Of a stretch of 64,000 bases of DNA, positions 1-64,000 are shown piece by piece. A program made the translations under genes and the position numbers. The stretch's first letter is position 1. Each line of letters starts with the position of its first letter. Location of the stretch: IMG/VR virus record IMGVR_UViG_3300047321_000445, positions 33,311 to 97,310 of that record. One strand, given 5' to 3'. Origin of the DNA: a virus. The notes under the pieces were generated by a model. The model did no database searches and had not been told where the DNA came from. It saw nothing but the letters and a program-made list of their open reading frames with translations.

Positions 1-1074
1 GACCGTGCCGCCGAGGCCCTGCGCGCGGCCGGCTGGACCGTCGTCATCGACATCGACGAGGACACCCGGCGCAGCTTCGCCGAGGCCGAGGCGGACCGCG
101 TGGAGCGCGCAGGGAACCGCGCCGACCGGTTCGACGGGTACGCCGACAACGCCGCCTCGCGCTCCGACGCCGCCTATGCCGGGGTCAAGCGGATCGCCGA
201 CGGGATACCGATGGGCCAGCCGATCCTGGTCGGCCACCACAGCGAGGCCGGGGCGCGCCGGGACGTCGCGCGTATGGACGCCGGGATGCGCCGCAGCATC
301 GACGAGGGCGACAAGGCCGCGCACTGGGCCAGCCGCGCCAAGGCCGCAGGCTCGTACGAGGAGTTCCGGAAGGCTCCGGGGCGCACGCTGCGCCGCATCG
401 CCAAGCTGGAGGCCGACCTGCGCCGTGTCGAGAAGTGGCTGCGCGGCGAGAGCGCGGGCGGCTTCACCCGGGACCTCACGCCCGCCACGGTCGCCGAGTT
501 GAACCGGCGCAAGGAGGAGCTGGAGGAAGAGATCGGGTTCTGGCGGCACGTCATTGCCAAGGCCGAGGAAGGCGGCTTCAAGGTCTGGGGCAAGGCCGAC
601 TTCAAGCGCGGCGACTTCGTCCTGTACGGCGGCACCTGGTACGAGGTGCTGCGCGTCAACGCCAAGTCCGTGTCGATCCCGCACATCCACAACGGCACCG
701 GCCGCAGGGTCGTGCGCAAGGGCGACGGCCACGTGGCGGACTGGACCTGGTTGGCCCCGTACGACGACGTGCGCGGCCGCAGGACGGCCGAGGAGCAGGC
801 GGCTGTGGAATCGCCCGCCGAACCGGTCGCCGAGGCCGCTGTGGAGGACGAGAGGCCCGCGCGCTTCGCCGTGGCGATCGAGACCGACGAGCGGGAGTGG
901 ATGCGGTTCCACGAGCGGGACCGCGCGGTCGCCTGCGCGGCGGGCTACGGGCTCGGTGAGGAGTACGTCAAGGACACCCACGAGCCGGCTGCCGAGGCCG
1001 CTGAGGGCGCGGAGAAGCCCGCCGCCGCGGTGCCCGTGATGCACGAGGACCGGTTCCTGCCGCTGGACCGCTGA
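1..1074 (+). CDS. DUF3560 domain protein (5' partial)
   Basis: GQPILVGHHSE signature; frame is open from base 1. Confidence 0.85.
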   Translation, partial: DRAAEALRAAGWTVVIDIDEDTRRSFAEAEADRVERAGNRADRFDGYADNAASRSDAAYAGVKRIADGIPMGQPILVGHHSEAGARRDVARMDAGMRRSIDEGDKAAHWASRAKAAGSYEEFRKAPGRTLRRIAKLEADLRRVEKWLRGESAGGFTRDLTPATVAELNRRKEELEEEIGFWRHVIAKAEEGGFKVWGKADFKRGDFVLYGGTWYEVLRVNAKSVSIPHIHNGTGRRVVRKGDGHVADWTWLAPYDDVRGRRTAEEQAAVESPAEPVAEAAVEDERPARFAVAIETDEREWMRFHERDRAVACAAGYGLGEEYVKDTHEPAAEAAEGAEKPAAAVPVMHEDRFLPLDR

Positions 1075-1172
1075 GCCCCTGGAGTTGCTGCGCCCCTGAC
1101 CCGGTCGAGTGGTCGGGGGCGCAGTCGCGTCCGGGGTCGGCTGCGCCCTGACCAGCAAGGTTTCCAGGAAGG

Positions 1173-1226
1173 GACTTGCTTTCACGTCGGGACGGGTGTA
1201 CCTTAAGTCTTGTGAACGGGGCACAC
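1173..1226 (+). promoter_or_regulatory. Repeated promoter/operator motif A, copy 1
   Basis: TTGCTT(1176)-17 bp-TACCTT(1199), spacer CACGTCGGGAC, downstream GTCTTGTGAACGGG. Confidence 0.8.
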
Positions 1227-1246
1227 CGCCCCCGAAGGGAGAGACG

Positions 1247-2086
1247 ATGATCGCCCACAAGCCCACCCTCGCCACGGTCCTCGCAGTCAGGCCGGCCCAG
1301 CTCACCAGCCTCACCCCGGTCGAGATCGACCGCATGAACCTGGTCCTCTGGACAGAGGTCGACCGCCGAGAGGCCGCCGTCGACCGGGCCGAGGACCGTC
1401 TCTTCAGCGCCCTGCTGATCGACAAGGAGAGCGTCCGCCACGGGCGCGGCTGGCGCCAGGTCTGGCCGGTCAGCGTGACCGAGGCGGAGCGGCTCGCCCG
1501 CGAACACCTCGACACGGGTTACGAGATCAGCGACCGCGACAAGCTGATGCGCGGCCTGCACGGCAACCGCTACGCCGAGCAGCTGGCCGCAGCAGTCGAC
1601 ACGCTGGTGGCCGGCCGGGCCGCGGTGAAGGAGCTCACCGGCGGTCCCGTCGAAGTCCTGGACGACGAGTACCGCCGTCGGGGCGGCTGGTCGCGCATGC
1701 ACCTCTGCCTCACTGACGGAGGCCACATCCACACCGGCCGCGAGTGCCCGAGCATCGGCCCCTCCACCCAGCTGGCATGGCTGCCCGAGGTCTCTGGCAT
1801 GGACTGGCGCGAGGCGTTCGAGACGGTGATCGCCAAGAGCATGGCGGGGAGCACCCAGGTGATCATGTGCACCAAGTGCTACCGGGACGCGCCCACCGAG
1901 TGGACCGAGAAGCAGGCCGACCCCAACGAGTGCCCCATGTCCCGCAAGGACGCGTTCGAGCACATGACGCCCAAGCAGCGCCGCCTGCACCGCAAGTACG
2001 CCACCTGCCCGGGGTGCCAGGAGGGCGTGAGCGTGACGAGCGCCTGGAAGTTCCGCAAGCACGGCAAGCCGCAGCGCGCGGTCTGA
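1247..2086 (+). CDS. Hypothetical protein with C-terminal Cys/His (Zn-binding) motifs
   Basis: RBS GGGAGA before ATG 1247; HIHTGREC, CTKC, CPGC motifs. Confidence 0.75.
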   Translation: MIAHKPTLATVLAVRPAQLTSLTPVEIDRMNLVLWTEVDRREAAVDRAEDRLFSALLIDKESVRHGRGWRQVWPVSVTEAERLAREHLDTGYEISDRDKLMRGLHGNRYAEQLAAAVDTLVAGRAAVKELTGGPVEVLDDEYRRRGGWSRMHLCLTDGGHIHTGRECPSIGPSTQLAWLPEVSGMDWREAFETVIAKSMAGSTQVIMCTKCYRDAPTEWTEKQADPNECPMSRKDAFEHMTPKQRRLHRKYATCPGCQEGVSVTSAWKFRKHGKPQRAV

Positions 2087-2170
2087 CCGGCAGCTGGCTG
2101 GGGCCTGGCACTCGACTTGCCAGGCCCCAGCCCCGGGCTCGGCCCCGGTCTGCGCGGGAGTCTTGGCGTC

Positions 2171-2220
2171 CGACTTGTTTTCACGTCGGGACGTATGTAC
2201 TCTAGGTCTTGTCAACGGAA
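2171..2220 (+). promoter_or_regulatory. Motif A promoter, copy 2
   Basis: TTGTTT(2175)-17-TACTCT(2198). Confidence 0.8.
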
Positions 2221-2241
2221 CACCGACCCACGGAGGACCCC

Positions 2242-2583
2242 ATGATGATCACCCTCGACCTCCCCGAGGCCCTGAGCTACGAGATCGTCTACACGGCCGC
2301 GACGACCTGCCTGGCCAACCGTCGCTCGGGCATCTTCGAGTCCATCTCCATCCCTGCCGCCGAGAACCCCGCCGACGGCTGGAACCTGCGCCTCGTGGCC
2401 CTGAACAAGAAGGACGGCAGCACGCTCCTGGTGGACCTGCTGCGCCCCGTGGACGAGCGCTCCCCGTTCGCCGCCAGCGCCCGCGAGCGCCTGGCCGGAG
2501 GCGAGCGCCTGGCCATGCTGCTGGACCTGCTGCCCGAGCAGGCGCGCGGCGAGGTCATCCGCATCCCGCTCACCCGGGACTGA
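2242..2583 (+). CDS. Hypothetical protein
   Basis: GGAGG RBS, GC3-rich codons. Confidence 0.75.
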   Translation: MMITLDLPEALSYEIVYTAATTCLANRRSGIFESISIPAAENPADGWNLRLVALNKKDGSTLLVDLLRPVDERSPFAASARERLAGGERLAMLLDLLPEQARGEVIRIPLTRD

Positions 2584-2663
2584 CCCACCCCCCCCAGCTC
2601 CGCCCCCGGCTACTCGACTTGGCCGGGGGCGGCCGCCCACCCACCCACCGGAAGGACCCCAGC

Positions 2664-3245
2664 ATGACGACCGCAGCCGCAGGCCTCGGCGGGCTCATCG
2701 CCCGCGCAGCCCCGTTCACCTCGTACCGCACGTACACGTACAACACAGACCCGAACGTCCCGGGCATCCAGGGGCTTGCCACGGTCGCCGAAGCCACGGA
2801 GCTGGTGCGCGCCCACGTGGCTGCTGACAGCCGGCTGCGCAGCACGGCGGCGACCCCCTACGGCGCGGTCATCCTGCACCAGGGCGACACGCATATCCGG
2901 CTGGAGCCGGGCATCGACGCTCGCCCCCAGCGGCTGACCGGGCGCCAGGCCGACGACCTGCTGCTGATCGGCCGTGTTCAGGACCGGGCGAAGGTCGTGT
3001 GGGAGCCGGCCAAGGGGTGGGCGACGGTCCAGGGCGGGGTGTGGCGCATCCCCGCGGTTTCCACGGAGCGGCTGGTCAGGCGTGGATGGATCGCCACGGA
3101 GGGCGCCGACGGGGCCCTGGTGACCGTCTCCCTGGCTGGGGTGGTCGCCCTGCAGTGGCGCTACCTCAAGGGCGAGCGGGTGTCGTCGACTGCGCGCTGG
3201 GCGGAGGACGTGGCCGAGCATGTCGTGGACGTATTCTCCTCGTGA
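2664..3245 (+). CDS. Hypothetical protein (possible C-terminal winged helix)
   Basis: GGAAGGA RBS; ERLVRRGWI...VSLAG pattern. Confidence 0.7.
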   Translation: MTTAAAGLGGLIARAAPFTSYRTYTYNTDPNVPGIQGLATVAEATELVRAHVAADSRLRSTAATPYGAVILHQGDTHIRLEPGIDARPQRLTGRQADDLLLIGRVQDRAKVVWEPAKGWATVQGGVWRIPAVSTERLVRRGWIATEGADGALVTVSLAGVVALQWRYLKGERVSSTARWAEDVAEHVVDVFSS

Positions 3246-3247
3246 CC

Positions 3248-3300
3248 CGACTTGCTTTAACGTCGGGACGCCTGTACCTTAGGTCTTGTGAACGGGGCAC
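3248..3300 (+). promoter_or_regulatory. Motif A promoter, copy 3
   Basis: TTGCTT(3252)-17-TACCTT(3275). Confidence 0.8.
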
Positions 3301-3328
3301 ACCGCCCCGACCGACCGAGGAGGACCCC

Positions 3329-3847
3329 ATGGCCATCACCACCGCGACCGCCACCGGCCAGGCCGAAGCCGACCGCCTGCGCGCCTCGGCCCGCCAGCAC
3401 GAAGCGGACGTGATCGAGTCCCGCGACCGCTGCGACACCGACGGCTTCCTCTCCCAGTGGGCGTCCGGCCGCATGGCCGGCCTGGACTACCTCGCGGCCG
3501 AGATCGCCGAGGCGGGCGGCAAGTGGGACTTCGGCGGCCTCTTCGACCTGGAGGGCAACCTGGTCCCGGCCATCCGGCTCCAGAACCGCTACGACGGCTG
3601 GTCCTGGAAGCTCCTGGACGAGCGCGGCCGGTGCGCTGGCTGGTTCAACGAGTCCAAGGCCAAGACCGAGGAGCGGCGCGTGGCCGCCCACGCCAAGCAG
3701 GGCTTCTACGTCGGCCGCGTCCGCGTCCCGGCCAAGGCCGAGATGCAGGGCGGCAACTACTTCTCGGTGCGGGCGGTCCCGGTCCGCCTGGACGAGGGCT
3801 GGGACCCGGAGGCCGAGATCCTCGACAACGGCCAGCCCACGGCCTGA
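3329..3847 (+). CDS. Conserved actinophage-type hypothetical protein
   Basis: GAGGAGG RBS; RCDTDGFLSQWASG motif. Confidence 0.8.
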   Translation: MAITTATATGQAEADRLRASARQHEADVIESRDRCDTDGFLSQWASGRMAGLDYLAAEIAEAGGKWDFGGLFDLEGNLVPAIRLQNRYDGWSWKLLDERGRCAGWFNESKAKTEERRVAAHAKQGFYVGRVRVPAKAEMQGGNYFSVRAVPVRLDEGWDPEAEILDNGQPTA

Positions 3848-3929
3848 CACCCCGCCCCTTGGCTGCGCCCGGCCACTCGACTTGGCCGGGCGTGGCCGCC
3901 CCCGCCACAAGCCCCAGGAGTAGAGCCCC

Positions 3930-4244
3930 ATGAGCAACCCGCCCACCTCCATCGCCGACCAGCGGCAGGCCTGGAAGAGACTTCGCCCCGAGGCTCTCGC
4001 CCAGCTCGCCACGACCATGAACGCCGCCGAGATAGCCGACGCCTTCGGCGTGGCCCGCCCGGCCGTGGAGCAGCGTCTCGCGTACCACGGTCTCGTCGCC
4101 TGCGTCGGTGGCCCCACGCCCCGCCGCAAGCTCGTCCACAACCGGCTCATCCACTGCCCCGCCACCACGACGCTCGGCACCGTCTGCGGCGCGCCCCAGG
4201 AGCCTGACGGCACCTGCCGGTGGGCCCACCAGCACACGGCCTGA
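3930..4244 (+). CDS. Hypothetical protein, HTH-like N-terminus with Cys/His C-terminus
   Basis: AGGAG RBS; AAEIADAFGVARPAVEQRL. Confidence 0.65.
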   Translation: MSNPPTSIADQRQAWKRLRPEALAQLATTMNAAEIADAFGVARPAVEQRLAYHGLVACVGGPTPRRKLVHNRLIHCPATTTLGTVCGAPQEPDGTCRWAHQHTA

Positions 4245-4341
4245 CACCCCCCTCCCTGGTTGCGCCCGGCCACTCGACTTGGCCGGGCGCAGCCGCCCCG
4301 CTCATCCATCCCCGCTCCATCACCCTCCCGAGGAGAGATCC

Positions 4342-4632
4342 ATGGACACCACCGCTGCATCCACGGCCGGCGCCGAGGACACCCGCCGCGACTGGGCCAT
4401 CGTCGCCATCACCTCCCAGTCCATCCACTGCGCCGACAGGCAGGCCGCCGAGGAGGTGGCTGAAGACCGCCCGCACCTCACGGTCGTCTCGCGGCCGCTC
4501 GGGGGCGAGTGGGAGCCGCTGTCGCAGCCGGTCGTCCCGGTCGACCTGGGGCCGCTGAGCGACGAGCAGCTGGCGGCGCTCCAGTTCGAGGCCGCGCGGC
4601 TGTTGGCGCGCCGTCAGGGCCGCGCGCTGTAG
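4342..4632 (+). CDS. Hypothetical protein
   Basis: GAGGAG RBS. Confidence 0.7.
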   Translation: MDTTAASTAGAEDTRRDWAIVAITSQSIHCADRQAAEEVAEDRPHLTVVSRPLGGEWEPLSQPVVPVDLGPLSDEQLAALQFEAARLLARRQGRAL

Positions 4633-4728
4633 TTCCTGCTGAGTCCTGCTGCGCCCCGGTCGACATGGCCGGGGCGCAGTCGCGTTCGGGGGTGGGCTGT
4701 GCCCTGACCAGCGGGTTTTCACCCCTAG

Positions 4729-4778
4729 GCTTGCATGCACGTCGGGACACGTGTACTCTAGGTCTTGTGAACGGGGCA
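4729..4778 (+). promoter_or_regulatory. Motif A promoter, copy 4
   Basis: TTGCAT(4731)-17-TACTCT(4754). Confidence 0.8.
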
Positions 4779-4805
4779 ACGCCCCACCCGACCGAGGAGG
4801 ACCCC

Positions 4806-5066
4806 ATGGACACCATCGCCGCCGACAACCTGACCGGCACCTACTACCCCGCCGCCCCCGGCGCCCGCACCTGGCGCGAGGCCCGCCCCCTCTACATCGG
4901 CCGCGACCGCGTCTCGGCCGAGATCACGGCCGACCGCCAGGGCTACGTCTTCGTCGGCCTGCACATGGTCTTCGCCGGGGCCATCCCCGCCGACGTCCAG
5001 GGCAGCGCCGACGTGACCCGCTGGGCCCGCGAGGTGGCCCTGTCCACGCTCACGCTCGCCGCCTGA
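4806..5066 (+). CDS. Hypothetical protein
   Basis: GAGGAGG RBS. Confidence 0.75.
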   Translation: MDTIAADNLTGTYYPAAPGARTWREARPLYIGRDRVSAEITADRQGYVFVGLHMVFAGAIPADVQGSADVTRWAREVALSTLTLAA

Positions 5067-5138
5067 CCCACCATCCGCCCGCCGCGCCCCGGCCGCTCGA
5101 CTAGCCCGGGGCGCGGCACCCACCCCGAGAGGAACCCC

Positions 5139-5660
5139 ATGGCCATCGCAGACCTGAAGCTGCTGCCCGCCGTCGCCTTCGACCGCCCCACCCAGGACGG
5201 CATGAAGCCGCTCCCCGAGGGCTACGACCCGAGCCGGCTGACGATCGTCCGCGCCGACCAGGTGCGCACTGGGGACCTGGTCGTCGGCAGCGTCGACCAG
5301 CCCCTGAAGCGCGGCAGCCTGCTCCGCTGGGCGACGTACCTGGCGGCCGCGTACGTCGCGCAGCCGGGCCCGTACGAGGCCGACTGCGCGTCCTGCCGGG
5401 CCTGGACGTCCACGCCCGTGCCGGATGCCGAGTGGGTGTCCCTGGCCCCGCACGTCCCGCAGCTCGCGGACGAGCTGATCTCCATCGTCCCGGCGCCCGA
5501 GCCGGTGGAGGCCGCACCGCGGCCGTGCGTGCACACCTGCACCTGCGAGAACGGCCGCCTGCGGCAGACGACCCGCAGCTTCTACCCGGCCGCCATCTGC
5601 GGCGACTGTCACCGCCGTCCGTGCGGCGCCTGCCGTGACGCGGCCCGCTCGACCCACTGA
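5139..5660 (+). CDS. Hypothetical protein with Cys-rich C-terminus
   Basis: GAGAGGA RBS; several CxxC motifs. Confidence 0.7.
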   Translation: MAIADLKLLPAVAFDRPTQDGMKPLPEGYDPSRLTIVRADQVRTGDLVVGSVDQPLKRGSLLRWATYLAAAYVAQPGPYEADCASCRAWTSTPVPDAEWVSLAPHVPQLADELISIVPAPEPVEAAPRPCVHTCTCENGRLRQTTRSFYPAAICGDCHRRPCGACRDAARSTH

Positions 5661-5729
5661 TCCCACCTCACGGCTGCGCCCCGGCCACTCGACTTGGCCG
5701 GGGCGCAGCACCCACACCGAGAGGACACC

Positions 5730-6305
5730 ATGCCCACCTTCACCTTCCCCAGCGGCGCGACCGTCGAGGCGCCCGACGGACTGCCCCTGTGTGAGCGGCC
5801 CGAGACCGTCACGGAGGACGTCGGCCGTTCCATCCTGGTCGGCCTGACCCGCAGCGACCGACCGGTCTTCTCCACCTTCTCCTGTGCCGCTTACGCCGCC
5901 CTCGGTCGCCTGTTCACCATGCGGGGGGACGTTGCCTACGACCGCCGTCGGGCCGAGCGGCTGGAGGCCCGCGGCCGGACCTGGCAGGCGGGGAACGTGC
6001 GCCGCCATGCCGACGAGCGGGAGGCGCGCAACGAACGGCTCCTGGCGCGCATGGTGGCCGACCCGGCGCCGTGCACGTGCGTGATCCCTTACGTGCCCGC
6101 TGTCGAGCTGGCTGAAGAGGTCGGGGTTCTCAAGGCTGACGTCCTGGAGAAGATCCGCGATCGTGCCGACCGGATGAGGGCGCTCGGGGGGCGGGACGTG
6201 GAGCAGCTCGTTTTCCGCCTGGGCCCCGACGGTGAGGTGCTGGTGGCGCCGATTACGGCTCTGTCGCTGCGGATGCACTTCGCCCAGCCTGCGCACCTGC
6301 GCTGA
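5730..6305 (+). CDS. Hypothetical protein
   Basis: GAGAGGA RBS. Confidence 0.7.
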   Translation: MPTFTFPSGATVEAPDGLPLCERPETVTEDVGRSILVGLTRSDRPVFSTFSCAAYAALGRLFTMRGDVAYDRRRAERLEARGRTWQAGNVRRHADEREARNERLLARMVADPAPCTCVIPYVPAVELAEEVGVLKADVLEKIRDRADRMRALGGRDVEQLVFRLGPDGEVLVAPITALSLRMHFAQPAHLR

Positions 6306-6407
6306 CGCCTGACCCCGGACGCAATACGGCCGTCTGCTGCTTCTCGACTAAGCGGCAGACGGCCGGCCCCCACCGTAGCAAGACTGAACCCCCGGAAGGA
6401 ACCGTTC

Positions 6408-7052
6408 ATGAGCACGACTACGCCCGCCAGACCGGACGTGCCCGCTCTCGCCCACGAGACCGCGCGCATCCTCGGCACTGACTGGCACGCCCAGCCGGAC
6501 ACGGACTGGGTCAGCGCCTGGGCGCTGCACCACCGGGACGGGCGCCGCGTCCGCCTGTACGGCCCGGAGTACGGCAACGAGGGCCGGCTGTACATGGAGG
6601 GACTGCTGCCGAACGCGCCCGAGGACGAGCGGCCGGACCGGACCGGCCTGGACTCCGGGAACATCTCCGTCGCTGCGTCCTCCCCGGCCCGCCGTGTGGC
6701 CGGGGAGATCACCCGGCGCCTGCTGCCCAAGCTGACCCCGGCGTGCGAGGAGTACCGCCGTCGGCTGGAGGAGCTGCGTACGGCGGAGCGAGCCCGCGTG
6801 GCGGCTGCCCGCAGCCTGGCGGAACTGCCGGGCCTGTCGGAGCCGCGCCGGAACTACCACGACCGGAGGGTGACGGCGTATCACCTGGCCTGGGACGGGC
6901 CGAGGCGCGGCGAGTGGCACGGGGCGAAGCCGTCCGCGCGGATCGACGTGGACGCAGACCGGGAGACGGCTGAGCCGCACGTGTGCATGGAGCTGCGGGG
7001 GCTGTCGCCCGAGCAGGCCGAGCGGGTGCTGCGGGCGCTCATCGAGCCGTAG
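6408..7052 (+). CDS. Hypothetical protein
   Basis: GGAAGGA RBS. Confidence 0.7.
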   Translation: MSTTTPARPDVPALAHETARILGTDWHAQPDTDWVSAWALHHRDGRRVRLYGPEYGNEGRLYMEGLLPNAPEDERPDRTGLDSGNISVAASSPARRVAGEITRRLLPKLTPACEEYRRRLEELRTAERARVAAARSLAELPGLSEPRRNYHDRRVTAYHLAWDGPRRGEWHGAKPSARIDVDADRETAEPHVCMELRGLSPEQAERVLRALIEP

Positions 7053-7113
7053 GTCTGAGCGTCGTGGGTGTGCCCCGGCCGGGTTGGTCGGGGCACACCC
7101 ATATCTGCCTCAC

Positions 7114-7166
7114 GTCCCGACTTGCTTTCACGTCGGGACTCATGCATGCTTGGTCTTGCGAACGAC
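7114..7166 (+). promoter_or_regulatory. Motif A promoter, copy 5 (perfect GTCCCGAC-N10-GTCGGGAC inverted repeat)
   Basis: TTGCTT(7122)-17-CATGCT(7145); preceded by a hairpin at 7066-7100. Confidence 0.75.
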
Positions 7167-7191
7167 ACCAGCGACCAGGGATCGGAGATCC

Positions 7192-7896
7192 ATGCCTCAC
7201 GCACGCGCTCAGCTCATCGGCGGCCGCGACCGCCAGTGCGACGCCACCGCCGTCTACACGAAGCACAACAAGGTCCGCGCCTACGTCCTCCTGGACGGCA
7301 TCGGCGACACCACCGACGTCCACCTCTGGACCCTGCTCACCGCCCGCCGCCTGGCCTACCAGGCGGCAAACGACGCCGACGCCGAGGCCGGACTGCGCAC
7401 AGTCCACGCCCGGATCGCCGAGGAGCGCGCCCCGCTCGGCTTGGCCGCAGACTTCGAGCCGTCCGCGGTTGCCGTCGTCGCGGTCGCCATCCCCGGCGAG
7501 CTGCTCCAGGTCGCATGGTGCGGCGACGCCCGCGCCTACGTCCTGCCCGAAGGCGGCGAGTTGCGGCGGCTGACGACCGACCACAACAAGCGCCAGTGGC
7601 TGATCGACCAGGACCTCCCGTTCGGCCCGTACGACCGTAACCAGGTCCTCTCGTACCTCGGCGACACCGCCGAGGACGCGTCGCAGCGGATCGGGACGGC
7701 ACTCGGTCCCGCCTCGGGCCGCCTGCTGCTGGCCTCGGACGGCGCGTACGAGCCCCTGGAGGACTCGTGCATGGACCTGTCGGCCTACCTCGTGGGAAGC
7801 CCGCGTAAGGCCGCCAGGGACTTCACGCAGGCCGCCATCGACCGCGGCTCGGCCCGCCCGGACAACGCCACGGCCCTGGTCGTCGACTTCGGCTGA
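7192..7896 (+). CDS. PP2C/PPM-family Ser/Thr protein phosphatase
   Basis: RDRQCD, LLDGIG, WCGDARAY, LTTDH, LASDG and DNAT motifs. Confidence 0.9.
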   Translation: MPHARAQLIGGRDRQCDATAVYTKHNKVRAYVLLDGIGDTTDVHLWTLLTARRLAYQAANDADAEAGLRTVHARIAEERAPLGLAADFEPSAVAVVAVAIPGELLQVAWCGDARAYVLPEGGELRRLTTDHNKRQWLIDQDLPFGPYDRNQVLSYLGDTAEDASQRIGTALGPASGRLLLASDGAYEPLEDSCMDLSAYLVGSPRKAARDFTQAAIDRGSARPDNATALVVDFG

Positions 7897-7979
7897 TCCC
7901 CGCTCACCGTCCGCCCCGGCTACTCGACTTGGCCGGGGCGGGCCGCCTCTTCCCACCACACCCACTTGAACGGAGAACC

Positions 7980-8549
7980 ATGGACGCTCACGAGTCCCGC
8001 AACTTCCTGGCCGGCCTGGCCAAGAGACTCCCCGCCGAGGTCACCGTCGAAGACCGCGAAGGGCCGGTCACCCGCGAGGCACTGCTGCGGGTCATCCGTA
8101 ACGACCTGCTGCCGGTCCTGGTCCGCAACCCGCTGCACCGCCACCCGCGCAGGCAGCTCCCCGCCCTCTACGGCCCGGTCGCGGCCGGCCTGCGTCAGGC
8201 CCTGGTCGCCTACAGCTCGGGCCGTGGAGAGGACTTCCTGCCCCGGCTGGAGCAGGCTCTCGAGGCCGCGGCGGCCGCCCGCAAGGCGGACGACTACGAC
8301 CCCGCCACGAAGTACGTGACCGCGACGTCCTGGGCAGTCTCGTGCACCCTGGGCGCGCACATCGACGGCGCGATCCTCAACGTCCACGACCTGGACCACG
8401 AGGCGGTCAACGGCCACGGCGGCTGGGGCGTGGTCGTCTGGCACCCGGTCCACGACAAGCGGCAGTTCCCCAGCCAGGACGCAGCTCGCGCCTACGCCCT
8501 GCGGATGGGGCTGCTGCAGCGCTTCGTGCCGAGCCGCGTGCTGGTCTGA
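7980..8549 (+). CDS. Hypothetical protein
   Basis: GGAGA RBS. Confidence 0.7.
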   Translation: MDAHESRNFLAGLAKRLPAEVTVEDREGPVTREALLRVIRNDLLPVLVRNPLHRHPRRQLPALYGPVAAGLRQALVAYSSGRGEDFLPRLEQALEAAAAARKADDYDPATKYVTATSWAVSCTLGAHIDGAILNVHDLDHEAVNGHGGWGVVVWHPVHDKRQFPSQDAARAYALRMGLLQRFVPSRVLV

Positions 8550-8642
8550 CGGTCCCTCGCTGCGCCCCGGTCACTCGACTTGACCGGGGCGCAGCCGTGT
8601 TCGGGGACGGGCAGGCAGCACTCTCCATCTTTCTTGGGGAAC

Positions 8643-8692
8643 CGACTTGCTTTCACGTCGGGACACGTGCATACTAGGTCTTGCGAACGGGG
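8643..8692 (+). promoter_or_regulatory. Motif A promoter, copy 6
   Basis: TTGCTT(8647)-17-CATACT(8670). Confidence 0.8.
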
Positions 8693-8731
8693 AACGGAAA
8701 GTCCGGCCCCACCAACACCGAGGAGCACACC

Positions 8732-9409
8732 ATGGCTAAGACCCCCGCCTACACGATCACCACCACCGACGACACCAAGGTGGACGAGCGGACCGAGGGC
8801 AAGGCGGCCGACAAGCTGGCCCAGAAGCTCACCGCCGAGACCGGCCTGGTCCACCGGGTCTACACCCCGACCGGCAAGCTCCGCCTGGAGACCGAGGTCG
8901 TCGAGCCGGCCCCGGCCGATGAGGTCCCCTCGGTCGACATCAGCGAGGTCCCCGAGGCCGCGCCGGTCGAGGCCGAGGCCGAGGCGGAGGTCGAGGAGGT
9001 CGTGGAGGCCGAGGTCGAGGCCGAGGAGGTCGAGGAGGCCCCCGAGACGGCCCCGGTCGAGGTCCGCGAGATGAACATCGTGGTGCCCAGGGACTTCGTC
9101 TCCTACGCGACGCTGATGGACCTGCTCAAGAACGACGACGACGCGGTCCGCGAGGACGCCGCGTCCGAGTGGGCCTTCCGCCTGGAGGTCTACAAGCGGC
9201 GCACGAACGCCAAGGACGCCTCGAAGCGGATCGTCGGCCCGGCCATGGCGGCGGCGCTGGAGCGCGGCGAGACCACCGACGGGCGGACCATCGCCTCCCT
9301 GGCCAAGCGGGGCCTGGTGGAGCGCGGGGAGGGTCTGGCCTTCACGGTGAACGAGGCCGGGCGCGCGGCCCTGGCCGCTGCGGTCGCCGCGGTGACCGAC
9401 ACCGAGTGA
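8732..9409 (+). CDS. Hypothetical protein with Glu-rich acidic linker and winged-helix-like C-terminus
   Basis: GAGGAG RBS; EAEAEAEVEEVVEAEVEAEEVEE; GRTIASLAKRGLV. Confidence 0.75.
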   Translation: MAKTPAYTITTTDDTKVDERTEGKAADKLAQKLTAETGLVHRVYTPTGKLRLETEVVEPAPADEVPSVDISEVPEAAPVEAEAEAEVEEVVEAEVEAEEVEEAPETAPVEVREMNIVVPRDFVSYATLMDLLKNDDDAVREDAASEWAFRLEVYKRRTNAKDASKRIVGPAMAAALERGETTDGRTIASLAKRGLVERGEGLAFTVNEAGRAALAAAVAAVTDTE

Positions 9410-9469
9410 TCGTCCCTGAGGTTGCGCCCCGGCCACTCGACTTGGCCGGGGCGCGACTGCTTCCCTGGC

Positions 9470-9516
9470 CGACTTGCTTTCACGTCGGGACGTGTGTACT
9501 CTAAGTCTTGTGAGGG
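9470..9516 (+). promoter_or_regulatory. Motif A promoter, copy 7
   Basis: TTGCTT(9474)-17-TACTCT(9497). Confidence 0.8.
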
Positions 9517-9554
9517 ACCGGAACGACCGGCCCACCAACCACCAGGAGGACGCC

Positions 9555-9932
9555 ATGACCGCCACCGCCACCGAGACCCTGGCCCCCGGCACCGTCGTGC
9601 GCGCCCCCCTCTACCGCAACGGCCAGCCCGTCGGCCGACCCCGCCGCGGCATCGTCCTGCGCACCTTCGCCAGCGACGGCAACCCCAAGTCCGGCTACCT
9701 CGTGTGGTTCTACACGCTCGGGGCGGCCCACAAGGACGGCCAGGGCGACACCAGCACGGTCGGCCTGGTCTTCCCGCGCGAGGCCGAGCGCGTCGGCACC
9801 GTCGCCGACATGGGCGACCGGGTGCTGGCCAACGCCGGTAAGGGCCTGCGCGACTGGCCCACCGGCCGCCAGGCCTGGAACGAGATCTACCGCGTCTACG
9901 TCGCCCGGAAGCGCGCGGCCGCGCAGGCCTGA
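9555..9932 (+). CDS. Hypothetical protein
   Basis: AGGAGG RBS. Confidence 0.75.
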   Translation: MTATATETLAPGTVVRAPLYRNGQPVGRPRRGIVLRTFASDGNPKSGYLVWFYTLGAAHKDGQGDTSTVGLVFPREAERVGTVADMGDRVLANAGKGLRDWPTGRQAWNEIYRVYVARKRAAAQA

Positions 9933-10014
9933 CGGCCCCCCTCGCCGGGCCCCGGCCACTCGACTTGGCCGGGGCCCGGCACCCCACCACCCTCCGGAAG
10001 GAACTGAACCGACC

Positions 10015-10536
10015 ATGAACGTCACCGTCTCGCTCCCGTGCGAGTCCACCGCCGAGGCGAACCTGATCCGCAACGCCGTCAACCGCTACCGGCACGTCCT
10101 CAAGGACCAGGGCGTCGACCCGCGCGACTTCGCCCCGCCCAGCGACGAGGGCGCCGGGTTCGGCTGGGACGCCGTGCAGCGCACCGCAGGCGACATGAGC
10201 GCGGGGAGCGTGACCCACATGTCCCCGCGCATGGCGCGCGCCATCCACCTCGCGTTGCAGGACAAGGCGGCCTGGACCCGCGACCCGGACGCGCAGCGCA
10301 TCGCGGCCGTCCTGATGTCCCGGATCAACCGCCTGATCATCCCGCCGAAGGACGGATGGGTCTGCCCCTACATGCCGTTCGGCCACGCCTGGACGGGCGA
10401 CACCGTGTGCCGGTTGTGCGGCGAGACCCGCACCGTCTCCGAGGTCATCACGTCGCTGCTCGCCGGACTGCCCGGCTTCAGCGAGGAGCGTGCAGCCGCC
10501 CTGGTGGCCCGGCACGTCGCCGAGGCCACGGCCTGA
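10015..10536 (+). CDS. Hypothetical protein with C-terminal Cys/His motif
   Basis: GGAAGGA RBS; CPYMPFGHAW...CRLC. Confidence 0.7.
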   Translation: MNVTVSLPCESTAEANLIRNAVNRYRHVLKDQGVDPRDFAPPSDEGAGFGWDAVQRTAGDMSAGSVTHMSPRMARAIHLALQDKAAWTRDPDAQRIAAVLMSRINRLIIPPKDGWVCPYMPFGHAWTGDTVCRLCGETRTVSEVITSLLAGLPGFSEERAAALVARHVAEATA

Positions 10537-10554
10537 CGCGCCCCGTCGGGGCAT

Positions 10555-10604
10555 GAGGAAGCCCGCTGCACCGGCCGGGAGTGGCCTGTGCAGCGGGCTT
10601 CTTC
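10555..10604. terminator. Bidirectional terminator between convergent genes
   Basis: GAAGCCCGCTGCA...TGCAGCGGGCTTC inverted repeat. Confidence 0.75.
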
Positions 10605-10614
10605 GTGTCTCCAG

Positions 10615-11364
10615 TCAGGCGCCGGGAGCCGCCTCGAACGTGTACTCGTAGCCGACGACCATGCGGCGGGGCAGGCACCATTCCCCGTACTCGATGACCC
10701 CCTGCCCGTCCCACAGCCGGTGCGCGCCGGCCAGGATGGGCGCCCCGATCGGCAGGGCGAGGAAATTCGCTTCACGGGCGTCGGCGTCCCGGCCGTGGAC
10801 GTCGTCGCGGCCGTTGGTGATGCGGCGTCCGGTGGCCTGCTGGATCCTCAGCAGCAGTCCGGGCGACGTGTGCGGGGACGTCGACAGCAGCTCGGGAACG
10901 CTCCCGGCGAGGTGCGCCGGGTACCAGGTGACGAAGAGCCCGGTTCGCTGCTTGCCCTTGCCGGTGTGCCACTGACGGCGCACCACCTGGTCGCCCTCGC
11001 CGAGGTCGAGGAGCTCGGCCACGTACTGCGGGGGTTTGACCATCTCGGCCGCTGTGACGATCATCGTCTCGCCCTCGGCGAGGACGCTGCCGGTGCGCAG
11101 GACGCGGGTGATCCGCTCGTAGGAGCTGGGGACGACCTCGGGTGCGTTCGCAACGAACGTGCCGCGGCGGCTGGTGGTGATGTAGCCCTCCACCTGGAGC
11201 TGGTCGATTGCCCGCCCGAGGGTGGCGATCGAGACGCCGTGCGACTCGGCCAGCTCTCGCTGTCCGGGCAGCTTGGCGCCCTCCTGATAACCGTCCTCGC
11301 CGTCGAGGATGCTGCGTCGGATGTCGGCCGCTACGCGCATGTACGGGTGTTCGGTCTCGGGCAT
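10615..11364 (-). CDS. GntR/HutC-family repressor (KorSA/TraR-like)
   Basis: PYMRVAADIRRSI..GAKLPGQRELAESHGVSIATLGRAIDQL winged HTH plus UTRA-like C-terminus; located in a tra/spd element. Confidence 0.9.
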   Translation of the reverse strand: MPETEHPYMRVAADIRRSILDGEDGYQEGAKLPGQRELAESHGVSIATLGRAIDQLQVEGYITTSRRGTFVANAPEVVPSSYERITRVLRTGSVLAEGETMIVTAAEMVKPPQYVAELLDLGEGDQVVRRQWHTGKGKQRTGLFVTWYPAHLAGSVPELLSTSPHTSPGLLLRIQQATGRRITNGRDDVHGRDADAREANFLALPIGAPILAGAHRLWDGQGVIEYGEWCLPRRMVVGYEYTFEAAPGA

Positions 11365-11379
11365 GGTCCTTCTCCTGTA

Positions 11380-11489
11380 TGTCCTAGGGCACTGACGAGC
11401 GTACTAGGACACGCGTAATCCTGGGAGGGGGGAATGCGGGTGCACCCTGGTGAAGTGTCCTAGGTCACGCTATGGTCTGTCCTAGGACA
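11380..11489. promoter_or_regulatory. Four TGTCCTAGGACA-type palindromic operators between gntR and the DUF6415 operon
   Basis: Copies at 11380-91, 11400-11, 11456-67 and 11478-89 (perfect); candidate -10 TATGGT at 11471. Confidence 0.85.
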
Positions 11490-11502
11490 CACCGCGTAAG
11501 CG

Positions 11503-11525
11503 CCCGACGACTCGACTGCGCCGGG
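11503..11525 (+). repeat. Degenerate CTCGACT-loop hairpin in the DUF6415 leader
   Basis: CCCGACG-A-CTCGACT-G-CGCCGGG, extended by CGCGT/ACGCG. Confidence 0.5.
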
Positions 11526-11548
11526 ACGCGCTGCTTCAGGAGCGTCAA

Positions 11549-11917
11549 ATGACGAAGACCGTAGACACAGCGAGTGAGACCGCGCCCGTAGACGTCGCCA
11601 CGATGCGCGAGGCCATCAGCCGGCTGCTCTTGGCTGAGGCTGAACTGCCCGCCAGCGAGGAGCTGGCGACACTGACCGTACAGCTGCGCGGGCACATGCA
11701 GCTGCTCATCCCGGAAGTCGAGGCAGCCGCCGCGAAGCTGCACAGGGACGACGTGGCCCGGTACTGCGCGCTCGCCTGCCTCGGCACGGCCCGCAACCGG
11801 CTCCAGGAGCGGCCGAACCCGAACCCCGGTGGAGACGTCGCGTACGCCCGGCGTCTGGCCCGCGCGCTCAACGCCCTCGTGGACCACAGCGAGAACCTGA
11901 CCGCCCCGAGCTGCTGA
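11549..11917 (+). CDS. DUF6415-family protein
   Basis: PVDVATMR...LRGHMQLLIPEVE...ARRLARAL pattern; AGGAG RBS. Confidence 0.8.
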   Translation: MTKTVDTASETAPVDVATMREAISRLLLAEAELPASEELATLTVQLRGHMQLLIPEVEAAAAKLHRDDVARYCALACLGTARNRLQERPNPNPGGDVAYARRLARALNALVDHSENLTAPSC

Positions 11918-12019
11918 CACCCACAGACCCCCGCCCTCGGGCCCCAGTCCATGGACAGGTCGAGCCCGGGGGCGGGTCGCACCATCGGAAGTCACCTGAC
12001 ACCCGAGGAGAAACACGCC

Positions 12020-12943
12020 ATGACGATCGCTCCCGAGGTTCCCGTCCGGCAGACAGTGCCGGAGTTCCTGGAGCTTGAGATCACCGGCCGCTGTCAGCTC
12101 AGCTGCGGCCACTGCTACGCGGAGTCGGGGCCGACCAACGGCCACGGCACCATGACCGGCGACGACTGGCGGCGGGTCATCACCGAGGCCGCCGCCCTCG
12201 GCACGAAGATCGTGCAGTTCATCGGTGGTGAGCCCACACTGTCGCCCGAATTCGCCGGGCTCGTCTGGCACGCCCTGGAAGCCGGCCTGCGGGTGCAGGT
12301 GTACAGCAACCTGTACCGGGTGCGCGCCGAGCACTGGGACCTGTTCGCGCACCCGCGCGTGAGCCTGGGGACGTCGTACTACTCCGACGTCCCGGACGAG
12401 CACGACGCGATCACCGGCCGGAAGGGCTCTCACGAGTCGACCAGGGCGAACATCGTGGAGGCCATGCGCCGGAACATCCCGGTGAAGGTCGGCATCGTCC
12501 ACATGCGTGACGGGCAGCGCTCCGAGGAAGCCCGCGCCGAGATGGCCGCGCTCGGTGTGGCCCGGGTGCACATCGACCGGGTCCGTGCCGTCGGCAACGC
12601 CTCGACGGCGAAGACGCTGATCCCGTCCACGTCGGAGCTGTGCGGGCGGTGCGCGGACGGGAAGGCGGCAATCCTCCCTGACGGGAAGGTCGCCCCGTGT
12701 GTGCTGGGCCGGTTCCTGCCCGCCGGGGACGTCAAGTCTGGTTCCCTGGAGCAGGTGTTCACCGGGCAGCTGTGGGCGCAGGTCGCGGCGAGCATCCCGC
12801 GACAGCAGCGGACCGCCGGGTGCCTGCCGGACGAGGACTCGTGCCAGCCCGCGCCGCGGAACACCGCCCAGGGCTGCAACCCTGACAGCGACGGTTCGGA
12901 CTGCTCGCCGGCCGAGACCCCGGCCTGCGACCCCTCGTACTAG
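12020..12943 (+). CDS. Radical SAM/SPASM(twitch) protein with C-terminal Cys-x-Pro repeat tail
   Basis: CQLSCGHC, GGEP, CGRC...ILPDGKVAPC; tail CLPDEDSCQP..CNPDSDGSDCSP..CDPSY. Confidence 0.9.
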   Translation: MTIAPEVPVRQTVPEFLELEITGRCQLSCGHCYAESGPTNGHGTMTGDDWRRVITEAAALGTKIVQFIGGEPTLSPEFAGLVWHALEAGLRVQVYSNLYRVRAEHWDLFAHPRVSLGTSYYSDVPDEHDAITGRKGSHESTRANIVEAMRRNIPVKVGIVHMRDGQRSEEARAEMAALGVARVHIDRVRAVGNASTAKTLIPSTSELCGRCADGKAAILPDGKVAPCVLGRFLPAGDVKSGSLEQVFTGQLWAQVAASIPRQQRTAGCLPDEDSCQPAPRNTAQGCNPDSDGSDCSPAETPACDPSY

Positions 12944-12954
12944 GAGACGCCCGG

Positions 12955-14085
12955 ATGGATTGGCAGACGCACGCACGGCGCCTCGCGGCCGATGTGGTCC
13001 GGCCCGAATCACGCTGGTACGAACCGCTCGCCAGCACGCCCCGGCATGTGTTCGTGCCGCGCTGGTGGGCGAACCGCGACGGAAGTTGGGAGCTGCGCGA
13101 CGGTAGCGCCGACCCCGGCGCGTGGATGCGGGCCGCCTACGCGGACCGGACACTCGTGACCCGCATCGGCCCCGTGCACGCCGACCACGCCGAACCCGGC
13201 GCCACGGTCACGGAGGGGAAACCCACGTCCTCATCCACGCTGCCGGGCCTGGTGGTCACCATGTACCGGCACGCGGCCATAGCCGACGACTCCCGGGTCC
13301 TGGTGACGACCGGCACCGGCTACGGCACGGCACTGCTGTGCCGACGACTGGGCGATGAGCGGGTGACGAGTGTGGACGTCGACCCGCATCTGGTGAAGGT
13401 CGCAGCGGAACGCCTCGATTCCATCGGGGTGCACCCGTACACAGCTGTCGTCGACATCACCCGGCACGATCTGGGGCGGCACGACCGGATCGTGTCCACC
13501 GTGTCCGTACGAGCCGTGCCGGCCTCGTGGCTGGCCGCTCTGCGGCCCGGTGGGCGGCTCGTGACGACCATCGCGGGAACCGGGTTGATCCTCATTGCGG
13601 ACAAGACCGAGGACGGCGGGGCTGTGGGCCGCATCGCCCCCGACGCGGCGGGGTTCATGCGCACTCGCCACGGCGACGACTATGACGACGCGACAGCGGA
13701 GGTGTGGAGGAAGGCGCAGTGGATCGACGGTGAGGAAGTGAGCACCAGCCGGTATCCGCTGTTGTACGTGCCGGACTCGTGGGAGGTGATGTCGATGCTG
13801 GAGCTGAAGGTCCCGGGCATCGACCACCGGATCGTGCAGAACGGCAGCGAGCGGACGGTGTGGATGCTGCACGCCGACGGCTCCTGGGCCCGAGCGTACG
13901 CAGCGGAGTCCCTCGACTCGCCGACGGTGTATCAGGGCGGTCCCCGCCGCCTGTGGGACGAACTGGAGCGTGTCCGGAACCGGCTCAACCGTGAGGGCGG
14001 GCTCCCCTTGTACGGTGCCCGGGTCACCATCACCCCGGATGGCGTGACCACGCTGTCGCGAGGTTCCTGGTCCCTCACCCTGTAG
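12955..14085 (+). CDS. Protein-L-isoaspartate O-methyltransferase-like (RiPP-associated type)
   Basis: PRHVFVP, PTSSSTLPGLV, TGTGYGTALL, VTSVDVD, LRPGGRLV, C-terminal QGGPRRLWD. Confidence 0.9.
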   Translation: MDWQTHARRLAADVVRPESRWYEPLASTPRHVFVPRWWANRDGSWELRDGSADPGAWMRAAYADRTLVTRIGPVHADHAEPGATVTEGKPTSSSTLPGLVVTMYRHAAIADDSRVLVTTGTGYGTALLCRRLGDERVTSVDVDPHLVKVAAERLDSIGVHPYTAVVDITRHDLGRHDRIVSTVSVRAVPASWLAALRPGGRLVTTIAGTGLILIADKTEDGGAVGRIAPDAAGFMRTRHGDDYDDATAEVWRKAQWIDGEEVSTSRYPLLYVPDSWEVMSMLELKVPGIDHRIVQNGSERTVWMLHADGSWARAYAAESLDSPTVYQGGPRRLWDELERVRNRLNREGGLPLYGARVTITPDGVTTLSRGSWSLTL

Positions 14086-14096
14086 GGCCCCTCGAC

Positions 14097-14143
14097 GGCC
14101 CCGTCTGTCCGCTCCCCCCCGTGGCGGATGGGCGGGGCCTTTC
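14097..14143 (+). terminator. Intrinsic terminator
   Basis: GC stem followed by TTT. Confidence 0.65.
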
Positions 14144-14210
14144 CGTGCGCTGGGACGGCTGCGGGTGGGCTAGTGTCGTCGGGCTGCGACACCTCCACAG
14201 TTTTCCCACG

Positions 14211-14254
14211 GTCCCGATTGACATGCACGTTGGGTGGGGTGTACGGTCATGGCA
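14211..14254 (+). promoter_or_regulatory. Motif A variant promoter, probably leaderless
   Basis: GTCCCGA-TTGACA(14218)-TGCACGTTGGG..-TACGGT(14242); ATG 6 nt after the -10 box and no RBS. Confidence 0.75.
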
Positions 14255-15096
14255 TGAAGACGCCGCCCGAGACACCACAGCTGCCCGAAATCTTCGCCGA
14301 ACCCTTCGGCCACCTGACCGCGCTCACACCCGGCCTGGACGAAACGGGCCAGCTCGTGGACCGGGTCAAGCGCCTCGGCCCCGCCCTCGACGCATGGCCC
14401 CAGCTCCAGAAGGCCATCAAGGCCCTGCGCGCCCTCGACGTCCTCGCCGTCCACGAGGCCGGCCGGACCGTCCCCGACCTGGTCAACGACCTCGGCATCA
14501 CACGCGGCCGCGTCTACAGCCTGATCAAGGCCGCCCGCGAGGACCGAGACATCGAGACGAAGGCACAACTGCCCGCCCCGTTCGACACGCTGCTCGCCCC
14601 GCTCCTCGAGGACGCCGGAACGCTGGAGCGCGCGCAGCGGCTCGGACGCATCCTCGCCGACGGCGTCCTCAACGACGGCTCCCGCTACCTGGCCTGGACC
14701 CGCTCGCACGACGTGCTCACGCTGCACCGCAGCCACGGCATCAAGTACGAGACCCTGGCCCCGCTGATCGGCCTGACCAGCGACCGGACCGCGCACCTCG
14801 CCGACATGGCCAAGGGCACCTACAGCCGCAAGCTGCCAGCCGAACGGCGCGAGCGCGACCCCAACGCCCCCCAGCGGAACAAGCCCGGCGAGAGCGCGCA
14901 GGCCGTCGAGGACGCCATGCGCGCACTGGAAAGCCCCTTCAGCATGGCCGAGGTGACCGAGGCGTCCGGCTTCAAGCCGGGCCAGGTGCAGCGTGTGCTG
15001 AAGACGCTCCGGGCCCAAGGCAAGCTGCGCGACGCCGGCCCCCTCCCGAAGGGGGTCGGTGGCCGCAACGTGGCCACGTTCGAGCTGATCGGCTAG
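14254..15096 (+). CDS. DNA-binding protein with three HTH-like segments (candidate repressor)
   Basis: TVPDLVNDLGITRGRVYSLI; KYETLAPLIGLTSDRTAHL; SMAEVTEASGFKPGQVQRVLKTL. Confidence 0.75.
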   Translation: MKTPPETPQLPEIFAEPFGHLTALTPGLDETGQLVDRVKRLGPALDAWPQLQKAIKALRALDVLAVHEAGRTVPDLVNDLGITRGRVYSLIKAAREDRDIETKAQLPAPFDTLLAPLLEDAGTLERAQRLGRILADGVLNDGSRYLAWTRSHDVLTLHRSHGIKYETLAPLIGLTSDRTAHLADMAKGTYSRKLPAERRERDPNAPQRNKPGESAQAVEDAMRALESPFSMAEVTEASGFKPGQVQRVLKTLRAQGKLRDAGPLPKGVGGRNVATFELIG

Positions 15097-15160
15097 GACC
15101 GGCTGACGGGCGGGCAGTTCACAATGGATGCACCACCCTCGCCGTACCGGGAGACCCGCC

Positions 15161-15322
15161 GTGTCCAACACCCCGATCGACCCGATAACCGAACTCGCCG
15201 CAGGCGCGGCCGCGACGCACGAGCTGTTCACCGCGTACGTCGAAGCCGGGTTCAGCAGGACCGAGGCGTTGCAGCTCACGGTCAGCATCCTCACCGCTGG
15301 CATCGGCGGCTCCGCCCAGTAG
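15161..15322 (+). CDS. Small conserved phage protein
   Basis: GGGAGA RBS plus GTG; HELFTAYVEAGFSRTEALQL. Confidence 0.7.
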   Translation: MSNTPIDPITELAAGAAATHELFTAYVEAGFSRTEALQLTVSILTAGIGGSAQ

Positions 15323-15340
15323 GCGCACGCAGACGCGAGA

Positions 15341-15374
15341 CGGCCCCGCACCCCATGCAGGGGGGTGCGGGGCC
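15341..15374 (+). terminator. Terminator, 34-bp direct repeat copy 1
   Basis: CGGCCCCGCACCCCATGCAGGGGGGTGCGGGGCC followed by TTT. Confidence 0.8.
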
Positions 15375-15403
15375 TTTCCCTTCTCCGTGATTACTGGTGA
15401 CCA

Positions 15404-15435
15404 GACTTGCAAATACGCTAGGACGTGTGTACTTT
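15404..15435 (+). promoter_or_regulatory. Motif A-related promoter
   Basis: GAC-TTGCAA(15407)-17 bp ending GGACGTGTG-TACTTT(15430). Confidence 0.7.
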
Positions 15436-15482
15436 CGTGGTGAGGGGGCGGGTCCACCGCCCCCGACGCCGAGGGAGGACAC

Positions 15483-15758
15483 ATGGAGTCGATTCACATC
15501 CCCACCGAGGAGCGCCCTCGCGTGGGCGAGGACGTCACGTACAAGGTCGGCCGCCACACCGTGAGGGCCGTTGTCACCCGCCAGTTCGTGAACGAGGCGG
15601 AAGACGTGGGCGTCGTCGTCTACGGCGACCAGGTGGGGAGCGTCCACCCCGTGGCGCCCGCGCTGCTCAACGTGCAGGCGCCGGACCTCGACAAGCTGCA
15701 CGCCGACGCCCTCGTAGAGGACGAGCTGCGCGCCCTCCTCGACGAGATCGACCACTGA
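15483..15758 (+). CDS. Hypothetical protein (moron-like)
   Basis: GGGAGGA RBS, own promoter and terminator. Confidence 0.8.
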   Translation: MESIHIPTEERPRVGEDVTYKVGRHTVRAVVTRQFVNEAEDVGVVVYGDQVGSVHPVAPALLNVQAPDLDKLHADALVEDELRALLDEIDH

Positions 15759-15777
15759 CACCGCCAACGAACGACTG

Positions 15778-15811
15778 CGGCCCCGCACCCCATGCAGGGG
15801 GGTGCGGGGCC
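15778..15811. terminator. Terminator, 34-bp direct repeat copy 2
   Basis: Identical to 15341-15374. Confidence 0.8.
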
Positions 15812-15825
15812 GTTCCCATTGTCGG

Positions 15826-17067
15826 CTACTCGTCGTCGGCCGCCGCCATGCCGCGCAGCAGGTCCACCACGGCCCGGCAGTCGCCCAACGCGCGGTGCTC
15901 GCCCCCGGCCAAGGGCTGCCATGCGTAGTCCCCGTGGTAGTCGGACCAGTCGCCGACCCATTCCGAGTACGGCAGCATCACGTCCTCCGACCGCACCTCG
16001 GCGAGCCAGGCCGCGGCGGCCGCTGCCGGGTCCGGGTGGCCGGCCTGCCGGTAGTGGACCGTCAGCTCGTGCCGCAGCCGGCCGACGTCGAACGGCTCGT
16101 TGTAGATCAGGCAGCGGCGACCGTCCAACGCTGCGGTGAGCTGCGGCAGGAGAGTCGTGAACGACGGCGCCCCGGCCACCTTGTCGTCGGTGATGCCGTG
16201 CAGGTCGGACACGTCCGGGGGGATCGGCTCGCCCGGGTTGACGAGCGTGTCCAGCAGCACCTTCCCGCCCGTGCTGTAGACCCCGAGCTCTACGATCCGC
16301 GCCTCGTCGTGCAGGCCGGTGGTCTCGCAGTCCAGCACGGCCACGTCCGGGTCGTCGACCAGGGCCCGCGCCCAGTCCACGAGCTCGGCCACACGCCGAC
16401 GCCGCTCCTCGACCGCGCGCTCCTCGGCCTCCTCGTACTGCCGCTGCCGCTCGGCCCGCTCCAGCTCGTCGCGTACCTTGCACGGCGGACACCACACTGG
16501 CGTCCAATACCCGCGCTCGGCCCTCCCCGCGGCGATCTCCTCATCGGTGGCCGTGACCACCTCACAGTCCCGACCCGGGCACGTACGCCGCCATGCGGCC
16601 TCGGCTTCCTGCTCTGCCTGCTGGCGTAGCGCTTTGCGGATGCGGCAGTGCTCGCACGCCCCCCAGCCGTGCACGTCCTTCGCCAACGCCGAACCGGACT
16701 CACGGCGGCACCAATGGCAGGTCCGGGCCCGCCGCTCCTGCGCCTCCTGCTGCGCCCGCCTACGGCAGTCCTCGCAGCGCTGGTACACCACATAGCCGCG
16801 GACCTCCCGGCACTCGGGGCAGGTACGCCGGGCCGTCATCGCCTGCTGCTGCTTCGCCGACAACGGCCGCATCGCCTCCGCCCCGGCCGGGTCGTACAGC
16901 GGGAACTCGCCCCACCCGTGACCGCGCCGGTACATCCGCAGGAAGCCCACGGGCTGTTGCCCCTCGGCCGGCTTGAGCCGCTGCGCCTTCAGCTGCGTCG
17001 TGGTCCGCAGATGGTCCGGGACGTCGCCGGACTTGTAGACGGGCAGGGCTTCCGATTCCGTGGTCAA
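15826..17067 (-). CDS. DEDDh 3'-5' exonuclease (DnaQ-like) with N-terminal Zn-binding region
   Basis: VLDCETTG, LVNP, LHGIT, YNEPFD, HRALGD; RRTCPEC; TTG start with GGAGG RBS. Confidence 0.9.
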   Translation of the reverse strand: MTTESEALPVYKSGDVPDHLRTTTQLKAQRLKPAEGQQPVGFLRMYRRGHGWGEFPLYDPAGAEAMRPLSAKQQQAMTARRTCPECREVRGYVVYQRCEDCRRRAQQEAQERRARTCHWCRRESGSALAKDVHGWGACEHCRIRKALRQQAEQEAEAAWRRTCPGRDCEVVTATDEEIAAGRAERGYWTPVWCPPCKVRDELERAERQRQYEEAEERAVEERRRRVAELVDWARALVDDPDVAVLDCETTGLHDEARIVELGVYSTGGKVLLDTLVNPGEPIPPDVSDLHGITDDKVAGAPSFTTLLPQLTAALDGRRCLIYNEPFDVGRLRHELTVHYRQAGHPDPAAAAAAWLAEVRSEDVMLPYSEWVGDWSDYHGDYAWQPLAGGEHRALGDCRAVVDLLRGMAAADDE

Positions 17068-17173
17068 CGGGCACCTCCGAGCAGACTGAGGGGGGTCAGG
17101 GACCAAGCACAGCGCACGCCACTGACAACGCGCGGCAGGTCCCGCCCGGCTCGGGCGGGACCTGCCGGGATGC

Positions 17174-17551
17174 TCAGGGCTGCACGTGCAAGCCCGGTCC
17201 CATCGCCGAGAGCCGCACCCATCCCCGGGCCTTCTCCTCGTAGATGTCGACCAGGCCCGCGAACGCAGGCTTCGTGCGCCGCAGCTCGGCAGCCCATCCG
17301 GCCGTCAGCTCCCGGCCGTCGACCAGGACCTGCCCGTCCAGGCCGATCGCCGTGGAGAGGACCCCGCCACCCTTCGGCAGCTTGTGATAGCTGACGTCGT
17401 TGCCGTCCTCCATCAGCCCGGCGCGCACGGCCTCATCCCACGCCGGCTTCAGCCGCTCCAGCTCACTGACCGGGCCGAAGCTGTCCGGCGCCTCCGACCG
17501 CTTGCGCTTGTCGCGTCGCTGCTGCTTGGCGCGCTTCGCGTCACGTCCCAT
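17174..17551 (-). CDS. Hypothetical protein
   Basis: AAGGAG RBS before ATG 17551. Confidence 0.7.
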   Translation of the reverse strand: MGRDAKRAKQQRRDKRKRSEAPDSFGPVSELERLKPAWDEAVRAGLMEDGNDVSYHKLPKGGGVLSTAIGLDGQVLVDGRELTAGWAAELRRTKPAFAGLVDIYEEKARGWVRLSAMGPGLHVQP

Positions 17552-17576
17552 CAGAACTCCTTTGTCCGGGGGAAAT

Positions 17577-18542
17577 CTACTGGTTGTTCCGGGGACGGCA
17601 GTCACGACACCGGCCCGGCGCCGCCGCCCGAAACGCCCGCTCGCAGCCGTCACACGTCTGCAACGGCAACACCGGCGCGCGCTCCGTCTTAGGCACGCAC
17701 GCGGCGGGAGCAGCAGGCAGGAAGTCCGGATGCAGCCGGTGCAGGTATACCGCCGCGAGTGACCGCGCAGTGCTCGTTTCCGCCGTCAGCTGCTGCTGCA
17801 GCGACGTCTCGGACCACCCGGCAGCGAGCGCATCAGCCGCCAGTCCGACCAGCACAGCCCGCTGCTTGCGGCCCGGTCGACGGCCCGCGTACGGCAGTGC
17901 GTCCACGAACACCGCAGCGGGCGTTTCGTGCTGTGGCGTAGCGCCGCCCCCTCCGCCTCCTCCCTGGACGTCAGCGGCCGCGGGCTGCGGCTGCTCACCA
18001 GGGGGAAGGGGGGAGGTAGGGATCACTTCGGGATCTATAAGGGATTGAGCGTCAACCTGGGGCGGGGTCGGCGTCACATTGACTCCGGGTCGGCTCCAAT
18101 TTGACTCGGGGTAGGCGTCATTCTGATGTATCAGCAGGTCAGAGGGCTCCGGGGCGTCCGGGGTGCCAGCCAGCGAGCCGGCCGGGTCGCCCTGGCTGTC
18201 GTCCTCGAAGGTGATGGCTTCGATCAGGTTGTCCCGGTACTGCCGCGGCTCCTGCCGCATGGTCGCCAGTAGCGGCAGGTTCACCCGGGTCAGGTTCGAA
18301 ATCGGCTCGCCCGTCCTCGGGTTCACCCGGCGCACTGACTTGACCAGACCGCGCGTGGCCAGCTTGCGCTTCACCCGCTGCACCGTGCTGCGGGACGTGC
18401 CGCAGTCGGCCGCGAGCCGGGCCTCACTCGGCCAGCAGTAGCCGTGCATGTCGGTGTAGTTCGTCAGCGCGAGCAGCAGCAGCTTTTCACTGCCGTCCAA
18501 GCCGTCGGCCTCGAACACGAGGCTCATGTGGGCAACGCTCAC
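17577..18542 (-). CDS. Phage/plasmid replication initiator-like protein (N-terminal HTH_36)
   Basis: EKLLLLALTNY...CWPSEARLAADCGTSRSTVQR; C-terminal CDGC..CRDC; internal iterons. Confidence 0.8.
   Translation of the reverse strand: MSVAHMSLVFEADGLDGSEKLLLLALTNYTDMHGYCWPSEARLAADCGTSRSTVQRVKRKLATRGLVKSVRRVNPRTGEPISNLTRVNLPLLATMRQEPRQYRDNLIEAITFEDDSQGDPAGSLAGTPDAPEPSDLLIHQNDAYPESNWSRPGVNVTPTPPQVDAQSLIDPEVIPTSPLPPGEQPQPAAADVQGGGGGGGATPQHETPAAVFVDALPYAGRRPGRKQRAVLVGLAADALAAGWSETSLQQQLTAETSTARSLAAVYLHRLHPDFLPAAPAACVPKTERAPVLPLQTCDGCERAFRAAAPGRCRDCRPRNNQ
18042..18129. repeat. Four tandem 22-bp iterons (putative origin)
   Basis: ggattgagcgtcaacctggggc / ggggtcggcgtcacattgactc / cgggtcggctccaatttgactc / ggggtaggcgtcattctgatgt. 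Confidence 0.65.
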
Positions 18543-18738
18543 CGCGCAGTCCTCACAGCGCAGTTCGCACGCCGGGCGTGCTTGTGTACCATCGCTGGTG
18601 CCTTTCACGTGCGGCGGGTTGCGCCCCGCCGTGATGGTTCTTCGAGCGGCCACCGGATCCGACCCCGGTGGCCGCTCTTGTTTTTGGCCGACGCTCGCAA
18701 GCTCCTGACCAGCGCTGATCATGCCGCCCCTTGCATTG

Positions 18739-18759
18739 TTGTGCAAGTGTCTTGTACAA
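18739..18759. promoter_or_regulatory. TTGTACAA-type operator pair upstream of rep
   Basis: TTGTGCAA 18739 and TTGTACAA 18752; the same palindrome recurs at 19183 and 19205. Confidence 0.6.
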
Positions 18760-18883
18760 CCTACCCAGAGCGACAACCCCCGAAGTGGAGAGGAGGTAAC
18801 CCGTGAATGTCGCCTCCCTCTTGGTAGACGGCTACACACCGCTACCGTTGTCACATTCGGATGGACAACACGGAGGATGCGCA

Positions 18884-19141
18884 GTGGCCGACGAGACCGA
18901 CCCGCTTCTCAACATGGATGAGGTCGCGGCTCTCATCGGCGTGCGTCCCATGACCATGCGCACGTACCACAACCGTGCGAAGAGGGCGCGAGACGACGGC
19001 TACGCCACCGAGGCGCACCTGCCCGAGCCTGACCGCATGTGGGGCCGTACCCCGAGCTGGCGCCGCTCCACGATCGAGCGGTGGCGGTTGGCGCGCGCCA
19101 ACCGGCCCAACGTGATTGACGTCCCGCCAGCCGAGGACTGA
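18884..19141 (+). CDS. AlpA/MerR-like HTH regulator
   Basis: LLNMDEVAALIGVRPMTMRTY...LPEPDRMWGRTPSWRRSTIERW; GGAGG RBS. Confidence 0.85.
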   Translation: MADETDPLLNMDEVAALIGVRPMTMRTYHNRAKRARDDGYATEAHLPEPDRMWGRTPSWRRSTIERWRLARANRPNVIDVPPAED

Positions 19142-19161
19142 TCTCCCGAGCAACAGATGAC

Positions 19162-19212
19162 TTGACCTAGGACACCGCAGGGTTGTACAAGTGTATTGAA
19201 CAGGTTGTACAA
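19162..19212 (+). promoter_or_regulatory. Promoter region with a GntR box (19163-74) and two TTGTACAA palindromes
   Basis: TTGACC overlapping TGACCTAGGACA; GGTTGTACAAGT twice. Confidence 0.7.
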
Positions 19213-19249
19213 GTCTCTTGAACAACCCTCCCGGAAGGAGCGGTGCGCG

Positions 19250-19480
19250 ATGACCACCAAGCACACGCACCAGGTCGTGTTCGGTCGCCGGGTCGACGGG
19301 TGCCCGCGCTGCGCGGAGCTCGCAGCGGGCGCCGAGCCGGTCCGCTGGAGGGGCTGGACGCGCGAGCGTGAGCTCACCGGTGGCTACCCGACCAGCCGTG
19401 AGATTGACGCCCACTTCGCCCCGGGTGGACCGCACACCCGAGGCGACTGCGGCCCCGTCTGCACGTTCGGGGACTGGTGA
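19250..19480 (+). CDS. Small Cys/His-rich hypothetical protein
   Basis: AAGGAG RBS; CPRC...CGPVCTFGDW. Confidence 0.75.
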   Translation: MTTKHTHQVVFGRRVDGCPRCAELAAGAEPVRWRGWTRERELTGGYPTSREIDAHFAPGGPHTRGDCGPVCTFGDW

Positions 19481-19543
19481 CCGCAATCGGCGGCAGTCCG
19501 CGCCGAGTTCGGATGGATCAGTTCCGGAAACGTCTTCCCATCG

Positions 19544-19577
19544 TGTCCTAGGACAAGATACGTTCCGTCCTAGGACA
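19544..19577. promoter_or_regulatory. Two GntR operators upstream of the spd/tra operon
   Basis: TGTCCTAGGACA 19544-55; CGTCCTAGGACA 19566-77. Confidence 0.85.
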
Positions 19578-19618
19578 TGCGTTCCCCTCTCGCACGTCTC
19601 CTCGAAAGGACCCCTCAC

Positions 19619-21205
19619 GTGACCGCCGCAGTCTCGGCCCGTCTGCTGAGCACCGCCACGGCCGCTCCCGTTCCGGGACCGCCGACCGCCGTTCCGGGCA
19701 CGGCGGCTGCCACTTCGGTTCCGTCCCGCTCGGTTCCCGACGCGGTCTCCGTCGTTCCGGACACGGCGCCTGCCGTTCCCGACGCGGCCCCCGCCGTTCC
19801 GGGCGCGGCCTCCGAGCGTTCCGGACGCGCCCTGTCCGCCGTCGCCATCGTCGGCGGTGCCATCCTCGCCGGGATCGGTTTCACCGGCTCCTACAACGCG
19901 TTGAGGGACCTGGCTTTCAAGCACGGCTTGGGCACCTTCTCCTACGCCTTCCCGGTCGGTATCGACGCCGGGATCGTGGTCCTGTACGTGCTGGACCTGT
20001 ACCTGATCCGTCGTCGCTCTCCGTGGCCGCTGCTGCGGTCGCTGGCCCACCTGCTGACCGTCGCCACCATCGTCTTCAACGCGGCCTCAGCTGACGGGCC
20101 GGCCAGTGCCGACCCGATCGGCACCGCGATGCACGCGGTCATCCCCGTCATGTTCGTCGCCTCCGTGGAGGCCGCCCGCAGGCTCGTCGTGCGGGTGTCT
20201 GACTTTGAGGACGGCCGTGACAGTCAGGGCATCCCGCTGACCCGCTGGGCGCTCTCCCCGGCCCCCACGTACGCCCTGTGGCGCCGCATGAAGCTGTGGG
20301 ACAAGCAGTCCTACCAGGAGGTTGTGGCGCTGGAGCAGGAGCGCACCGTGTACAAGGCCATGCTCCAGCGCCGGTACGGCAGGCGCTGGAAGAGGCGCGC
20401 CCCGAAGGACGAAATGCTGCCCCTGACTATGGCCCGCTACGGCCTGACAGTTGACGAAGCCCTCGCCCTGCCCCGGCAGGCGCTGGAAGCCGAGCAGCTG
20501 CGCAAGGAGCAGAACGAGGCCCTGGAGCTGGAGGCGCAGCAGCGCGCCGAGGAGCGCGCCGCCGCAGCCCGCATCCACAGCATCAACACGCAAGGTGACG
20601 TCGAGGCGGCCACGCACGCGACCGCGGCGAGGGTCGACGCGGCGAAGTCGGCCGCGAACGCGACCCGCACAGAGGCCGAGCTCGCCGCCGAGACGCAGTC
20701 CCGCATCGCCCAGGAGACCGCGCAGGCGGTCGAGTCGGCGGAGGCCGCCGAAGCTCGACGGCGCGCAGCCGAAGCCGAGCGGGCCGCAGCCGAAGCGCGA
20801 GCCGTCGCAGCCGAAACGAACCAGGCCGCTGCCGGAATGGAAGAGGCCGCGTCCGAAGCGCGCGCCCGTGCCGCCGAGAACGCCCGGCGCGAGGCCGTAG
20901 CACGGGCGGAACTTGAGACCGCTGAGCGGACCGCAGCCGAAGCCAGGCAGCGTGCAGCCGAAGCCAGGGAGCGTGCGGCCGGAATCGAACTCCGTGCAAC
21001 CGAAGCGGAGGATGCCGCCCGCCTCACGCCCCGGGAACGGACCGTCCGCAAGGTCGCCCGCATGGCACTGGTCGAGCACGACGGCCGCCTCACACAGCTC
21101 CCGCTCGAAGCCATCACCGAAGCGTTCGGGGTGTCTTCCACGACCGCCTCGGAGTACCGCAAGGAAGCCGGCGCGCTGATCGCCGACGGATACCGGATCC
21201 ACTGA
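19619..21205 (+). CDS. DUF2637 / SpdB-like plasmid-spreading membrane protein
   Basis: IGFTGSYNALRDLA, FPVGIDAGI, ATIVFNA, RWALSP...LWRRMKLW; four hydrophobic segments, coiled coil, C-terminal HTH. Confidence 0.85.
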   Translation: MTAAVSARLLSTATAAPVPGPPTAVPGTAAATSVPSRSVPDAVSVVPDTAPAVPDAAPAVPGAASERSGRALSAVAIVGGAILAGIGFTGSYNALRDLAFKHGLGTFSYAFPVGIDAGIVVLYVLDLYLIRRRSPWPLLRSLAHLLTVATIVFNAASADGPASADPIGTAMHAVIPVMFVASVEAARRLVVRVSDFEDGRDSQGIPLTRWALSPAPTYALWRRMKLWDKQSYQEVVALEQERTVYKAMLQRRYGRRWKRRAPKDEMLPLTMARYGLTVDEALALPRQALEAEQLRKEQNEALELEAQQRAEERAAAARIHSINTQGDVEAATHATAARVDAAKSAANATRTEAELAAETQSRIAQETAQAVESAEAAEARRRAAEAERAAAEARAVAAETNQAAAGMEEAASEARARAAENARREAVARAELETAERTAAEARQRAAEARERAAGIELRATEAEDAARLTPRERTVRKVARMALVEHDGRLTQLPLEAITEAFGVSSTTASEYRKEAGALIADGYRIH

Positions 21206-21223
21206 CCAGAGAAGGGACCAGCC

Positions 21224-21499
21224 GTGTACGGCTCCCGTCGCTCCACCCTCATTGAGGCCGCGGCTGCCATCGGCCAGCGTGTCGTCGCCGCCGCCCGCCT
21301 GTTCTTCAACCTCGCGACCAGCTTCTCCGACTGGTCCCCGACCGGCTTGTACGCGGCGGCCGCCACCGCCCGCTACATGGCCGCGCACCAGCTGATCGAC
21401 CAGGCAGAACGCCAGGTCGACGGCGACCCCGACGTCACCTTGGACCAGGTCCGCCAGCCGCTGTGGTTCGGCGCTACGACGCTTCACGAGGAGCAGTGA
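21224..21499 (+). CDS. Hypothetical protein (transfer operon)
   Basis: AAGGGA RBS; coupled to the next gene. Confidence 0.65.
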   Translation: MYGSRRSTLIEAAAAIGQRVVAAARLFFNLATSFSDWSPTGLYAAAATARYMAAHQLIDQAERQVDGDPDVTLDQVRQPLWFGATTLHEEQ

Positions 21500-22164
21500 T
21501 GACGACTCCCACCGGTTCCGGTGCCCGGACGACCCCGTACGACTGGAAAGACGACGCTGGCTCTGGGTGGGCCGGGAGCGACCCGAACGCGACGCGGCCG
21601 ACGCGACAGGCCCCGCCCCGGCCCCGTCCCGAGGCGAACGGCGGGGCCACGGCCGGCCCGCGCGTGTCCAAGGAGCGCAACATCCACGTGCACATCGGCG
21701 AGGGTGGCGACGGCAAGGACGGCGGCAAGGGCGGCGGCAAGGGTGGTAACGGTGCAGGTCAGGCCGCTTCCGGCGCGCCCGGCAACCACCAGGGCGACGG
21801 CATGATCGCGACTATCGAGCGCATCGAGTTCAAGTCGGAGAAAGACATCCTGGCCCTGGCCAAGGCCGTCAACCGGCTGGGCCGCGAGCTGCACTTCATC
21901 CTCGGCATGCGCGCCGAGGAGATCCAGGCCGTCCTGTCCACCTACAAGGGCAAGTGGTACACGTTCGGCGCCTCTTCGAGGGTCAAGGCCCGCCTGGTCG
22001 CCATGCACCTCAAGGTCAGCGCGGAGGCCGCGAAGGCCCTCGGTGTCGGCGCCCTGAAGATGGCGTACGCCTTTGACCGGCACTTCGTGAAGCCCGAGCA
22101 GGAAGCCAAGAAGCGGCGCAACGGCCAGAAGGCCCGCCGCGAGTTCACGATCGGAGAGGAGTAG
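21499..22164 (+). CDS. Putative plasmid transfer protein (TraA-like)
   Basis: TGATG overlap; Gly-rich N-terminus; directly upstream of traB. Confidence 0.6.
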   Translation: MTTPTGSGARTTPYDWKDDAGSGWAGSDPNATRPTRQAPPRPRPEANGGATAGPRVSKERNIHVHIGEGGDGKDGGKGGGKGGNGAGQAASGAPGNHQGDGMIATIERIEFKSEKDILALAKAVNRLGRELHFILGMRAEEIQAVLSTYKGKWYTFGASSRVKARLVAMHLKVSAEAAKALGVGALKMAYAFDRHFVKPEQEAKKRRNGQKARREFTIGEE

Positions 22165-22169
22165 CGGCC

Positions 22170-24293
22170 ATGGCCCGCGTCACCAGCACCACCAACGGCA
22201 AGACCGAGCAGGTCAACACGGCGCAGGCCACGGACCTCGTGCCGGTCGGCAAGGGGGGTGTCGTCTCCCACCTGCTCGGCAAGGCACTGCCGTACGCCTC
22301 TCCGTGGCTCGGCGCCGGTGCACTCCCGCCGCTCGCCGGGCTCGCCACGAACACCATGTGGGGCGACACCGCCGTCCACGCCGGGTTCGCCTCCGCAGGG
22401 CTCGGGATCGGCGGAGCCGTCCTCTCCGCTGTGACCTGGCAGGTTGCCGGGGGGAACAACAAGTTCCGTCGCTTCCGGCGCGCCCAGGCCACCGCGAGCG
22501 TGGCGGCGGGGATGGGCTGGCTGACGGCCGCGACCTCGGCCGGCCCGTTCGGCCACCCCATGATCGACCTGTGGCTGATGGGGGGCGGCCTGTTCGCCGC
22601 CTCCTGGAACATCCGGTCGGTCATGCGGAACGCCCACGACGAGACTGAGCAGGTCGAGGGCAAGAGCGGACTGGGCAAGATCGCTGAGGCGATCGGGCTG
22701 GAGAAGGTGAAGGTCAGGGACGCCAAGGGCAACGGCAAGGGCATGGTGAAGGCGGCCATCGAGGTCGCTCCCGGGGCGACCCTGGACGACGTGCAGGCGG
22801 CTCTCCCGAAGCTGACCGCGGCCCTGCACGTCCCCGGCTCCGGTGCCACCGTCACCAAGGACCTGGAAAACGCTGGTGAGGGCGTCATCAACCTGCGTGT
22901 CGCAGACCTGCTGAAGGACGGAGTCGAGTTCATACCGCCCATCCGGCTGGGCATGCTGCCGAACGAACCGCTGCCGCTCGGCCTGTACGCGGACGGCGAA
23001 GAGTTCATCATCAACCCGTTCGACGCCGAGATCCTCCAGCACCTGCTGGTCATGGGCGTCACCGGCGCAGGCAAGAGCGAGTTCGCCCGCGGCCTGCTCG
23101 CCCACCTGATGACCCGCCGCAAGATGACCGTGATGGTCGTCGACACCGCCAAGGGCCGTCAGTCCATGGGGCACATTGCCCACGGGGTGGACTGGTTCGT
23201 CACCACCACCCGCGAGGCAAAGCACCTGCTCAAGGCCCTGCCCGGGGCCATCCAGGCACGCGGCGACGTCCTCGCGGAAGAGGGCCTGGACCAGTGGACA
23301 CCCAAGTCCAGGCTGAACGCCATGGTGGTCTGGGTCGAAGAGGCCGCCGACCTCGCCGACTTCGCCGAGCTGGACGAGATCGCCCGCAAGGCGCGCTCGG
23401 TCGGCATCTGGCTGGTGATCTCGCTCCAGCGCGCGACCTGGACGAACGTGTCCACCGACGTCCGCGCCAACCTCCAGGCGTCCGCGTGCTTCGGCGTGGA
23501 CACCGCAGGGGACGCCGGATTCGGCCTGCCCGCCCGCGTGACCGACGCAGGCGCCATCCCGGACTGGGGCGCCACCCGACCCGGCTACGCCTTCGCCACC
23601 GGCATGGGAATCCCCGATAACCGCTGGACGATGGAGTGGCGCTCGGGCCTGACCGACCGGGAGTTCCTGTCCGCGCTGGTCACGGCCGCAACACCGTTCC
23701 GTGACCCGCTGGACGACACGACCGCGAAGGCCCTGGGTTTGGCGTACGCGCAGCGCACCCGCCCGGGCACGAACCGGATGAACATGCAGGCCAGCGAGGC
23801 GCAGGAGGCCAGCTCCGCTCAGCAGCTGCTGGCCGCCGCGCACGTGCTGGGCGAGGCACTGGAGGACGCCGGAGTGGACCTGAACAGTCTGCCCACGGGC
23901 AGCGACGACGAGCGCATCGAGGTGGAGATGGAGGACGCATACGCCGAGGTCATGGGCATGATCCCGGACGATCCGGAGCCGGGCGCGCCGTACGCGAACC
24001 TGGATCTGGACGACGACATGCCCGAAGACACCGACACCGGGATGGAGTTCGCGGAGCCCGAGAAGCTTCCGCCTGCGGACGCCCGGCGCCTGCTGCACGA
24101 GCAGCTGCACGAGTGGGCGCAGCGGGACCGGCTCACGTTCCAGCCTGCGGACCTGGCCCCGGTCACGGTCGCAGCCGGCCGGAAGCGGCCGTGGCTCCAG
24201 GGCGAGTTGAAGCGGCTGGTGGAGGCGGGTGTGCTGCGGCACGACTCGCACGGCGAGTACGACATCGTCCAGTCGCCGCTTGTGCCCGCATAG
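22170..24293 (+). CDS. traB: FtsK/SpoIIIE-like conjugative DNA translocase TraB
   Basis: N-terminal TM segments, Walker A GVTGAGKS, VWVEEA, ARKARSVGIWLVISLQRA, C-terminal winged helix. Confidence 0.92.
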   Translation: MARVTSTTNGKTEQVNTAQATDLVPVGKGGVVSHLLGKALPYASPWLGAGALPPLAGLATNTMWGDTAVHAGFASAGLGIGGAVLSAVTWQVAGGNNKFRRFRRAQATASVAAGMGWLTAATSAGPFGHPMIDLWLMGGGLFAASWNIRSVMRNAHDETEQVEGKSGLGKIAEAIGLEKVKVRDAKGNGKGMVKAAIEVAPGATLDDVQAALPKLTAALHVPGSGATVTKDLENAGEGVINLRVADLLKDGVEFIPPIRLGMLPNEPLPLGLYADGEEFIINPFDAEILQHLLVMGVTGAGKSEFARGLLAHLMTRRKMTVMVVDTAKGRQSMGHIAHGVDWFVTTTREAKHLLKALPGAIQARGDVLAEEGLDQWTPKSRLNAMVVWVEEAADLADFAELDEIARKARSVGIWLVISLQRATWTNVSTDVRANLQASACFGVDTAGDAGFGLPARVTDAGAIPDWGATRPGYAFATGMGIPDNRWTMEWRSGLTDREFLSALVTAATPFRDPLDDTTAKALGLAYAQRTRPGTNRMNMQASEAQEASSAQQLLAAAHVLGEALEDAGVDLNSLPTGSDDERIEVEMEDAYAEVMGMIPDDPEPGAPYANLDLDDDMPEDTDTGMEFAEPEKLPPADARRLLHEQLHEWAQRDRLTFQPADLAPVTVAAGRKRPWLQGELKRLVEAGVLRHDSHGEYDIVQSPLVPA

Positions 24294-24495
24294 CAGTAAC
24301 CCACCGTGATCACCTCACTGTCACGGTCCCGGCCTGACTTTGACTGTCAGGCCGGGAGGGGGCCCTAAGGAAAGTCACCTGACAACGGGCCTAAAAACGG
24401 CTCTGACAGCCCGTCTGACTGTCAAAACAGCCCTCCCCGGCACCCGCCTGACAGCCACCCGCTGTAACCGAACGCCTGAACAGGAGCTCCATCCC

Positions 24496-25020
24496 ATGAA
24501 CCGTCTGCCCGAGCCCGAGCTGCGGCAGCCCCCCGCCAAGCAGGCCGGGCAGCCTGACGTCGACCGCACGGTCGACCAGCTCGTGAACGCCGTCGACCAG
24601 GCCCTCCTGGCGCGAGCCCCGTACGTCGTTCCGACGTCCTTCCGCGACGAGACGAAGACGCCCAAGATCGGCAACGCGATGCCCGTGGCGCAGCCCGGCC
24701 GGCCGCCCATGAGCCAGCGGGCCGTCGACCTCAACACGACCATGCTCGCCGGGGGAGCCACCTTCACCATGGTCGGCGGAACGGTATCGGTCGTCATGTA
24801 CGTGTCCCAGTGGGCCGACCCGGCGGTCTGCGGCATCGTCTTCGGGTCGCTTGTGGCCCTGCCCCTCGCCCTGGGCCGCCTCATGAGACGCACCAAGGAG
24901 GTTGTGGAGGCCGCCCCGGCCACCCACAACCACTTCTACGAGGCGCCCGTCACGAACGTGACCGTGGAGAACCACACCAAGGGGATCATCGCCACGAACC
25001 GCAACGAGCTGCCCAAGTAG
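24496..25020 (+). CDS. Spd-like two-TM membrane protein
   Basis: AGGAG RBS; PVAQPGRPPMSQRA followed by two hydrophobic helices. Confidence 0.7.
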   Translation: MNRLPEPELRQPPAKQAGQPDVDRTVDQLVNAVDQALLARAPYVVPTSFRDETKTPKIGNAMPVAQPGRPPMSQRAVDLNTTMLAGGATFTMVGGTVSVVMYVSQWADPAVCGIVFGSLVALPLALGRLMRRTKEVVEAAPATHNHFYEAPVTNVTVENHTKGIIATNRNELPK

Positions 25021-25030
25021 CCTCCCGTCC

Positions 25031-25069
25031 ACGGCCCCGGCCCCGAACTCCCTCGGGTGCCGGGGCCGT
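25031..25069 (+). terminator. Terminator
   Basis: ACGGCCCCGG...CCGGGGCCGT stem. Confidence 0.6.
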
Positions 25070-25117
25070 TGACGTGTGTCACACTGCGCGGTGGCTAACA
25101 CACGTCCAGGGGGGACC

Positions 25118-25447
25118 ATGCGCCACATCACCACCGCGGCGGCCGCCGTCTGCGCGGCCGCCGTGCTCGCGCTCACCGGCTGCTCCAGCTCCGACACCAG
25201 CAAGCCCGCCAAGCCTTCGCCGGCTGCGTCCTCGAGCGCCCCGGCGAAGCCGAAGCTGTCGGCGGCCGAGCAGATCAAGGCGTGCACCGATGCGATCGCC
25301 GCAGGGCAGGACAAGGGGGACGGCGCACCGGAGTGCACGGACCTGTCGGCGGACGACTACATGAAGGCGCTCCAAGACGCGAACGAGCAAGGCCGGGGCG
25401 GGTTGCAGAAGCTCATCGATGAGGCGTCGAAGTCGGCGCAGCCGTGA
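25118..25447 (+). CDS. Lipoprotein
   Basis: Signal peptide with LTGC lipobox. Confidence 0.85.
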   Translation: MRHITTAAAAVCAAAVLALTGCSSSDTSKPAKPSPAASSSAPAKPKLSAAEQIKACTDAIAAGQDKGDGAPECTDLSADDYMKALQDANEQGRGGLQKLIDEASKSAQP

Positions 25448-25520
25448 TCTCGGTGGAACTCTGCTTGACAGAAAGATCGCACCGAGGCGACTATCTGCTT
25501 CGCTAGGTTCAATGCGCGTC

Positions 25521-25553
25521 AGGGTCACCCCTTCCACCCGGGGTGGCCCTTTT
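25521..25553 (+). terminator. Terminator/attenuator downstream of TTGACA (25465)
   Basis: AGGGTCACCC...GGGTGGCCCTTTT. Confidence 0.7.
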
Positions 25554-25572
25554 GCATGTCCCGGGAGCATCC

Positions 25573-25767
25573 ATGGCGTATACCCCCGTCCTCCTCGCCC
25601 CCGGCGATGTCGCCCACCTGATCCGGCGCCCTGTCGGCACGGTCACCCGCTGGGCGTCCGAGGGGCGGCTCACCTCCTACGACGGCATGTACGACTGGCT
25701 GGAGCTGCAAGACGTGGTCGCCGGACGCCTTCGCGTCCCGCCTGTCCGCCACGCTGCCGCGGCCTGA
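25573..25767 (+). CDS. Small MerR/BldC-like HTH protein
   Basis: LLAPGDVAHLIRRPVGTVTRWASEGRL. Confidence 0.75.
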   Translation: MAYTPVLLAPGDVAHLIRRPVGTVTRWASEGRLTSYDGMYDWLELQDVVAGRLRVPPVRHAAAA

Positions 25768-25789
25768 ACCGACACCTGGGAGGCGCCTG

Positions 25790-25972
25790 GTGGCTAACGC
25801 TGCCCCCAACCCCACACCCGCCCCCGTCACCCGTGATGTAGCCCTCCAGCACGCTGCCCGTCTGCTCCTGGCCGCCGAGATGCTGACCGACCAGGCGCTC
25901 ATGGCCCGGTACGAGTCGCTTGCGGACTCGTGGATCGTGATGGCCCACACCCTCGGCGGCGACAGCGAGTAG
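25790..25972 (+). CDS. Hypothetical protein
   Basis: GGGAGG RBS. Confidence 0.65.
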   Translation: MANAAPNPTPAPVTRDVALQHAARLLLAAEMLTDQALMARYESLADSWIVMAHTLGGDSE

Positions 25973-25987
25973 ACCGCCCCATAGACC

Positions 25988-26025
25988 GGCCCCCTTCGCC
26001 TAGTGCTCGGGCGAAGGGGGCCTTT
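25988..26025 (+). terminator. Terminator
   Basis: GGCCCCCTTCGCC...GGCGAAGGGGGCCTTT. Confidence 0.75.
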
Positions 26026-26150
26026 CCACGCCTGCCGTCGCGTATTGAGGGGTGCGCGACGGCAGGCCCCCTCTTGCCCGGTCCCGGCCGCCGACTCCAC
26101 GGCCGGGACCGGTGCCCTCCTTCTCCGACGACTTCACGGGAGGCCGCCTC

Positions 26151-26885
26151 ATGCCGTGGCTCTTGGGCCGGGGAAACAGCGAGCTGGGCGCCGAAGGCAT
26201 CTACCACTGGTCGCTGCCCGCGTGGGTGGTCGAACTCCCGTGGGGTGGCCACTTCAACGTGTGTCCGTCCGCTTCGGCGTGCGCCCCCCTCTGTTACGCC
26301 AGGAAGGGCACTTACCAGTTCTCCAACGTCAAGGCCGCCCACATGCGGAACCTGCTGCTGACCTTGCAGGACCTGCCCGAGTTCGAGCGGCAGATGACTG
26401 AAGAGGTCCAGCACCCCCGCTACCAGGGCGGATACGTCCGCATTCACGACAGTGGGGACTTCCATAGCCAGGACTACCTGGAGGCGTGGCTGCGGATCAT
26501 CCGCTCCGCTAAGGGCGTTCGTTTTTACTGCTATACGAAGGAAGTCGCCCTCTTTCAGGACGTGGTGGAACCCGACCCGCCCGCCAACTTCGGCTGGGTC
26601 TACAGCCTCGGCGGCAAGCAGGACCAGGCCATCGACCTGGCCACCATGCGGCACGCCGACGTGTTCCCCAGCGAGGAAGCGATCGCCTACCACGGCTACG
26701 CCTCGCAAGACGCCTCCGACCTCCTCGCCGTCTACGGCGAAGACCTGCGGGTCGGCATCCCGGCGAACAACATCCCCCAACTGCGCCGCGAGCAAGGCAT
26801 GCAGTCCTTCGGCTCGCTCCAGCGCATCCGCGACAACCAGGCACAGGCCAAGTCCGGCCGGCGCCGCCCTTCCGACCCTGAGTGA
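26151..26885 (+). CDS. Gp88-family protein
   Basis: CPSASACAPLCYA, VRIHDSGDF, FYCYTK; GGGAGG RBS. Confidence 0.85.
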   Translation: MPWLLGRGNSELGAEGIYHWSLPAWVVELPWGGHFNVCPSASACAPLCYARKGTYQFSNVKAAHMRNLLLTLQDLPEFERQMTEEVQHPRYQGGYVRIHDSGDFHSQDYLEAWLRIIRSAKGVRFYCYTKEVALFQDVVEPDPPANFGWVYSLGGKQDQAIDLATMRHADVFPSEEAIAYHGYASQDASDLLAVYGEDLRVGIPANNIPQLRREQGMQSFGSLQRIRDNQAQAKSGRRRPSDPE

Positions 26886-26897
26886 TGAGGACCCCTC

Positions 26898-27701
26898 ATG
26901 CCTGCTGGCTACCTCGAAACCCGCGACGTCCCGATCGCCGACCTCACCCCCTACCCGGGCAACGCGAAGCGGGGCGACGTCGAGGCGATTCGCCGGTCCC
27001 TGACCCGTAACGGCCAGTACCGGTCCCTGATCGTGAGGCAGACCAGCGACGGCGCGCTGATCGTGCTCGCCGGAAACCACACGATGCAGGCCCTCGCCGC
27101 CAACGGCGAACAGACGGCGCGCTGCGAGGTCATCAGCTGCGACGACGCCGAGGCCAAGCGGATCAACCTCGCGGACAACCGGCTGTCGGAGCTGGGCACG
27201 TGGGATGACGGCGCGCTCACCGCGCTGCTGAAGGACGTGCAGGACGACCTGGAAGGCACCGGGTACGGGGCCGACGACCTGGACGAGCTGCTGCAAGCCA
27301 CGGGCGAACTCGCGGCCGGTGCGACGGAGTTCCTGACGGACTTCCTCACCCCGCCCCCGGCTGTGCCCGCCCCCGCGGCCCCGGTCCCTTCGGTCCCTTC
27401 GGCTCCGGGTACTCCCGGCCAGGAGGCGCCGGCTGCGGACACGGCGTCGGACGACACGGGCACCGTCCCGCCCCCGGCCCCGATCACCCCGGCGCAGCCG
27501 TACGAGCCGCCCCCGGCCGTGCCCGCGCCGACCGGGCCACTGGTGACGCCTATCCAGTGGATCGTCACCGTCGAGCAGCGCGACATCATCCGGGCCGCCC
27601 TCAAGCACGCCCAGGAGACGAACGGCCTGGACAACTCCTCCGCCGCCCTCACCGCCGTGTGCGCGGCCTACCTCGAAACCCAGGAGAGCAACCCCTCATG
27701 A
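26898..27701 (+). CDS. ParB/Srx N-terminal domain protein
   Basis: LTPYPGNAK, VLAGNHT, LADNRLSELGTWD. Confidence 0.85.
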   Translation: MPAGYLETRDVPIADLTPYPGNAKRGDVEAIRRSLTRNGQYRSLIVRQTSDGALIVLAGNHTMQALAANGEQTARCEVISCDDAEAKRINLADNRLSELGTWDDGALTALLKDVQDDLEGTGYGADDLDELLQATGELAAGATEFLTDFLTPPPAVPAPAAPVPSVPSAPGTPGQEAPAADTASDDTGTVPPPAPITPAQPYEPPPAVPAPTGPLVTPIQWIVTVEQRDIIRAALKHAQETNGLDNSSAALTAVCAAYLETQESNPS

Positions 27702-28195
27702 GCGAAACCCACGCCTACGGCCACAACCCCATCGACTATGGCCACGACGGTCCCAGCCTGAACATCGTTAACCTGGTCGACGCCATGGAGGCCATCAAGG
27801 TGGACGGTGTCCCCGTCCACGGCGCGGACGCGACCGGGCTGCCGCTGCACTCGAACGGCCACCTGGGTGTCGACATGCTGTCCGTGCCGCCGAACGCGCA
27901 GTTCCCGATCCATACCCACCCGGGCGACCACCTGCTGCTGTGCCTGGAAGGCGAGGGCACCATCACCATCGGCGACGTCACCTACGAGGTGGAGCCGGGC
28001 GACATCTACATGGTGCCCGGCGAGATCCCGCACGCCGTCGGCGCCGGGGGCGCCGGGCACGTCCTGATCGCGACCGGCTCGCCGCACAAGCCCGTCGACT
28101 CCCCGGAACGGATGACGTACACGGACTGGGCGGGCAACCCGACCGGTCGGCCCCTGTTCGTCGACATCGAGGCCGAGCCCGGGTCGGAGTCGTGA
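27698..28195 (+). CDS. Cupin-domain protein
   Basis: PIHTHPGDH...EG...PGDIYMVPGEIPH. Confidence 0.9.
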   Translation: MSETHAYGHNPIDYGHDGPSLNIVNLVDAMEAIKVDGVPVHGADATGLPLHSNGHLGVDMLSVPPNAQFPIHTHPGDHLLLCLEGEGTITIGDVTYEVEPGDIYMVPGEIPHAVGAGGAGHVLIATGSPHKPVDSPERMTYTDWAGNPTGRPLFVDIEAEPGSES

Positions 28196-28977
28196 ACCAG
28201 CGCAAGCAGACACTGCGCGAACAGGACGACTGGGGCAAGCTGCGGGCCCGCGCCCGCGCCGAGTGGCCGGACGACAAGCTCGACAACCTGATCGACCGCA
28301 CGGTGGAGCAGATCAAGGACAGCGTCGGCGGCCGCCGTGCCGCGTACGCCTGGTCCGGTGGCAAGGACTCCATCGCCCTCGGCCACGTCGCCGAGCTCGC
28401 CGGGATCCACGACTGCGTCCTTGGCATCTCGAACCTCGAGTTCCCGGCGTTCCTTCAGTGGGTCACCGACCACATGCCGGACGGGCTGACCGTGGTCAAC
28501 ACCAGCCAGGATCTGCGCTGGCTGGCGAAGAACCCGAACATGCTGTTCCCGCAAGGCGCGTGGGGCCCGAAGTGGTTCACGGCCATCAACCACCGGTCGC
28601 AGGCCCGCTACTACCGGGACGAGAAGCTGGACGTGCTGCTGCTCGGACGGCGCCACTCGGACGGCAACTACACCGGCCCGGCTGGCGCGACCGAGTACAC
28701 CAACGCTCAGGGCATCACCCGCTCCTCGCCGATCGCGCACTGGTCCCACACGGCCGTGTTCGCGCTGATCGACCGGGAGAACCTGCCGATGCCGCCTTGC
28801 TACGACTGGCCGCGCGGCTACCAGGTCGGCACCGGCTCGTGGCCGGCCCGCCAGTGGACCAACAGCATCGACCACGGCTTCGAGGAAGTGTGGGCGATCG
28901 ATCCGGACGTGGTCCGTCAGGCCGCGCCCGTGCTGCCGCAGGCTGCGGACTGGATGGCACGCACCGGCCACGCCTGA
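28192..28977 (+). CDS. PAPS-reductase-family (PP-loop) protein 1
   Basis: AWSGGKDS, LLGRRHSDG, SPIAHW; GTGA overlap. Confidence 0.85.
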   Translation: MNQRKQTLREQDDWGKLRARARAEWPDDKLDNLIDRTVEQIKDSVGGRRAAYAWSGGKDSIALGHVAELAGIHDCVLGISNLEFPAFLQWVTDHMPDGLTVVNTSQDLRWLAKNPNMLFPQGAWGPKWFTAINHRSQARYYRDEKLDVLLLGRRHSDGNYTGPAGATEYTNAQGITRSSPIAHWSHTAVFALIDRENLPMPPCYDWPRGYQVGTGSWPARQWTNSIDHGFEEVWAIDPDVVRQAAPVLPQAADWMARTGHA

Positions 28978-28994
28978 GAAGGGAGCAACAACCC

Positions 28995-29591
28995 GTGTGC
29001 GGGATTTTCGCCTACACCGGGGACGGCGCTCCTGACCGCGAGTTGCTGACCGCCATCACCCGCGCCGCCGCCACCCGAGGGCCGCATGCCCACGGCTGGA
29101 CGGCCGGCGACCAGACACACCGGGCGCTCGGTCCGATGGACGCGGCCGCGGCCGCCCTCGCGTGCCAGGACGCCAGCCGGTGTCTGGGGCACGCGAGGCT
29201 GGCCACCTTCGGCCGGTACGACGACGAGGACGCCATCCAGCCCATCACCGTGAACGGCCACCATGTGGCGTTCAACGGCAACATCTACAACCCGGGCGAC
29301 GTCTACCCGGGCGAGTGGCCTGCCGACACGCACCACCTGGCGCACGCCTACGCCCGCCATCGGGCCGAGCACCCGCCCGGAGCAGCCCTCTCCCTGGCCT
29401 TGCGCCAGGCCGACATGGACGCGGGTGCCGTGGTGGTCCTCGACTCCTCCGGAACCCTCGTCTACTTCCGGCACCGGCTGCCGCTGTTCACCTACCGCAC
29501 CGGCAGCGGCTTCTACCTGGCATCCCGGCGCTTCCACCCCGACGCCGAAGCGGTGCCCGAAAACACTTACGTCCGCGAGGAGCCGCAGTGA
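28995..29591 (+). CDS. Class II (Ntn) glutamine amidotransferase, stand-alone
   Basis: N-terminal (M)CGIF, RGPH, LGHARLA, QP, FNGNIYN. Confidence 0.9.
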   Translation: MCGIFAYTGDGAPDRELLTAITRAAATRGPHAHGWTAGDQTHRALGPMDAAAAALACQDASRCLGHARLATFGRYDDEDAIQPITVNGHHVAFNGNIYNPGDVYPGEWPADTHHLAHAYARHRAEHPPGAALSLALRQADMDAGAVVVLDSSGTLVYFRHRLPLFTYRTGSGFYLASRRFHPDAEAVPENTYVREEPQ

Positions 29592-30910
29592 GACAGTCGT
29601 CCGCGCCGTATGTCCACAAGAAAGTGACCCTCGACCGGGTGGACGTGGCCACCGACGTCTACACCCTCGCCTGCGAGCGCATGGCGTACGTGATGGACAA
29701 CTTCGACCGGGTACAGGTGCTGTTCTCGGGCGGCAAGGACTCGACTGCCGTCCTGAACGTCGCTCTCGCGGTCGCCCACTCCGATCCGCGGTTCGCCCGG
29801 CACCTGCCGCTGCGGGTGATCTTCTGGGACGAGGAGGCCATCCCGCAGGAGACCGCCGACTACGTGGCCCGCGTCGCAGCCCGCGACGACGTGGCGATGG
29901 AGTGGCTGTGCCTGCCGGTCCAGCACCGCAACGCGTGCTCTCGCGAACACCCGTACTGGTGGCCGTGGGCCCCGGAGGACGAAGCGAAGTGGTGCCGTCC
30001 GCTCCCGGAGCAGGCCATCACCCACGTGGACGGCTTCGAGACGTGGCCGCCCGAGAAGCGCATGTCCATCCCGGACATGTCGGGGCTGATGGCCCCGGCG
30101 CCGTACACCACGGCCGCCCTGATGGGCATCCGTGCGCAGGAGTCCCTGATCCGTACCCGGGCGGTCACCCGCCGCGCGGTCGACAACTACATCGTCTACC
30201 ACTCCGGGTCAAAGACGAACCAGGGCAACCTGTACAAGGCGTACCCGGTCTACGACTGGCGCACCGAGGACGTGTGGGCTGCGACCCGCAAGTTCGGCTG
30301 GGACTACAACAAGGCGTACGACCTGCTGGAGATGGCGGGTGTCGGCCCGAGTCTCCAGCGCTGTTCGCCCGCGTTCGGCGAGGAACCCCTCCAGAAGATC
30401 CACACGTACGCGCAGTGCTTCCCCGAGGTGTGGGGAAAGATGGCCGAACGCGTCCCCGGCATCGGCGCCGCCCAGCGCTACGCGCTCACCGAGCTGTACG
30501 CCTACCGGGACCGGCCCGACAAGCCCGCAGGCATGCCCTGGCCGGACTTCGTGACGCACTACGTGGCCAAGTTCCGGCCGGAAGACCAGCGGATGATCGC
30601 CGCTCGCCTCCGTGAGGAGATGACGAGCCACTACAAGAAGACCCGCGACCCGATCGTCTACAAGATGCCGCACCCGAACACGGGCATCTGCTGGCACTTC
30701 CTCCTGACCCTCGCGATGCGCGGCGACTTCAAGAAGCGCAAGCAGGCCGGGGCCCGCCTGAACAAGCCGGCCGCCCAGCTGTGGGCCGCCTACATCGCCG
30801 AGGTCGCCGAGATCGGCCAGGCCGGAACAGAGGCCGAGTACGCCCACCCGTTCGCCTGGCCCGCCGACCCGATCGCTCTCGTGCCCGAGAACGTCGACCT
30901 GATCCACTGA
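29588..30910 (+). CDS. PAPS-reductase-family protein 2 (IbrA/YbdN-like)
   Basis: FSGGKDS, FWDEEA, GIRAQES, YPVYDW. Confidence 0.9.
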   Translation: MRQSSAPYVHKKVTLDRVDVATDVYTLACERMAYVMDNFDRVQVLFSGGKDSTAVLNVALAVAHSDPRFARHLPLRVIFWDEEAIPQETADYVARVAARDDVAMEWLCLPVQHRNACSREHPYWWPWAPEDEAKWCRPLPEQAITHVDGFETWPPEKRMSIPDMSGLMAPAPYTTAALMGIRAQESLIRTRAVTRRAVDNYIVYHSGSKTNQGNLYKAYPVYDWRTEDVWAATRKFGWDYNKAYDLLEMAGVGPSLQRCSPAFGEEPLQKIHTYAQCFPEVWGKMAERVPGIGAAQRYALTELYAYRDRPDKPAGMPWPDFVTHYVAKFRPEDQRMIAARLREEMTSHYKKTRDPIVYKMPHPNTGICWHFLLTLAMRGDFKKRKQAGARLNKPAAQLWAAYIAEVAEIGQAGTEAEYAHPFAWPADPIALVPENVDLIH

Positions 30911-30942
30911 CCCGCCCTCACCAGAAACCCGGTGATCCCCTC

Positions 30943-31491
30943 ATGACCGACCCCACCCCGACGGTCCCGGCCACTCCGGTCGGCGCCGACGCGCAGCCCC
31001 TCGCGAACATTCAGTGGATGCCGCGCGAGGCGCTGTCCGCGAACGACTGGAACCCGAACGTCCAGGCGCCGCCCGAGCACCGGCTGTTGGCCACCAGCAT
31101 CCTGGAGAACGGCTGGACGCAGCCGATCGTCGCCCGCGAGCAGAACGACGGCACATACGAGATCGTGGACGGCTTCCACCGCTGGACCGTCGCTGGCCGG
31201 CCTGCGGTCGCCGCCCTCACCGACGGGCTCGTGCCCGTGGTGGTGTTGCCGCCGACCGACCCGGCGACGGCGCGCATGGCGACCGTCCGCCACAACCGGG
31301 CACGCGGCACCCACCACGTCCTCGGCATGGCCGGGATCGTGGACGACCTGCTGAAGCTGAACATCTCGCCGGCCGAGATCAGCCGCCGTCTGGAGATGGA
31401 CCCCGAGGAAGTTGACCGGCTCGCCGACCGGGGCAACATGCTCAAGCGGCACGCCCCGGACGGCTTCAACAAGGGATGGACCGTCGCATGA
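30943..31491 (+). CDS. ParB/Srx protein (IbrB/YbdM-like)
   Basis: ANDWNPN, GWTQPIV, IVDGFHR, ATVRHNRARG. Confidence 0.9.
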   Translation: MTDPTPTVPATPVGADAQPLANIQWMPREALSANDWNPNVQAPPEHRLLATSILENGWTQPIVAREQNDGTYEIVDGFHRWTVAGRPAVAALTDGLVPVVVLPPTDPATARMATVRHNRARGTHHVLGMAGIVDDLLKLNISPAEISRRLEMDPEEVDRLADRGNMLKRHAPDGFNKGWTVA

Positions 31492-32960
31492 CCGCCGCCG
31501 TGGACTACGACCGCCTGTACATCAACGGGCAGTGGCAGAAGCCGCTGGGGCGGGACCGGATCACCGTCATCAGCCCGGTCACGGAGGCCACGGTCGGCTC
31601 GTGCCCGGCCGGCTCGCCCGCCGACATCGACGCCGCGGTGACGGCCGCGCGCGAGGCGTTCGACTACGGGCCCTGGCCGCGCATGACCCGGGGAGAGCGG
31701 GCCGAAGCGCTCCAGCGCATGGCGTGGCTGTACGCCGACGGCGCGGCCGAGGCTGCCGAGCTGATCACGCTGGAGATGGGCTCGCCGGCCGCGTTCACCG
31801 CCCAGACCCAGCACCCGCGCGACATCTTCGAGTACTACCTCAGCTTGGTCTCCTCCGGGCGGGACCTGTTCGCCGAGCAGCGGGACGGGCACATCGTCAC
31901 CCGCGAACCGGTCGGCGTCTGTGCGCTGATCACGCCGTGGAACATGCCCCACAAGACGATCCTGATGAAGGCGATACCCGCGCTGTTGGCCGGGTGCACG
32001 CTCGTCATCAAGGCGGCCGTCTGGTCCCCGCTGTCGGCTCTGTGGCTCGCCGAGATCGCCGACGCCGCAGGCCTGCCAGCCGGTGTGTTCAACGTGGTTC
32101 CCGCCCGGCCGGACGCCGCCGAGCACCTGGTCGCCCACCCCGGTATCGACAAGATCGCATTCACCGGGTCGACGGCCACCGGTACTCGTATCGCGCAGCT
32201 CGCCGCACGGAACCTGACCCGGGTGTCGCTGGAGCTCGGGGGCAAGTCCGCGATGGTCATCCTCGACGACGCCGACGTGGACGCCGCCCTGCGCAGCGTG
32301 CTGGACAACAGCCTCGCGTGCTCCGGGCAGATCTGCTCGAACCAGACCCGGATCCTGGTCGCCCGCCCGCTGTACGACCAGGTGTGCAGCGCGCTTCAGG
32401 ACATGCTGGCGCTCGACCTGGCCGTGGGGGACCCGGCCGACCCGATGACACAGATCGGGCCGCTGGTGTCCCGCAAGCAGCTCGATCGGGCGCGCGCCGC
32501 GATCCACGCGCACGACACCCCGCCCCGCACGGGCGGCTACCGCCTGAACCGGGCCGGATGGTTCCTCAAGCCGACGCTGTTCACCGACGTCGACCCGGAC
32601 TCCGACCTGTTCAAGACGGAGGTGTTCGCCCCGGTCCTGGCGGTCACACCGTTCTCCAGCGACATGCAGGCCGTGCACCTGGCGAACGCCACCCCGTACG
32701 GGCTGGACGGGTCGGTGTGGTCCGCAAGCGGGGATCGGGCACACACGGTCGCGTCCGGGATCCGCACCGGCATGGTCCACATCAACGGCGCCCCGCACCC
32801 CATCTCGGCGCCGATCGGCGGCTTCAAGGCCTCCGGGATCGGCCGCGAACTCGGCCCGGAAGGGCTGCACGCGTTCACCGAGGTGAAGGCCACCATCACC
32901 GGCCGCGCGGCCGCGCCTGTCCCTGCGGGCATGCACCGCGGCGAGACCGGCGCCTGGTAG
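31488..32960 (+). CDS. Aldehyde dehydrogenase
   Basis: ITPWN, FTGS, LELGGKS, GQIC, EVFAPV. Confidence 0.95.
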   Translation: MTAAVDYDRLYINGQWQKPLGRDRITVISPVTEATVGSCPAGSPADIDAAVTAAREAFDYGPWPRMTRGERAEALQRMAWLYADGAAEAAELITLEMGSPAAFTAQTQHPRDIFEYYLSLVSSGRDLFAEQRDGHIVTREPVGVCALITPWNMPHKTILMKAIPALLAGCTLVIKAAVWSPLSALWLAEIADAAGLPAGVFNVVPARPDAAEHLVAHPGIDKIAFTGSTATGTRIAQLAARNLTRVSLELGGKSAMVILDDADVDAALRSVLDNSLACSGQICSNQTRILVARPLYDQVCSALQDMLALDLAVGDPADPMTQIGPLVSRKQLDRARAAIHAHDTPPRTGGYRLNRAGWFLKPTLFTDVDPDSDLFKTEVFAPVLAVTPFSSDMQAVHLANATPYGLDGSVWSASGDRAHTVASGIRTGMVHINGAPHPISAPIGGFKASGIGRELGPEGLHAFTEVKATITGRAAAPVPAGMHRGETGAW

Positions 32961-32971
32961 AGAACGGGGGG

Positions 32972-33011
32972 AAGGGCGGGCACCCCTCGGGGGAGGGTGC
33001 CCGCCCCTTTT
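32972..33011 (+). terminator. Terminator
   Basis: GGGCGGGCACCC...GGGTGCCCGCCCCTTTT. Confidence 0.75.
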
Positions 33012-33015
33012 CACT

Positions 33016-33426
33016 ATGGCCAATGACCTGAGCGTGGGCGGCGACATGCTCGCCCACCAGAACCTGCTTCCACCCGAGCCCGAGGCCCCCGAAACGGTCG
33101 CCGACTATGCCGCCCTCGCGGACCGGCTGGCCGCCCGCTACCAGCACGCCATGCGCACGTACGACATGCCGGTGCTCATCGAGACGAGCGCCAACCATGC
33201 GGCCTGGCTGGTGTCGTGGGAGCCCGGACAGCGCAGGGACGCCGAGACCCGCCGCGTGTGCCGACTGGTCGCCGTCCTCGACGGCACCCTCACCGAACGC
33301 ACCCCGACCGGTGTCCGGCCCGTGCACCAGCACACCCAACGTTTCCACCCTCCCGGCTGCTGGCCCGAGCTCGTCAACGACACCACCCGCCCGGCCACAG
33401 CCGTACTCATCTACTTCCGGTCCTGA
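33016..33426 (+). CDS. Degenerate cysteine-dioxygenase-like cupin
   Basis: WLVSWEPGQ, VLDGTLTE, LVN..PATAVLIY; His metal ligands are missing. Confidence 0.5.
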   Translation: MANDLSVGGDMLAHQNLLPPEPEAPETVADYAALADRLAARYQHAMRTYDMPVLIETSANHAAWLVSWEPGQRRDAETRRVCRLVAVLDGTLTERTPTGVRPVHQHTQRFHPPGCWPELVNDTTRPATAVLIYFRS

Positions 33427-33453
33427 CCCCTCGCACCCTCACGGGAGGCAGCC

Positions 33454-33792
33454 GTGGACGACACCACACCCCTCAGCGACGAAGACCGTGCGAAGGCCAC
33501 GCAGGCCCTGAACCTGCGCCTGGCTGGCGTGGACTGGCACACCATCGCCACCCGCCTCGACTACGCCGACGCGGCCGACGCCCTCGAAGCCGCCACCGAA
33601 GTCGCCGACAGCCAGTACGACGGGCTGCCGATGGACCCGCTCCGCGTGCTGGAGATCCTGCGGTACGACCGGCTTCAGGCGGCTGTATGGCCGTCCGCGA
33701 TGAAGGGCGACCTGGCCGCAGTGGACCGGGCCCTGACGATCGGTGACCGCCGTACGCGCATGCTGCGCCTGAACCAGCGGAGCCGGGATTGA
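33454..33792 (+). CDS. Terminase small subunit-like HTH protein
   Basis: ALNLRLAGVDWHTIATRLDY...RYDRLQAAVW..GDLAAVDRAL. Confidence 0.7.
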   Translation: MDDTTPLSDEDRAKATQALNLRLAGVDWHTIATRLDYADAADALEAATEVADSQYDGLPMDPLRVLEILRYDRLQAAVWPSAMKGDLAAVDRALTIGDRRTRMLRLNQRSRD

Positions 33793-34379
33793 GCAGCCTG
33801 CGCCCCGAACGCGCCGACGGCGACAAGCCCAAGTGCGGCGCACAGAAACGCCAAGGCGCGCCCGGCGAGCTGTGCAGCTTCGTCGCCGGATGGGGAACCG
33901 ATCACGTCGGCACCGGACGGTGCCGGCTGCATGGCGGGAACACCCGCAACCAGCGGGCCGCGGCGAGGACGCAGCTTGCAGAGCAGCAGGCCCGCGCCGT
34001 GCTCGCCACGCTGGAAGTGACCCCGATCGACAACCCGTTCACCGCCCTCGCACGGCTGGCCGGGCAGGCCGTCGCCTGGCAGGACACCATCGCCGGAATC
34101 GTCAACGAGCTCGGCGACCGGATCCGCTACGAAGGCGCGGGCGGCAACGAGCAGCTGCGCGCCGAGATCCAGCTGTACGAGCGCGCGATGGACCGCTGCG
34201 CGCAAGTCCTCGGCACGATCGCCCGCCTGAACATCGAGGACCGCATGGCCCGCGTGTCGGAGAGGCAAGCCGAGATCGTCGTGACCGCGATCGAGGCCGC
34301 CCTCTCGTCCGCTGGCATCACCGGACGGGAGGCCGACGAGGCCCGCAAGGTCGCCGCCCGCCATCTGAGAGCCGTCTGA
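33789..34379 (+). CDS. HGGxSTG-like motif protein, second terminase-small-subunit candidate
   Basis: CGA...GTGRCRLHGG; directly upstream of terL. Confidence 0.65.
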   Translation: MSSLRPERADGDKPKCGAQKRQGAPGELCSFVAGWGTDHVGTGRCRLHGGNTRNQRAAARTQLAEQQARAVLATLEVTPIDNPFTALARLAGQAVAWQDTIAGIVNELGDRIRYEGAGGNEQLRAEIQLYERAMDRCAQVLGTIARLNIEDRMARVSERQAEIVVTAIEAALSSAGITGREADEARKVAARHLRAV

Positions 34380-34422
34380 CCTCCCTGTACGGCCGCCTGT
34401 ACCCCTCGCAGGAGGCGTTCCC

Positions 34423-35922
34423 ATGCTCGCTATCGCTGACCCGCTCGCCATGGCTGCTGACCGGCTGGAGGGCCGTTCTGAGGCTGGCGACCGGTACCCC
34501 ACCCCGCACGATCTGGCCCGCGAACTGGACCCGAAGATCGTGCGCACGCCCGCGCTTGAGCTGCTCGACGAAGTCCTCATCGACTGCGCCGAGGGCCGCA
34601 CGAACCGGCTGATCTTCTCCATGCCCCCGCAGGAGGGCAAGTCGCAGCGCGTCAGCCGCACCTTCCCGGCGTGGCTGCTGTCCCGCGACCCCGACCTGCG
34701 TATCGCCATCGCCTCCTACGAGGCGAACACGGCGCGCCGCTGGGGCCGCGCGGTCCGCAACGACATCAAGGGAAACCCGGACAAGTTCGCGCTGCGGATC
34801 CGCCGAGACACCTCCTCCGCCATTGAGTGGCAGGTCGAGGACCACCAGGGCGGCGTGTACAGCGTCGGTATCGGGGGTGCCCTCACCGGCCGCCCGGTCG
34901 ACGTGTTGATCATTGACGACCCGGTCAAGGGCCGTGCACAGGCCGAATCGGAGACGTTCCGGCAGGCCGCATGGGACTTCTGGACCGACACGGCCCGCAC
35001 GCGTTTCGGTCCCAACACCGTCGTTGTCGTGGTCCTCACCCGCTGGCATGAGGACGACCTCGCCGGGCGGCTCCTCGCGCAGGACGTCCGCAAAGAGTGG
35101 CGGTACATCAACATCCCGGCCGAGGCCGACCACGACCCCTACAAGGGGGAGACGGATCCGCTCGGCCGCGAGCCGGGCGAGTTCCTGTTGTCCGCCCGTG
35201 GCCGCACCGCCAAGGACTGGCAGGACACCAGGGACGACGTCGGCTCGCGTACCTGGACGTCGCTGTACCAGGGCCGGCCTGCCCCGGCCGAGGGCGGCCT
35301 GTTCAAACGAGGGGACTGGCGCTGGTACGTCGCCCCGAAGGCGGTCCGCCGCCAGGACGGCACGATGTGGGTCCACGACGCGGACGAGATCATCCAGTCG
35401 TGGGACATGGCGTTCAAAGACACCAAGGGCTCGGACTATGTCGTCGGGCAGGTGTGGGCCCGGTTCGGGGCCAGCGTGTACCTGCTGGACCAGGTCCGTG
35501 ACCGGCTCGACTTCCCGGCCACGCAGCAGGCCGTCAAGGCACTGTCGGCGAAGTGGCCGCAGACGTTCGCAAAGCTCGTCGAAGACAAGGCGAACGGCCC
35601 GGCGATCATCGCCCAGCTTCAGGCGACCGTGCCCGGTCTGATCCCGATCACCCCGAAAGACTCCAAATACGCGCGCGCGTCGGCCGTGGCGCCGTTCGTC
35701 GAAGCGGGAAACGTGTGGCTGCCCGATCCGTCGTTCGCCCCGTGGATCGAAGACTTCGTCTCCGAACTCGGAGGCTTCCCGAACGGCAGCAATGACGACC
35801 AGGTCGACACCACCAGCCAGGCCCTCCAGCGGCTGCTGGCCGGACAGTTCAGCGCCGACCAGGCCATGGACTGGCTCCGCGGCTACGGCAACAACCCGAA
35901 CCCCGAGGGAAGGCAGCAGTGA
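34423..35922 (+). CDS. terL: Terminase large subunit
   Basis: MPPQEGKS, LIIDDPVK, TRWHEDD, SWDMA, EDKANG, DDQVD. Confidence 0.95.
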   Translation: MLAIADPLAMAADRLEGRSEAGDRYPTPHDLARELDPKIVRTPALELLDEVLIDCAEGRTNRLIFSMPPQEGKSQRVSRTFPAWLLSRDPDLRIAIASYEANTARRWGRAVRNDIKGNPDKFALRIRRDTSSAIEWQVEDHQGGVYSVGIGGALTGRPVDVLIIDDPVKGRAQAESETFRQAAWDFWTDTARTRFGPNTVVVVVLTRWHEDDLAGRLLAQDVRKEWRYINIPAEADHDPYKGETDPLGREPGEFLLSARGRTAKDWQDTRDDVGSRTWTSLYQGRPAPAEGGLFKRGDWRWYVAPKAVRRQDGTMWVHDADEIIQSWDMAFKDTKGSDYVVGQVWARFGASVYLLDQVRDRLDFPATQQAVKALSAKWPQTFAKLVEDKANGPAIIAQLQATVPGLIPITPKDSKYARASAVAPFVEAGNVWLPDPSFAPWIEDFVSELGGFPNGSNDDQVDTTSQALQRLLAGQFSADQAMDWLRGYGNNPNPEGRQQ

Positions 35923-36278
35923 CCACCGAGCCTGAGCCTGTCGAACAGCCCGCTTTCTGCACGCACCGGCCGCTGCCGGGCCAGCTCCTGACGGCCGGCT
36001 GTCCGGACTGCGGGCACGCGTTGATCGTGCACATCGGAGTGGAGCACTGCCCCGTGTGCGAGATGCAGCACCTCAACCAGCAGGCCCGCGCCGCCACGGT
36101 CACGTGGGATCAGGTCGTGCGGGGCGAGGTCAGCATCAACGCGTACCGGGCCGCTCGCGGACTGCCGCCCGCACCGGCCGGGATCGTCGGTCTGTCCGAC
36201 CGGGAAGTCGACGCCGCCGTGGAACGCATCCTCGTCCGTGTCGGCCGCTCCCGCTCCCTGCGCCGCCCGTACACCTGA
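35919..36278 (+). CDS. Hypothetical Zn-finger protein
   Basis: CPDCGH...HCPVC; GTGA overlap. Confidence 0.6.
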   Translation: MTTEPEPVEQPAFCTHRPLPGQLLTAGCPDCGHALIVHIGVEHCPVCEMQHLNQQARAATVTWDQVVRGEVSINAYRAARGLPPAPAGIVGLSDREVDAAVERILVRVGRSRSLRRPYT

Positions 36279-36306
36279 CCCCCCCTTACGCAGGAATGGA
36301 GGCGCC

Positions 36307-38994
36307 GTGCCCCGCTGGAACCCCTTCCGTCGCACCGTCGAGCAGCCTGACACCACCAAGGCCGCCCCCCAGGTGCCGGCCGGGGCGCAGACGTTCACCG
36401 CAACCCAGGTCACGGCGCTCCTCGGCTCGGTCACCGCCAACCCCACCGGCGTCCTCAACCCGCTGCCGCGCACGGATCCGATGGTGGCGTTCGGGCCGGG
36501 TGTGCCGGTGTTCCCTGCGGCGATCGACCCGCTGCGCCCGGACTCGGGCCGCCCCGAGCCGCGGCTGACCGAATACCAGGTGTCGACCAACCTGCCGGGC
36601 GTCAGCGACAGGTTGGTGCCCTGGAAGGTGCTGCGGGACGCGGCCGAGCACGGCGGCCTCCCGCGCCGCTGTATCGAGATCCGCAAGAACGAAGTGTCGA
36701 CGTTGGCGTGGACGGTCACGATCACCCAGGGCGCGGTGGAGAAGGCGCAGGCCGACAACCCCGGCCAGTCGCGTGCCGACGTGGAAGCCGAACTCGGCAA
36801 ACGACTCGGCCCGCACATCGCGCGCTGCACCGCGTTCTGGGAGCAGCCGAACGTGCGCGAAGGCGAGTATTTCGCCGAGTGGGTCAGCAAGGTCCTTGAG
36901 GAACACCTCGTGTTGGACGCGCTCGCGATCTATCCCCGCTACACCTACGGCGGCGACCTGCACTCGCTGGAGGTCATCGACGGGTCCACGATCAAGCCGT
37001 TGCGGGACCACTCCGGTGGCCGCCCGCAGCCCCCGAACCCCGCCTACCAGCAACTGCTGTGGGGCTTCCCTCGAGGCGAGTTCCTCGCCGACGTGGACCC
37101 TGAAGGGCAGATCCTCAACGGGTACCGGTCGGATCAGCTCATCTACAAGCGGCGCAACGTCCGGACGTGGACCCAGTACGGGTACTCGGCTGTCGAGCAG
37201 GCCCTTGAGGACGTCGATGTATGGCTGCGCCGACGGGGCTGGATCCGAGCCGAGTACACCGACGGCGCCGTGCCCCGCGGCCTGCTGAAGCAGGTCAACG
37301 GCGGGCCCGGGTGGACACCGGGGCAGGTCCTCGACTACGAGCGGGGCCTGAACGACGCCTACGGCGGACAGACCGGCGAACGGCACCGGCTGCGCGTCCT
37401 GCCGCCCGGGATGGAGCTCCAGACCCAGGCCGACGTGGCGGAGCGCTACCGCCCCGAGTACGACCTGTTCCTGATCAAGGCGATAGCCGCGCACTTCGAC
37501 GTCACGATCGCCGAACTCGGGTACACCGAGCAGGGCGGTCTCGGGTCCACGGGCTGGCACGAGGGACAGGCGGCCGTTGAACAGCGCAAGGGCACCATGC
37601 CGACGACGCGCTGGTTGCAGCAGCTCATCACCGCCATCAGTCGCCGCCACCTCGGCATGCCGCCCGAGCTGGAGTTTCGGTTCCTCGGGCTGGAGGAGGA
37701 AGACGAGGCGTCGGCTGACCAGGTCGCCGAGAACCGCGTCAAGTCCGGTCGCATGACCTACAACGAGGACCGGGACCGGATGGGCTTGCCCCGCTTCAAC
37801 TTCCCCGAAGCGGACATGCCGATGATCCACGGCTACAGCGGCGTGATCTTCGTGGAAGGCGCCAGCAAACTTGCGGCGGGCGGCGAAGCCGTCAACCCCG
37901 TCACGGGACCGAAGCTGAACGACGCGGACGGCGACGGCAGTATCGACGCCCCCGCAGGGCCCGACAGCGACGTCAACGGCTCGAACCCCGAGAAGCCGGC
38001 CGACGACGGGAGTGGCCAGGCCGACGCGGTCAAGACCGAACTGGCCGCCTACCGGCGCTGGGCCCGAAAGAACCCGACACCGGCGCGGCCGTTCGTCTTC
38101 CAGACCGTCACCAAGGCCGACGCCCCCGACCTGGCCGGGCAGGCAGTCGTCTACGCGGCAGGTGATGACAGCCCAAAAGCCGGTGACGGCCCCGCCCACT
38201 GGCAGGGCTGGGACCGCGACCAGGACACCGCCGACGTGTGGGCGGGCCGCATCCAGCGGGCCCTCACCGCGGCGGTCAACGTCGACCAGCTCGCGGAACG
38301 CTGGCTCGCGCAGGAACTCGTCAAGGCCGACGAGCCCGACGTGGCCGGCGAACTGCAACAGCCCGAGGACGACAGCCACCTTGGCGAGTTCGCGGCCGCC
38401 CTCGCGGCGGCATGGCTCACCGCCCAAGGCATCGACCTGACCGCCACGATGGCCAGTCTCCTCACCGGCATCTGGACCGAAGGATGGGCCATCGGCGCCT
38501 CCGCTGCCCGCGCCCTCATGGACCGGGGCCGGGCGCTGTTCCCATGGCGGCGAGGCAGCCACGAGGACGCCGCGCGGACCCTCACCACACAGTCCGCTGA
38601 CGACCTGGGCACCTTCCGCAGTCGCAACGCCAGCGACGCGCAGACCCTCGCCCGTGGCCGGATGCACGCCCTGGCCAAGACACTGGCCCGGGCCCGCTCG
38701 GAAGGCTGGACCGCCCGGCAACTCGCTGCGCAACTCCGGGGTGTCCTGCGGGATGAGTCGTGGGCGCGACGGACTGCGCTGACCGAGCTCAGCCGCGCGT
38801 CCACCGAGGCCGCCCGCGACGTCTACACCACGGCCGGCCTGACCAGGTGGCTGTGGCACACCGAGCCGGGCGCCTGCCCCGTGTGCCTCGCCAACGAGGC
38901 CGCAGGCCCCCGCGCGTCCGGCGAGACGTGGCCTGACGGATCACAGGCCCCGCCCGCTCACCCGAACTGCCGGTGCACCCTCATTCCGGCCTGA
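36307..38994 (+). CDS. Portal protein fused to a MuF-like head morphogenesis domain
   Basis: LEVIDGSTIKP, YGYSAVE, MTYNEDR..MGL; C-terminal CPVC...PPAHPNCRC. Confidence 0.9.
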   Translation: MPRWNPFRRTVEQPDTTKAAPQVPAGAQTFTATQVTALLGSVTANPTGVLNPLPRTDPMVAFGPGVPVFPAAIDPLRPDSGRPEPRLTEYQVSTNLPGVSDRLVPWKVLRDAAEHGGLPRRCIEIRKNEVSTLAWTVTITQGAVEKAQADNPGQSRADVEAELGKRLGPHIARCTAFWEQPNVREGEYFAEWVSKVLEEHLVLDALAIYPRYTYGGDLHSLEVIDGSTIKPLRDHSGGRPQPPNPAYQQLLWGFPRGEFLADVDPEGQILNGYRSDQLIYKRRNVRTWTQYGYSAVEQALEDVDVWLRRRGWIRAEYTDGAVPRGLLKQVNGGPGWTPGQVLDYERGLNDAYGGQTGERHRLRVLPPGMELQTQADVAERYRPEYDLFLIKAIAAHFDVTIAELGYTEQGGLGSTGWHEGQAAVEQRKGTMPTTRWLQQLITAISRRHLGMPPELEFRFLGLEEEDEASADQVAENRVKSGRMTYNEDRDRMGLPRFNFPEADMPMIHGYSGVIFVEGASKLAAGGEAVNPVTGPKLNDADGDGSIDAPAGPDSDVNGSNPEKPADDGSGQADAVKTELAAYRRWARKNPTPARPFVFQTVTKADAPDLAGQAVVYAAGDDSPKAGDGPAHWQGWDRDQDTADVWAGRIQRALTAAVNVDQLAERWLAQELVKADEPDVAGELQQPEDDSHLGEFAAALAAAWLTAQGIDLTATMASLLTGIWTEGWAIGASAARALMDRGRALFPWRRGSHEDAARTLTTQSADDLGTFRSRNASDAQTLARGRMHALAKTLARARSEGWTARQLAAQLRGVLRDESWARRTALTELSRASTEAARDVYTTAGLTRWLWHTEPGACPVCLANEAAGPRASGETWPDGSQAPPAHPNCRCTLIPA

Positions 38995-39038
38995 CCCCGC
39001 TCTCTTTCGCGCGCCCGCGCACCGGGCGAGGAGGAACC

Positions 39039-40607
39039 ATGCCCCCTGAGTCCACCACCTTCGCGTGGGCCCCCATCACCAAGTCCGAGAAGCAAGACGA
39101 CGGCACGCTCATCGTCTACGGCCCTGCCGCATCCTCCGCCCTCGACCGGGACCATCAGCGCCTTGACCAGGGATGGCTGGACCAGGCCATGCCCGAGTGG
39201 ATGGCCGAGGGCGGCAACGTCCGCGAACAGCACGACGCCAAGCGCGCGGTCGGTGTCGGCGTCGGCCTGTCCAAGGCTGACGACGGAAGGCACCTGCTGG
39301 CTGCGCACATCGTGGACCCGGTCGCCGTGAAGAAGGTGGCGACCGGAGTCCTCAAGGGCTTCTCCGTCGGCATCAAGGCCCCCCAGATCCAGATGGGGAA
39401 GGCGGACGCGCCGAAGGGCCTGGTCACGGGCGGCTCGATCGTGGAGGTATCGCTGGTCGACCGGCCCGCGAACCCCGGCTGCATGTTCGAGCTGGCGAAG
39501 GCCGACGCGGCCGGTGATCTGACGGCTGTCGAGGACGCCCAGGTCGTCGAGAAGACCGACGCCCCGATCACCTCGAAGTCCCACCTGCGGAAGGCCATCA
39601 AGGCGGTCGGCCGCGGCGACGACCACGACGCCGTCAGGCTGCACATCGTCAAGCGGGCCAAGGCCCTCGGATTGGAGGGCATGGTGCCCAGCGATTGGAA
39701 CGGTGACGGCAGCCTCAACAAGGGCGACGACACCGGCGACACCGGCCCGGAGGAGACGGCGGCAGTCGACCCGGCGATGGCGGAGAAGGCTGAGGCAGTG
39801 CTCCGCGAGGTCCGCACCCTCGTGCCGGAACTCGCCAAGGCCGACGACGGCGAGATGGGCAACGAGGGCGGCGACATCACCGGCGCCCAGCAGGCCATCG
39901 CCTGCATCGCCGGCCTGATCGTCGCTGAGGCCGAGAGCCTCGCCGCGGGCAACCTCAACGAGGCGTACGACATCGCCCTGTTGCTGGATGCGGTCAGCTC
40001 GCTCAAGTACTTCATGCGCCGCGAACAGGCCGAGAACCAGGGAGACGACACCGACATGTCCTTCGCCGACACCGCCGACCTGGCCAAGGCCGACGAGCCC
40101 GACACCGCCAAGACCACCGAGCCCGAGGCCGCGAAGAGCGAGCAGCCCGAGGCCGCCAAGACCACCGAGCCCGAGGCCGCGAAGGCCGACGAGCCTGACG
40201 CGGCCAAGGGCGACGGGGTGCAGCCGGAAACCCCGGCCGCCCCCAAGACCACCGAGCCGGCCGCCACCGTGGCGGCCGACTTCATCACCAAGGCAGACGT
40301 CACCGAACTGATCAAGTCGGCTGTTGCAGAGGCCACGACCGCTTCCAAGGAGCGCACCACGGCGCTCGAAGCGGATCTGGCGAAGGCGCAGAAGGCCATC
40401 GAGGAGTTCCGTGCCATGCCGCTGCCGGGCGGGCCTGTTATGACCCGCACCGCCGCGCAGGAGCAGACCGCCCGCCAGAGCGACGCCGATGCGTTGCGCG
40501 CGCAGGCCGACCACTACCTGCGCAAGGCGGATCAGGTACAGGACCGCGACCTGCGCGAGGGCTACCGAGAGAAGGCCCACCAGCTCATGGCCAAGGCCGA
40601 CGCCTGA
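39039..40607 (+). CDS. Prohead protease/scaffold fusion
   Basis: NVREQH, LKGFSVG, EVSLVDRPANP; acidic repeats and a coiled coil. Confidence 0.85.
   Translation: MPPESTTFAWAPITKSEKQDDGTLIVYGPAASSALDRDHQRLDQGWLDQAMPEWMAEGGNVREQHDAKRAVGVGVGLSKADDGRHLLAAHIVDPVAVKKVATGVLKGFSVGIKAPQIQMGKADAPKGLVTGGSIVEVSLVDRPANPGCMFELAKADAAGDLTAVEDAQVVEKTDAPITSKSHLRKAIKAVGRGDDHDAVRLHIVKRAKALGLEGMVPSDWNGDGSLNKGDDTGDTGPEETAAVDPAMAEKAEAVLREVRTLVPELAKADDGEMGNEGGDITGAQQAIACIAGLIVAEAESLAAGNLNEAYDIALLLDAVSSLKYFMRREQAENQGDDTDMSFADTADLAKADEPDTAKTTEPEAAKSEQPEAAKTTEPEAAKADEPDAAKGDGVQPETPAAPKTTEPAATVAADFITKADVTELIKSAVAEATTASKERTTALEADLAKAQKAIEEFRAMPLPGGPVMTRTAAQEQTARQSDADALRAQADHYLRKADQVQDRDLREGYREKAHQLMAKADA
40087..40210 (+). 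repeat. 24-bp tandem repeats in the scaffold region
   Basis: KADEPDTA KTTEPEAA KSEQPEAA KTTEPEAA KADEPDAA. Confidence 0.75.
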
Positions 40608-40636
40608 TCCAGGCACCACCTCCCCACGACAATCCC

Positions 40637-40673
40637 AAAGACCTCCAACCCGACATCGGGTGGGGGTCTTTTT
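40637..40673 (+). terminator. Terminator-like hairpin upstream of the capsid gene
   Basis: AAAGACCTCCA...TGGGGGTCTTTTT. Confidence 0.7.
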
Positions 40674-40694
40674 GCATGAAAGGAGGGCGGGGCT

Positions 40695-42416
40695 GTGGCT
40701 CTGCCCAGTGTTGACACCCTGTTCGGCGGCACGCCGGACGCTCCCAAGCTGGCCAAGGCCGACGTCGCCACTCGTTTCGACGAGCTCATGTCGGCCGTGG
40801 ACTCCGCACCGGTCCGTACCCTCACCGCGCAGGACATCACCCAGGCGTTCGCGGTCGGGCAGGGTATCGACTTCACCCAGCAGCCCACCACCGCCTACGG
40901 TGCGCTGACGAAGGCTCTGGACACCCCGGAGATCGTCAAGGGCCTGTCCGCGGACGCGCTCGCGTCGGTGACCTCCGCGCTTGCGGAGCTCAAGTCGCAG
41001 CAGCCGGACCTCGTCAAGGACATCTCGCCCACGTCCCCGCTGAGCACGGGTCTGGTGGCGTTCGACCTGGAGGCGCCGGCGAAGCTGCTGACGCCGCGCC
41101 CGACGCCGCTCCGGAACCGGCTGCCGCGCCGCCGTGGCCTCGGTCTGTCGCACCGCTTCAAGGTGATCACCGGGTTCACCGGCACCGGCACCGGTGGTAT
41201 CGGTTCGATCCACCCGGGTATCCAGGACAACACCCAGAACAACTTCGCGCCCTCCGGTGCAGGCAACTCGCTGTTCTACGCGCGAGGCCCGAAGATCAGC
41301 TACGCGGGTTCCGACGTGACGGTGCCCTACGCGCAGTTCTCGGTGTCGGACCAGGTGACGTGGTCGGCGCAGTACGCGGGCCAGGGCTACCAGGACATCC
41401 GTCAGCTGTCCCGCACGTCGCTGATGTACTCCAGCATGCTGCTGGAGGAGCGCATGCTGCTCATGGGCCGTGGCACCGCCGCTGGCTTCTCCGGTGCGCT
41501 CGCCGCGCCGACGGGCCTGACGCTGGGCAGCCCTCGCGCGGCTGTGGCCGGTGAGACCGGCCTGACCGGCGTGACGACGAACATCTTCGTCAAGGTCACC
41601 TCGGACGCGGGTGACTTCGGCCAGTCGGTCCTGTCGACGGCCGCCACCGTGGCGATCACGAACGGGCAGGTCGTGGACCTGACGTTCAACCTGCCCGCTG
41701 GTGCGCTCGGTGCCCGCGTGTACGTGTCCACGGGTGCCTCCGACCCCGGCGACGCGTCGCGCTGGTTCTTCGGCCGCACCGGCAACGGGAAGATCACCAT
41801 CCAGGGTGCGCTGCCCACGTCCGGCACCGCCGCGTCCGCGATCACGGCGGACACTTCGGCGTTCGCCAACGGCTACGACGGCATCCTGCCGATCGTCACC
41901 GGCCCGAACTCGGGCTACGTCAACCGGCTCAACGCTGCCCTGTCCACCAGCAACCCGGGCGTCGAGTTCCAGACCGCGTTCGCGAAGCTGTACGACGCGG
42001 TGAAGGCCGACCCGGACCGCATCCTGTTCAACGGCAGCGACCGCAAGCAGCTGTCGGACACGCTGAAGAGCAGCTCGTCGTCGAACTACCGGATGACGAT
42101 CACGCAGGACCAGCTGACCGGCGTGACCCTCGGCGACGTGGTCAACACGATCATCAACGAGGTCACCGGCAAGGGCGTGGCCGTCGAGGTCCACCCGTGG
42201 CTGCCGCAGGGCAACGCCCCGATCCTGTCCGACACGCTGCCCATCCCGGACACCGAGGTGTCCGACGTGTGGGCGGTGTTCAACGTGCAGGACCTGCTCG
42301 GCGTCGATTGGCCGGTCAACCAGTTTGCGTTCGAGTCGAGCAGCTACTGGTTCGGCACGTTCGTCTGCTACGCCCCGGCCTGGAACGGTGCCATCACCGG
42401 CATCACCGCGGCCTGA
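40695..42416 (+). CDS. Major capsid protein with FN3/Ig-like insertion
   Basis: Follows the protease; DLEAPAKLL.P..TPLRNRLPR, LEERMLL; strongly biased codons. Confidence 0.85.
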   Translation: MALPSVDTLFGGTPDAPKLAKADVATRFDELMSAVDSAPVRTLTAQDITQAFAVGQGIDFTQQPTTAYGALTKALDTPEIVKGLSADALASVTSALAELKSQQPDLVKDISPTSPLSTGLVAFDLEAPAKLLTPRPTPLRNRLPRRRGLGLSHRFKVITGFTGTGTGGIGSIHPGIQDNTQNNFAPSGAGNSLFYARGPKISYAGSDVTVPYAQFSVSDQVTWSAQYAGQGYQDIRQLSRTSLMYSSMLLEERMLLMGRGTAAGFSGALAAPTGLTLGSPRAAVAGETGLTGVTTNIFVKVTSDAGDFGQSVLSTAATVAITNGQVVDLTFNLPAGALGARVYVSTGASDPGDASRWFFGRTGNGKITIQGALPTSGTAASAITADTSAFANGYDGILPIVTGPNSGYVNRLNAALSTSNPGVEFQTAFAKLYDAVKADPDRILFNGSDRKQLSDTLKSSSSSNYRMTITQDQLTGVTLGDVVNTIINEVTGKGVAVEVHPWLPQGNAPILSDTLPIPDTEVSDVWAVFNVQDLLGVDWPVNQFAFESSSYWFGTFVCYAPAWNGAITGITAA

Positions 42417-42427
42417 TCCCCATCCAT

Positions 42428-42464
42428 CGGAGGCCCGCACCCCTGCTTGGGGTGCGGGCCTCCG
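42428..42464 (+). terminator. Hairpin after the capsid gene
   Basis: 16-bp perfect stem. Confidence 0.7.
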
Positions 42465-42487
42465 GTGTCCTCTGGAAGGAGACCGGC

Positions 42488-42760
42488 ATGGCACGTCTGT
42501 GCATGCCTGACGGTGCCGTCCGTGGCATCGACATCCAAGGCGCCCAGACCGGCGTCAACACCAGCTACACGCCCGGCCGGGACGGCACCGTCACGGTCGA
42601 CAACCCGCGCCATGAGAGGGCGCTGCGCGAGTACGGGGCGTTCCCCGCGAACCTCGGCGGTCGTGTACGCGGTGGCTATCGCTGCAAGGCGTGCGGCTTC
42701 GGCGCGTTCTTCGCCGCCTGTGGCCGCTGCGGCGGCGTGTGTGAAAAGGAGAACAGCTGA
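42488..42760 (+). CDS. Hypothetical Zn-ribbon protein
   Basis: AAGGAG RBS; CKAC..CGRC. Confidence 0.7.
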   Translation: MARLCMPDGAVRGIDIQGAQTGVNTSYTPGRDGTVTVDNPRHERALREYGAFPANLGGRVRGGYRCKACGFGAFFAACGRCGGVCEKENS

Positions 42761-43083
42761 TGCCTCCCCGTAGGCGCGCTACTGCCGAGGCCGACGACCA
42801 GGCGCAGACCCCGGCGCCGGACCCGGCCCCGGAGCAGCCCGAGACCCCGGCCGCGCCGGCTGCCCACGAGCAGCCCGAGCAGCCCGAGACCCCGGACCCG
42901 GTCACCCCGGACCCGGTCACCCCGGACCCGGTCCCGGTCATCGCGGATGAGGGATGGGAGGCGTCGGCCGCCGCACTCGACAGCGGACCCACCCTGTGCC
43001 GCGACCACTACCCCGACCCCATCCCCACCAGCGTCACCGCCGTCGCCTGCGAACACGGTTCCTGGATCCGCACCGGATCCTGA
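42760..43083 (+). CDS. Pro/Glu-rich hypothetical protein
   Basis: TGATG overlap; 15-bp tandem repeat x3 at 42889-42933. Confidence 0.65.
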   Translation: MPPRRRATAEADDQAQTPAPDPAPEQPETPAAPAAHEQPEQPETPDPVTPDPVTPDPVPVIADEGWEASAAALDSGPTLCRDHYPDPIPTSVTAVACEHGSWIRTGS

Positions 43084-43110
43084 CCGGCCGAACAAGAGAG
43101 GGGTGGGCTC

Positions 43111-44001
43111 GTGCCAACCGTCCCGTACGTCTCCGCTGCGGCGTTCACCGCCCACCCCACCTACCTGGACCTGGACGACCTGCGCAGCGGGTCCTCATCG
43201 GCGGCCGACCAGACCGCAGCGCTCACAGACCTGCTGCTGACGGCGTCCTCATGGGCCGACGACCAGTGCGGCCTGCCGCGCGGTCTCGGCGCGCACACCA
43301 CCACCCAGCGGACCCGGGCCAGGATCGACCGGAACGGGAACCTGAAGATCCACCCCGACGACATACCGGTGGTCTCGGTGTCGACGGTCGCCTACGGCAG
43401 TACCCCCACCGCGCTGACGACCGTGGACGCGTCGGCGGCATGGGTGGAGGACGAGCGGAACGTGGTGATCCCGCTCGGCGGCGGCGGCCCCTGGTCCGGC
43501 GCGCTGCAATTCGGCGCGCCCTCGTCGGGCGGCGAGATGTTCGTGAAGTTCGGATACACGGCCGGTTTCGTCGCCACCATCCTTACCGCCGCCTCGACGG
43601 CCGGGGCCACCTCGCTGACGGTCGCGGACCCGCTCGCGATCCTGCCCGGCAGCACCTACCGCATCTGGGAGCCCGGCAAGGAAGAGACCGTGGCGGTGTC
43701 CTCGTCGTGGACGCCACCGGCCGTGAGCGTGCCGCCGCAGGCGACCGCGGTTCCCCTCGTCAAGCCCACCATGTTCGACCACCAGGCGGGCCACGACTTC
43801 TCGGGGATGCCGTCCGTGATGCGGCTGGCGATCGTCAACTACACGATCTCGCTGCTGATGAGGCCGGACACAGCGGCCGAGGACTCGTACCCGGACACGT
43901 CCCTGTCGTCGGGCACCCGGTCGAAGGACCCCCGGCGGGACGGTTCCGGGCTGGTCGCCGAGGCCGAACGCATCCTCGCCAAATACGCCCGGGTCAGGTG
44001 A
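43111..44001 (+). CDS. Head-to-tail adaptor
   Basis: Position; LLLTASSWADDQC...MPSVMRLAI...AERILAKY. Confidence 0.7.
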   Translation: MPTVPYVSAAAFTAHPTYLDLDDLRSGSSSAADQTAALTDLLLTASSWADDQCGLPRGLGAHTTTQRTRARIDRNGNLKIHPDDIPVVSVSTVAYGSTPTALTTVDASAAWVEDERNVVIPLGGGGPWSGALQFGAPSSGGEMFVKFGYTAGFVATILTAASTAGATSLTVADPLAILPGSTYRIWEPGKEETVAVSSSWTPPAVSVPPQATAVPLVKPTMFDHQAGHDFSGMPSVMRLAIVNYTISLLMRPDTAAEDSYPDTSLSSGTRSKDPRRDGSGLVAEAERILAKYARVR

Positions 44002-44008
44002 GCGCGCA

Positions 44009-44539
44009 GTGAGTATCCAATCCGTCATGGACGGTATCGCCGTCTACTTCGGCGGCCCCTACGACCCGGCGACCCGCTCCTATCGGTCGTCTCCGGTGCC
44101 CGGCGTCGGGGTGGTACGGCGGGCCTGGTCCAAGCGTGACGATCACGCGGACTACACGCACGGCATGCCACCCGGGACCCGCACCGGCTGCCAGATCGTC
44201 GTCTGGATCCCGCGCAACAGCGAGTCCCGGCTCACTGTCGGCGGGCCCGGAACCGGGCAGAAGAACGTGCTGTACGAGGTGCAGTTGGCCTGTTACGTCC
44301 GCTCCCACACCCCGCATGCGGAGGACGCACAGGACGACGTGTACGCGCTGCGGGACGCCCTGGCGGCGCACCTGCGCGAGGATCCCACGCTCGGCGGGGC
44401 GGTGTTCCAAGCCGGTGAGCATGTGGACGGCGGCACCGGAACGATCGATTTCGAGTACGGCCAGCCCGAGACGAAAGCCGAGTTGACCAAGAGTTTCGTG
44501 CTGATGACGTTCCCGGCGCTGGAGATCGTCAAGGGCTGA
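44009..44539 (+). CDS. Tail terminator / neck protein
   Basis: LREDPTLGG motif; synteny. Confidence 0.6.
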   Translation: MSIQSVMDGIAVYFGGPYDPATRSYRSSPVPGVGVVRRAWSKRDDHADYTHGMPPGTRTGCQIVVWIPRNSESRLTVGGPGTGQKNVLYEVQLACYVRSHTPHAEDAQDDVYALRDALAAHLREDPTLGGAVFQAGEHVDGGTGTIDFEYGQPETKAELTKSFVLMTFPALEIVKG

Positions 44540-44595
44540 GCGCCCTCGGCCGCGAACCCCTCGCTTCCCTGTTGTCCATCGGACCGGAGTTCCGC

Positions 44596-44919
44596 ATGCC
44601 TGCGAAGTCCCCGACGCCTGAGCCGGATCCGACTCCGGCCGTCGTCGACACCATCCCCGAACCTGCTCCCGCACCCGAGCCCGAGCCTGATGAGGCCGCG
44701 GCCTCGGGCCTGCTCCCGGCCGGGACGTACGCGTTCGTCGGCTCCCTGCCGACCCAGTACCTGCACGTGCCGCTCACCGCCTACCCGGCCAGCAACGACA
44801 GGCCGGCGACCGTCTTCGACTGGGCGTTCGGCGCGCCTCCGGACGGCCGCTGGGAGCCCACCCGCAAGAAGCAGAACCAGCAGCCGGACAACGCCCCGGC
44901 CGACCCGGAAGGGGACTGA
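44596..44919 (+). CDS. Hypothetical protein
   Basis: GGAG RBS; synteny. Confidence 0.6.
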   Translation: MPAKSPTPEPDPTPAVVDTIPEPAPAPEPEPDEAAASGLLPAGTYAFVGSLPTQYLHVPLTAYPASNDRPATVFDWAFGAPPDGRWEPTRKKQNQQPDNAPADPEGD

Positions 44920-44922
44920 CCG

Positions 44923-46179
44923 GTGCCTACTCCCGCCACTTTCGCCAGTACAAAGCAGTTCATCGGCCTCGCTTCCGAGGTCACCCAGGGCACGGCCGTG
45001 GCGATGACCGCCACCCAGCTCCTGACGTCCTTCCAGCCGTCCGACAAGCCCACGTTCATCAAGGACCAGAGCTGGCGCGGCAGCATGGGCACCGACGCGT
45101 TCGCGCAGGTGCTCGGCGTCGGCACCGCGGACATCAACCTCGGCGGCCCGGTCTACGGAGACACGGCCGGGTTCTGGCTGCGGAACATGCTCGGCGACCT
45201 GGCCGTCACCGGCACGCCGACCGGTTCCGGCGCGACCACCCTGACCGCCCAGGCCAACCCTGGGGCCGTGTCCATATCGACGCTGGCCACCATCCCGAAC
45301 GGCACGCTGGTGCAGATCGGCACCGGGGCCACGGCGGAGATCGTCACGACCGGTACGCCGACCGGTGCGGGCCCGTTCACCATCCCGATCACCATCCCGT
45401 CGGGCGGCCTGCTGTTCCAGCACGCTTCCTCGCAGGCGGTCACCCCGGTGCAGTCGGCCGGCCTGTTCACCTACACGTGGAGCCTGCTCAACGGCGGTGG
45501 CGGACAGCCGCTCTCGCACACCCTCACGCACTCCCTCGGCCCGACCGCTGTGTCCGGTGCCCGCCAGTACCCCGGCTTCTGCATGTCCCAGCTGAACTAC
45601 GCGTTCAACGCGGAGAGCGAGCTGTTCGCGTGGACGGGGCAGGGCACTTCGTGGCCGTCGGTCGCCGCAGGTACGGCGCCGGTCGCGAACCCGACCACGA
45701 TCCTGCCGACCGCCTCGTGGCGCACGAAGATCGGTATCGGCGGGCCGGCTGCCGGTGGCACCCTCGTGAACACCGTCACGGACGGCGAGGTCAACATCAC
45801 GCGCGAGCTCCAGCCGGTGTTCACTGCCAACGGCAGCCGCACCCCGTACCTCATCCAGCGGGGCGGGCTGTCGGTGGCCGGGAAGTTCAACTTCTCCGCC
45901 GTGTCCGACGAGAGCGTCCTCCAGTACCTGCTGGCGAACACACAGCCGCAGGTCCAGATCGTGTCCGACAACGGCCTGGCCGGTAACGCCCAGATCGTCA
46001 TCCAGATCGACATGCAGTCGGCGGCGTTCACTCAGGCCGACCCCGACACCAGCAAGGCCGCCGTCGGCTACCAGACCAGCTATGCGGCCAACTTCAACAC
46101 CACGAACGCGGGCGGCTCGGGCGGACAGTCCCCGATCAAGGTGTCCGTCACCTGCGCCGTGGCGCCCGGCAGCTTCTAA
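44923..46179 (+). CDS. Major tail (tube) protein
   Basis: FIGLASEVTQGT start; precedes the tail chaperones and tape measure. Confidence 0.85.
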   Translation: MPTPATFASTKQFIGLASEVTQGTAVAMTATQLLTSFQPSDKPTFIKDQSWRGSMGTDAFAQVLGVGTADINLGGPVYGDTAGFWLRNMLGDLAVTGTPTGSGATTLTAQANPGAVSISTLATIPNGTLVQIGTGATAEIVTTGTPTGAGPFTIPITIPSGGLLFQHASSQAVTPVQSAGLFTYTWSLLNGGGGQPLSHTLTHSLGPTAVSGARQYPGFCMSQLNYAFNAESELFAWTGQGTSWPSVAAGTAPVANPTTILPTASWRTKIGIGGPAAGGTLVNTVTDGEVNITRELQPVFTANGSRTPYLIQRGGLSVAGKFNFSAVSDESVLQYLLANTQPQVQIVSDNGLAGNAQIVIQIDMQSAAFTQADPDTSKAAVGYQTSYAANFNTTNAGGSGGQSPIKVSVTCAVAPGSF

Positions 46180-46268
46180 GCCCTGCCGCGGCTCCCTCCG
46201 TTGTCTGCGGTCCCGGAGACGAAGGGCTCCGGGACCGCACCCCCTTCCACACGAGAGGTACATCCCTC

Positions 46269-46628
46269 ATGTCCGAACGAGTTCCCCTCGCGACCCCCGA
46301 CTCGTGGGTCCAGCTCCGCGACCCGCACACCCTCAAGTCCGGTGACAAGCGCCGTGTGCTGCGCGCGATCCGTGACACCGAGGAGGCCGGGGCGGTCGCC
46401 CTCTCCATGCTCGACGCGATCACCGTGGTCGCGATCGAGGCGTGGAGTCTGCAACTGCCCATTCCCGCGCAGGACGTCACGGCGCTGGATCTGATGGAGA
46501 TCTCGGACTACGACATGCTGTCCGACCTCCTCGGCCCGACGCAGGAAGCGCTGTTCCCGACCCCGGTCGAGGACACCCCGGAGCAGCAGGAAGACCCGGC
46601 GTCCCCTACCGAGCCTTCCGCCGCCTAG
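46269..46628 (+). CDS. Tail assembly chaperone (gpG-like)
   Basis: Between tail tube and tape measure; IEAWSL motif. Confidence 0.8.
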   Translation: MSERVPLATPDSWVQLRDPHTLKSGDKRRVLRAIRDTEEAGAVALSMLDAITVVAIEAWSLQLPIPAQDVTALDLMEISDYDMLSDLLGPTQEALFPTPVEDTPEQQEDPASPTEPSAA

Positions 46629-46876
46629 TCGCACGGCTGGAAGGGCGCCCCATCCCCGGCAGCGAGGACGCGCCGTACACGCTGCTGGACGAGGCAGCCG
46701 ATTACGGCTGGTTCGCCGAACGCTGGGGCTGGCCGCCCAGCGTGGTGGACGAGCAGCCCGCATGGGTCGTCGAACGGCTCCCGGCTGTCGCCCGAGCGTG
46801 GGACGAGGCCAAGGTCGCGCTCGAGGAACGGGCTCGGGAAAAGGCGGAGCGCCAGTCCAAGGGGGCGACCGGGTGA
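46601..46876 (+). CDS. gpT-like -1 frameshift extension of the tail chaperone
   Basis: Overlapping -1 frame with no own start; FAERWGWPPSVVDEQP; probable slip near TCCCCTAC 46602-09. Confidence 0.7.
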   Translation, partial: VPYRAFRRLVARLEGRPIPGSEDAPYTLLDEAADYGWFAERWGWPPSVVDEQPAWVVERLPAVARAWDEAKVALEERAREKAERQSKGATG

Positions 46877-47322
46877 CGGAGATCAACGTCAACGTCCAGG
46901 GTGGCGACGAGCTCGCCGCGGCTCTGGACCAGCTCGCCATCAGGGTGCGGACCGCGACCCGCAGCGCCACCAAGGAGGCCACGAGGCTTCTCCAGCGGCG
47001 CGCCTGGGCGCACCTGTCGCGTTACTCCCACCCGCCGAACACGCCGACCCCGTCCCCGCCAGGGGAGCCACCGGCCCGTATCACCGGGTTCCTGCGGGGT
47101 TCGCTGTCGCCGACCGGCCCGTTCCCGACGGGGGATGGCTTCGGCGCCAAGCTCGGCCCGACGGCCGTCTATTCGCGGATCCAGGAACTCGGTGGCCAGG
47201 CCGGCCGCAACCACTCCGTGACGCTGCCGCCCCGCCCCTATATGCGACCCACCCGCGCATCCGTCATCGCCGACGGATCACTGCGTCGTGCGTACGTCGG
47301 CGCCTGGCGCCGCGCCCTGTAG
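46873..47322 (+). CDS. HK97 gp10-like tail completion protein
   Basis: TGFLRGS, YSRIQELGG, LPPRPYMRP. Confidence 0.8.
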   Translation: MTEINVNVQGGDELAAALDQLAIRVRTATRSATKEATRLLQRRAWAHLSRYSHPPNTPTPSPPGEPPARITGFLRGSLSPTGPFPTGDGFGAKLGPTAVYSRIQELGGQAGRNHSVTLPPRPYMRPTRASVIADGSLRRAYVGAWRRAL

Positions 47323-47363
47323 CCCTCACCTGCACACCCACAACTGAATAGAGGGGGCCTGCC

Positions 47364-50300
47364 GTGTCCGACTACCTGCCGCCCGTGGTGGTGGAGCTCG
47401 AAGGTAAGCACGCCAAGCTCCTTGAGACCCTGACGGCGGCTAAGGCCGAGGTTCGCCGGTTCACCACTGACGTCGGCGCGATGCGGGCGACCGTCAACGT
47501 CAAGGCGGACCTGGCGGCCGGTGAGGTCCAGAAGATCCAGCGCAGGGTGGGCGCGATCAGCGCCACGGTCCGTGTCGCGCTCCGTCTGGACGACGCGGTT
47601 GCCCGTGCGCAGTTGGACGACGTCACCCGCACACGGAACATCAACGCGAGGGTCGGCGTGAAGCTGACCCTCGCGGACGGCGAGGTCCAGAAGATCCAGG
47701 AGCGTATCGGCCGGATCAAGGCGACGATCAAGGTCAAGCTCCGTCTCGACACTGCGACCACGACCGCCCGCCTGAACCAGCTGACCCGGGACCGGACGGT
47801 CACCATCACCACCCGCACGGTCGGCGGCGGGCCGGTGCCCCCGGGGGACAGACGGGAAGGCGGAGGCGGTGGGGGTGGGGGTGGCCTGCTGGCCGCGGTG
47901 CTGCCGCTTGCCCCCGCGCTCGTTCCGATCGCCGCGCAGGCCACCGCGCTCGCGGCCTCCATAGGTGCTGCGACTGTCGCGGTCGGTGTGTTCGGTGTGG
48001 CGGTCAAGTCGCAGTTGGGAGCCCTGTCCGCTGTCGCCGACGCGCAGGGGAAGGCCGGGGATGCGGTCGCCAAATACGGCAGCACCTCCAAGCAGGCGGC
48101 GCAGGGCCAGCAGGCGCTGACGCAGACCCTTGACAGGCTGCCCACCGCGACCCGGACGGCGGCCGGCACGTTCCTGAACCTCAAGTCCAATTTCAAAGCC
48201 TGGTCCGACAGCATGGCGAAGTTCACCATGGTGCCCGTCACGCAAGGCCTCGGTGTCCTCGACGCCTTGCTGCCGAAGCTGTCGCCGCTGGTCAAGGACA
48301 CCAGCGGCCAGTTCACCCGGCTCACTACGGCCCTGGCCGGTGGCGTGAACTCCGGCGCGTTCGACGGGCTGATGAGCCGGTTCACCACGTTCGCGAACGG
48401 AGCCCTCCAGAAGGGCGTGGACGGCGTCCTTCACTTCGCCCGGGTGCTGTCCCAGGGCGGCGGCAACGGGCCCATGTCCGCGTTCCTGGCCTACGTGCGG
48501 TCCACCGGGCCCATCGTGGGCGAGACGCTCAAGAACCTGGGCCTGGCCCTCATGAACATCCTCAAGGCGGCCAGCCAGGCCGGCCCGGGGATGCTCACCC
48601 TCGTCAATGCCTTCGCCAAGTTGGTGGCCGCGCTCCCGCCGTCGCTGCTGGCCACGCTCATGCAGGTCGCTCTGGCGATCAAGGTGATCACCCTGACTCG
48701 CACCGGCATGACCGCCCTCGGCGGCTCGGTCACGTCGCTGACGGGCCGGTTCACGACGCTGCGGGGGGTGGCCGTTGCCGCTGGTGGCGGCCTGGCCGGG
48801 TTGCGTGCCGCGTTCCTGTCCCTGGGCACCGCCGCCAAGGCGACCGTCATCATCGCGGTAGTCGCAGCCATCGGTGTCGCGGTGGCCAAGCTCGCATCCC
48901 TGGGGCAGAAGGCGCCCCCGGACATCGACAAGCTGACGAACTCCTTCGGCCGGCTCGGCCAGGGCGGCAAGGTCCAGGGCGAGGCGCTCAAGTCCTTCGG
49001 CGCGAATTTGGACGGGCTGCGGGACTCGATGAAGTCGTTCGTCGCTCCGAGCGTCGTCGACAACATCCAGCAGGGCATCGTCAAGGTGCTGACGGCGGGG
49101 ACCACGGACTCCACCCCCGTCAAGCAGGCCAAGGAGAACCTCGACGCGATCGACAAGTCTCTTGCGAACCTTGTCCAGGGCGGGCACGCCGACCTGGCGG
49201 CCGCGGCCCTGGAGAAGTTGAAGGCGGCGTACGGCAAGGGCGGCCACAACGTCAACAACTTCACGAAGAACCTGACCGAGTACAAGAAGGCCGTGGACGA
49301 CGCCAAGTTCTCCCAAGAACTGGCCGCTCAGTCGCAGGGCCTTTTCGGGCAGCAGGCGCAAGCCACCCAGAAGACCCTCGACGCGCAGAAGGCCTCAGCC
49401 GACGGGCTCAGGCAGTCCCTCCAGGCCCTCAATGACGTGCAGCGCAGCGCGCTGGACGGCGAGATCGGGTTCCAGGCGGCGATCGATGCCGCCGCGAAGG
49501 CCGTGAAGGACAACGGGCGGGCGCTGCACATGCGCAACGGCGTTCTGGACCTGAGCACGGAGAAGGCCCGGAACGAGGCACAGACCCTGTCCGACCTGGC
49601 GGCGAAGACCGAGGCGAACGCGGCCGCCGCGCGGGACGCCAACAAGCCGTGGGGGGAAGTCACCCGGATCTATGACCAGGGCCGGGCCCACCTGGTCGCC
49701 TTCGCGCGACAAATGGGCCTGAGCAAGGACCAGGCGAAGGCACTGGCCGACCAGATCCTGAAGACCCCGAACAAGACCAGCCGCATAAAGATGGACACCG
49801 AGGACGCCACCCGCGACCTCAACACCTTCAATGCGGCAGTCAAGAAGTCGCCGGGCGCCAAGAGCGTCACCCTCAAGACGCTGTCGGCCGCGGCCGAGAA
49901 GGTGCTGAGTGCCTTCGGATTCAAGGTCACGCACCTCAAGGACGGCTCGGTCAAGATCGTCGCGAAGGCGGGCGGCGCGCTCAGCCAGATCGGGAGCGTC
50001 TCCGCTGCGATCTCCAACCTGAACGGCAAGACCGCCACCACCTACGTCATCACCAAGACGAAGACGTCCAACGCGGGCACCGTCTACCACGAGGGAGGGA
50101 AGTACGCGCAGGGCGGTCTGGTGCGCCGCTACGCCGACGGCGGCTCCATCGAGGGCGGCTCCGGCACACGGGACGATGTGCCGCTGCTGGCGATGGGCGG
50201 CGAGTTCATCGTCAACAAGAAGCAGACCAACAAATACCGGCGCCTGCTGGACGCGATCAACGAGGACCGCGTGCCCCACTTCGCCAAGGGCGGGTTGACG

Positions 50301-51419
50301 CAGGCGCAGAAGTCTGCCCGCTCGCAGCTGGGCTCACAGTTCGGGATCTCCCTGTTCGGGAAGGTCGCCGGGTACCAGATCGACCCGTTCGAGAGGGGGT
50401 TGGGAAGGCCCGCCGACCTGGGCAGCCTGGTCTCGGCGCTGAACGGACTCCACAGCCAGATCAAGGCCGCATTCAACGGGAAGACCGAGTCGTCGCTGCT
50501 GAAGCAGTTGGACAAGGCCGGTAAGAGCCTGATCAGCTACGACAAGCAGCTCACCAAGGTCACGTCCAGCTTGGCTTCGGCCAAGACGAAGCTGGACGAC
50601 CTGAAGAACGCGGCCGCACAGGTCAAGTCGTCGGTCGCGTCGAGCATCATGTCCGGCGCCAGCGTGGTCACCCAGGCCCCGCAGGACGGGTTCGGGCTCA
50701 CCAGCGCGGACGTCGTCAACAGCATGGCCGCGCAAGTGCAGAAGGCGCAGCAGTTCACTGCTGAGCTGGAGACGCTGAAGAAACGCGGGCTGAGCGGCGA
50801 CCTGCTCGACCAGATCGCGGCGGCCGGCGTGGACCAGGGCGGTGCGACAGCCGCGGCCCTGACCGGGGCGAGTGACGCCCAGATCAAGCAGCTCAACAGC
50901 CTGCAGAAGAACCTGAAGTCGTCGGCCAACAAGGCTGGCTCGGCGGTCGCCGATGCCATGTACGGCGCCGGGATCAAGGCTGCCGAGGGCTTGGTCAAGG
51001 GCCTGGAGAAGCAGCAGAAAGCGATCGAGGCCGCCATGCTTCGCATCGCGAAGAGCATGGAGAAGGCCCTGAAGGCGGCCCTCGGGATCCACTCGCCATC
51101 GACGGTGATGGCGAACGTGGGCGACTTCACCGCGCTCGGCTTCGCGCACGGCATCACCCGCAGCAGCAAGCACGCGGTGATCGCTGCGCGCGGGATGGCT
51201 ATGTCGGTGGCGCAGGGTGCCACGCTCACGGGCTCGCCGACGTGGGCCGGTATCTCCCACGGCGGGGGCGGCCCGATGGTGGTGCACAACCACTACCACG
51301 CGCACGTCACCGTCGAAGGGCACGTCATGACTGAGCGGAATTTGCGGGATGTCGTCGAGAAGCAGATGACGCAGCTCGGCGCCCGCAATTCCCAGACGTG
51401 GCAGCCGTTCAGGCGCTGA
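47364..51419 (+). CDS. Tape measure protein
   Basis: 1351 aa, Ala/Lys-rich; DDVPLLAMGGEFIVN, LGIHSPS. Confidence 0.92.
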   Translation: MSDYLPPVVVELEGKHAKLLETLTAAKAEVRRFTTDVGAMRATVNVKADLAAGEVQKIQRRVGAISATVRVALRLDDAVARAQLDDVTRTRNINARVGVKLTLADGEVQKIQERIGRIKATIKVKLRLDTATTTARLNQLTRDRTVTITTRTVGGGPVPPGDRREGGGGGGGGGLLAAVLPLAPALVPIAAQATALAASIGAATVAVGVFGVAVKSQLGALSAVADAQGKAGDAVAKYGSTSKQAAQGQQALTQTLDRLPTATRTAAGTFLNLKSNFKAWSDSMAKFTMVPVTQGLGVLDALLPKLSPLVKDTSGQFTRLTTALAGGVNSGAFDGLMSRFTTFANGALQKGVDGVLHFARVLSQGGGNGPMSAFLAYVRSTGPIVGETLKNLGLALMNILKAASQAGPGMLTLVNAFAKLVAALPPSLLATLMQVALAIKVITLTRTGMTALGGSVTSLTGRFTTLRGVAVAAGGGLAGLRAAFLSLGTAAKATVIIAVVAAIGVAVAKLASLGQKAPPDIDKLTNSFGRLGQGGKVQGEALKSFGANLDGLRDSMKSFVAPSVVDNIQQGIVKVLTAGTTDSTPVKQAKENLDAIDKSLANLVQGGHADLAAAALEKLKAAYGKGGHNVNNFTKNLTEYKKAVDDAKFSQELAAQSQGLFGQQAQATQKTLDAQKASADGLRQSLQALNDVQRSALDGEIGFQAAIDAAAKAVKDNGRALHMRNGVLDLSTEKARNEAQTLSDLAAKTEANAAAARDANKPWGEVTRIYDQGRAHLVAFARQMGLSKDQAKALADQILKTPNKTSRIKMDTEDATRDLNTFNAAVKKSPGAKSVTLKTLSAAAEKVLSAFGFKVTHLKDGSVKIVAKAGGALSQIGSVSAAISNLNGKTATTYVITKTKTSNAGTVYHEGGKYAQGGLVRRYADGGSIEGGSGTRDDVPLLAMGGEFIVNKKQTNKYRRLLDAINEDRVPHFAKGGLTQAQKSARSQLGSQFGISLFGKVAGYQIDPFERGLGRPADLGSLVSALNGLHSQIKAAFNGKTESSLLKQLDKAGKSLISYDKQLTKVTSSLASAKTKLDDLKNAAAQVKSSVASSIMSGASVVTQAPQDGFGLTSADVVNSMAAQVQKAQQFTAELETLKKRGLSGDLLDQIAAAGVDQGGATAAALTGASDAQIKQLNSLQKNLKSSANKAGSAVADAMYGAGIKAAEGLVKGLEKQQKAIEAAMLRIAKSMEKALKAALGIHSPSTVMANVGDFTALGFAHGITRSSKHAVIAARGMAMSVAQGATLTGSPTWAGISHGGGGPMVVHNHYHAHVTVEGHVMTERNLRDVVEKQMTQLGARNSQTWQPFRR

Positions 51420-51469
51420 TCAACAACCGATAGAAAGGGCGCCACCGGGCGCCAGAGAGGTGGTGTCCG

Positions 51470-54400
51470 GTGGCTAACCCCAAGCTGTCGACCCTCGTGG
51501 ACGGCTTCACGGCTGCGACGCTCAACGGCAGCGTGTGGACCGGTACCGGAGGGACGTTCGCGCTCGACACGACGCGCGACCTGGTGACGGTCAACGTGGG
51601 CACCACGCCGGGCGTCTTCAACAACTTCAACTCGGTCGCCACCTTCGACGCGACGAACACCTCGGTCTTCGCGCAGGTGTGGCCAGCCATGACCGGTAAC
51701 ACGGCGAACACGGCCCTGAAGCTGGACGCGGGCTCGAACAACGCGATCAGCGCCCTCGTCACGGGCACCGGCAGCTTCACCTTCCGGCTCACCAACGCCG
51801 GCGCGTTCGTAGACACCGCGCTGCCTACCTACAACCCGAGCACGCACCGGTGGTGGATGTTGTCGGAGGCGGCAGGCGTCTACACGTTCTCCACGAGCCC
51901 GGACGGGCAGACGTGGACGGCGCTGGCGAGTGTGGCGCACGCGTGGGATGCGACCGCCTCGAAGCTGTTCTTCCAGACCGGTTCGGGCAGCAACACGACG
52001 GCCGGGCTTCAGGCGGCCATCGCGCACGTCAGCACGCTCGCGGGCGGCAGCACCCGGCCGAAGCTGGGCGCGCTCGTGGACGGGTTCACCGGCAGCAGCA
52101 TCAACAGCGCGCTGTGGAACGCGTCCTCGGTGGGCCAGTCCACGCTGGACACGGTCAACGATCAGGTGCTGCTGAACGTGGCCACCACCACGTTCTCCTT
52201 CCCCAGCTTCGGCAGCGCCTCCTGGGACATAACCGGCTCGGCCCTGTACGCGCAGATCACGGTGGCGCCGAACTTCGCGGGAGTGCTGACCATCCTCAAG
52301 GTGGACGCGGGATCGAATTTCTCGATCTCGGCGAAGGTGACCAGCCCGAGCGGGTTCGAGGTCGACGTCCAAGCCTTCGGTTCCACGAGCGTCCTCAACT
52401 TGCCGACGTACGACCCGCACCAGCACAGGTGGTGGCGCTTCTCCGAGGCGAACGGGCTGATCGTGTTCGCGACCAGCCCGGACGGCCTGAACTGGACCAG
52501 CCTCCAGAGCGTCGCCTACACCTGGCCTTTCACGAGCGTCCAAGTGTTCTTGCAGACCGGCACGGGTGGCACCGCCCCACCGGCCGGGCTGACGGCGGGC
52601 ATCGCGCACGTCAACACCCAGGCCGGTGGGCCCCTCAATCCGAACTGGCCGGTCGTAGAGGACGCCTGGGGCCCGTACTGGGGCGCTAACGCGGGCACGG
52701 TGGCGCCCGATCGGTACGTGGACCTCAGCAACCTGACGCAAGGCAGCGTGAACTTCAACCGCGGCAAGCAGTACGAACTGGACCAGGTCCGGTCGGGCGA
52801 GGGACAGGTCGGGCTGTTGAACACCGACGCGGCGTTCGAGCCGACCAACCCCAGCGGCCCATGGTTCGGGCACGTCAAGCCGTACGAGCCGTTCAAGCGG
52901 CGCGCCCAGTGGCCACCCACCCGGAACCTGCTCACTCAGGTGCAGGCCACCGGGGGTGATCTGGGCGGCTACCCCACCGGCTCGATCCCCACCGAGGCGG
53001 GCGTGTCCTCCGATACGGGCGGCGGCACCATCAAGGCCGTCAGCGGCGCGTGGCAGGGCGGTCGGGTCCTCGACTTCATCGTGGCTGCGGGCGCGCCCTC
53101 GAACTCGGTGGTCTTCCGGACGGCGCAGCCTGCGGCGGACCCGGGCACGATCTACACGCACACCGTGCGGGTCCGTAACGTCGCCGCCTCCGGCACGCTT
53201 CAGGTCAAGCCGTACGTGGCCTGGTATACGGCGGGCGTCGCCACTCCTACGTTCGTGGACGGGGGCACGGTCGGGCTCGTCGGATCGGCGAGCGCCGCCT
53301 GGACGACGCTCACCATCACGGCGACCGCCCCGGCCACGGTGGCGGGCATCGAGATCGGGATGCGGACCGCCGTCGAGTCGCCCGACGCCGATATCCAGGT
53401 CGACGGATGGCAGCTCGAACAGGGCCCCTCGTCCACGGCGTGGACGTGCCCGGGTGTCTGGTATCCCGTGTTCAGCGGGTTCATGGAGCGGTTCCCGTCC
53501 AAGTGGGACATGGAAGGCACGTTCGGGACGGTGCAGCCGACCGTCGTGGACGCGTTCGCCCTGCTGTCGCAGGTCACGCTGTCGGACCCGCTCACGGAGG
53601 AGGTCACCTCGAGCGGGCCGAGGTTCCTGTACAAGCTGGATGACCCGAGCGGGAGCATGTCCGCAGCGGATGCGACCGGCAACTTCGGGGCCGCGCCGAT
53701 TGCCGTGTCGAAGTACGGTGCGGGCAGTCTGTCGTTCGGGAGCCCGGTCACGGCGGCCGACACCGTGAACGGCATCTTCACGGGTGCTCCGGGCCCTGTC
53801 GTCACCATCAACAACGCGAGCCCGGGGCAGGCCGTAACGGCGGCCGCCTCGTTCCTGCGGCTCGCCGCGGCGGGCATCACCGGGCCGGCCGACCCGGGCT
53901 TCTTCACGCGTGCCCTCGCGTTCCGCTACGTCGGCCCCACGCCGACGGCCGCGGCCTGCCTGTGGTCCTGCATGGACAACCAGCGGGCGAACGGCAACCC
54001 CAGCGGATCGCGGATCTTCCTGTACATCCTCAACGACAACAAGATCCATTTCTTCATGACGGGCCCGGACGGCTCGACGCTGGTCAACACCACGATCGGC
54101 ACGGCGAACGTGGTCGACAGCAACTGGCACCTGGTGACCTTCGGCTACCGGAACGACACCGGCCAGGTCATCGTGTCCCTCGACGGGGCCACCACCCTGT
54201 CGTCCGTCACCCCGCTGTCGGGCAAGCCGACGGGCATCGTCGGTGACAACCTGGGCGGGTTCGTGGACGTGACCGTGGGCAACGGCACCACGTGGAACTT
54301 CAAGGGTGACATTGCGTTCGCCGGCGAATGGCCGACGCTGCTGAACGCCACCCAGCTCTCCAACCTGTTCGAGGCGTGGAAGTCCGCGTGCGTGGGGGAC

Positions 54401-55453
54401 ACCACCGACCAGCGGTATGCCCGGATCCTCCGCTACGCCGGGTACACCGGGTCGTCGGTGATCCAGACCGGGCTGACCACGAGCATGGGTCCGGCGAACA
54501 TCGCCGGGCAGGACGTCGTCACAGCCCTGCAGAACGTGGTCACCACCGAGAACGGACAGCACTACATCGACCGATCCGGCGCCCCCACGTTCCGTGCCCG
54601 ATCGGCCCGCTACAACGCCACCATCCCGGCGTACGTCTTCGGTGAGCGCGCCGACCTGGGGGAATGGCCGTACGAGGACGTGGAAACCGACTACGACACC
54701 ACGCACCTGGCGAACGATGTGTCAGTCACCCAGGAGCCGACTGGGCAGGTGTTCCACGCTAAGGACGCTGGCAGCCGCGCCGACTACTTCCCTCGCCCCA
54801 TGGACCGGACGATCAACTCGACGTCCGGCCCGGAGTGCCAGGACGCCGCGGACTACCTGCTCAGCCGGTACAAGCAGCCGCTCACACGGATCAGCACCAT
54901 CAAGCTGCATCCTGCGGCGATACCGGCGATGTGGCCGGTGTGCCTGTCCCTGGAACTCGGCACGCGGGTCCGTGTGATGCGCAGGGCGCCGGGAGTTCCC
55001 GCGAGACAGCTTGAGGCCTTCGTGGAGCAGCTTCAGTGGGAGTTCTCGGACTCGGGGGACGCGTGGCTCACTCTCCAGTGCTCGCCCGCTGACACCACGC
55101 CCTACGGGGTGTTCGTGCCCTGGTACGCGGCCGTCACCTTCACCGTGGCGTCAGGCGTCAACTCCCTGGACGTCCTCAACCGGCGCGACAACGCAAACCC
55201 GCTCGCCGCGCAGCTCGCTCCCGGGCAGCAGCTCGTGCTGGGCGTGGGGACCGCCAACCAGGAGACCGTCACCGTGCAGTCGGTCGCCACGACGTCGCCC
55301 GGCTGGACCTCGGCGACGATCACCTTCACCACCAACACGACCAAACCGCACAGCGCGAATGAGACCGTCAGCGAACCGCTCCCGGCCGGTGTCACGGATC
55401 CGACGACGTGGGATTCCGCTGGCACGTTCGACGCTGTGGCATTCGCCTACTGA
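51470..55453 (+). CDS. Large minor tail / tail-tip protein (duplicated N-terminal domain, CBM-like and LamG-like domains)
   Basis: Follows the TMP; DGWQLEQG, YKLDDPSG, DSNWHLV. Confidence 0.85.
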   Translation: MANPKLSTLVDGFTAATLNGSVWTGTGGTFALDTTRDLVTVNVGTTPGVFNNFNSVATFDATNTSVFAQVWPAMTGNTANTALKLDAGSNNAISALVTGTGSFTFRLTNAGAFVDTALPTYNPSTHRWWMLSEAAGVYTFSTSPDGQTWTALASVAHAWDATASKLFFQTGSGSNTTAGLQAAIAHVSTLAGGSTRPKLGALVDGFTGSSINSALWNASSVGQSTLDTVNDQVLLNVATTTFSFPSFGSASWDITGSALYAQITVAPNFAGVLTILKVDAGSNFSISAKVTSPSGFEVDVQAFGSTSVLNLPTYDPHQHRWWRFSEANGLIVFATSPDGLNWTSLQSVAYTWPFTSVQVFLQTGTGGTAPPAGLTAGIAHVNTQAGGPLNPNWPVVEDAWGPYWGANAGTVAPDRYVDLSNLTQGSVNFNRGKQYELDQVRSGEGQVGLLNTDAAFEPTNPSGPWFGHVKPYEPFKRRAQWPPTRNLLTQVQATGGDLGGYPTGSIPTEAGVSSDTGGGTIKAVSGAWQGGRVLDFIVAAGAPSNSVVFRTAQPAADPGTIYTHTVRVRNVAASGTLQVKPYVAWYTAGVATPTFVDGGTVGLVGSASAAWTTLTITATAPATVAGIEIGMRTAVESPDADIQVDGWQLEQGPSSTAWTCPGVWYPVFSGFMERFPSKWDMEGTFGTVQPTVVDAFALLSQVTLSDPLTEEVTSSGPRFLYKLDDPSGSMSAADATGNFGAAPIAVSKYGAGSLSFGSPVTAADTVNGIFTGAPGPVVTINNASPGQAVTAAASFLRLAAAGITGPADPGFFTRALAFRYVGPTPTAAACLWSCMDNQRANGNPSGSRIFLYILNDNKIHFFMTGPDGSTLVNTTIGTANVVDSNWHLVTFGYRNDTGQVIVSLDGATTLSSVTPLSGKPTGIVGDNLGGFVDVTVGNGTTWNFKGDIAFAGEWPTLLNATQLSNLFEAWKSACVGDTTDQRYARILRYAGYTGSSVIQTGLTTSMGPANIAGQDVVTALQNVVTTENGQHYIDRSGAPTFRARSARYNATIPAYVFGERADLGEWPYEDVETDYDTTHLANDVSVTQEPTGQVFHAKDAGSRADYFPRPMDRTINSTSGPECQDAADYLLSRYKQPLTRISTIKLHPAAIPAMWPVCLSLELGTRVRVMRRAPGVPARQLEAFVEQLQWEFSDSGDAWLTLQCSPADTTPYGVFVPWYAAVTFTVASGVNSLDVLNRRDNANPLAAQLAPGQQLVLGVGTANQETVTVQSVATTSPGWTSATITFTTNTTKPHSANETVSEPLPAGVTDPTTWDSAGTFDAVAFAY

Positions 55454-55462
55454 GGAGGGCAT

Positions 55463-56008
55463 ATGGCGCGAAGCATGCCCGTCGTCGCTACTGAGGCTCC
55501 CGGCTCCTTCGTCACCTCCGCCCTGTGGATGGCGCAGGTCGCCGCCACGATGCAGTGGCTGTTCGGCTCGGGCGCCGGCAACGGAGTGCCCCGCTTCCGC
55601 GGCTTCGCGAGCACCGCCCAGGCCTTCGCGTCTGGGCTCACCTTTGCCCCGGTCAACCTGGACTCGGAGGTGTACGACAGCGAGGGCGGGCATTCCACCA
55701 CCACCAACACATCTCGCTACGTCTGTCAGGTCGCGGGCATGTATCGGCTGACCGCGATGGGTTCGTTCGGCGTCAACAGCGCGGGCAGCCGGGCCGTCGC
55801 CGTCGGGGTGAACGGCAGTTCGGTCATTCAAGCCCAGTCGGCGGCACCGGCCGCGAACTCGTGGGCCAACCAGTCCACTGTCGACCAGTTCCTGAACGTC
55901 GGTGACTATGTCGAAATTCTGACCTGGCAGAACTGCGGCGCAAGCCTCTCCACCAGCACCGGGTCGCTCGCCCCGGCCCTCCTGGTGTGGTGGATCGGTA
56001 ACAACTAG
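55463..56008 (+). CDS. Minor tail / fibre protein (C1q-like)
   Basis: DSEGGHST..NTSRYVCQVAGMY..LNVGDYVE. Confidence 0.75.
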   Translation: MARSMPVVATEAPGSFVTSALWMAQVAATMQWLFGSGAGNGVPRFRGFASTAQAFASGLTFAPVNLDSEVYDSEGGHSTTTNTSRYVCQVAGMYRLTAMGSFGVNSAGSRAVAVGVNGSSVIQAQSAAPAANSWANQSTVDQFLNVGDYVEILTWQNCGASLSTSTGSLAPALLVWWIGNN

Positions 56009-56025
56009 CGGACGGAGACCCTCGA

Positions 56026-56433
56026 ATGGCTACCCCGCCCCCTCCCGTTCCGGTCACGGGCCCGGTGTGCCCCGTCTGTGGTGACCGTGCGGTCGTGAAC
56101 TGGACCCGTCGCCTCACCGACGACGAGATAGCCGACCTGCTGGACCGCGAACAGCAGCAGCGAGACCAGATCACTGCCACGGCTCCGGACGAGCAGCCGC
56201 CCGCTTTCGGGCCCCTGCCGACGCAGGCAAACTCGACTCAGCTCGTGCTCGCCTGCGCAGTCCACGCGATCGCTTTAGACCTGGCTGCGCTGGTCCACCA
56301 GTCCACGTGCACGGCACCCAACCCGACCACCCTGCCCGGCTGCGACTGCACCCCGGAGGCGCCGCCGACGACTGACGGGCCAGCACTGGTGAAGGCGCTG
56401 GCGCTGCCTACGCACTGGCAGTCCGTCGCCTGA
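56026..56433 (+). CDS. Hypothetical protein (tail-associated)
   Basis: GGAGA RBS; CPVC..CAVH. Confidence 0.65.
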   Translation: MATPPPPVPVTGPVCPVCGDRAVVNWTRRLTDDEIADLLDREQQQRDQITATAPDEQPPAFGPLPTQANSTQLVLACAVHAIALDLAALVHQSTCTAPNPTTLPGCDCTPEAPPTTDGPALVKALALPTHWQSVA

Positions 56434-56479
56434 CCCCGGCGCACCCCGCCCCGACCCCGGCCCCGTGCCGGGGTTTTTT
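56433..56479 (+). terminator. Terminator upstream of the lysis module
   Basis: ACCCCGGC...GCCGGGGTTTTTT. Confidence 0.7.
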
Positions 56480-56501
56480 CATGCCCCGGTTTGGAGGCCT
56501 T

Positions 56502-57323
56502 GTGTCCCTTGTCGATCACGGCGTGCTGGTCCGCCGCTATCCCGTACATGCCCGTCTGGGGCGTCACCAGCGGCTCGACGCCCGCTCTCTGCAGTGGCTG
56601 CACCACCACAACCCGGCCGTGACTCTGAAGCGCGTCGACCACGCCCCGCCGATTCCGGTCCTGGACCAGCAGGACCTGATCCGGCAGGGCATCAGGGTGT
56701 CCGAGCTGGTGCCGGGCGCAGCCGACACGGACGCCCTCGGCTCGTGCACGGGCAACGGAGGCACCGTCGCCCTGGCCACCCTCGTGGGCGCGGCCGGCCT
56801 GGCCGCCGTGGGCCTGTCCAGCCGTGACGCGGTCGCCGACGAAGCGTTCGCGATCAAGCTGTATGCGGCGGCGACCCTCGTGGACGACGTGCCCGGGGGG
56901 ATGCCGCAGCAGGACACCGGATCCTCGGGCCTGGCGATCGCCAAGACGCTGAAGAAGCGCCGTCTCATCCGCGGTTACCGGCACGCGGTGAACGCGGACG
57001 CGCTCGCGAGTCTGCTCCAGGCCGGGACCGTGCTGATGGGCACTCCCTGGTTCAACGCCTGGTTCGAGCCGAACGCGTCCGGGTTCGTGGACGGGGTGTC
57101 GGGCTGGGAGCGGTCCGGGGTCGCCGGGGGTCACGAGGTGTGCATCACCGGCCTCGAGGACGTGGTCCAGGACCACGCCGGCCGGGTCGTCCCCGAAAAG
57201 ACGATCATCCGCGTGCGGAACTCGTGGTCGGTGTCCTGGGGCGACAGCGGCGACTTCCTGATGCGGCTGTCCACGTACAACGCGCTCCGCTCCGCTATCG
57301 ACCTGATCCAACTCCACGCCTGA
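56502..57323 (+). CDS. Papain-like (C1) cysteine peptidase
   Basis: LDQ..LGSCTG, GGHEV, RNSW...WGDSG. Confidence 0.85.
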   Translation: MSLVDHGVLVRRYPVHARLGRHQRLDARSLQWLHHHNPAVTLKRVDHAPPIPVLDQQDLIRQGIRVSELVPGAADTDALGSCTGNGGTVALATLVGAAGLAAVGLSSRDAVADEAFAIKLYAAATLVDDVPGGMPQQDTGSSGLAIAKTLKKRRLIRGYRHAVNADALASLLQAGTVLMGTPWFNAWFEPNASGFVDGVSGWERSGVAGGHEVCITGLEDVVQDHAGRVVPEKTIIRVRNSWSVSWGDSGDFLMRLSTYNALRSAIDLIQLHA

Positions 57324-57336
57324 AAGGCACGAGCAG

Positions 57337-58239
57337 ATGACGCTCAAGGGCATCGACGTATCCGGCTACCAGTCCACCAACTATCCGACCGACGGCTTCG
57401 ACTTCGTGTTCGTGAAGGCAAGCGAGGGCACGAGCTACGTCAACAGCGAGTGGTCCCAGCAGGTCGCCCACGGCCGCGACAAGGGCCTCGCCATCGGCCA
57501 CTACCACTTCGGACGGCCCGGCCCGTGGCAGGCCGAGGCGAACCACTTCCTGAACGTGGTCCGGCCGAAGCTGCACACCGGTGACGTCCTGGTCTACGAC
57601 TGGGAAGTGGCGGGCATCCCGAGCGAGTACAAGGACGCCTGGATCAAGTACGTCAAGGCGCAGGCGCCCGGCCACCGGGTCCTGCTGTACGCGAACACCG
57701 ACTTCTGGAAGAACCGGGACAAGACCAGCTACGCGGGTGACGGGCTGTGGATCGCCGACCCGAACCACCCGGTCGGCCACCCCGGCATCACGGCGAAGTG
57801 GCTGTTCCACCAGTACTCCTCGGCGCAGAACCTGGACCGGAACGTCGCCCAGTTCGCGACCAAGACGGACCTTCTGAAGTGGACCGGCGCCATCACCGAC
57901 GGCGGCGGGCACGCCCCGTCCCTGCCGGGCGTGTCCCTCTCGAAGATCATCCACGCGGCGGAGATAGACCCGCACGCCGCGCAGGGCCACCAGACGTACC
58001 AGCTGGGCACGCTCCACATCGAACAGGCCCTCGTGAAGCTCAAGTTCATGGCGTCCACCCGGTACGCGAAGGACGGCTCGTACGGCACCGAGACGCTTCG
58101 CGCCTACGGCGAGTTCCAGCGCTGGTACTCCGACAAGCACAACCTGCACTGGACGGCCGCAGAGTGCAACGGCGTGCCCGGCAAGACCTCGCTGACGGCC
58201 CTCGGTGACCTGTCCAAGGTCTTCCACGTCATCGCCTGA
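57337..58239 (+). CDS. Endolysin, GH25 muramidase with peptidoglycan-binding C-terminus
   Basis: GIDVSGYQ, VKASEG, GHYHF, YDWE, HQYS, DGSYGTET. Confidence 0.92.
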   Translation: MTLKGIDVSGYQSTNYPTDGFDFVFVKASEGTSYVNSEWSQQVAHGRDKGLAIGHYHFGRPGPWQAEANHFLNVVRPKLHTGDVLVYDWEVAGIPSEYKDAWIKYVKAQAPGHRVLLYANTDFWKNRDKTSYAGDGLWIADPNHPVGHPGITAKWLFHQYSSAQNLDRNVAQFATKTDLLKWTGAITDGGGHAPSLPGVSLSKIIHAAEIDPHAAQGHQTYQLGTLHIEQALVKLKFMASTRYAKDGSYGTETLRAYGEFQRWYSDKHNLHWTAAECNGVPGKTSLTALGDLSKVFHVIA

Positions 58240-58308
58240 CCCATCCCCGACCTCGACGGCCCCACCCTCCCAAGGGGTGGGGCCGTTCCCGTTCCGGCAG
58301 GAGCCCCC

Positions 58309-58599
58309 ATGTACACATCGTCTGTCCGTTACGTCGTCACGCTGTCGGCCGGCCTGATCCTCACACAGGGGCTGCGCCTGGGCGTGCACCTGGACCAGGG
58401 CGCCGTCACCATGGTGGTGCAGGCCGCCGTCACGGGCCTGTACTACAACGTCTTCCGGTGGGCTGAGACCCACCTCGGCCAGGGGTGGGGTTGGTTCCTC
58501 GGCCTGGCCCGCCCGCCCCAGTACGCGGACGTCCCGCCCGGGAAGCTGCGCGGCTGGGTGCGCCGGCGTGTGGGCCGTAGGGGAGGCGGCACTGCATGA
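58309..58599 (+). CDS. Putative holin
   Basis: Two hydrophobic segments; YY..FRWAE...GWFLG...P.Y; basic tail. Confidence 0.7.
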   Translation: MYTSSVRYVVTLSAGLILTQGLRLGVHLDQGAVTMVVQAAVTGLYYNVFRWAETHLGQGWGWFLGLARPPQYADVPPGKLRGWVRRRVGRRGGGTA

Positions 58600-58922
58600 C
58601 CAGTCCAACGGACAACACGACGGCACTAGGGCTGGAGCGATTGCGCGGCGAGCTACGCGAGGGCCTGGCACGGATCGAGGGCGCGTTGCAGTTGCTCGTG
58701 GCGCGGTCCGACCAGGCGGAGAAGACGGCCGAGGCGCACGCCGCGAAGCTGGAGAAGCATGACCAGCGGCTCGACACGCTGGAGGCCGCCAACGCGGCGG
58801 CCACGAATCAGGACGTGCACGGCCGGCTGCGGCAGGTCGAGCAGCGGGTGTGGGCCGTCGGCGGTGCGATCACGGTCGTGCTGGCCGTAGGCGAGATCCT
58901 GCTACAGGCGTTTCTGCACTGA
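58596..58922 (+). CDS. Coiled-coil membrane protein (lysis-associated)
   Basis: Heptad repeats plus a C-terminal TM segment. Confidence 0.7.
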   Translation: MTSPTDNTTALGLERLRGELREGLARIEGALQLLVARSDQAEKTAEAHAAKLEKHDQRLDTLEAANAAATNQDVHGRLRQVEQRVWAVGGAITVVLAVGEILLQAFLH

Positions 58923-58925
58923 CAT

Positions 58926-58982
58926 AGAAGGGGCGCGGCCTCTCATCCTTCGGGATGGGAAGGCCGCGCCCCTTCTTTTTTT
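58926..58982 (+). terminator. Strong late terminator
   Basis: 16-bp stem plus a T7 run. Confidence 0.9.
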
Positions 58983-59089
58983 GTTGGCGGGGCCGCGATG
59001 ATGCAGAGCACCTTCGGCTCCCGATGCGGGAGTGGGGCCGTCGCGGCCCGGCCGGTGTGTCTAACGCGCCGCCCGCCCGTCCGTCACGG

Positions 59090-60028
59090 TCAGGTGTCGC
59101 GGCCGCCACGGGCGATCAGGTACAGGTCGGTGGCCACGGGCCAGCCCTTGCGTCCCTCGTGCTCGTCGTTGAGCCACCGCGCCCACTGGCTGTAGGACTG
59201 CTCCAGGCCCTTGCCGGTGATCCGGACACCGGGCGGGATCATGCGCGGGGTGGCGGACGCCGGTTCGGCCTTGGTGTGCCGCAGGGTGATGAACAGGCCT
59301 TGATGCGCGGGATGGTCGGGGCCTTCGCGCAGGTGCTTGCGGATCACCTCGCGGCGTTCGGGTAGCCACAGCCGGATCGCGGCCTGCGCAGGCCGGGGCA
59401 GCTTGAAGTCCTGCTCTTCTGCTTCGGTGCGGCCGGGCGGGTTCACCCACAGCCGGATCCGGGACTGGTCGGGGGCGAGGGCGGTGACGTCCGCGCGCAC
59501 GAGGCCTTCGCGGGTCACGCCGGTTGCCCACAGCAGTTCCAGCGCGGCGAGCAGCCGCAGCCGGTACAGCTCGCGGCGCGGGTGCATCGGCTTGGACAGG
59601 GCGCGGCGCAGGACCAGGTGGCCGCCCGGCTCCAGCGGGACTTTGGTGTGCTTGGCCCACGGGCGGGCGCCGGGCATCTGCCACCAGTACGGGGGCTGGC
59701 CTGCGGCCCGGTTGAGGTCGACCAGCCCGTCCATCAGGTTGCGCTGGTAGGACGGCTTGAGGCGGGTGCCGACGTCGCGTATGCGGTAGTGGCCTGCTGT
59801 GATGCGGCCCAGGACGGTGTCGGGCATGCCGGGGTGCCCGATCACGTCGGGGTGGAGGAACGCCTCCAGCGACTCCAGGGCCTCCGGGGGCACGTCTGCG
59901 GCGGCCCGTTCGAGGGTGTTGACCGTGACGCGGAGCCGCTCGGCGCGTTTCGCGGAGGTGTTGATATCGGGGTTCGCGAGTGCCCGGTCTCGGGCGGCGC
60001 GGAGTTGCCTGATAGCGGGCACAATCAT
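59090..60028 (-). CDS. Tyrosine-recombinase-fold protein lacking catalytic residues
   Basis: RLLAALELLWATGVT (box I with Thr at the Arg position), LFITL; no HxxR or Tyr box; probable leaderless start (TAAGCT 7 nt before ATG). Confidence 0.65.
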   Translation of the reverse strand: MIVPAIRQLRAARDRALANPDINTSAKRAERLRVTVNTLERAAADVPPEALESLEAFLHPDVIGHPGMPDTVLGRITAGHYRIRDVGTRLKPSYQRNLMDGLVDLNRAAGQPPYWWQMPGARPWAKHTKVPLEPGGHLVLRRALSKPMHPRRELYRLRLLAALELLWATGVTREGLVRADVTALAPDQSRIRLWVNPPGRTEAEEQDFKLPRPAQAAIRLWLPERREVIRKHLREGPDHPAHQGLFITLRHTKAEPASATPRMIPPGVRITGKGLEQSYSQWARWLNDEHEGRKGWPVATDLYLIARGGRDT

Positions 60029-60180
60029 GAGGCTCAGCTTACGAGCGGTAACAGACTGATCTGGCTGGATACTCTCGCGTAGGATGCCGCCTGCCGCTGA
60101 TTGATATTTCAATTTGCGCACGTTTCGCGCACCCATATGGCCTCCCGTAGGGGGCTGTTGCCACGGAGGTACCCTCTGCG

Positions 60181-60909
60181 ATGACTCCCGTCGATGTCGC
60201 AGGTGGCCCGCAAGGGTCCTCGGAGCGTCGTCACCTGACGCTCGTGTCCGTTGCCGTCATCGTCCCGAAGGAAGAAGGTGGCGGAGAAGAGGAGGGCGGC
60301 GGGGTTGCCTCCAGCGGACCGAAGCACCGTCGCCCTGATCCTCCGGGCGGCAGCTCGACGCTCCGTGCGCTGATGGCTCTCGGCGCGCTGGCTACGGCCA
60401 TCGGAATCGGCAGCGCCCAGCTGGCGGCCGCCAACCCGCCCAGGACGCGGGCGTCCGCTCCGCCCCGAGACGAGACAGCCCCCGAGACCGGCCGCTCTGC
60501 ACTCGTCGAAACGGCCCCTGGCACCGGGCAGCCGGCGCGCACTGGACACCGGACCCCGGTCGTTGGTGAGGCCGTATCGCGGCCCCCGGCGAACAAGTCC
60601 CACACGAGCAGCCGCATCCGCTCGACCGAGCCGAAGGCCCGCCAGCTCACGGTGAACGCCGCGGTGACGGTCGTGGCCGCCGCCTACACGCTCCCCGAGG
60701 GCACGGGCAAACACCGCAAGCCGACCACGGCCACCTACAGCGACCCCTGCGGCCGCAACGCGGGCTATGTCGGCAGGCACCGCGGTCACCGGGACGGCGG
60801 GTACGAGCATCTTCACCGGCACGACAACGACCACGACCACGACCGAGACCGGGCCGGTTACGGCCACCGCCAAGGGATGTTGGCGGCCGGTCTTACCCAC
60901 AGCGTCTGA
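60181..60909 (+). CDS. Hypothetical low-complexity protein with one TM segment
   Basis: GGAGG upstream; KHRR/KHRK motifs; frame uncertain. Confidence 0.4.
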   Translation: MTPVDVAGGPQGSSERRHLTLVSVAVIVPKEEGGGEEEGGGVASSGPKHRRPDPPGGSSTLRALMALGALATAIGIGSAQLAAANPPRTRASAPPRDETAPETGRSALVETAPGTGQPARTGHRTPVVGEAVSRPPANKSHTSSRIRSTEPKARQLTVNAAVTVVAAAYTLPEGTGKHRKPTTATYSDPCGRNAGYVGRHRGHRDGGYEHLHRHDNDHDHDRDRAGYGHRQGMLAAGLTHSV

Positions 60910-60925
60910 AAGTACAAAGCCACTT

Positions 60926-61345
60926 ATGCGCCTCACAGCCACCCCCCGAACCATCCCGATCCGACGACGCACCCCGGCTGTCCGGGGCGCGGTCGTTGAC
61001 ATCGCCTCGCGACGGACACGCTGTCCGGCCAGGGAACCGGACAGAGCGTCGGCAGGCGACGAAGCGAGTCTCGCGGTCGCGTACTGGGAGGGTGTTTTCG
61101 CTGCGGCCGGCCTGGACCTCCTCACACCGCAGCCACCTGCGATGGTCACGCGGGTGATTGCGTCGGAACTGGAGCGGCTGGTCGGGGGTCTGTCGTTCCT
61201 GCGCGAGGGCGGCGGGCCGAGGAACCTGCCGCCGAACCCGCAGGTGGGCATGGACGCGGTCAGCGCGGCGGAGTGCGCGGGACTGCTGCGGGAGCTGGCG
61301 GCTGCTGCTGAGCGGGCGACGGCCCGCAGCCAGGAAGAGGCGTAA
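60926..61345 (+). CDS. Hypothetical protein
   Basis: ORF ending at the hairpin 61353-61379; start uncertain. Confidence 0.5.
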   Translation: MRLTATPRTIPIRRRTPAVRGAVVDIASRRTRCPAREPDRASAGDEASLAVAYWEGVFAAAGLDLLTPQPPAMVTRVIASELERLVGGLSFLREGGGPRNLPPNPQVGMDAVSAAECAGLLRELAAAAERATARSQEEA

Positions 61346-61396
61346 GACGAAAGCCCCCGCCCTGGGGAGGGGCGGGGGCGCTCGCCGGCGCACGGG

Positions 61397-61585
61397 CTAC
61401 TCGCCCAGGAGTCGGCGCAGGAGTGCACGCATCTCGGGCGTCATCTGGTCCACCAGTGCGTGCGCTGCCTGATGCCCCGAGTACCGCTCCACGAAGTCGG
61501 CCTCCGTGGTCGCGGTGAACTTCTCGCCGCAGCGCCCACAACTGTGCTCGGCCAGGTCCCACGCCTGGCTGGCCTTCCTACTCAT
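61397..61585 (-). CDS. Small C2H2-like Zn-finger protein
   Basis: CGRC...HQAAH; AAGGAGG RBS; ATGA overlap. Confidence 0.7.
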   Translation of the reverse strand: MSRKASQAWDLAEHSCGRCGEKFTATTEADFVERYSGHQAAHALVDQMTPEMRALLRRLLGE

Positions 61586-62106
61586 GCGCGCGGAGCCTCC
61601 TTGCGGGGCCGGCCAATCTTCCTGCCCTGCTTCTCCCATGCGTCCTTGAAGGCGCGCACCTGGTAGGCGAAGTAGATGGGGCCTGCCTTGAGATGGGCTA
61701 CGGGCTGGGCGTGCTCCTGGAACAGGGCCGTCTGCGTGAGCTGCGCGGCGCGCTGCCGACTGGCGACGCCCAGCATCTCCTTGAGGTCCGCGATCCCAAC
61801 GAGGTCCGGGATGGGCAGGGGCTCGCGGTTGCGGCGGTCGAGCTCTTCCTCCGTGACGACCTCGATGCCTACGACCGCGGCGCGCCCGTAGACGGCCTGC
61901 ACGGCGCGGTCGCAGACGGCCAGGGCGGCGGGCACGGCGCGCTCGACGGTGGGCTCCTCCACGAAGACGCGCATGGAGAAGTTGCCGTTGGGGGCGGGGC
62001 TGACCGTGGCGTGGTAGCCGTCCAGGTGGTCGATGGCGGTGTCATAGGCGTCGTCGGGCACGCGGGCGCCGTACTCCACGTACACGCTCCATGCGGGGGG
62101 GTTCAT
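61582..62106 (-). CDS. HicB-like antitoxin / DNA-binding protein
   Basis: C-terminal DLVGIADLKEMLGVASRQRAAQL...PVAHLKAGP; downstream of hicA. Confidence 0.75.
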   Translation of the reverse strand: MNPPAWSVYVEYGARVPDDAYDTAIDHLDGYHATVSPAPNGNFSMRVFVEEPTVERAVPAALAVCDRAVQAVYGRAAVVGIEVVTEEELDRRNREPLPIPDLVGIADLKEMLGVASRQRAAQLTQTALFQEHAQPVAHLKAGPIYFAYQVRAFKDAWEKQGRKIGRPRKEAPRA

Positions 62107-62130
62107 CGGGGTCCTTCCGGTGAGGGCCGT

Positions 62131-62161
62131 GGGGGCCGCCCAAGTCGAGTGGGCGGCCCCC
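62131..62161 (-). repeat. CTCGACT-loop hairpin between the hicA and hicB-like genes
   Basis: Minus strand GGGGGCCGCCCA-CTCGACT-TGGGCGGCCCCC (12-bp perfect stem). Confidence 0.9.
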
Positions 62162-62171
62162 GTGGTGTGGA

Positions 62172-62372
62172 TCAGTGCGGCCACTTGAAGCCAGCTCGTC
62201 GGCAGTCGGCGAGGCAGTTCTTCATGGTGCGGTGGTCGCTTGGGGTGCTGGGGAGGGTGGTGACTCGCTGGCCCTTCTTGCGGACGACCAGGTGCGTGCT
62301 GTTCCTCCCCTTGGTCACTTCGAACCCTTGTGCTTCAAGTTCCTTGATGAGCGTCCTCAGGTCCTTGTTCAC
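62172..62372 (-). CDS. hicA: HicA-like toxin
   Basis: LIKELEAQGFEV..STH...TPSDHR..N...RRAG; 66 aa, basic. Confidence 0.8.
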   Translation of the reverse strand: MNKDLRTLIKELEAQGFEVTKGRNSTHLVVRKKGQRVTTLPSTPSDHRTMKNCLADCRRAGFKWPH

Positions 62373-62391
62373 CGTAGCCCCTTTCCCTGTC

Positions 62392-62433
62392 CGTTGACAA
62401 GGATATTACGTCGTAACCCTTGTCAACGTCAAC
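62392..62433 (-). promoter_or_regulatory. hicAB promoter/operator
   Basis: Minus strand TTGACG-18-TAATAT inside the inverted repeat CGTTGACAAGG...CCTTGTCAACG. Confidence 0.8.
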
Positions 62434-62536
62434 CCTTTTTATGGAGGGAACTGCGCTTGACCTGCAAGGACACCACGCGCGCGCGACTTCAGCCGAACAC
62501 CCTGTAGCGGCGCGTACGAGCCGCTACCCTTGCCCC

Positions 62537-62785
62537 ATGGCGAAGAAGCAGATCAACGTGCGTGTGGACGAAGACGTGTATGCCGGGATCGAGGAGCGCG
62601 CGGCGGCGGCCGGTATGGAGGTGGCCGACTACGCCCGCCAGGTGCTCGCCGACGAAGGCAACGACCTGCGGCACCGGTTCCTCGACGCGGCCCAGCACTA
62701 CGCGGAGGAGTGGGGCCCGCACTTTGCCGAGCGGTTCGGCCACCCCGCGCCCGCTCAGGATGAGGCGCGCGGGCGGGCAGCGTGA
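62537..62785 (+). CDS. Ribbon-helix-helix antitoxin
   Basis: KKQINVRVDEDVY...AAAAGMEVADYARQVL; TACCCT 6 nt upstream suggests a leaderless mRNA. Confidence 0.8.
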   Translation: MAKKQINVRVDEDVYAGIEERAAAAGMEVADYARQVLADEGNDLRHRFLDAAQHYAEEWGPHFAERFGHPAPAQDEARGRAA

Positions 62786-63165
62786 TCGTGCGCATTGACG
62801 GTGCGTGGCTGCTGGACGTCGCGCACCGGCACCTGCCAGGCGACCCGGACGTCACCGACTGGGGGACGATCGAGGCCGCCGTGGCCCGGCACGCCGCGCA
62901 GGTCATGGAACGGTACGTCTATCCCGAGCCACACCATCGGGCGGCGTCCCTCATGCACCAGCTCATCCGGTGCCCGGCGCTGGAGTACGGCAACGAGCTG
63001 TTCGGGGCCGTGACCGCCGCGGCGTACCTGACGGTGTCCGGGGTCGTGGTGACGGTCGACTTCAAGCAGGCGGCGGACCTGGCCGAGCGGATCGCCCGCG
63101 ACGGGCTGGACGTGCGCCAGGTCGCCGAGGAGATCAAGGGCTGGGCGGGGAGGGGACCGCGATGA
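62782..63165 (+). CDS. Fic/Doc-like toxin (degenerate motif)
   Basis: DWGTIEAAVARH...RAASLMHQL..PALEYGNELFG. Confidence 0.8.
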   Translation: MIVRIDGAWLLDVAHRHLPGDPDVTDWGTIEAAVARHAAQVMERYVYPEPHHRAASLMHQLIRCPALEYGNELFGAVTAAAYLTVSGVVVTVDFKQAADLAERIARDGLDVRQVAEEIKGWAGRGPR

Positions 63166-63273
63166 CGACGGTGTGCGTGAACGACACGGATGGAGACGGG
63201 AACTGCGCCGCGTGCGCACGGAACCCGCAGGCTCTGTGTCCGGCCGTGGGGACCAGCGGGGCAGCCAGTAACG
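63162..63273 (+). pseudogene. Probable 5' part of the interrupted HTH gene
   Basis: ATGA coupling to doc; CVNDTDGDGNCAAC; ends in a repeat that is in frame with the 63661 ORF after a 430-bp deletion. Confidence 0.45.
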
Positions 63274-63325
63274 CTAAGCGCTGGGAGTTCCCGTCGGCGG
63301 GGTGGGCCACCGGATCGAGTAGCCG

Positions 63326-63631
63326 TCACACGGCGATCTCCGCCGAACCTGCCCGTTCGCGCTTCCTCCAGGCCGCTGTCCGGCAGGCGCCGGAGCAGAA
63401 CACCTGGTCAGATCGGGTGAAGTACCCAGGAGCAAGACGACGGCCGCACGTCCGGCAGGCTGGTCCGGCCCCGATCGTGTGGGCGGCCATGAGGTCCAGG
63501 CCACGGCCGTAACGACGGTATTGCCGGAACCAGGCCGACTTGCACGCGGTCGAGCAGTACCGCCGCCGCGGCGCCGAGCTCGAAGGCAGCGGCTCGTGGC
63601 ACATCGCGCAGGCCCGCTGCGTGCCAGCCAT
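63326..63631 (-). CDS. Double Zn-finger hypothetical protein
   Basis: CAMC..RRYCSTACK; CRTC..FCSGACR; GGAGG RBS. Confidence 0.75.
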   Translation of the reverse strand: MAGTQRACAMCHEPLPSSSAPRRRYCSTACKSAWFRQYRRYGRGLDLMAAHTIGAGPACRTCGRRLAPGYFTRSDQVFCSGACRTAAWRKRERAGSAEIAV

Positions 63632-63660
63632 ACCTCCGGTCTACGCCCATCGCCGTCCGC

Positions 63661-63951
63661 GTGCCAGTACCGGCCTTGGGGACCAGTGGGGCAGCCGTTA
63701 ACGGCGCCCCCACTGGTCCCCAAGGCCGGTGTCGCCGGCCGAAGTACCTGACCGTCGCCCAGGCTGCCGAGGAACTGGACGTGTCGGAGGATTTCCTCGA
63801 GCGTCTGCTGACCAGCAGGGAGATTCCGTTGCGGCTGGACGGGAATCAGTTGTTGCTGCTGACCTCCTGGGTCCAGCAGTTCAAGCGGCAAGACATCCTC
63901 GGTCGCCGTCTTGTTGCCGAGGGAGTCCGGGGGCCAGCGCGCCAGCAGTAG
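63661..63951 (+). CDS. Excisionase-family HTH domain (start uncertain)
   Basis: YLTVAQAAEELDVSEDFLERLL..EIP. Confidence 0.65.
   Translation: MPVPALGTSGAAVNGAPTGPQGRCRRPKYLTVAQAAEELDVSEDFLERLLTSREIPLRLDGNQLLLLTSWVQQFKRQDILGRRLVAEGVRGPARQQ
63669..63730. repeat. 62-bp loopless palindrome centred on GTT|AAC
   Basis: 29 of 31 pairs are complementary. Confidence 0.9.
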
Positions 63952-64000
63952 TGGAGTGGAGAGGGGCGGGGTGGCCGTGTGGTCGGGCCCCACCCCCCGC

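Follow-up and report, generated by a model that had tools for sequence, protein, structure and literature searches.

The 64,000-nucleotide stretch analysed here, referred to as the window, belongs to a Streptomyces-type prophage and carries a cluster of enzyme genes just ahead of the DNA-packaging genes. A GC3 frame plot together with a survey of start codons assigned nine genes (g1 to g9), all located on the + strand, to the exact span 26151-33426. Stop and start codons overlap by 4 nt at g2/g3, g3/g4 and g5/g6, while g7 and g8 overlap by 4 nt or by 16 nt, since two ATGs could serve as the start of g8. The remaining intergenic gaps in the nine-gene cluster measure 12-55 nt, and g7 starts 32 nt past g6 in the same direction. 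The original observation of a tightly coupled nine-gene cluster with named domains in front of a terminase was borne out by the frame plot and by domain searches, the genes being co-directional and mostly overlapping. The packaging genes follow on the + strand (33454..35922) and comprise g10 (start at 33454; phrog_645), the TerS-like g11 (33789) and the TerL gene g12 (34423; Terminase_6N/6C), whose product is 58% identical to TerL of Brevibacterium phage LuckyBarnes. These genes place the cassette at the start of the late operon. It lies directly before TerS/TerL in the window as well as in all fetched loci that were examined for position.

The conserved unit consists of the seven genes g2-g8, encoding a ParB-like protein, a cupin, a short PP-loop enzyme, an Ntn glutaminase, an IbrA-like protein, an IbrB-like protein and an aldehyde dehydrogenase (ALDH). 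Their order is kept in five actinobacterial lineages with 52-90% identity, namely in the window, S. cavernae (L085), L003, Actinoallomurus (L086) and L175. A sixth locus (L006) is cut at g4 and carries g4-g8. The stop/start overlaps are conserved across loci as well, the start of g6 overlapping the stop of g5 in the window, L002, L003, L005, L006 and L094. Since the g2-g8 order is repeated in divergent prophages, the cluster goes beyond chance.

A cassette survey was applied to 160 fetched phage or prophage loci. A g4-type enzyme, a second PP-loop enzyme and two ParB-like proteins are present in 155-157 of these loci, and the window holds all four components of this twin PP-loop/twin ParB arrangement, followed by TerS/TerL. 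The core of the cassette is formed by two PAPS-reductase-family PP-loop enzymes, each matched to a ParB-like protein (g4 to g2, g6 to g7). The number of PP-loop enzymes per cassette ranges from two to four (L003 carries three IbrA paralogues), and their PP-loops are intact. A Na+/solute symporter together with a PAPS2-type second PP-loop enzyme was found in 138 loci ("type A"); the symporter heads the cassette, and its nearest families are PanF/PutP/ActP. Another 14 loci ("type B") carry a glutaminase and a DUF3440-type IbrA without the symporter, one locus carries both symporter and glutaminase, and one IbrA-type locus carries neither. Overall, the g5-type glutaminase occurs in 15 of the 160 loci, 14 of them without symporter. 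A tblastn search of the window's locus type revealed no solute importer (SSF homologue), the glutaminase being present instead.

According to this survey, g2-g8 represent type B, a rare version without importer of a cassette that is widespread in phage late operons. Type B places the stand-alone Ntn glutaminase g5 between its two PP-loop genes, the second of which encodes an enzyme of the DUF3440 (IbrA) type; in Actinobacteria the His-cupin g3 and the ALDH g8 join as a pair. Cupin and ALDH are not essential, since the majority of type B loci possess the glutaminase but neither of these two. Type A agrees with the window in its g4-type enzyme (42-56% identical), in both ParB types and in its site before TerS/TerL, but differs by the PanF/PutP-like symporter and by the PAPS2-type second enzyme, which is 22-25% identical to g6 with no detectable DUF3440; glutaminase, cupin and ALDH are lacking. 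The complementarity of glutaminase and symporter tracks phylogeny (gut Firmicutes versus soil phyla) and is therefore not independent evidence. We found no literature description of the system, in line with its prediction as an undescribed one, and as far as we found the type A cassette is unpublished, too.

Across the whole cassette family conservation is highest for g4 (28192..28977), which encodes a short PAPS-reductase-family PP-loop ATP pyrophosphatase (PAPS_reduct, 4.1e-8) with the PP-loop SGGKDS at residues 55-60. Its identity between phages of Actinobacteria and Firmicutes is 42-56% with 55 invariant columns, and 162 relatives were found in viral contigs and 113 in genomes. ParB-like protein no. 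1, encoded by g2 (26898..27701; phrog_723, 3.4e-43), has no Pfam match. It is composed of a ParB N-domain, a Pro-rich linker and a small C-terminal domain, and further matches came from the ParB module found in phage DNA methyltransferases (phrog_498, 1e-26; PADLOC MTase_II, 4.7e-12). Pairing of enzyme and ParB is supported by P0272, a natural fusion of a g4-type to a g2-type protein, and g2 is probably the partner of g4.

The second pair resembles IbrA/IbrB, as had been recognised before. The PP-loop enzyme g6 (29588..30910; phrog_2302, 1.6e-81) contains PAPS_reduct and DUF3440 in one protein (PF01507, 1.1e-9; PF11922, 2.2e-6; both over the cut-offs). In its AF2 model (pLDDT 82) the nearest folds of the PP-loop domain are the PAPS domain of FAD synthase, APS/PAPS reductase, CysD and LarE. 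The adjacent ParB protein no. 2, g7 (30943..31491; ParB_N, 5.6e-8; phrog_2159, 7.7e-57), consists of ParB_N with a DGFHR motif and a helix-turn-helix-like tail. Mycobacterium phage Gaia encodes gp104, a fusion of an ectoine-synthase cupin and an IbrB-like ParB whose ParB half is 38% identical to g7; this fusion adjoins IbrA and likewise argues for enzyme-ParB pairing. In Gaia the pair is surrounded by replication genes and is not located at the terminase. Microbacterium phage Hendrix has the gene for IbrA-like gp158 directly behind genes for a glycosyltransferase, a methyltransferase and a GNAT acetyltransferase, although the annotated glycosyltransferase and methyltransferase gave no Pfam match in our scan; three ParB-like genes, an HTH protein gene and the terminase succeed one another in the same phage. 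The known IbrA/IbrB system includes the E. coli ECOR-9 island, the K-12 paralogues YbdN/YbdM and the phage families phrog_2302 and phrog_2159, with gene annotations such as 'IbrA/IbrB' or 'PAPS reductase + ParB-like nuclease'; relatives are present in 223 deposited phage records. No biochemical study of IbrA/IbrB was found in the literature, and the sole data found on YbdNM concern repression by YbdO (PMC9068703). In contrast to IbrA/IbrB, the pair described here is embedded with the g4/g2 pair, a glutaminase, a cupin and an ALDH.

The 198-aa product of g5 (28995..29591) is a class II (Ntn) glutamine amidotransferase domain (GATase_6, 1.8e-6), which indeed stands alone as predicted. It begins with MCGI, and all of 14 homologues share Cys2, R28-G29, GH.RLAT, N94-G95 and D111. 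The protein therefore retains the Cys2, Arg, Asn-Gly and Asp catalytic set of PurF, GlmS and AsnB and looks like an active glutaminase between two PP-loop enzymes. Its profile matched PurF (8.5e-15) and GlmS (2.6e-14) best among PDB entries, followed by EgtC (1.6e-7) and AsnB (3e-3 to 6e-3). Translation of g5 is coupled to that of a PP-loop enzyme, and the order glutaminase, synthetase is that of the domains in AsnB. Nevertheless it stands alone, unlike in PurF, GlmS and AsnB, and the domain of its presumed partner is of the PAPS-reductase type rather than the Asn_synthase type. The asparagine synthetase B architecture proposed earlier was rejected because the partners are of the PAPS_reduct type and the match of g5 to AsnB is weak.

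The metal-binding Cupin_2 protein g3 (27698..28195; Cupin_2, 7.6e-15) matches PDB 9ug7_A at 1.3e-22 and has four invariant histidines (H72/H74/H78/H112). Its gene is present in the window, L085/L005, L003, L086 and L175 and absent from L002/L004; the acidobacterial type B locus L087 holds a further cupin. The NAD(P)-dependent aldehyde dehydrogenase g8 (31476..32960; Aldedh PF00171, 4.7e-137) is nearest to aminoaldehyde/betaine-aldehyde dehydrogenases, and its catalytic Cys C287, general-base Glu E253 and oxyanion Asn N156 are invariant in the six cassette ALDHs. The g3 cupin and the ALDH are present or absent together. As suspected, an ALDH is unusual in such a cluster: it was found in 6 of about 162 cassettes, in actinobacterial loci only. 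In these it always follows directly after g7 (L003, L005/L085, L006, L086, L175; 51-84% identical, 51-60% between lineages). Host ALDH paralogues are at most 47% identical to g8, and three ALDHs of 49-50% identity in other genomes occur without a cassette. This ALDH lineage is linked to the cassette in all contexts that could be read and is not a host copy.

The remaining genes, g1 and g9, are lineage-specific neighbours at the periphery of the cassette, which reduces the supposed single nine-gene pathway to seven genes. The GP88-family protein g1 (26151..26885; PF17338, 1.7e-55) belongs to a phage family that is large (2809 clusters) and independent, and was found in only three of seven actinobacterial loci (window, L085/L005, L003). 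The three-Cys motif noticed earlier, CX5CX3C (C38/C44/C48), is invariant in 60 homologues; the CX3CX2C cluster motif of radical SAM proteins was not found in GP88. Its AF2 model (pLDDT 96) may represent a radical-SAM-like partial barrel, with viperin, SPL, QueE and EpeE as top structural neighbours (Z 5.5-6.8, 153-163 residues aligned; no Foldseek match at E <= 0.001). The degenerate CDO-like cupin g9 (33016..33426) occurs only in the window and S. cavernae. It has no Pfam or NCBIfam match, the CDO_I Pfam model staying below threshold, and a word search yielded no homologues. The predicted CDO fold was upheld by alignment to seven host CDO_I proteins (hhalign 96.9%, E 1.6e-10) and by an ESM Atlas comparison (TM 0.76 to CDO clusters). 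An oxidase function was not, as the HDH of host CDO_I reads AET in the window and RQD in S. cavernae, while Pro has replaced the third His. With all three metal-binding histidines lost, g9 has a CDO fold without the 3-His metal site, and an oxidase role is unlikely.

A PAPS-reductase-family PP-loop enzyme combined with a DNA-acting ParB-superfamily protein is also typical for DndB/DndC, SspB/SspD and BREX type 4 BrxP. Indeed, g6 gave weak local matches to DndC models (PADLOC, 3e-7); against the DndC equivalog TIGR03183 it reached 22.2 bits in a local match only, the cut-off being 290.4. IbrA relatives lack conserved Fe-S cysteines of the kind that the [4Fe-4S] cluster and the cysteine dyad of DndC would require: C108 and C117 of g6-type proteins are conserved only in type B, absent from Hendrix gp158 and partly absent from Gaia and PAPS2-type proteins. 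No cysteine desulfurase (PF00266) was detected in the 97-kb record, although host IscS could substitute, and DndD/E were not seen. The DndC score, the missing Fe-S cysteines and the lack of a cysteine desulfurase in the record leave the earlier idea of a DndC-like sulfur transfer unsupported. Unlike in DNA phosphorothioation, the glutaminase points to nitrogen, not sulfur. Similarity also exists to the 7-deazaguanine toolkit (QueE, QueC/Gat-QueC, DpdA/DpdB) with respect to the possibly radical-SAM-like GP88, PP-loop ATPases, glutaminase and ParB-like partners. However, GP88 is not a conserved cassette member, no TGT/DpdA (PF01702) was found in the 97-kb record, itself 89% complete, and neither g4 nor g6 matched QueC at E <= 0.01, both matching PAPS_reduct only. 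Thus, this route is unsupported as well.

Because an importer replaces the glutaminase in the widespread cassette, we regard the pathway as one that makes or supplies a co-substrate. Our best explanation, held tentatively and at somewhat less than an even chance, is that ParB proteins guide an adenylation-dependent transfer of nitrogen from glutamine to phage DNA, for which cupin and ALDH prepare a carboxylate co-substrate. The PP-loop enzymes would use ATP to adenylate a substrate oxygen, and glutamine ammonia released by g5 (in type A, the imported compound) would displace AMP and give a nitrogen-bearing group. The ParB proteins would load the enzymes onto phage DNA around packaging time, so that virion DNA would be marked and escape host restriction. 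The cupin g3 and the ALDH g8 may start from a metabolite of the host and pass through an aldehyde to reach the carboxylate which is imported by other phages, with the possibly radical-SAM-like GP88 and the presumably metal-less g9 as optional neighbours. We infer phage DNA as the target, and delivery to DNA and evasion of restriction from the ParB domains and the gene position. The link to DNA is suggested by the g2-type ParB domain, which also heads phage DNA methyltransferases, and by the site of the cassette. A carboxylate is suggested by the symporter families, by the product of ALDHs and by the nearest relatives of g8. Intact catalytic residues (PP-loops, glutaminase set, ALDH triad, cupin His) support the explanation as a whole.

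Nevertheless, nucleotide binding and transcriptional regulation are further roles of ParB/Srx domains, which counts against DNA as target, and the nearest solved relatives of the g6 PP-loop domain (FAD synthase, CysD, APS/PAPS reductase) act on phosphate or sulfate of small molecules rather than on DNA or carboxylates. The enzymes might instead make or alter a free metabolite needed late (a modified nucleotide, a cofactor or a signal), which for example blunts host defence, with the ParB/Srx proteins as nucleotide-binding subunits and not as DNA loaders. This would agree with the fold neighbours of g6, among them LarE and the ATP sulfurylase CysD, with the proximity of g5 to PurF and GlmS, with free aldehydes being what ALDH active sites take, and with the solute importer of type A and the ALDH and cupin of type B, which are typical of small-molecule metabolism. 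We consider it unlikely, as almost all cassettes retain two separate ParB-like proteins, the tail of g7 resembles an HTH, phage methyltransferases use the g2-type domain as their DNA-targeting head, and late functions directed at DNA are more typically found at a fixed site before the terminase. That the ALDH, the cupins and GP88 could be mere company is decidedly improbable, too: they would then be morons or auxiliary metabolic genes inserted by chance beside an IbrA/IbrB module. The few loci with GP88 or g9, the independent GP88 family and the many cassettes without ALDH fit such a mosaic. It is contradicted by the positions of g3 and g8 kept in five lineages despite ALDH identities of 51-60%, by the overlap of the g7 stop with the g8 start, by the joint presence or absence of cupin and ALDH, and by an ALDH lineage that, among the contexts readable, occurs only beside cassettes.

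IbrA/IbrB were reportedly first described genetically, as activators of the prophage eib genes in E. coli ECOR-9, the phenotype to which they owe their name, which also speaks against a function in DNA modification. Pairs of this type could act as late-gene co-activators or terminase helpers, the ParB-like proteins being clamps or nickases near the pac/cos site and the extra enzymes only tuning a nucleotide ligand. The location before TerS/TerL and the succession of three ParB-like genes, HTH protein gene and terminase in Hendrix are in agreement with this, but it is quite improbable, since the intact catalytic sets of glutaminase, ALDH, metal cupin and two to four PP-loop enzymes are hard to explain in a regulator and the Gaia pair is not located at the terminase. 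The transferases next to gp158 fit a non-DNA target equally well, and co-transcription of the cassette with structural genes would likewise suit decoration of a capsid, tail or cell-envelope component. Such a modification of virion protein or glycan is highly improbable: the window's cluster has no glycosyltransferase or acyltransferase, two of the annotated Hendrix transferases lack a Pfam match, and the constant partners are ParB-like DNA or nucleotide proteins.

The ALDH-bearing form of the cassette is new here. In it a glutaminase, a metal cupin and an ALDH take the place of the membrane importer of other versions, and according to our best explanation it would add a nitrogen-bearing group to phage DNA.

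Genes of the window, which covers bases 33311-97310 of a linear, 97.3-kb IMG/VR virus record (89% complete, G+C content ~70%), were called from a GC3 frame plot combined with a start-codon survey, because spurious ORFs are frequent at this G+C content. Frame plot and start survey place nine plus-strand genes (g1 to g9) at positions 26151-33426, exactly as described in the original prediction. Stop and start codons overlap by 4 nt at g2/g3, g3/g4 and g5/g6 and by 4 or 16 nt at g7/g8, depending on the choice of the g8 start, and the remaining intergenic gaps within the cluster measure 12-55 nt. The cluster is followed by g10 (phrog_645), a TerS-like gene, the gene for the large terminase subunit TerL (Terminase_6N/6C) and a portal-MuF fusion, a single ORF of 918 aa (window:36238-38994) with a Phage_portal domain and a C-terminal Mu F-like domain. 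On its 5′ side lies a gene for a 707-aa FtsK/SpoIIIE-type (TraB-like) protein (window:22170-24293), 2 kb upstream of the late operon in this viral-classed record, which suggests the presence of conjugative-element genes beside or inside a prophage. A megablast search of deposited phages with the cluster gave no match.

Profile searches assigned g1 to the GP88 family (PF17338, 1.7e-55), g2 to ParB-like proteins (phrog_723, 3e-43) and g3 to Cupin_2 (7.6e-15). A further match of the g2 product is the ParB head found on phage DNA methyltransferases (phrog_498, 1e-26; PADLOC MTase_II, 5e-12). The next genes encode a PAPS_reduct protein with an SGGKDS PP-loop (g4), an Ntn glutaminase starting with MCGI (g5), an IbrA-type enzyme combining PAPS_reduct and DUF3440 (g6; phrog_2302, 1.6e-81), an IbrB-type ParB_N protein (g7; phrog_2159, 8e-57) and an aldehyde dehydrogenase (ALDH; g8; Aldedh, 4.7e-137), while g9 remained without a family match.

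To define the conserved unit, IMG/VR was scanned with g4 (162 relatives, 80 loci kept) and a one-genome-per-species collection with an alignment built on g4 (113 relatives, of which 80 were retained), and the resulting 160 loci were searched by tblastn with all window genes and with genes from distant loci. The g4-type enzyme is present in all 160 loci, a second PAPS-reductase-like enzyme in 157, an IbrB-like ParB in 155 and a small g2-like ParB in about 148. This core normally directly precedes TerS/TerL and occurs in Lachnospiraceae, Oscillospiraceae, Clostridioides difficile, Deinococcus, Bacteroidota, Acidobacteriota and Actinobacteria. Two architectures can be distinguished. Type A (138 of the 160 loci) combines a Na+/solute symporter with a second enzyme of the "PAPS2 type", which shares 22-25% identity with g6 and in which DUF3440 is not detectable. 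Type B (14 loci), found in soil Actinobacteria, Deinococcus and Acidobacteria, has a g5-type glutaminase, no symporter and a DUF3440 IbrA-type enzyme with 38-70% identity to g6. Among the exceptions are one locus with both symporter and glutaminase and one IbrA-type locus with neither. The mutual exclusion of glutaminase and importer tracks host phylogeny and is thus suggestive rather than statistical proof.

Within the glutaminase form, cupin and ALDH co-occur in the window, in Streptomyces cavernae (loci L085/L005), in locus L003, in Actinoallomurus vinaceus (L086) and in a Streptosporangiales genome (L175) found by a separate ALDH search; the ALDH is likewise present in locus L006, which is truncated at g4. 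Neither gene occurs in L002/L004 or in the non-actinobacterial loci. Three loci contain GP88 and two contain g9; in L085, from S. cavernae SYSU K10008, the cluster is complete. Taken together, these distributions define a conserved unit of seven genes, g2-g8. The nine genes are therefore not a single conserved unit, g1 and g9 being neighbours only. Scans of viral contigs with g5 or g8 alone returned only close relatives already known; 400 sampled Actinomycetes genomes yielded just one further IbrA-like match, and 400 sampled Streptomycetaceae no further cassette-type ALDH. The copy number of IbrA-type genes varies among type B cassettes, with two copies in L030 and L087 and three in L003, where the tandem paralogues (L003:11361-15546), each of ~465 aa with PAPS_reduct and DUF3440, follow the glutaminase gene. 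Type B cassettes of Deinococcus (L094:9237-9977) and of an actinobacterial relative (L002:4583-5353) carry genes of ~250 aa at conserved positions, one at the position of the window's cupin and the other at that of its ALDH; they have no Pfam or NCBIfam match and may encode alternative accessory enzymes.

The ALDH gene g8 is a cassette gene and not a stray host copy. It always directly follows g7, and the cassette ALDHs share 51-84% identity between lineages. The genomes of S. cavernae and Actinoallomurus contain 23 and 16 ALDH matches in total, with none of the copies outside the cassette exceeding 47% identity to g8; three ALDHs of other genomes with 49-50% identity have no cassette nearby. 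In the tree all six cassette-linked ALDHs fall outside the large host clade, forming a grade under midpoint rooting and not a proven clade. Residues N156, E253 and C287 are invariant, and among solved structures betaine-aldehyde and aminoaldehyde dehydrogenases come closest. An ALDH had been considered unusual in such a cluster, and a phage-borne ALDH does appear to be so, since the tblastn matches among the deposited 'phages' seem to stem from contaminating bacterial sequence and are uninformative on phage ALDHs.

Gene fusions and neighbourhoods outside these loci link the same families. In Mycobacterium phage Gaia the IbrA protein gp103 adjoins gp104 (L183:7344-8243), a fusion protein made of an ectoine-synthase-type cupin (PF06339, 1.3e-32) and an IbrB-like ParB half with 38% identity to g7; both genes are placed among replication genes. 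The gp104 fusion ties cupins to the IbrA/IbrB pair. In the acidobacterial type B locus L087 a Cupin_2 gene lies two genes upstream of g4. Furthermore, a g4-type PP-loop enzyme (46% identity to g4) and a small g2-type ParB (65% to the protein of locus L031) make up one polypeptide in the 507-aa ENA protein P0272. This protein, a fusion or a merged gene call, possibly pairs g4 with g2 in the same way as IbrA with IbrB, and as a single sequence it may be a gene-calling artefact.

The g5 glutaminase retains Cys2, R28-G29, N94-G95 and D111 in all 14 homologues, and its stop codon overlaps or abuts the next IbrA start in most co-directional loci. The best matches of its profile are glutaminase domains of PurF and GlmS (8.5e-15), followed by EgtC (1.6e-7), with AsnB reaching only 3e-3. 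Thus, the predicted Ntn glutaminase is borne out, but the proposed "asparagine synthetase architecture" is too specific. The g3 cupin (window:27698-28195) has four invariant His residues and, at 1.3e-22, a close solved homologue in PDB 9ug7, a 215-aa 'Cupin type-2 domain-containing protein', with the metal-binding His common to both over ~110 residues; no paper on 9ug7 was found, although the context of this protein might give a clue to the substrate. Homology of the g9 product to CDO_I proteins of hosts is supported by hhalign (96.9%) and ESM Atlas (TM 0.76), in agreement with its description as a CDO-like cupin, but all three metal-binding His residues are replaced. This loss makes an active dioxygenase unlikely, and that reading was rejected. 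Neither a word-based search nor phmmer against the PDB returned homologues of g9.

GP88 (g1; window:26151-26885) belongs to a very large phage family with 2809 clusters at E ≤ 1e-3. Its predicted fold (pLDDT 96) is a partial barrel with an invariant CX5CX3C motif after strand 1. Foldseek found nothing in the PDB at E ≤ 0.001, and exhaustive structural alignment retrieved mainly radical SAM enzymes (viperin, SPL, QueE) at modest Z scores of 5.5-6.8. These neighbours and the position of the motif suggest a divergent radical-SAM-like Fe-S enzyme, structural scores alone being no proof, and GP88 may represent an unrecognised family of such enzymes in actinophages.

What is established for the cassette is its gene content, its conservation and the intactness of its catalytic residues. 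In the g6 model (pLDDT 82) the PP-loop domain is nearest to the FAD synthase PAPS domain, APS/PAPS reductases, CysD, LarE and TtuA. Sulfur transfer of the DndC type, one of the options put forward for these enzymes, found no support and was rejected, as the DndC model scored far under its cut-off, IbrA relatives lack a conserved set of Fe-S cysteines and the record contains no cysteine desulfurase. A 7-deazaguanine (QueC/DpdA) route likewise found no support, with no TGT/DpdA in the record and no QueC-type match. The record also contains no N6/N4 methyltransferase. The type A symporters are nearest to pantothenate, proline and acetate carriers, far below the cut-offs of those models; the substrates of such carriers are carboxylates, which are also what an ALDH produces.

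Substrate, product and DNA target of the cassette are inferred. In our working model the PP-loop enzymes would carry out an ATP-dependent adenylation, after which AMP would be displaced by glutamine-derived ammonia in type B, whereas in type A an imported compound would displace AMP or receive the group. The ParB proteins would bring the reaction to phage DNA at about the time when it is packaged, and in Actinobacteria cupin and ALDH would prepare the co-substrate. A bolder reading, which we consider rather unlikely, sees a new class of machinery for the modification of phage DNA in the twin PP-loop/twin ParB cassette. Here, ParB-loaded PAPS-reductase-type enzymes would adenylate the DNA itself, at the carboxylate of a side chain or at an oxygen of the backbone or of a base, and replace AMP with nitrogen, which in type A would come from an imported compound resembling an amino acid; cupin and ALDH would build the co-substrate within the cell.

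Several other explanations compete with DNA modification. The enzymes could serve a free-metabolite or nucleotide pathway, or the cassette could have a regulatory or packaging role; the name IbrA/IbrB itself derives from a regulatory role. Modification of virion protein or glycan is suggested by the gene context in Microbacterium phage Hendrix, where the IbrA-like gp158 at the right genome end (L181:6206-9754) follows an annotated glycosyltransferase, methyltransferase and GNAT acetyltransferase; at the left end (L182:1-2530) the terminase is preceded by three ParB-like genes and one for an HTH protein. Finally, g1 and g9 do fit a mosaic of unrelated morons, an explanation that we argue against in the case of g3 and g8.

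Our literature search on IbrA/IbrB, YbdN/YbdM, DUF3440 and PAPS reductase with ParB yielded annotations only and neither biochemistry nor a mechanism; new here are the ALDH-bearing actinobacterial form and the fusion evidence. The two architectures represent a natural experiment, in which the same core enzymes are combined with a solute importer in gut phages or with a glutaminase (plus cupin and ALDH). This contrast narrows down the missing co-substrate to a nitrogen-bearing one that is probably linked to a carboxylate. Streptomyces cavernae, Actinoallomurus vinaceus, Thermomonospora cellulosilytica and Actinomadura miaoliensis are culturable hosts for direct chemistry. Should the product turn out to be a DNA mark, it would represent a new kind of anti-restriction modification and reveal a new enzymatic route to modified DNA, the first based on PP-loop enzymes besides phosphorothioation. 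Phage "PAPS reductase/cysH" and "ParB-like nuclease" are among the commonest virome annotations and are routinely scored as sulfur auxiliary metabolism; the cassette, if it modifies DNA, would explain the very common phage genes labelled cysH/PAPS reductase.

Follow-up and report, generated by a model that had tools for sequence, protein, structure and literature searches.

A CTCGACT-loop hairpin within a HicA-like toxin-antitoxin operon of a putative Streptomyces phage-plasmid: a probable internal attenuator sharing its loop with an element-wide hairpin family

The locus studied here raises two questions: what a GC-rich hairpin does between a hicA-like gene and the gene that follows it, and why the loop of this hairpin recurs in many other hairpins of the same genetic element. 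The sequence belongs to record IMGVR_UViG_3300047321_000445, a 97,310-bp entry filed as a virus, and the window (the whole stretch of DNA that was analyzed, 64,000 nucleotides) is the last 64 kb of that record. The record has a G+C content of 70% and an estimated completeness of 89%, and it encodes a terminase, a portal protein, a tape measure protein, and a lysin together with ParA-like and FtsK/TraB-like proteins and toxin-antitoxin modules. We interpret it as a Streptomyces phage-plasmid. When plasmids and phages were searched with the terminase, the DNA of the hairpin array described below, and a single hairpin, no close relative of the element came up, and one plasmid with three hairpin copies was returned; viral contigs searched with one protein of the array region yielded no match. 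A separate 14-bp perfect hairpin, GGGGCTCGGTGCCG-TTGTCCT-CGGCACCGAGCCCC, occupies record bases 11-45, outside the window and at the extreme left end, and could be connected with the genome ends.

A perfect 12-bp stem with a CTCGACT loop had been predicted in sense orientation between hicA and the antitoxin gene, and this hairpin was found at 62131-62161 on the minus strand. It has the sequence GGGGGCCGCCCA-CTCGACT-TGGGCGGCCCCC, with 12 Watson-Crick pairs, a 7-nt loop, and no U-tract; the bases directly 3' of it, ACGGCCCUCACC, do not qualify as even a short U-tract. The fold was calculated at -31 kcal/mol (z -4.8), and 0 of 200 shuffled sequences folded equally well. The hairpin lies in sense orientation between the HicA-like open reading frame and the partner gene, beginning 10 nt past the hicA-like stop codon and ending 24 nt before the partner ATG (62106), and the partner Shine-Dalgarno sequence GGAAGGA begins 13 nt after it. 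Homologs of both the HicA-like and the partner protein begin at the same residues as the window proteins, which supports both start codons; the hairpin is therefore intergenic and non-coding. Covariance model R1, the training set of which included this copy, scored it at 51.1 bits in the sense orientation versus 17.0 bits in antisense, and the array copies scored 45-61 bits. At gathering thresholds, no Rfam family matched anywhere in the window, and the matches in 61300-62600 were at chance level only. A degenerate copy had also been proposed at 11503-11525, but the sequence there is not a hairpin: its fold reached -16.6 kcal/mol with a z of -0.49, 62 of 200 shuffled sequences folded equally well, and the family model gave it 18.2 bits (E 0.22), the ordinary level for GC-rich sequence.

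The neighboring genes on the minus strand were then considered as a unit. The sole promoter-like site in 61300-62600, TTGACG-18-TAATAT at 62403-62432 (minus strand), lies upstream of the hicA-like gene. An inverted repeat read from the sequence, TTGACAAGG-N15-CCTTGTCAA at 62394-62426, covers the -10 element and the spacer of this promoter and is a likely candidate operator for autoregulation. The putative HicA-like toxin gene (62172-62372, minus strand) has a GTG start and encodes 66 amino acids, including an invariant His27. The partner gene (61582-62106, minus strand), a putative antitoxin and repressor gene, encodes 174 amino acids, and an ATGA stop/start overlap couples it to a DUF6237 gene (61397-61585, minus strand; PF19750, 42.6 bits). 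A canonical terminator hairpin with a U-rich tail at 61353-61379 (minus strand) closes the operon. The terminator scan of 61300-62600 detected this site only, with no terminator-like site at 62131-62161, and the promoter scan of the same region detected no promoter-like site between the hairpin and the partner gene. Because the sole promoter is upstream of hicA and the U-tailed terminator is at the end of the unit, the CTCGACT hairpin is internal to a three-gene unit, the predicted order of which is promoter/operator, hicA-like gene, hairpin, partner gene, DUF6237 gene, and canonical terminator. Divergent from the hicA-like gene, a second toxin-antitoxin-like pair occupies 62537-63165 (plus strand) and consists of a ribbon-helix-helix/NikA-like gene (PF21983) followed by a gene annotated as a Fic/Doc-family toxin in related plasmids.

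The hicA label is weak for the window protein taken alone and well supported for its clade. The protein scored 19.3 bits against the Pfam family PF07927, below the cut-off of 27, whereas all 7 clade members examined (66-74% identity) matched PF07927 at E <= 0.01, the best at 7.3e-7, and three close homologs carry a precomputed PF07927 annotation. Annotated HicA homologs occur on Prescottella equi plasmids and in actinophages. A sequence search of the PDB returned HicA chains only at E 0.29-0.82, and the profile search gave no match. The structural model (pLDDT 78) has an alpha-beta-beta-beta-alpha order (H3-14, E17-21, E28-32, E35-40, and H47-59), and the top three Foldseek matches in the PDB were the HicA toxins 6hpb_A, 4p78_C, and 5yrz_B; these matches are weak (E 0.1-0.24, TM 0.45-0.54, 23-30% identity). 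The protein is thus predicted to have the double-stranded-RNA-binding-type fold of HicA and is a putative toxin. His27 is invariant in the alignment of HicA-like proteins and present in all plasmid homologs, and is presumed, from the HicA family, to be the catalytic residue.

The partner protein had been called HicB-like, a label that neither its sequence nor its fold supports. It had no sequence match in Pfam, NCBIfam, or the PDB. Its model (pLDDT 91) shows an N-terminal domain of beta-alpha-beta-beta-alpha-beta order, which is ferredoxin-like, followed by a C-terminal region built of short helices plus a beta-hairpin, which may be read as helix-turn-helix-like; fold searches with this model listed only generic ferredoxin-like folds, and HicB was not among them, although a relationship to HicB may still exist. 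The position of the gene suggests an antitoxin role. Members of the partner family are paired with HicA-like genes in plasmids, in viral contigs, at 54 metagenome loci, and in 12 of 401 Streptomyces genomes, and the family may represent an undescribed antitoxin type for HicA.

A hairpin at this position is a regular feature of the closer relatives. Approximately 20 of the nearer HicA-partner loci carry a GC stem of 9-19 bp that begins 1-15 nt past the hicA stop codon, with more than 15 different loops. Among the plasmid loci with a partner gene, 8 of 9 have a GC stem of 9-16 bp starting approximately 6-13 nt past the hicA stop (L129 has none); the spacers at these hairpin loci measure 65-105 nt, and every loop is different. 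Three more hicA-partner loci with a GC hairpin in the spacer were identified in viral contigs, and 7 of the 12 Streptomyces genomes with a partner homolog have a spacer hairpin (stems of 10-19 bp). In metagenome contigs, the closest relatives have the hairpin, and in approximately 30 more distant ones the genes overlap or abut and the hairpin is missing. No U-run follows the spacer hairpin at any actinobacterial locus examined. Near relatives being spaced with a hairpin and distant ones being without it, the clade has a spaced-hairpin form and a compact form. The spaced form (65-105 nt) is represented by Streptomyces, Kitasatospora, Rhodococcus, and Prescottella members (L121-L134 and L214-L222), and the overlapping or abutting form by the distant metagenome loci L157-L206. 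On this comparison, the position and the stem of the hairpin are inherited features of this toxin-antitoxin clade.

The loop behaves differently in one part of the clade. A CTCGAC(T/C) loop occurs at the hicA-partner site in four loci, namely the window, two IMG/VR contigs (UViG_2786546129_000001 and UViG_3300049459_000181), and a 2-kb metagenome contig (Ga0164243_10148224). The two IMG/VR contigs are partial relatives of the element; they are syntenic with the late region of the window's element, and the array region is absent from them. In a tree of HicA plus partner, the four loop loci are monophyletic (support 97/92), with pairwise path lengths of 0.26-0.79. Their stems are unrelated (GGGGGCCGCCCA in the window and GCCGCCCCGGCCA, CCCCTGCC, and GGTGGCCCCGGT in the others), whereas all four loci have one and the same loop core. 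The sister subclade (L138, L214, L131, L216, and L217) exhibits the opposite pattern: the stem GGTCCGCCGGG/CCCGGCGGACC is kept, and the 6-nt loop varies (TGGCAC, AGGCAC, GTGCCA, and ATGCAG). The frozen loop core over turned-over stems, reversed in the sister subclade, indicates that the loop is under sequence constraint, a result that at the hicA site comes from one clade and is not separable from common ancestry of the element and its toxin-antitoxin pair. Three of the four loop loci sit in relatives of one element. An attempt to demonstrate that the loop follows the element and not the lineage of the toxin-antitoxin pair failed because the four loop loci are monophyletic. The Kitasatospora plasmid with the next-closest toxin-antitoxin pair has the loop CTCCCAA and only 6 proteins in common with the window's element, and a check of this plasmid for a loop family of its own found none.

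The same loop was then followed along the element. Within the window, 24 occurrences of the heptamer CTCGACT were counted, compared with an expected 10.0 +/- 3.1. The whole 97-kb record contains 18 CTCGACT-loop hairpins, each beginning 5-21 nt past a stop codon, and all of them are in sense orientation to the local genes across three strand switches. The original prediction had held that orientation favors a role at the RNA level, and this regularity in 18 of 18 record copies bears it out. Ten perfect copies form an array at 2096-9980 on the plus strand (45-61 bits). An imperfect array copy at 5076-5122 (plus strand, 37 bits) has the CTCGACT loop and a mispaired closing region, and an inverted variant member of the family lies at 1083-1129 on the minus strand (33 bits). 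Two further hairpins in the window, at 15342-15374 and 15778-15812, are alike in both stem and loop, with the sequence GGCCCCGCACCCC-ATGCAGG-GGGGTGCGGGGCC; lying on either side of a small gene, they constitute a separate small hairpin family.

We aligned 40 CTCGAC(T/C)-loop hairpins from five sources, comprising 18 from this record, 16 from S. cavernae, 3 from plasmid CP108999.1, and 3 from the two IMG/VR viral contigs. Five loop positions (C, T, C, G, and C) are invariant in all 40 copies. Changes on both sides were observed in 14 of 14 stem pairs, and 92% of the cells pair versus 63% in shuffled alignments, a percentage inflated by the requirement of a stem of at least 8 bp for entry. Loop position 7 differs by source: it is T in 18 of 18 record copies, the hicA copy included, but C in 13 of 16 S. 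cavernae copies and in all six copies from CP108999.1 and the two viral contigs. Because this T/C split also holds at orthologous sites, concerted change within an element is implied.

The distribution of the family is narrow. Exact and degenerate motif scans of viral contigs gave no match, and a motif scan of genome contigs gave mostly chance matches, with S. cavernae the sole true match among the matches listed. In a relaxed scan of 401 Streptomyces genomes, only S. cavernae stood out, with 11 matches against a background of approximately 2 per genome, a level at which large arrays stand out and small ones could be missed. One of the 401 genomes is unpublished; its count was at background, and it underlies none of the claims made here. 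The loop family is thus confined to one family of Streptomyces elements (1 of 401 genomes sampled). S. cavernae carries a region syntenic with the record that contains 16 family hairpins and encodes proteins 50-75% identical to those of the record. This region (G001:C9:281000-322000) corresponds to record positions 15.6-48.4 kb and has its own divergent hairpin arrays. Its cassette order differs, the homolog of the gene at window 4342-4632 being located after the homolog of 9492-9932, and the cassette at window 8681-9409 has a paralog on the opposite arm in both the record and the S. cavernae element. The linear Streptomyces plasmid CP108999.1 (155 kb) has only the DUF3560 and PP2C cassettes (147-150 kb) in common with the element, each with a CTCGACC hairpin; these cassettes adjoin a different repeated palindrome, GCGTGTAGCTACAC..., that resembles a promoter operator.

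A published system offers a precedent for such an arrangement. In the HicA^T^B operons of IncI2 plasmids, an internal GC hairpin immediately precedes the ribosome-binding site of hicB (Lin et al., Nucleic Acids Res 2025, PMC11878559). It results in approximately 10-fold more hicA than hicB mRNA and in less HicB protein and is needed for plasmid competition, and the HicA^O^B sister subfamily has overlapping genes without the internal hairpin (PMC11878559). The locus in the window resembles the IncI2 operons in having the toxin gene first, a plasmid-like mobile element as its carrier, a GC-rich spacer hairpin immediately upstream of the ribosome-binding site of the partner, and a separate canonical terminator at the operon end, and the actinobacterial clade likewise includes an overlapping-gene architecture without a hairpin. 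It differs in that the IncI2 hairpin is followed by UUU and the window hairpin by no U-tract, that its host is an actinobacterium, that its partner is not a recognizable HicB, that it is known from sequence alone, and that its loop is constrained and common to approximately 17 other hairpins of the element. Structured transcript ends without a U-tract form the majority class in Streptomyces; in S. clavuligerus, 353 of 535 structured transcript 3' ends lack one and read-through is intermediate (PMC8269248). The window hairpin resembles these I-shaped or HS-U-lack hairpins (PMC8269248) in its long GC stem, a loop within their range of 4-8 nt, the missing U-tract, and the position shortly past a stop codon, and intermediate read-through would be expected for it too. 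The generic U-less hairpins have no conserved loop, in contrast to the five invariant loop positions across 40 copies in the family described here.

On balance, we consider that the hairpin probably serves within the operon as a U-less attenuator or as a hairpin at transcript ends, setting the ratio of toxin to partner, and that its loop ties it to the element-wide set. A part of the transcripts would end at the hairpin base, or be trimmed back to it, leaving a stable hicA-only mRNA; the remaining transcripts would read through into the partner gene, and the toxin-to-partner ratio would thereby be set. The loop of the hicA copy, common to approximately 17 other end-of-gene hairpins, would be read by a putative factor, most likely encoded by the element, and because the loop is common to these hairpins, the toxin-antitoxin ratio would probably be tied to its reader. 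The anatomy of the hairpin, its family membership, its conserved position, the constraint on its loop, and its orientation are shown by the sequences, whereas termination or stabilization, read-through by part of the transcripts, and a reader of the loop are inferred. The missing U-tract counts against the attenuator reading, as such hairpins are at best weak terminators alone. The original prediction had offered two alternatives, and the one in which the signal uncouples toxin and antitoxin expression is better supported than processing by HicA: in the nearer relatives a GC hairpin is conserved at this position whatever its loop, no internal promoter was found, the U-tailed terminator is separate, and the IncI2 operons provide a precedent (PMC11878559).

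The other alternative, in which the HicA-like protein acts on the CTCGACT hairpin by binding or cleavage and processes the whole array, has a very slim chance of being correct, even though the protein has a predicted alpha-beta-beta-beta-alpha HicA fold with an invariant His and 4 of 4 members of the closest toxin-antitoxin subclade carry the loop beside hicA. The check put forward with the original prediction, co-occurrence of this HicA clade with the motif, fails in both directions. S. cavernae has a 16-copy array, yet its genome yielded no match to HicA, the partner, or PF07927 while the controls were positive, an absence that comes from a draft genome and is not proof; plasmid CP108999.1, with its three copies, likewise gave no PF07927 match. 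Conversely, three plasmids with the next-closest HicA homologs exhibited no motif excess over the control, and the 12 of 401 Streptomyces genomes with a partner homolog were all at background motif counts. In addition, double-stranded-RNA-binding folds recognize helix shape rather than loop sequence. HicA is therefore unlikely to be the enzyme for the array and very unlikely to be the reader of the loop; a local role of HicA or the partner at their own hairpin is possible because the four loop loci constitute one lineage. In a wider reading, which we regard as conceivable but doubtful, the loop would mark the members of an RNA regulon encoded by the element: an RNA-binding factor of this Streptomyces phage-plasmid family would read it at approximately 20 end-of-gene hairpins, the one in the toxin-antitoxin operon among them, and would switch termination, read-through, or mRNA stability jointly at all of these sites; if this is true, the addiction module would be wired to the same switch as the establishment and accessory genes of the element. 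A scan of 30 array-region proteins revealed no RNA-binding domain, and only a DUF3560 protein and a PP2C phosphatase, both cargo genes, are common to all three array-bearing elements.

That no reader candidate emerged from those 30 proteins would suit an ordinary U-less terminator or stabilizer with no dedicated reader, in which the shared loop reflects common descent, homogenization by short-tract recombination, or module copying. This explanation is unlikely in our view but a serious rival, and the evidence on it is divided. Many family stems share the core CCGGCCA/TGGCCGG, cassettes have been duplicated and reshuffled between the record and S. cavernae, and position 7 is T in 18 of 18 record copies, as homogenization would give. 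Yet the hicA copy and the array copies share only approximately 13 nt (CCA-loop-TGG), a very short conversion tract; the loop is fixed at the orthologous site in four diverged loci the stems of which have turned over, whereas the loops of the sister loci drift; and in two elements, array hairpins at orthologous sites have retained the loop although their stems underwent compensated changes. A role at the DNA level is quite improbable. In such a role, extruded hairpins or cruciforms would act as recombination, cassette-exchange, or replication signals, and hicA would be one more promoter-gene-hairpin cassette. The array does look modular, with relatives that differ in cassette order; CP108999.1 shares only two cassette genes and has the hairpins along with them; and perfect palindromes fold as DNA too. 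However, the orientation follows the local gene direction in 18 of 18 copies through three strand switches, the spacing from the stop codon is tight (5-21 nt), and the stems contain G-U pairs that are valid only on the sense RNA strand. Ordinary hairpins, moreover, occupy the orthologous hicA position in other clades, and no recombinase is associated with the copies.

Other known hairpin systems resemble the family in part. In phage lambda N/boxB and related loop-specific antitermination hairpins, the loop sequence rather than the stem is conserved and recognized, and as an analogy only, this system shares with the present family a phage-borne RNA hairpin with a conserved loop. It differs in that boxB belongs to a few leader nut sites and has a short stem, whereas the window family follows nearly every gene, and neither an N-like protein nor a boxA was found in this analysis. 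REP or intergenic 3' stabilizer hairpins and T7 RNase III sites are likewise repeated between genes in sense orientation, where they divide up polycistronic transcripts and make mRNA stability differ along them. Unlike the window family, which is confined to one Streptomyces element family, REP elements occur throughout the host and lack a fixed loop, and the T7 sites differ in having internal bulges.

Given the published HicA^T^B precedent for the mechanism, a hairpin that uncouples a toxin gene from its partner is a known kind of device; the more interesting part, still in need of an explanation, is the loop that is frozen across the element. The notion of HicA as an array-processing enzyme, attractive but unsupported, is removed by this work. 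Experimental proof that an internal hairpin sets a toxin-to-antitoxin ratio has so far come only from the IncI2 HicA^T^B operons of enterobacterial plasmids, and our findings suggest that this architecture is also widely distributed across an actinobacterial HicA-like clade, the partner protein of which is different and uncharacterized. U-less transcript-end hairpins are common in Streptomyces and poorly understood, and the frozen loop makes this locus, which comprises a single promoter, a single hairpin, and two genes, a compact case in which the sequence-specific reading of terminator-like hairpins can be tested.
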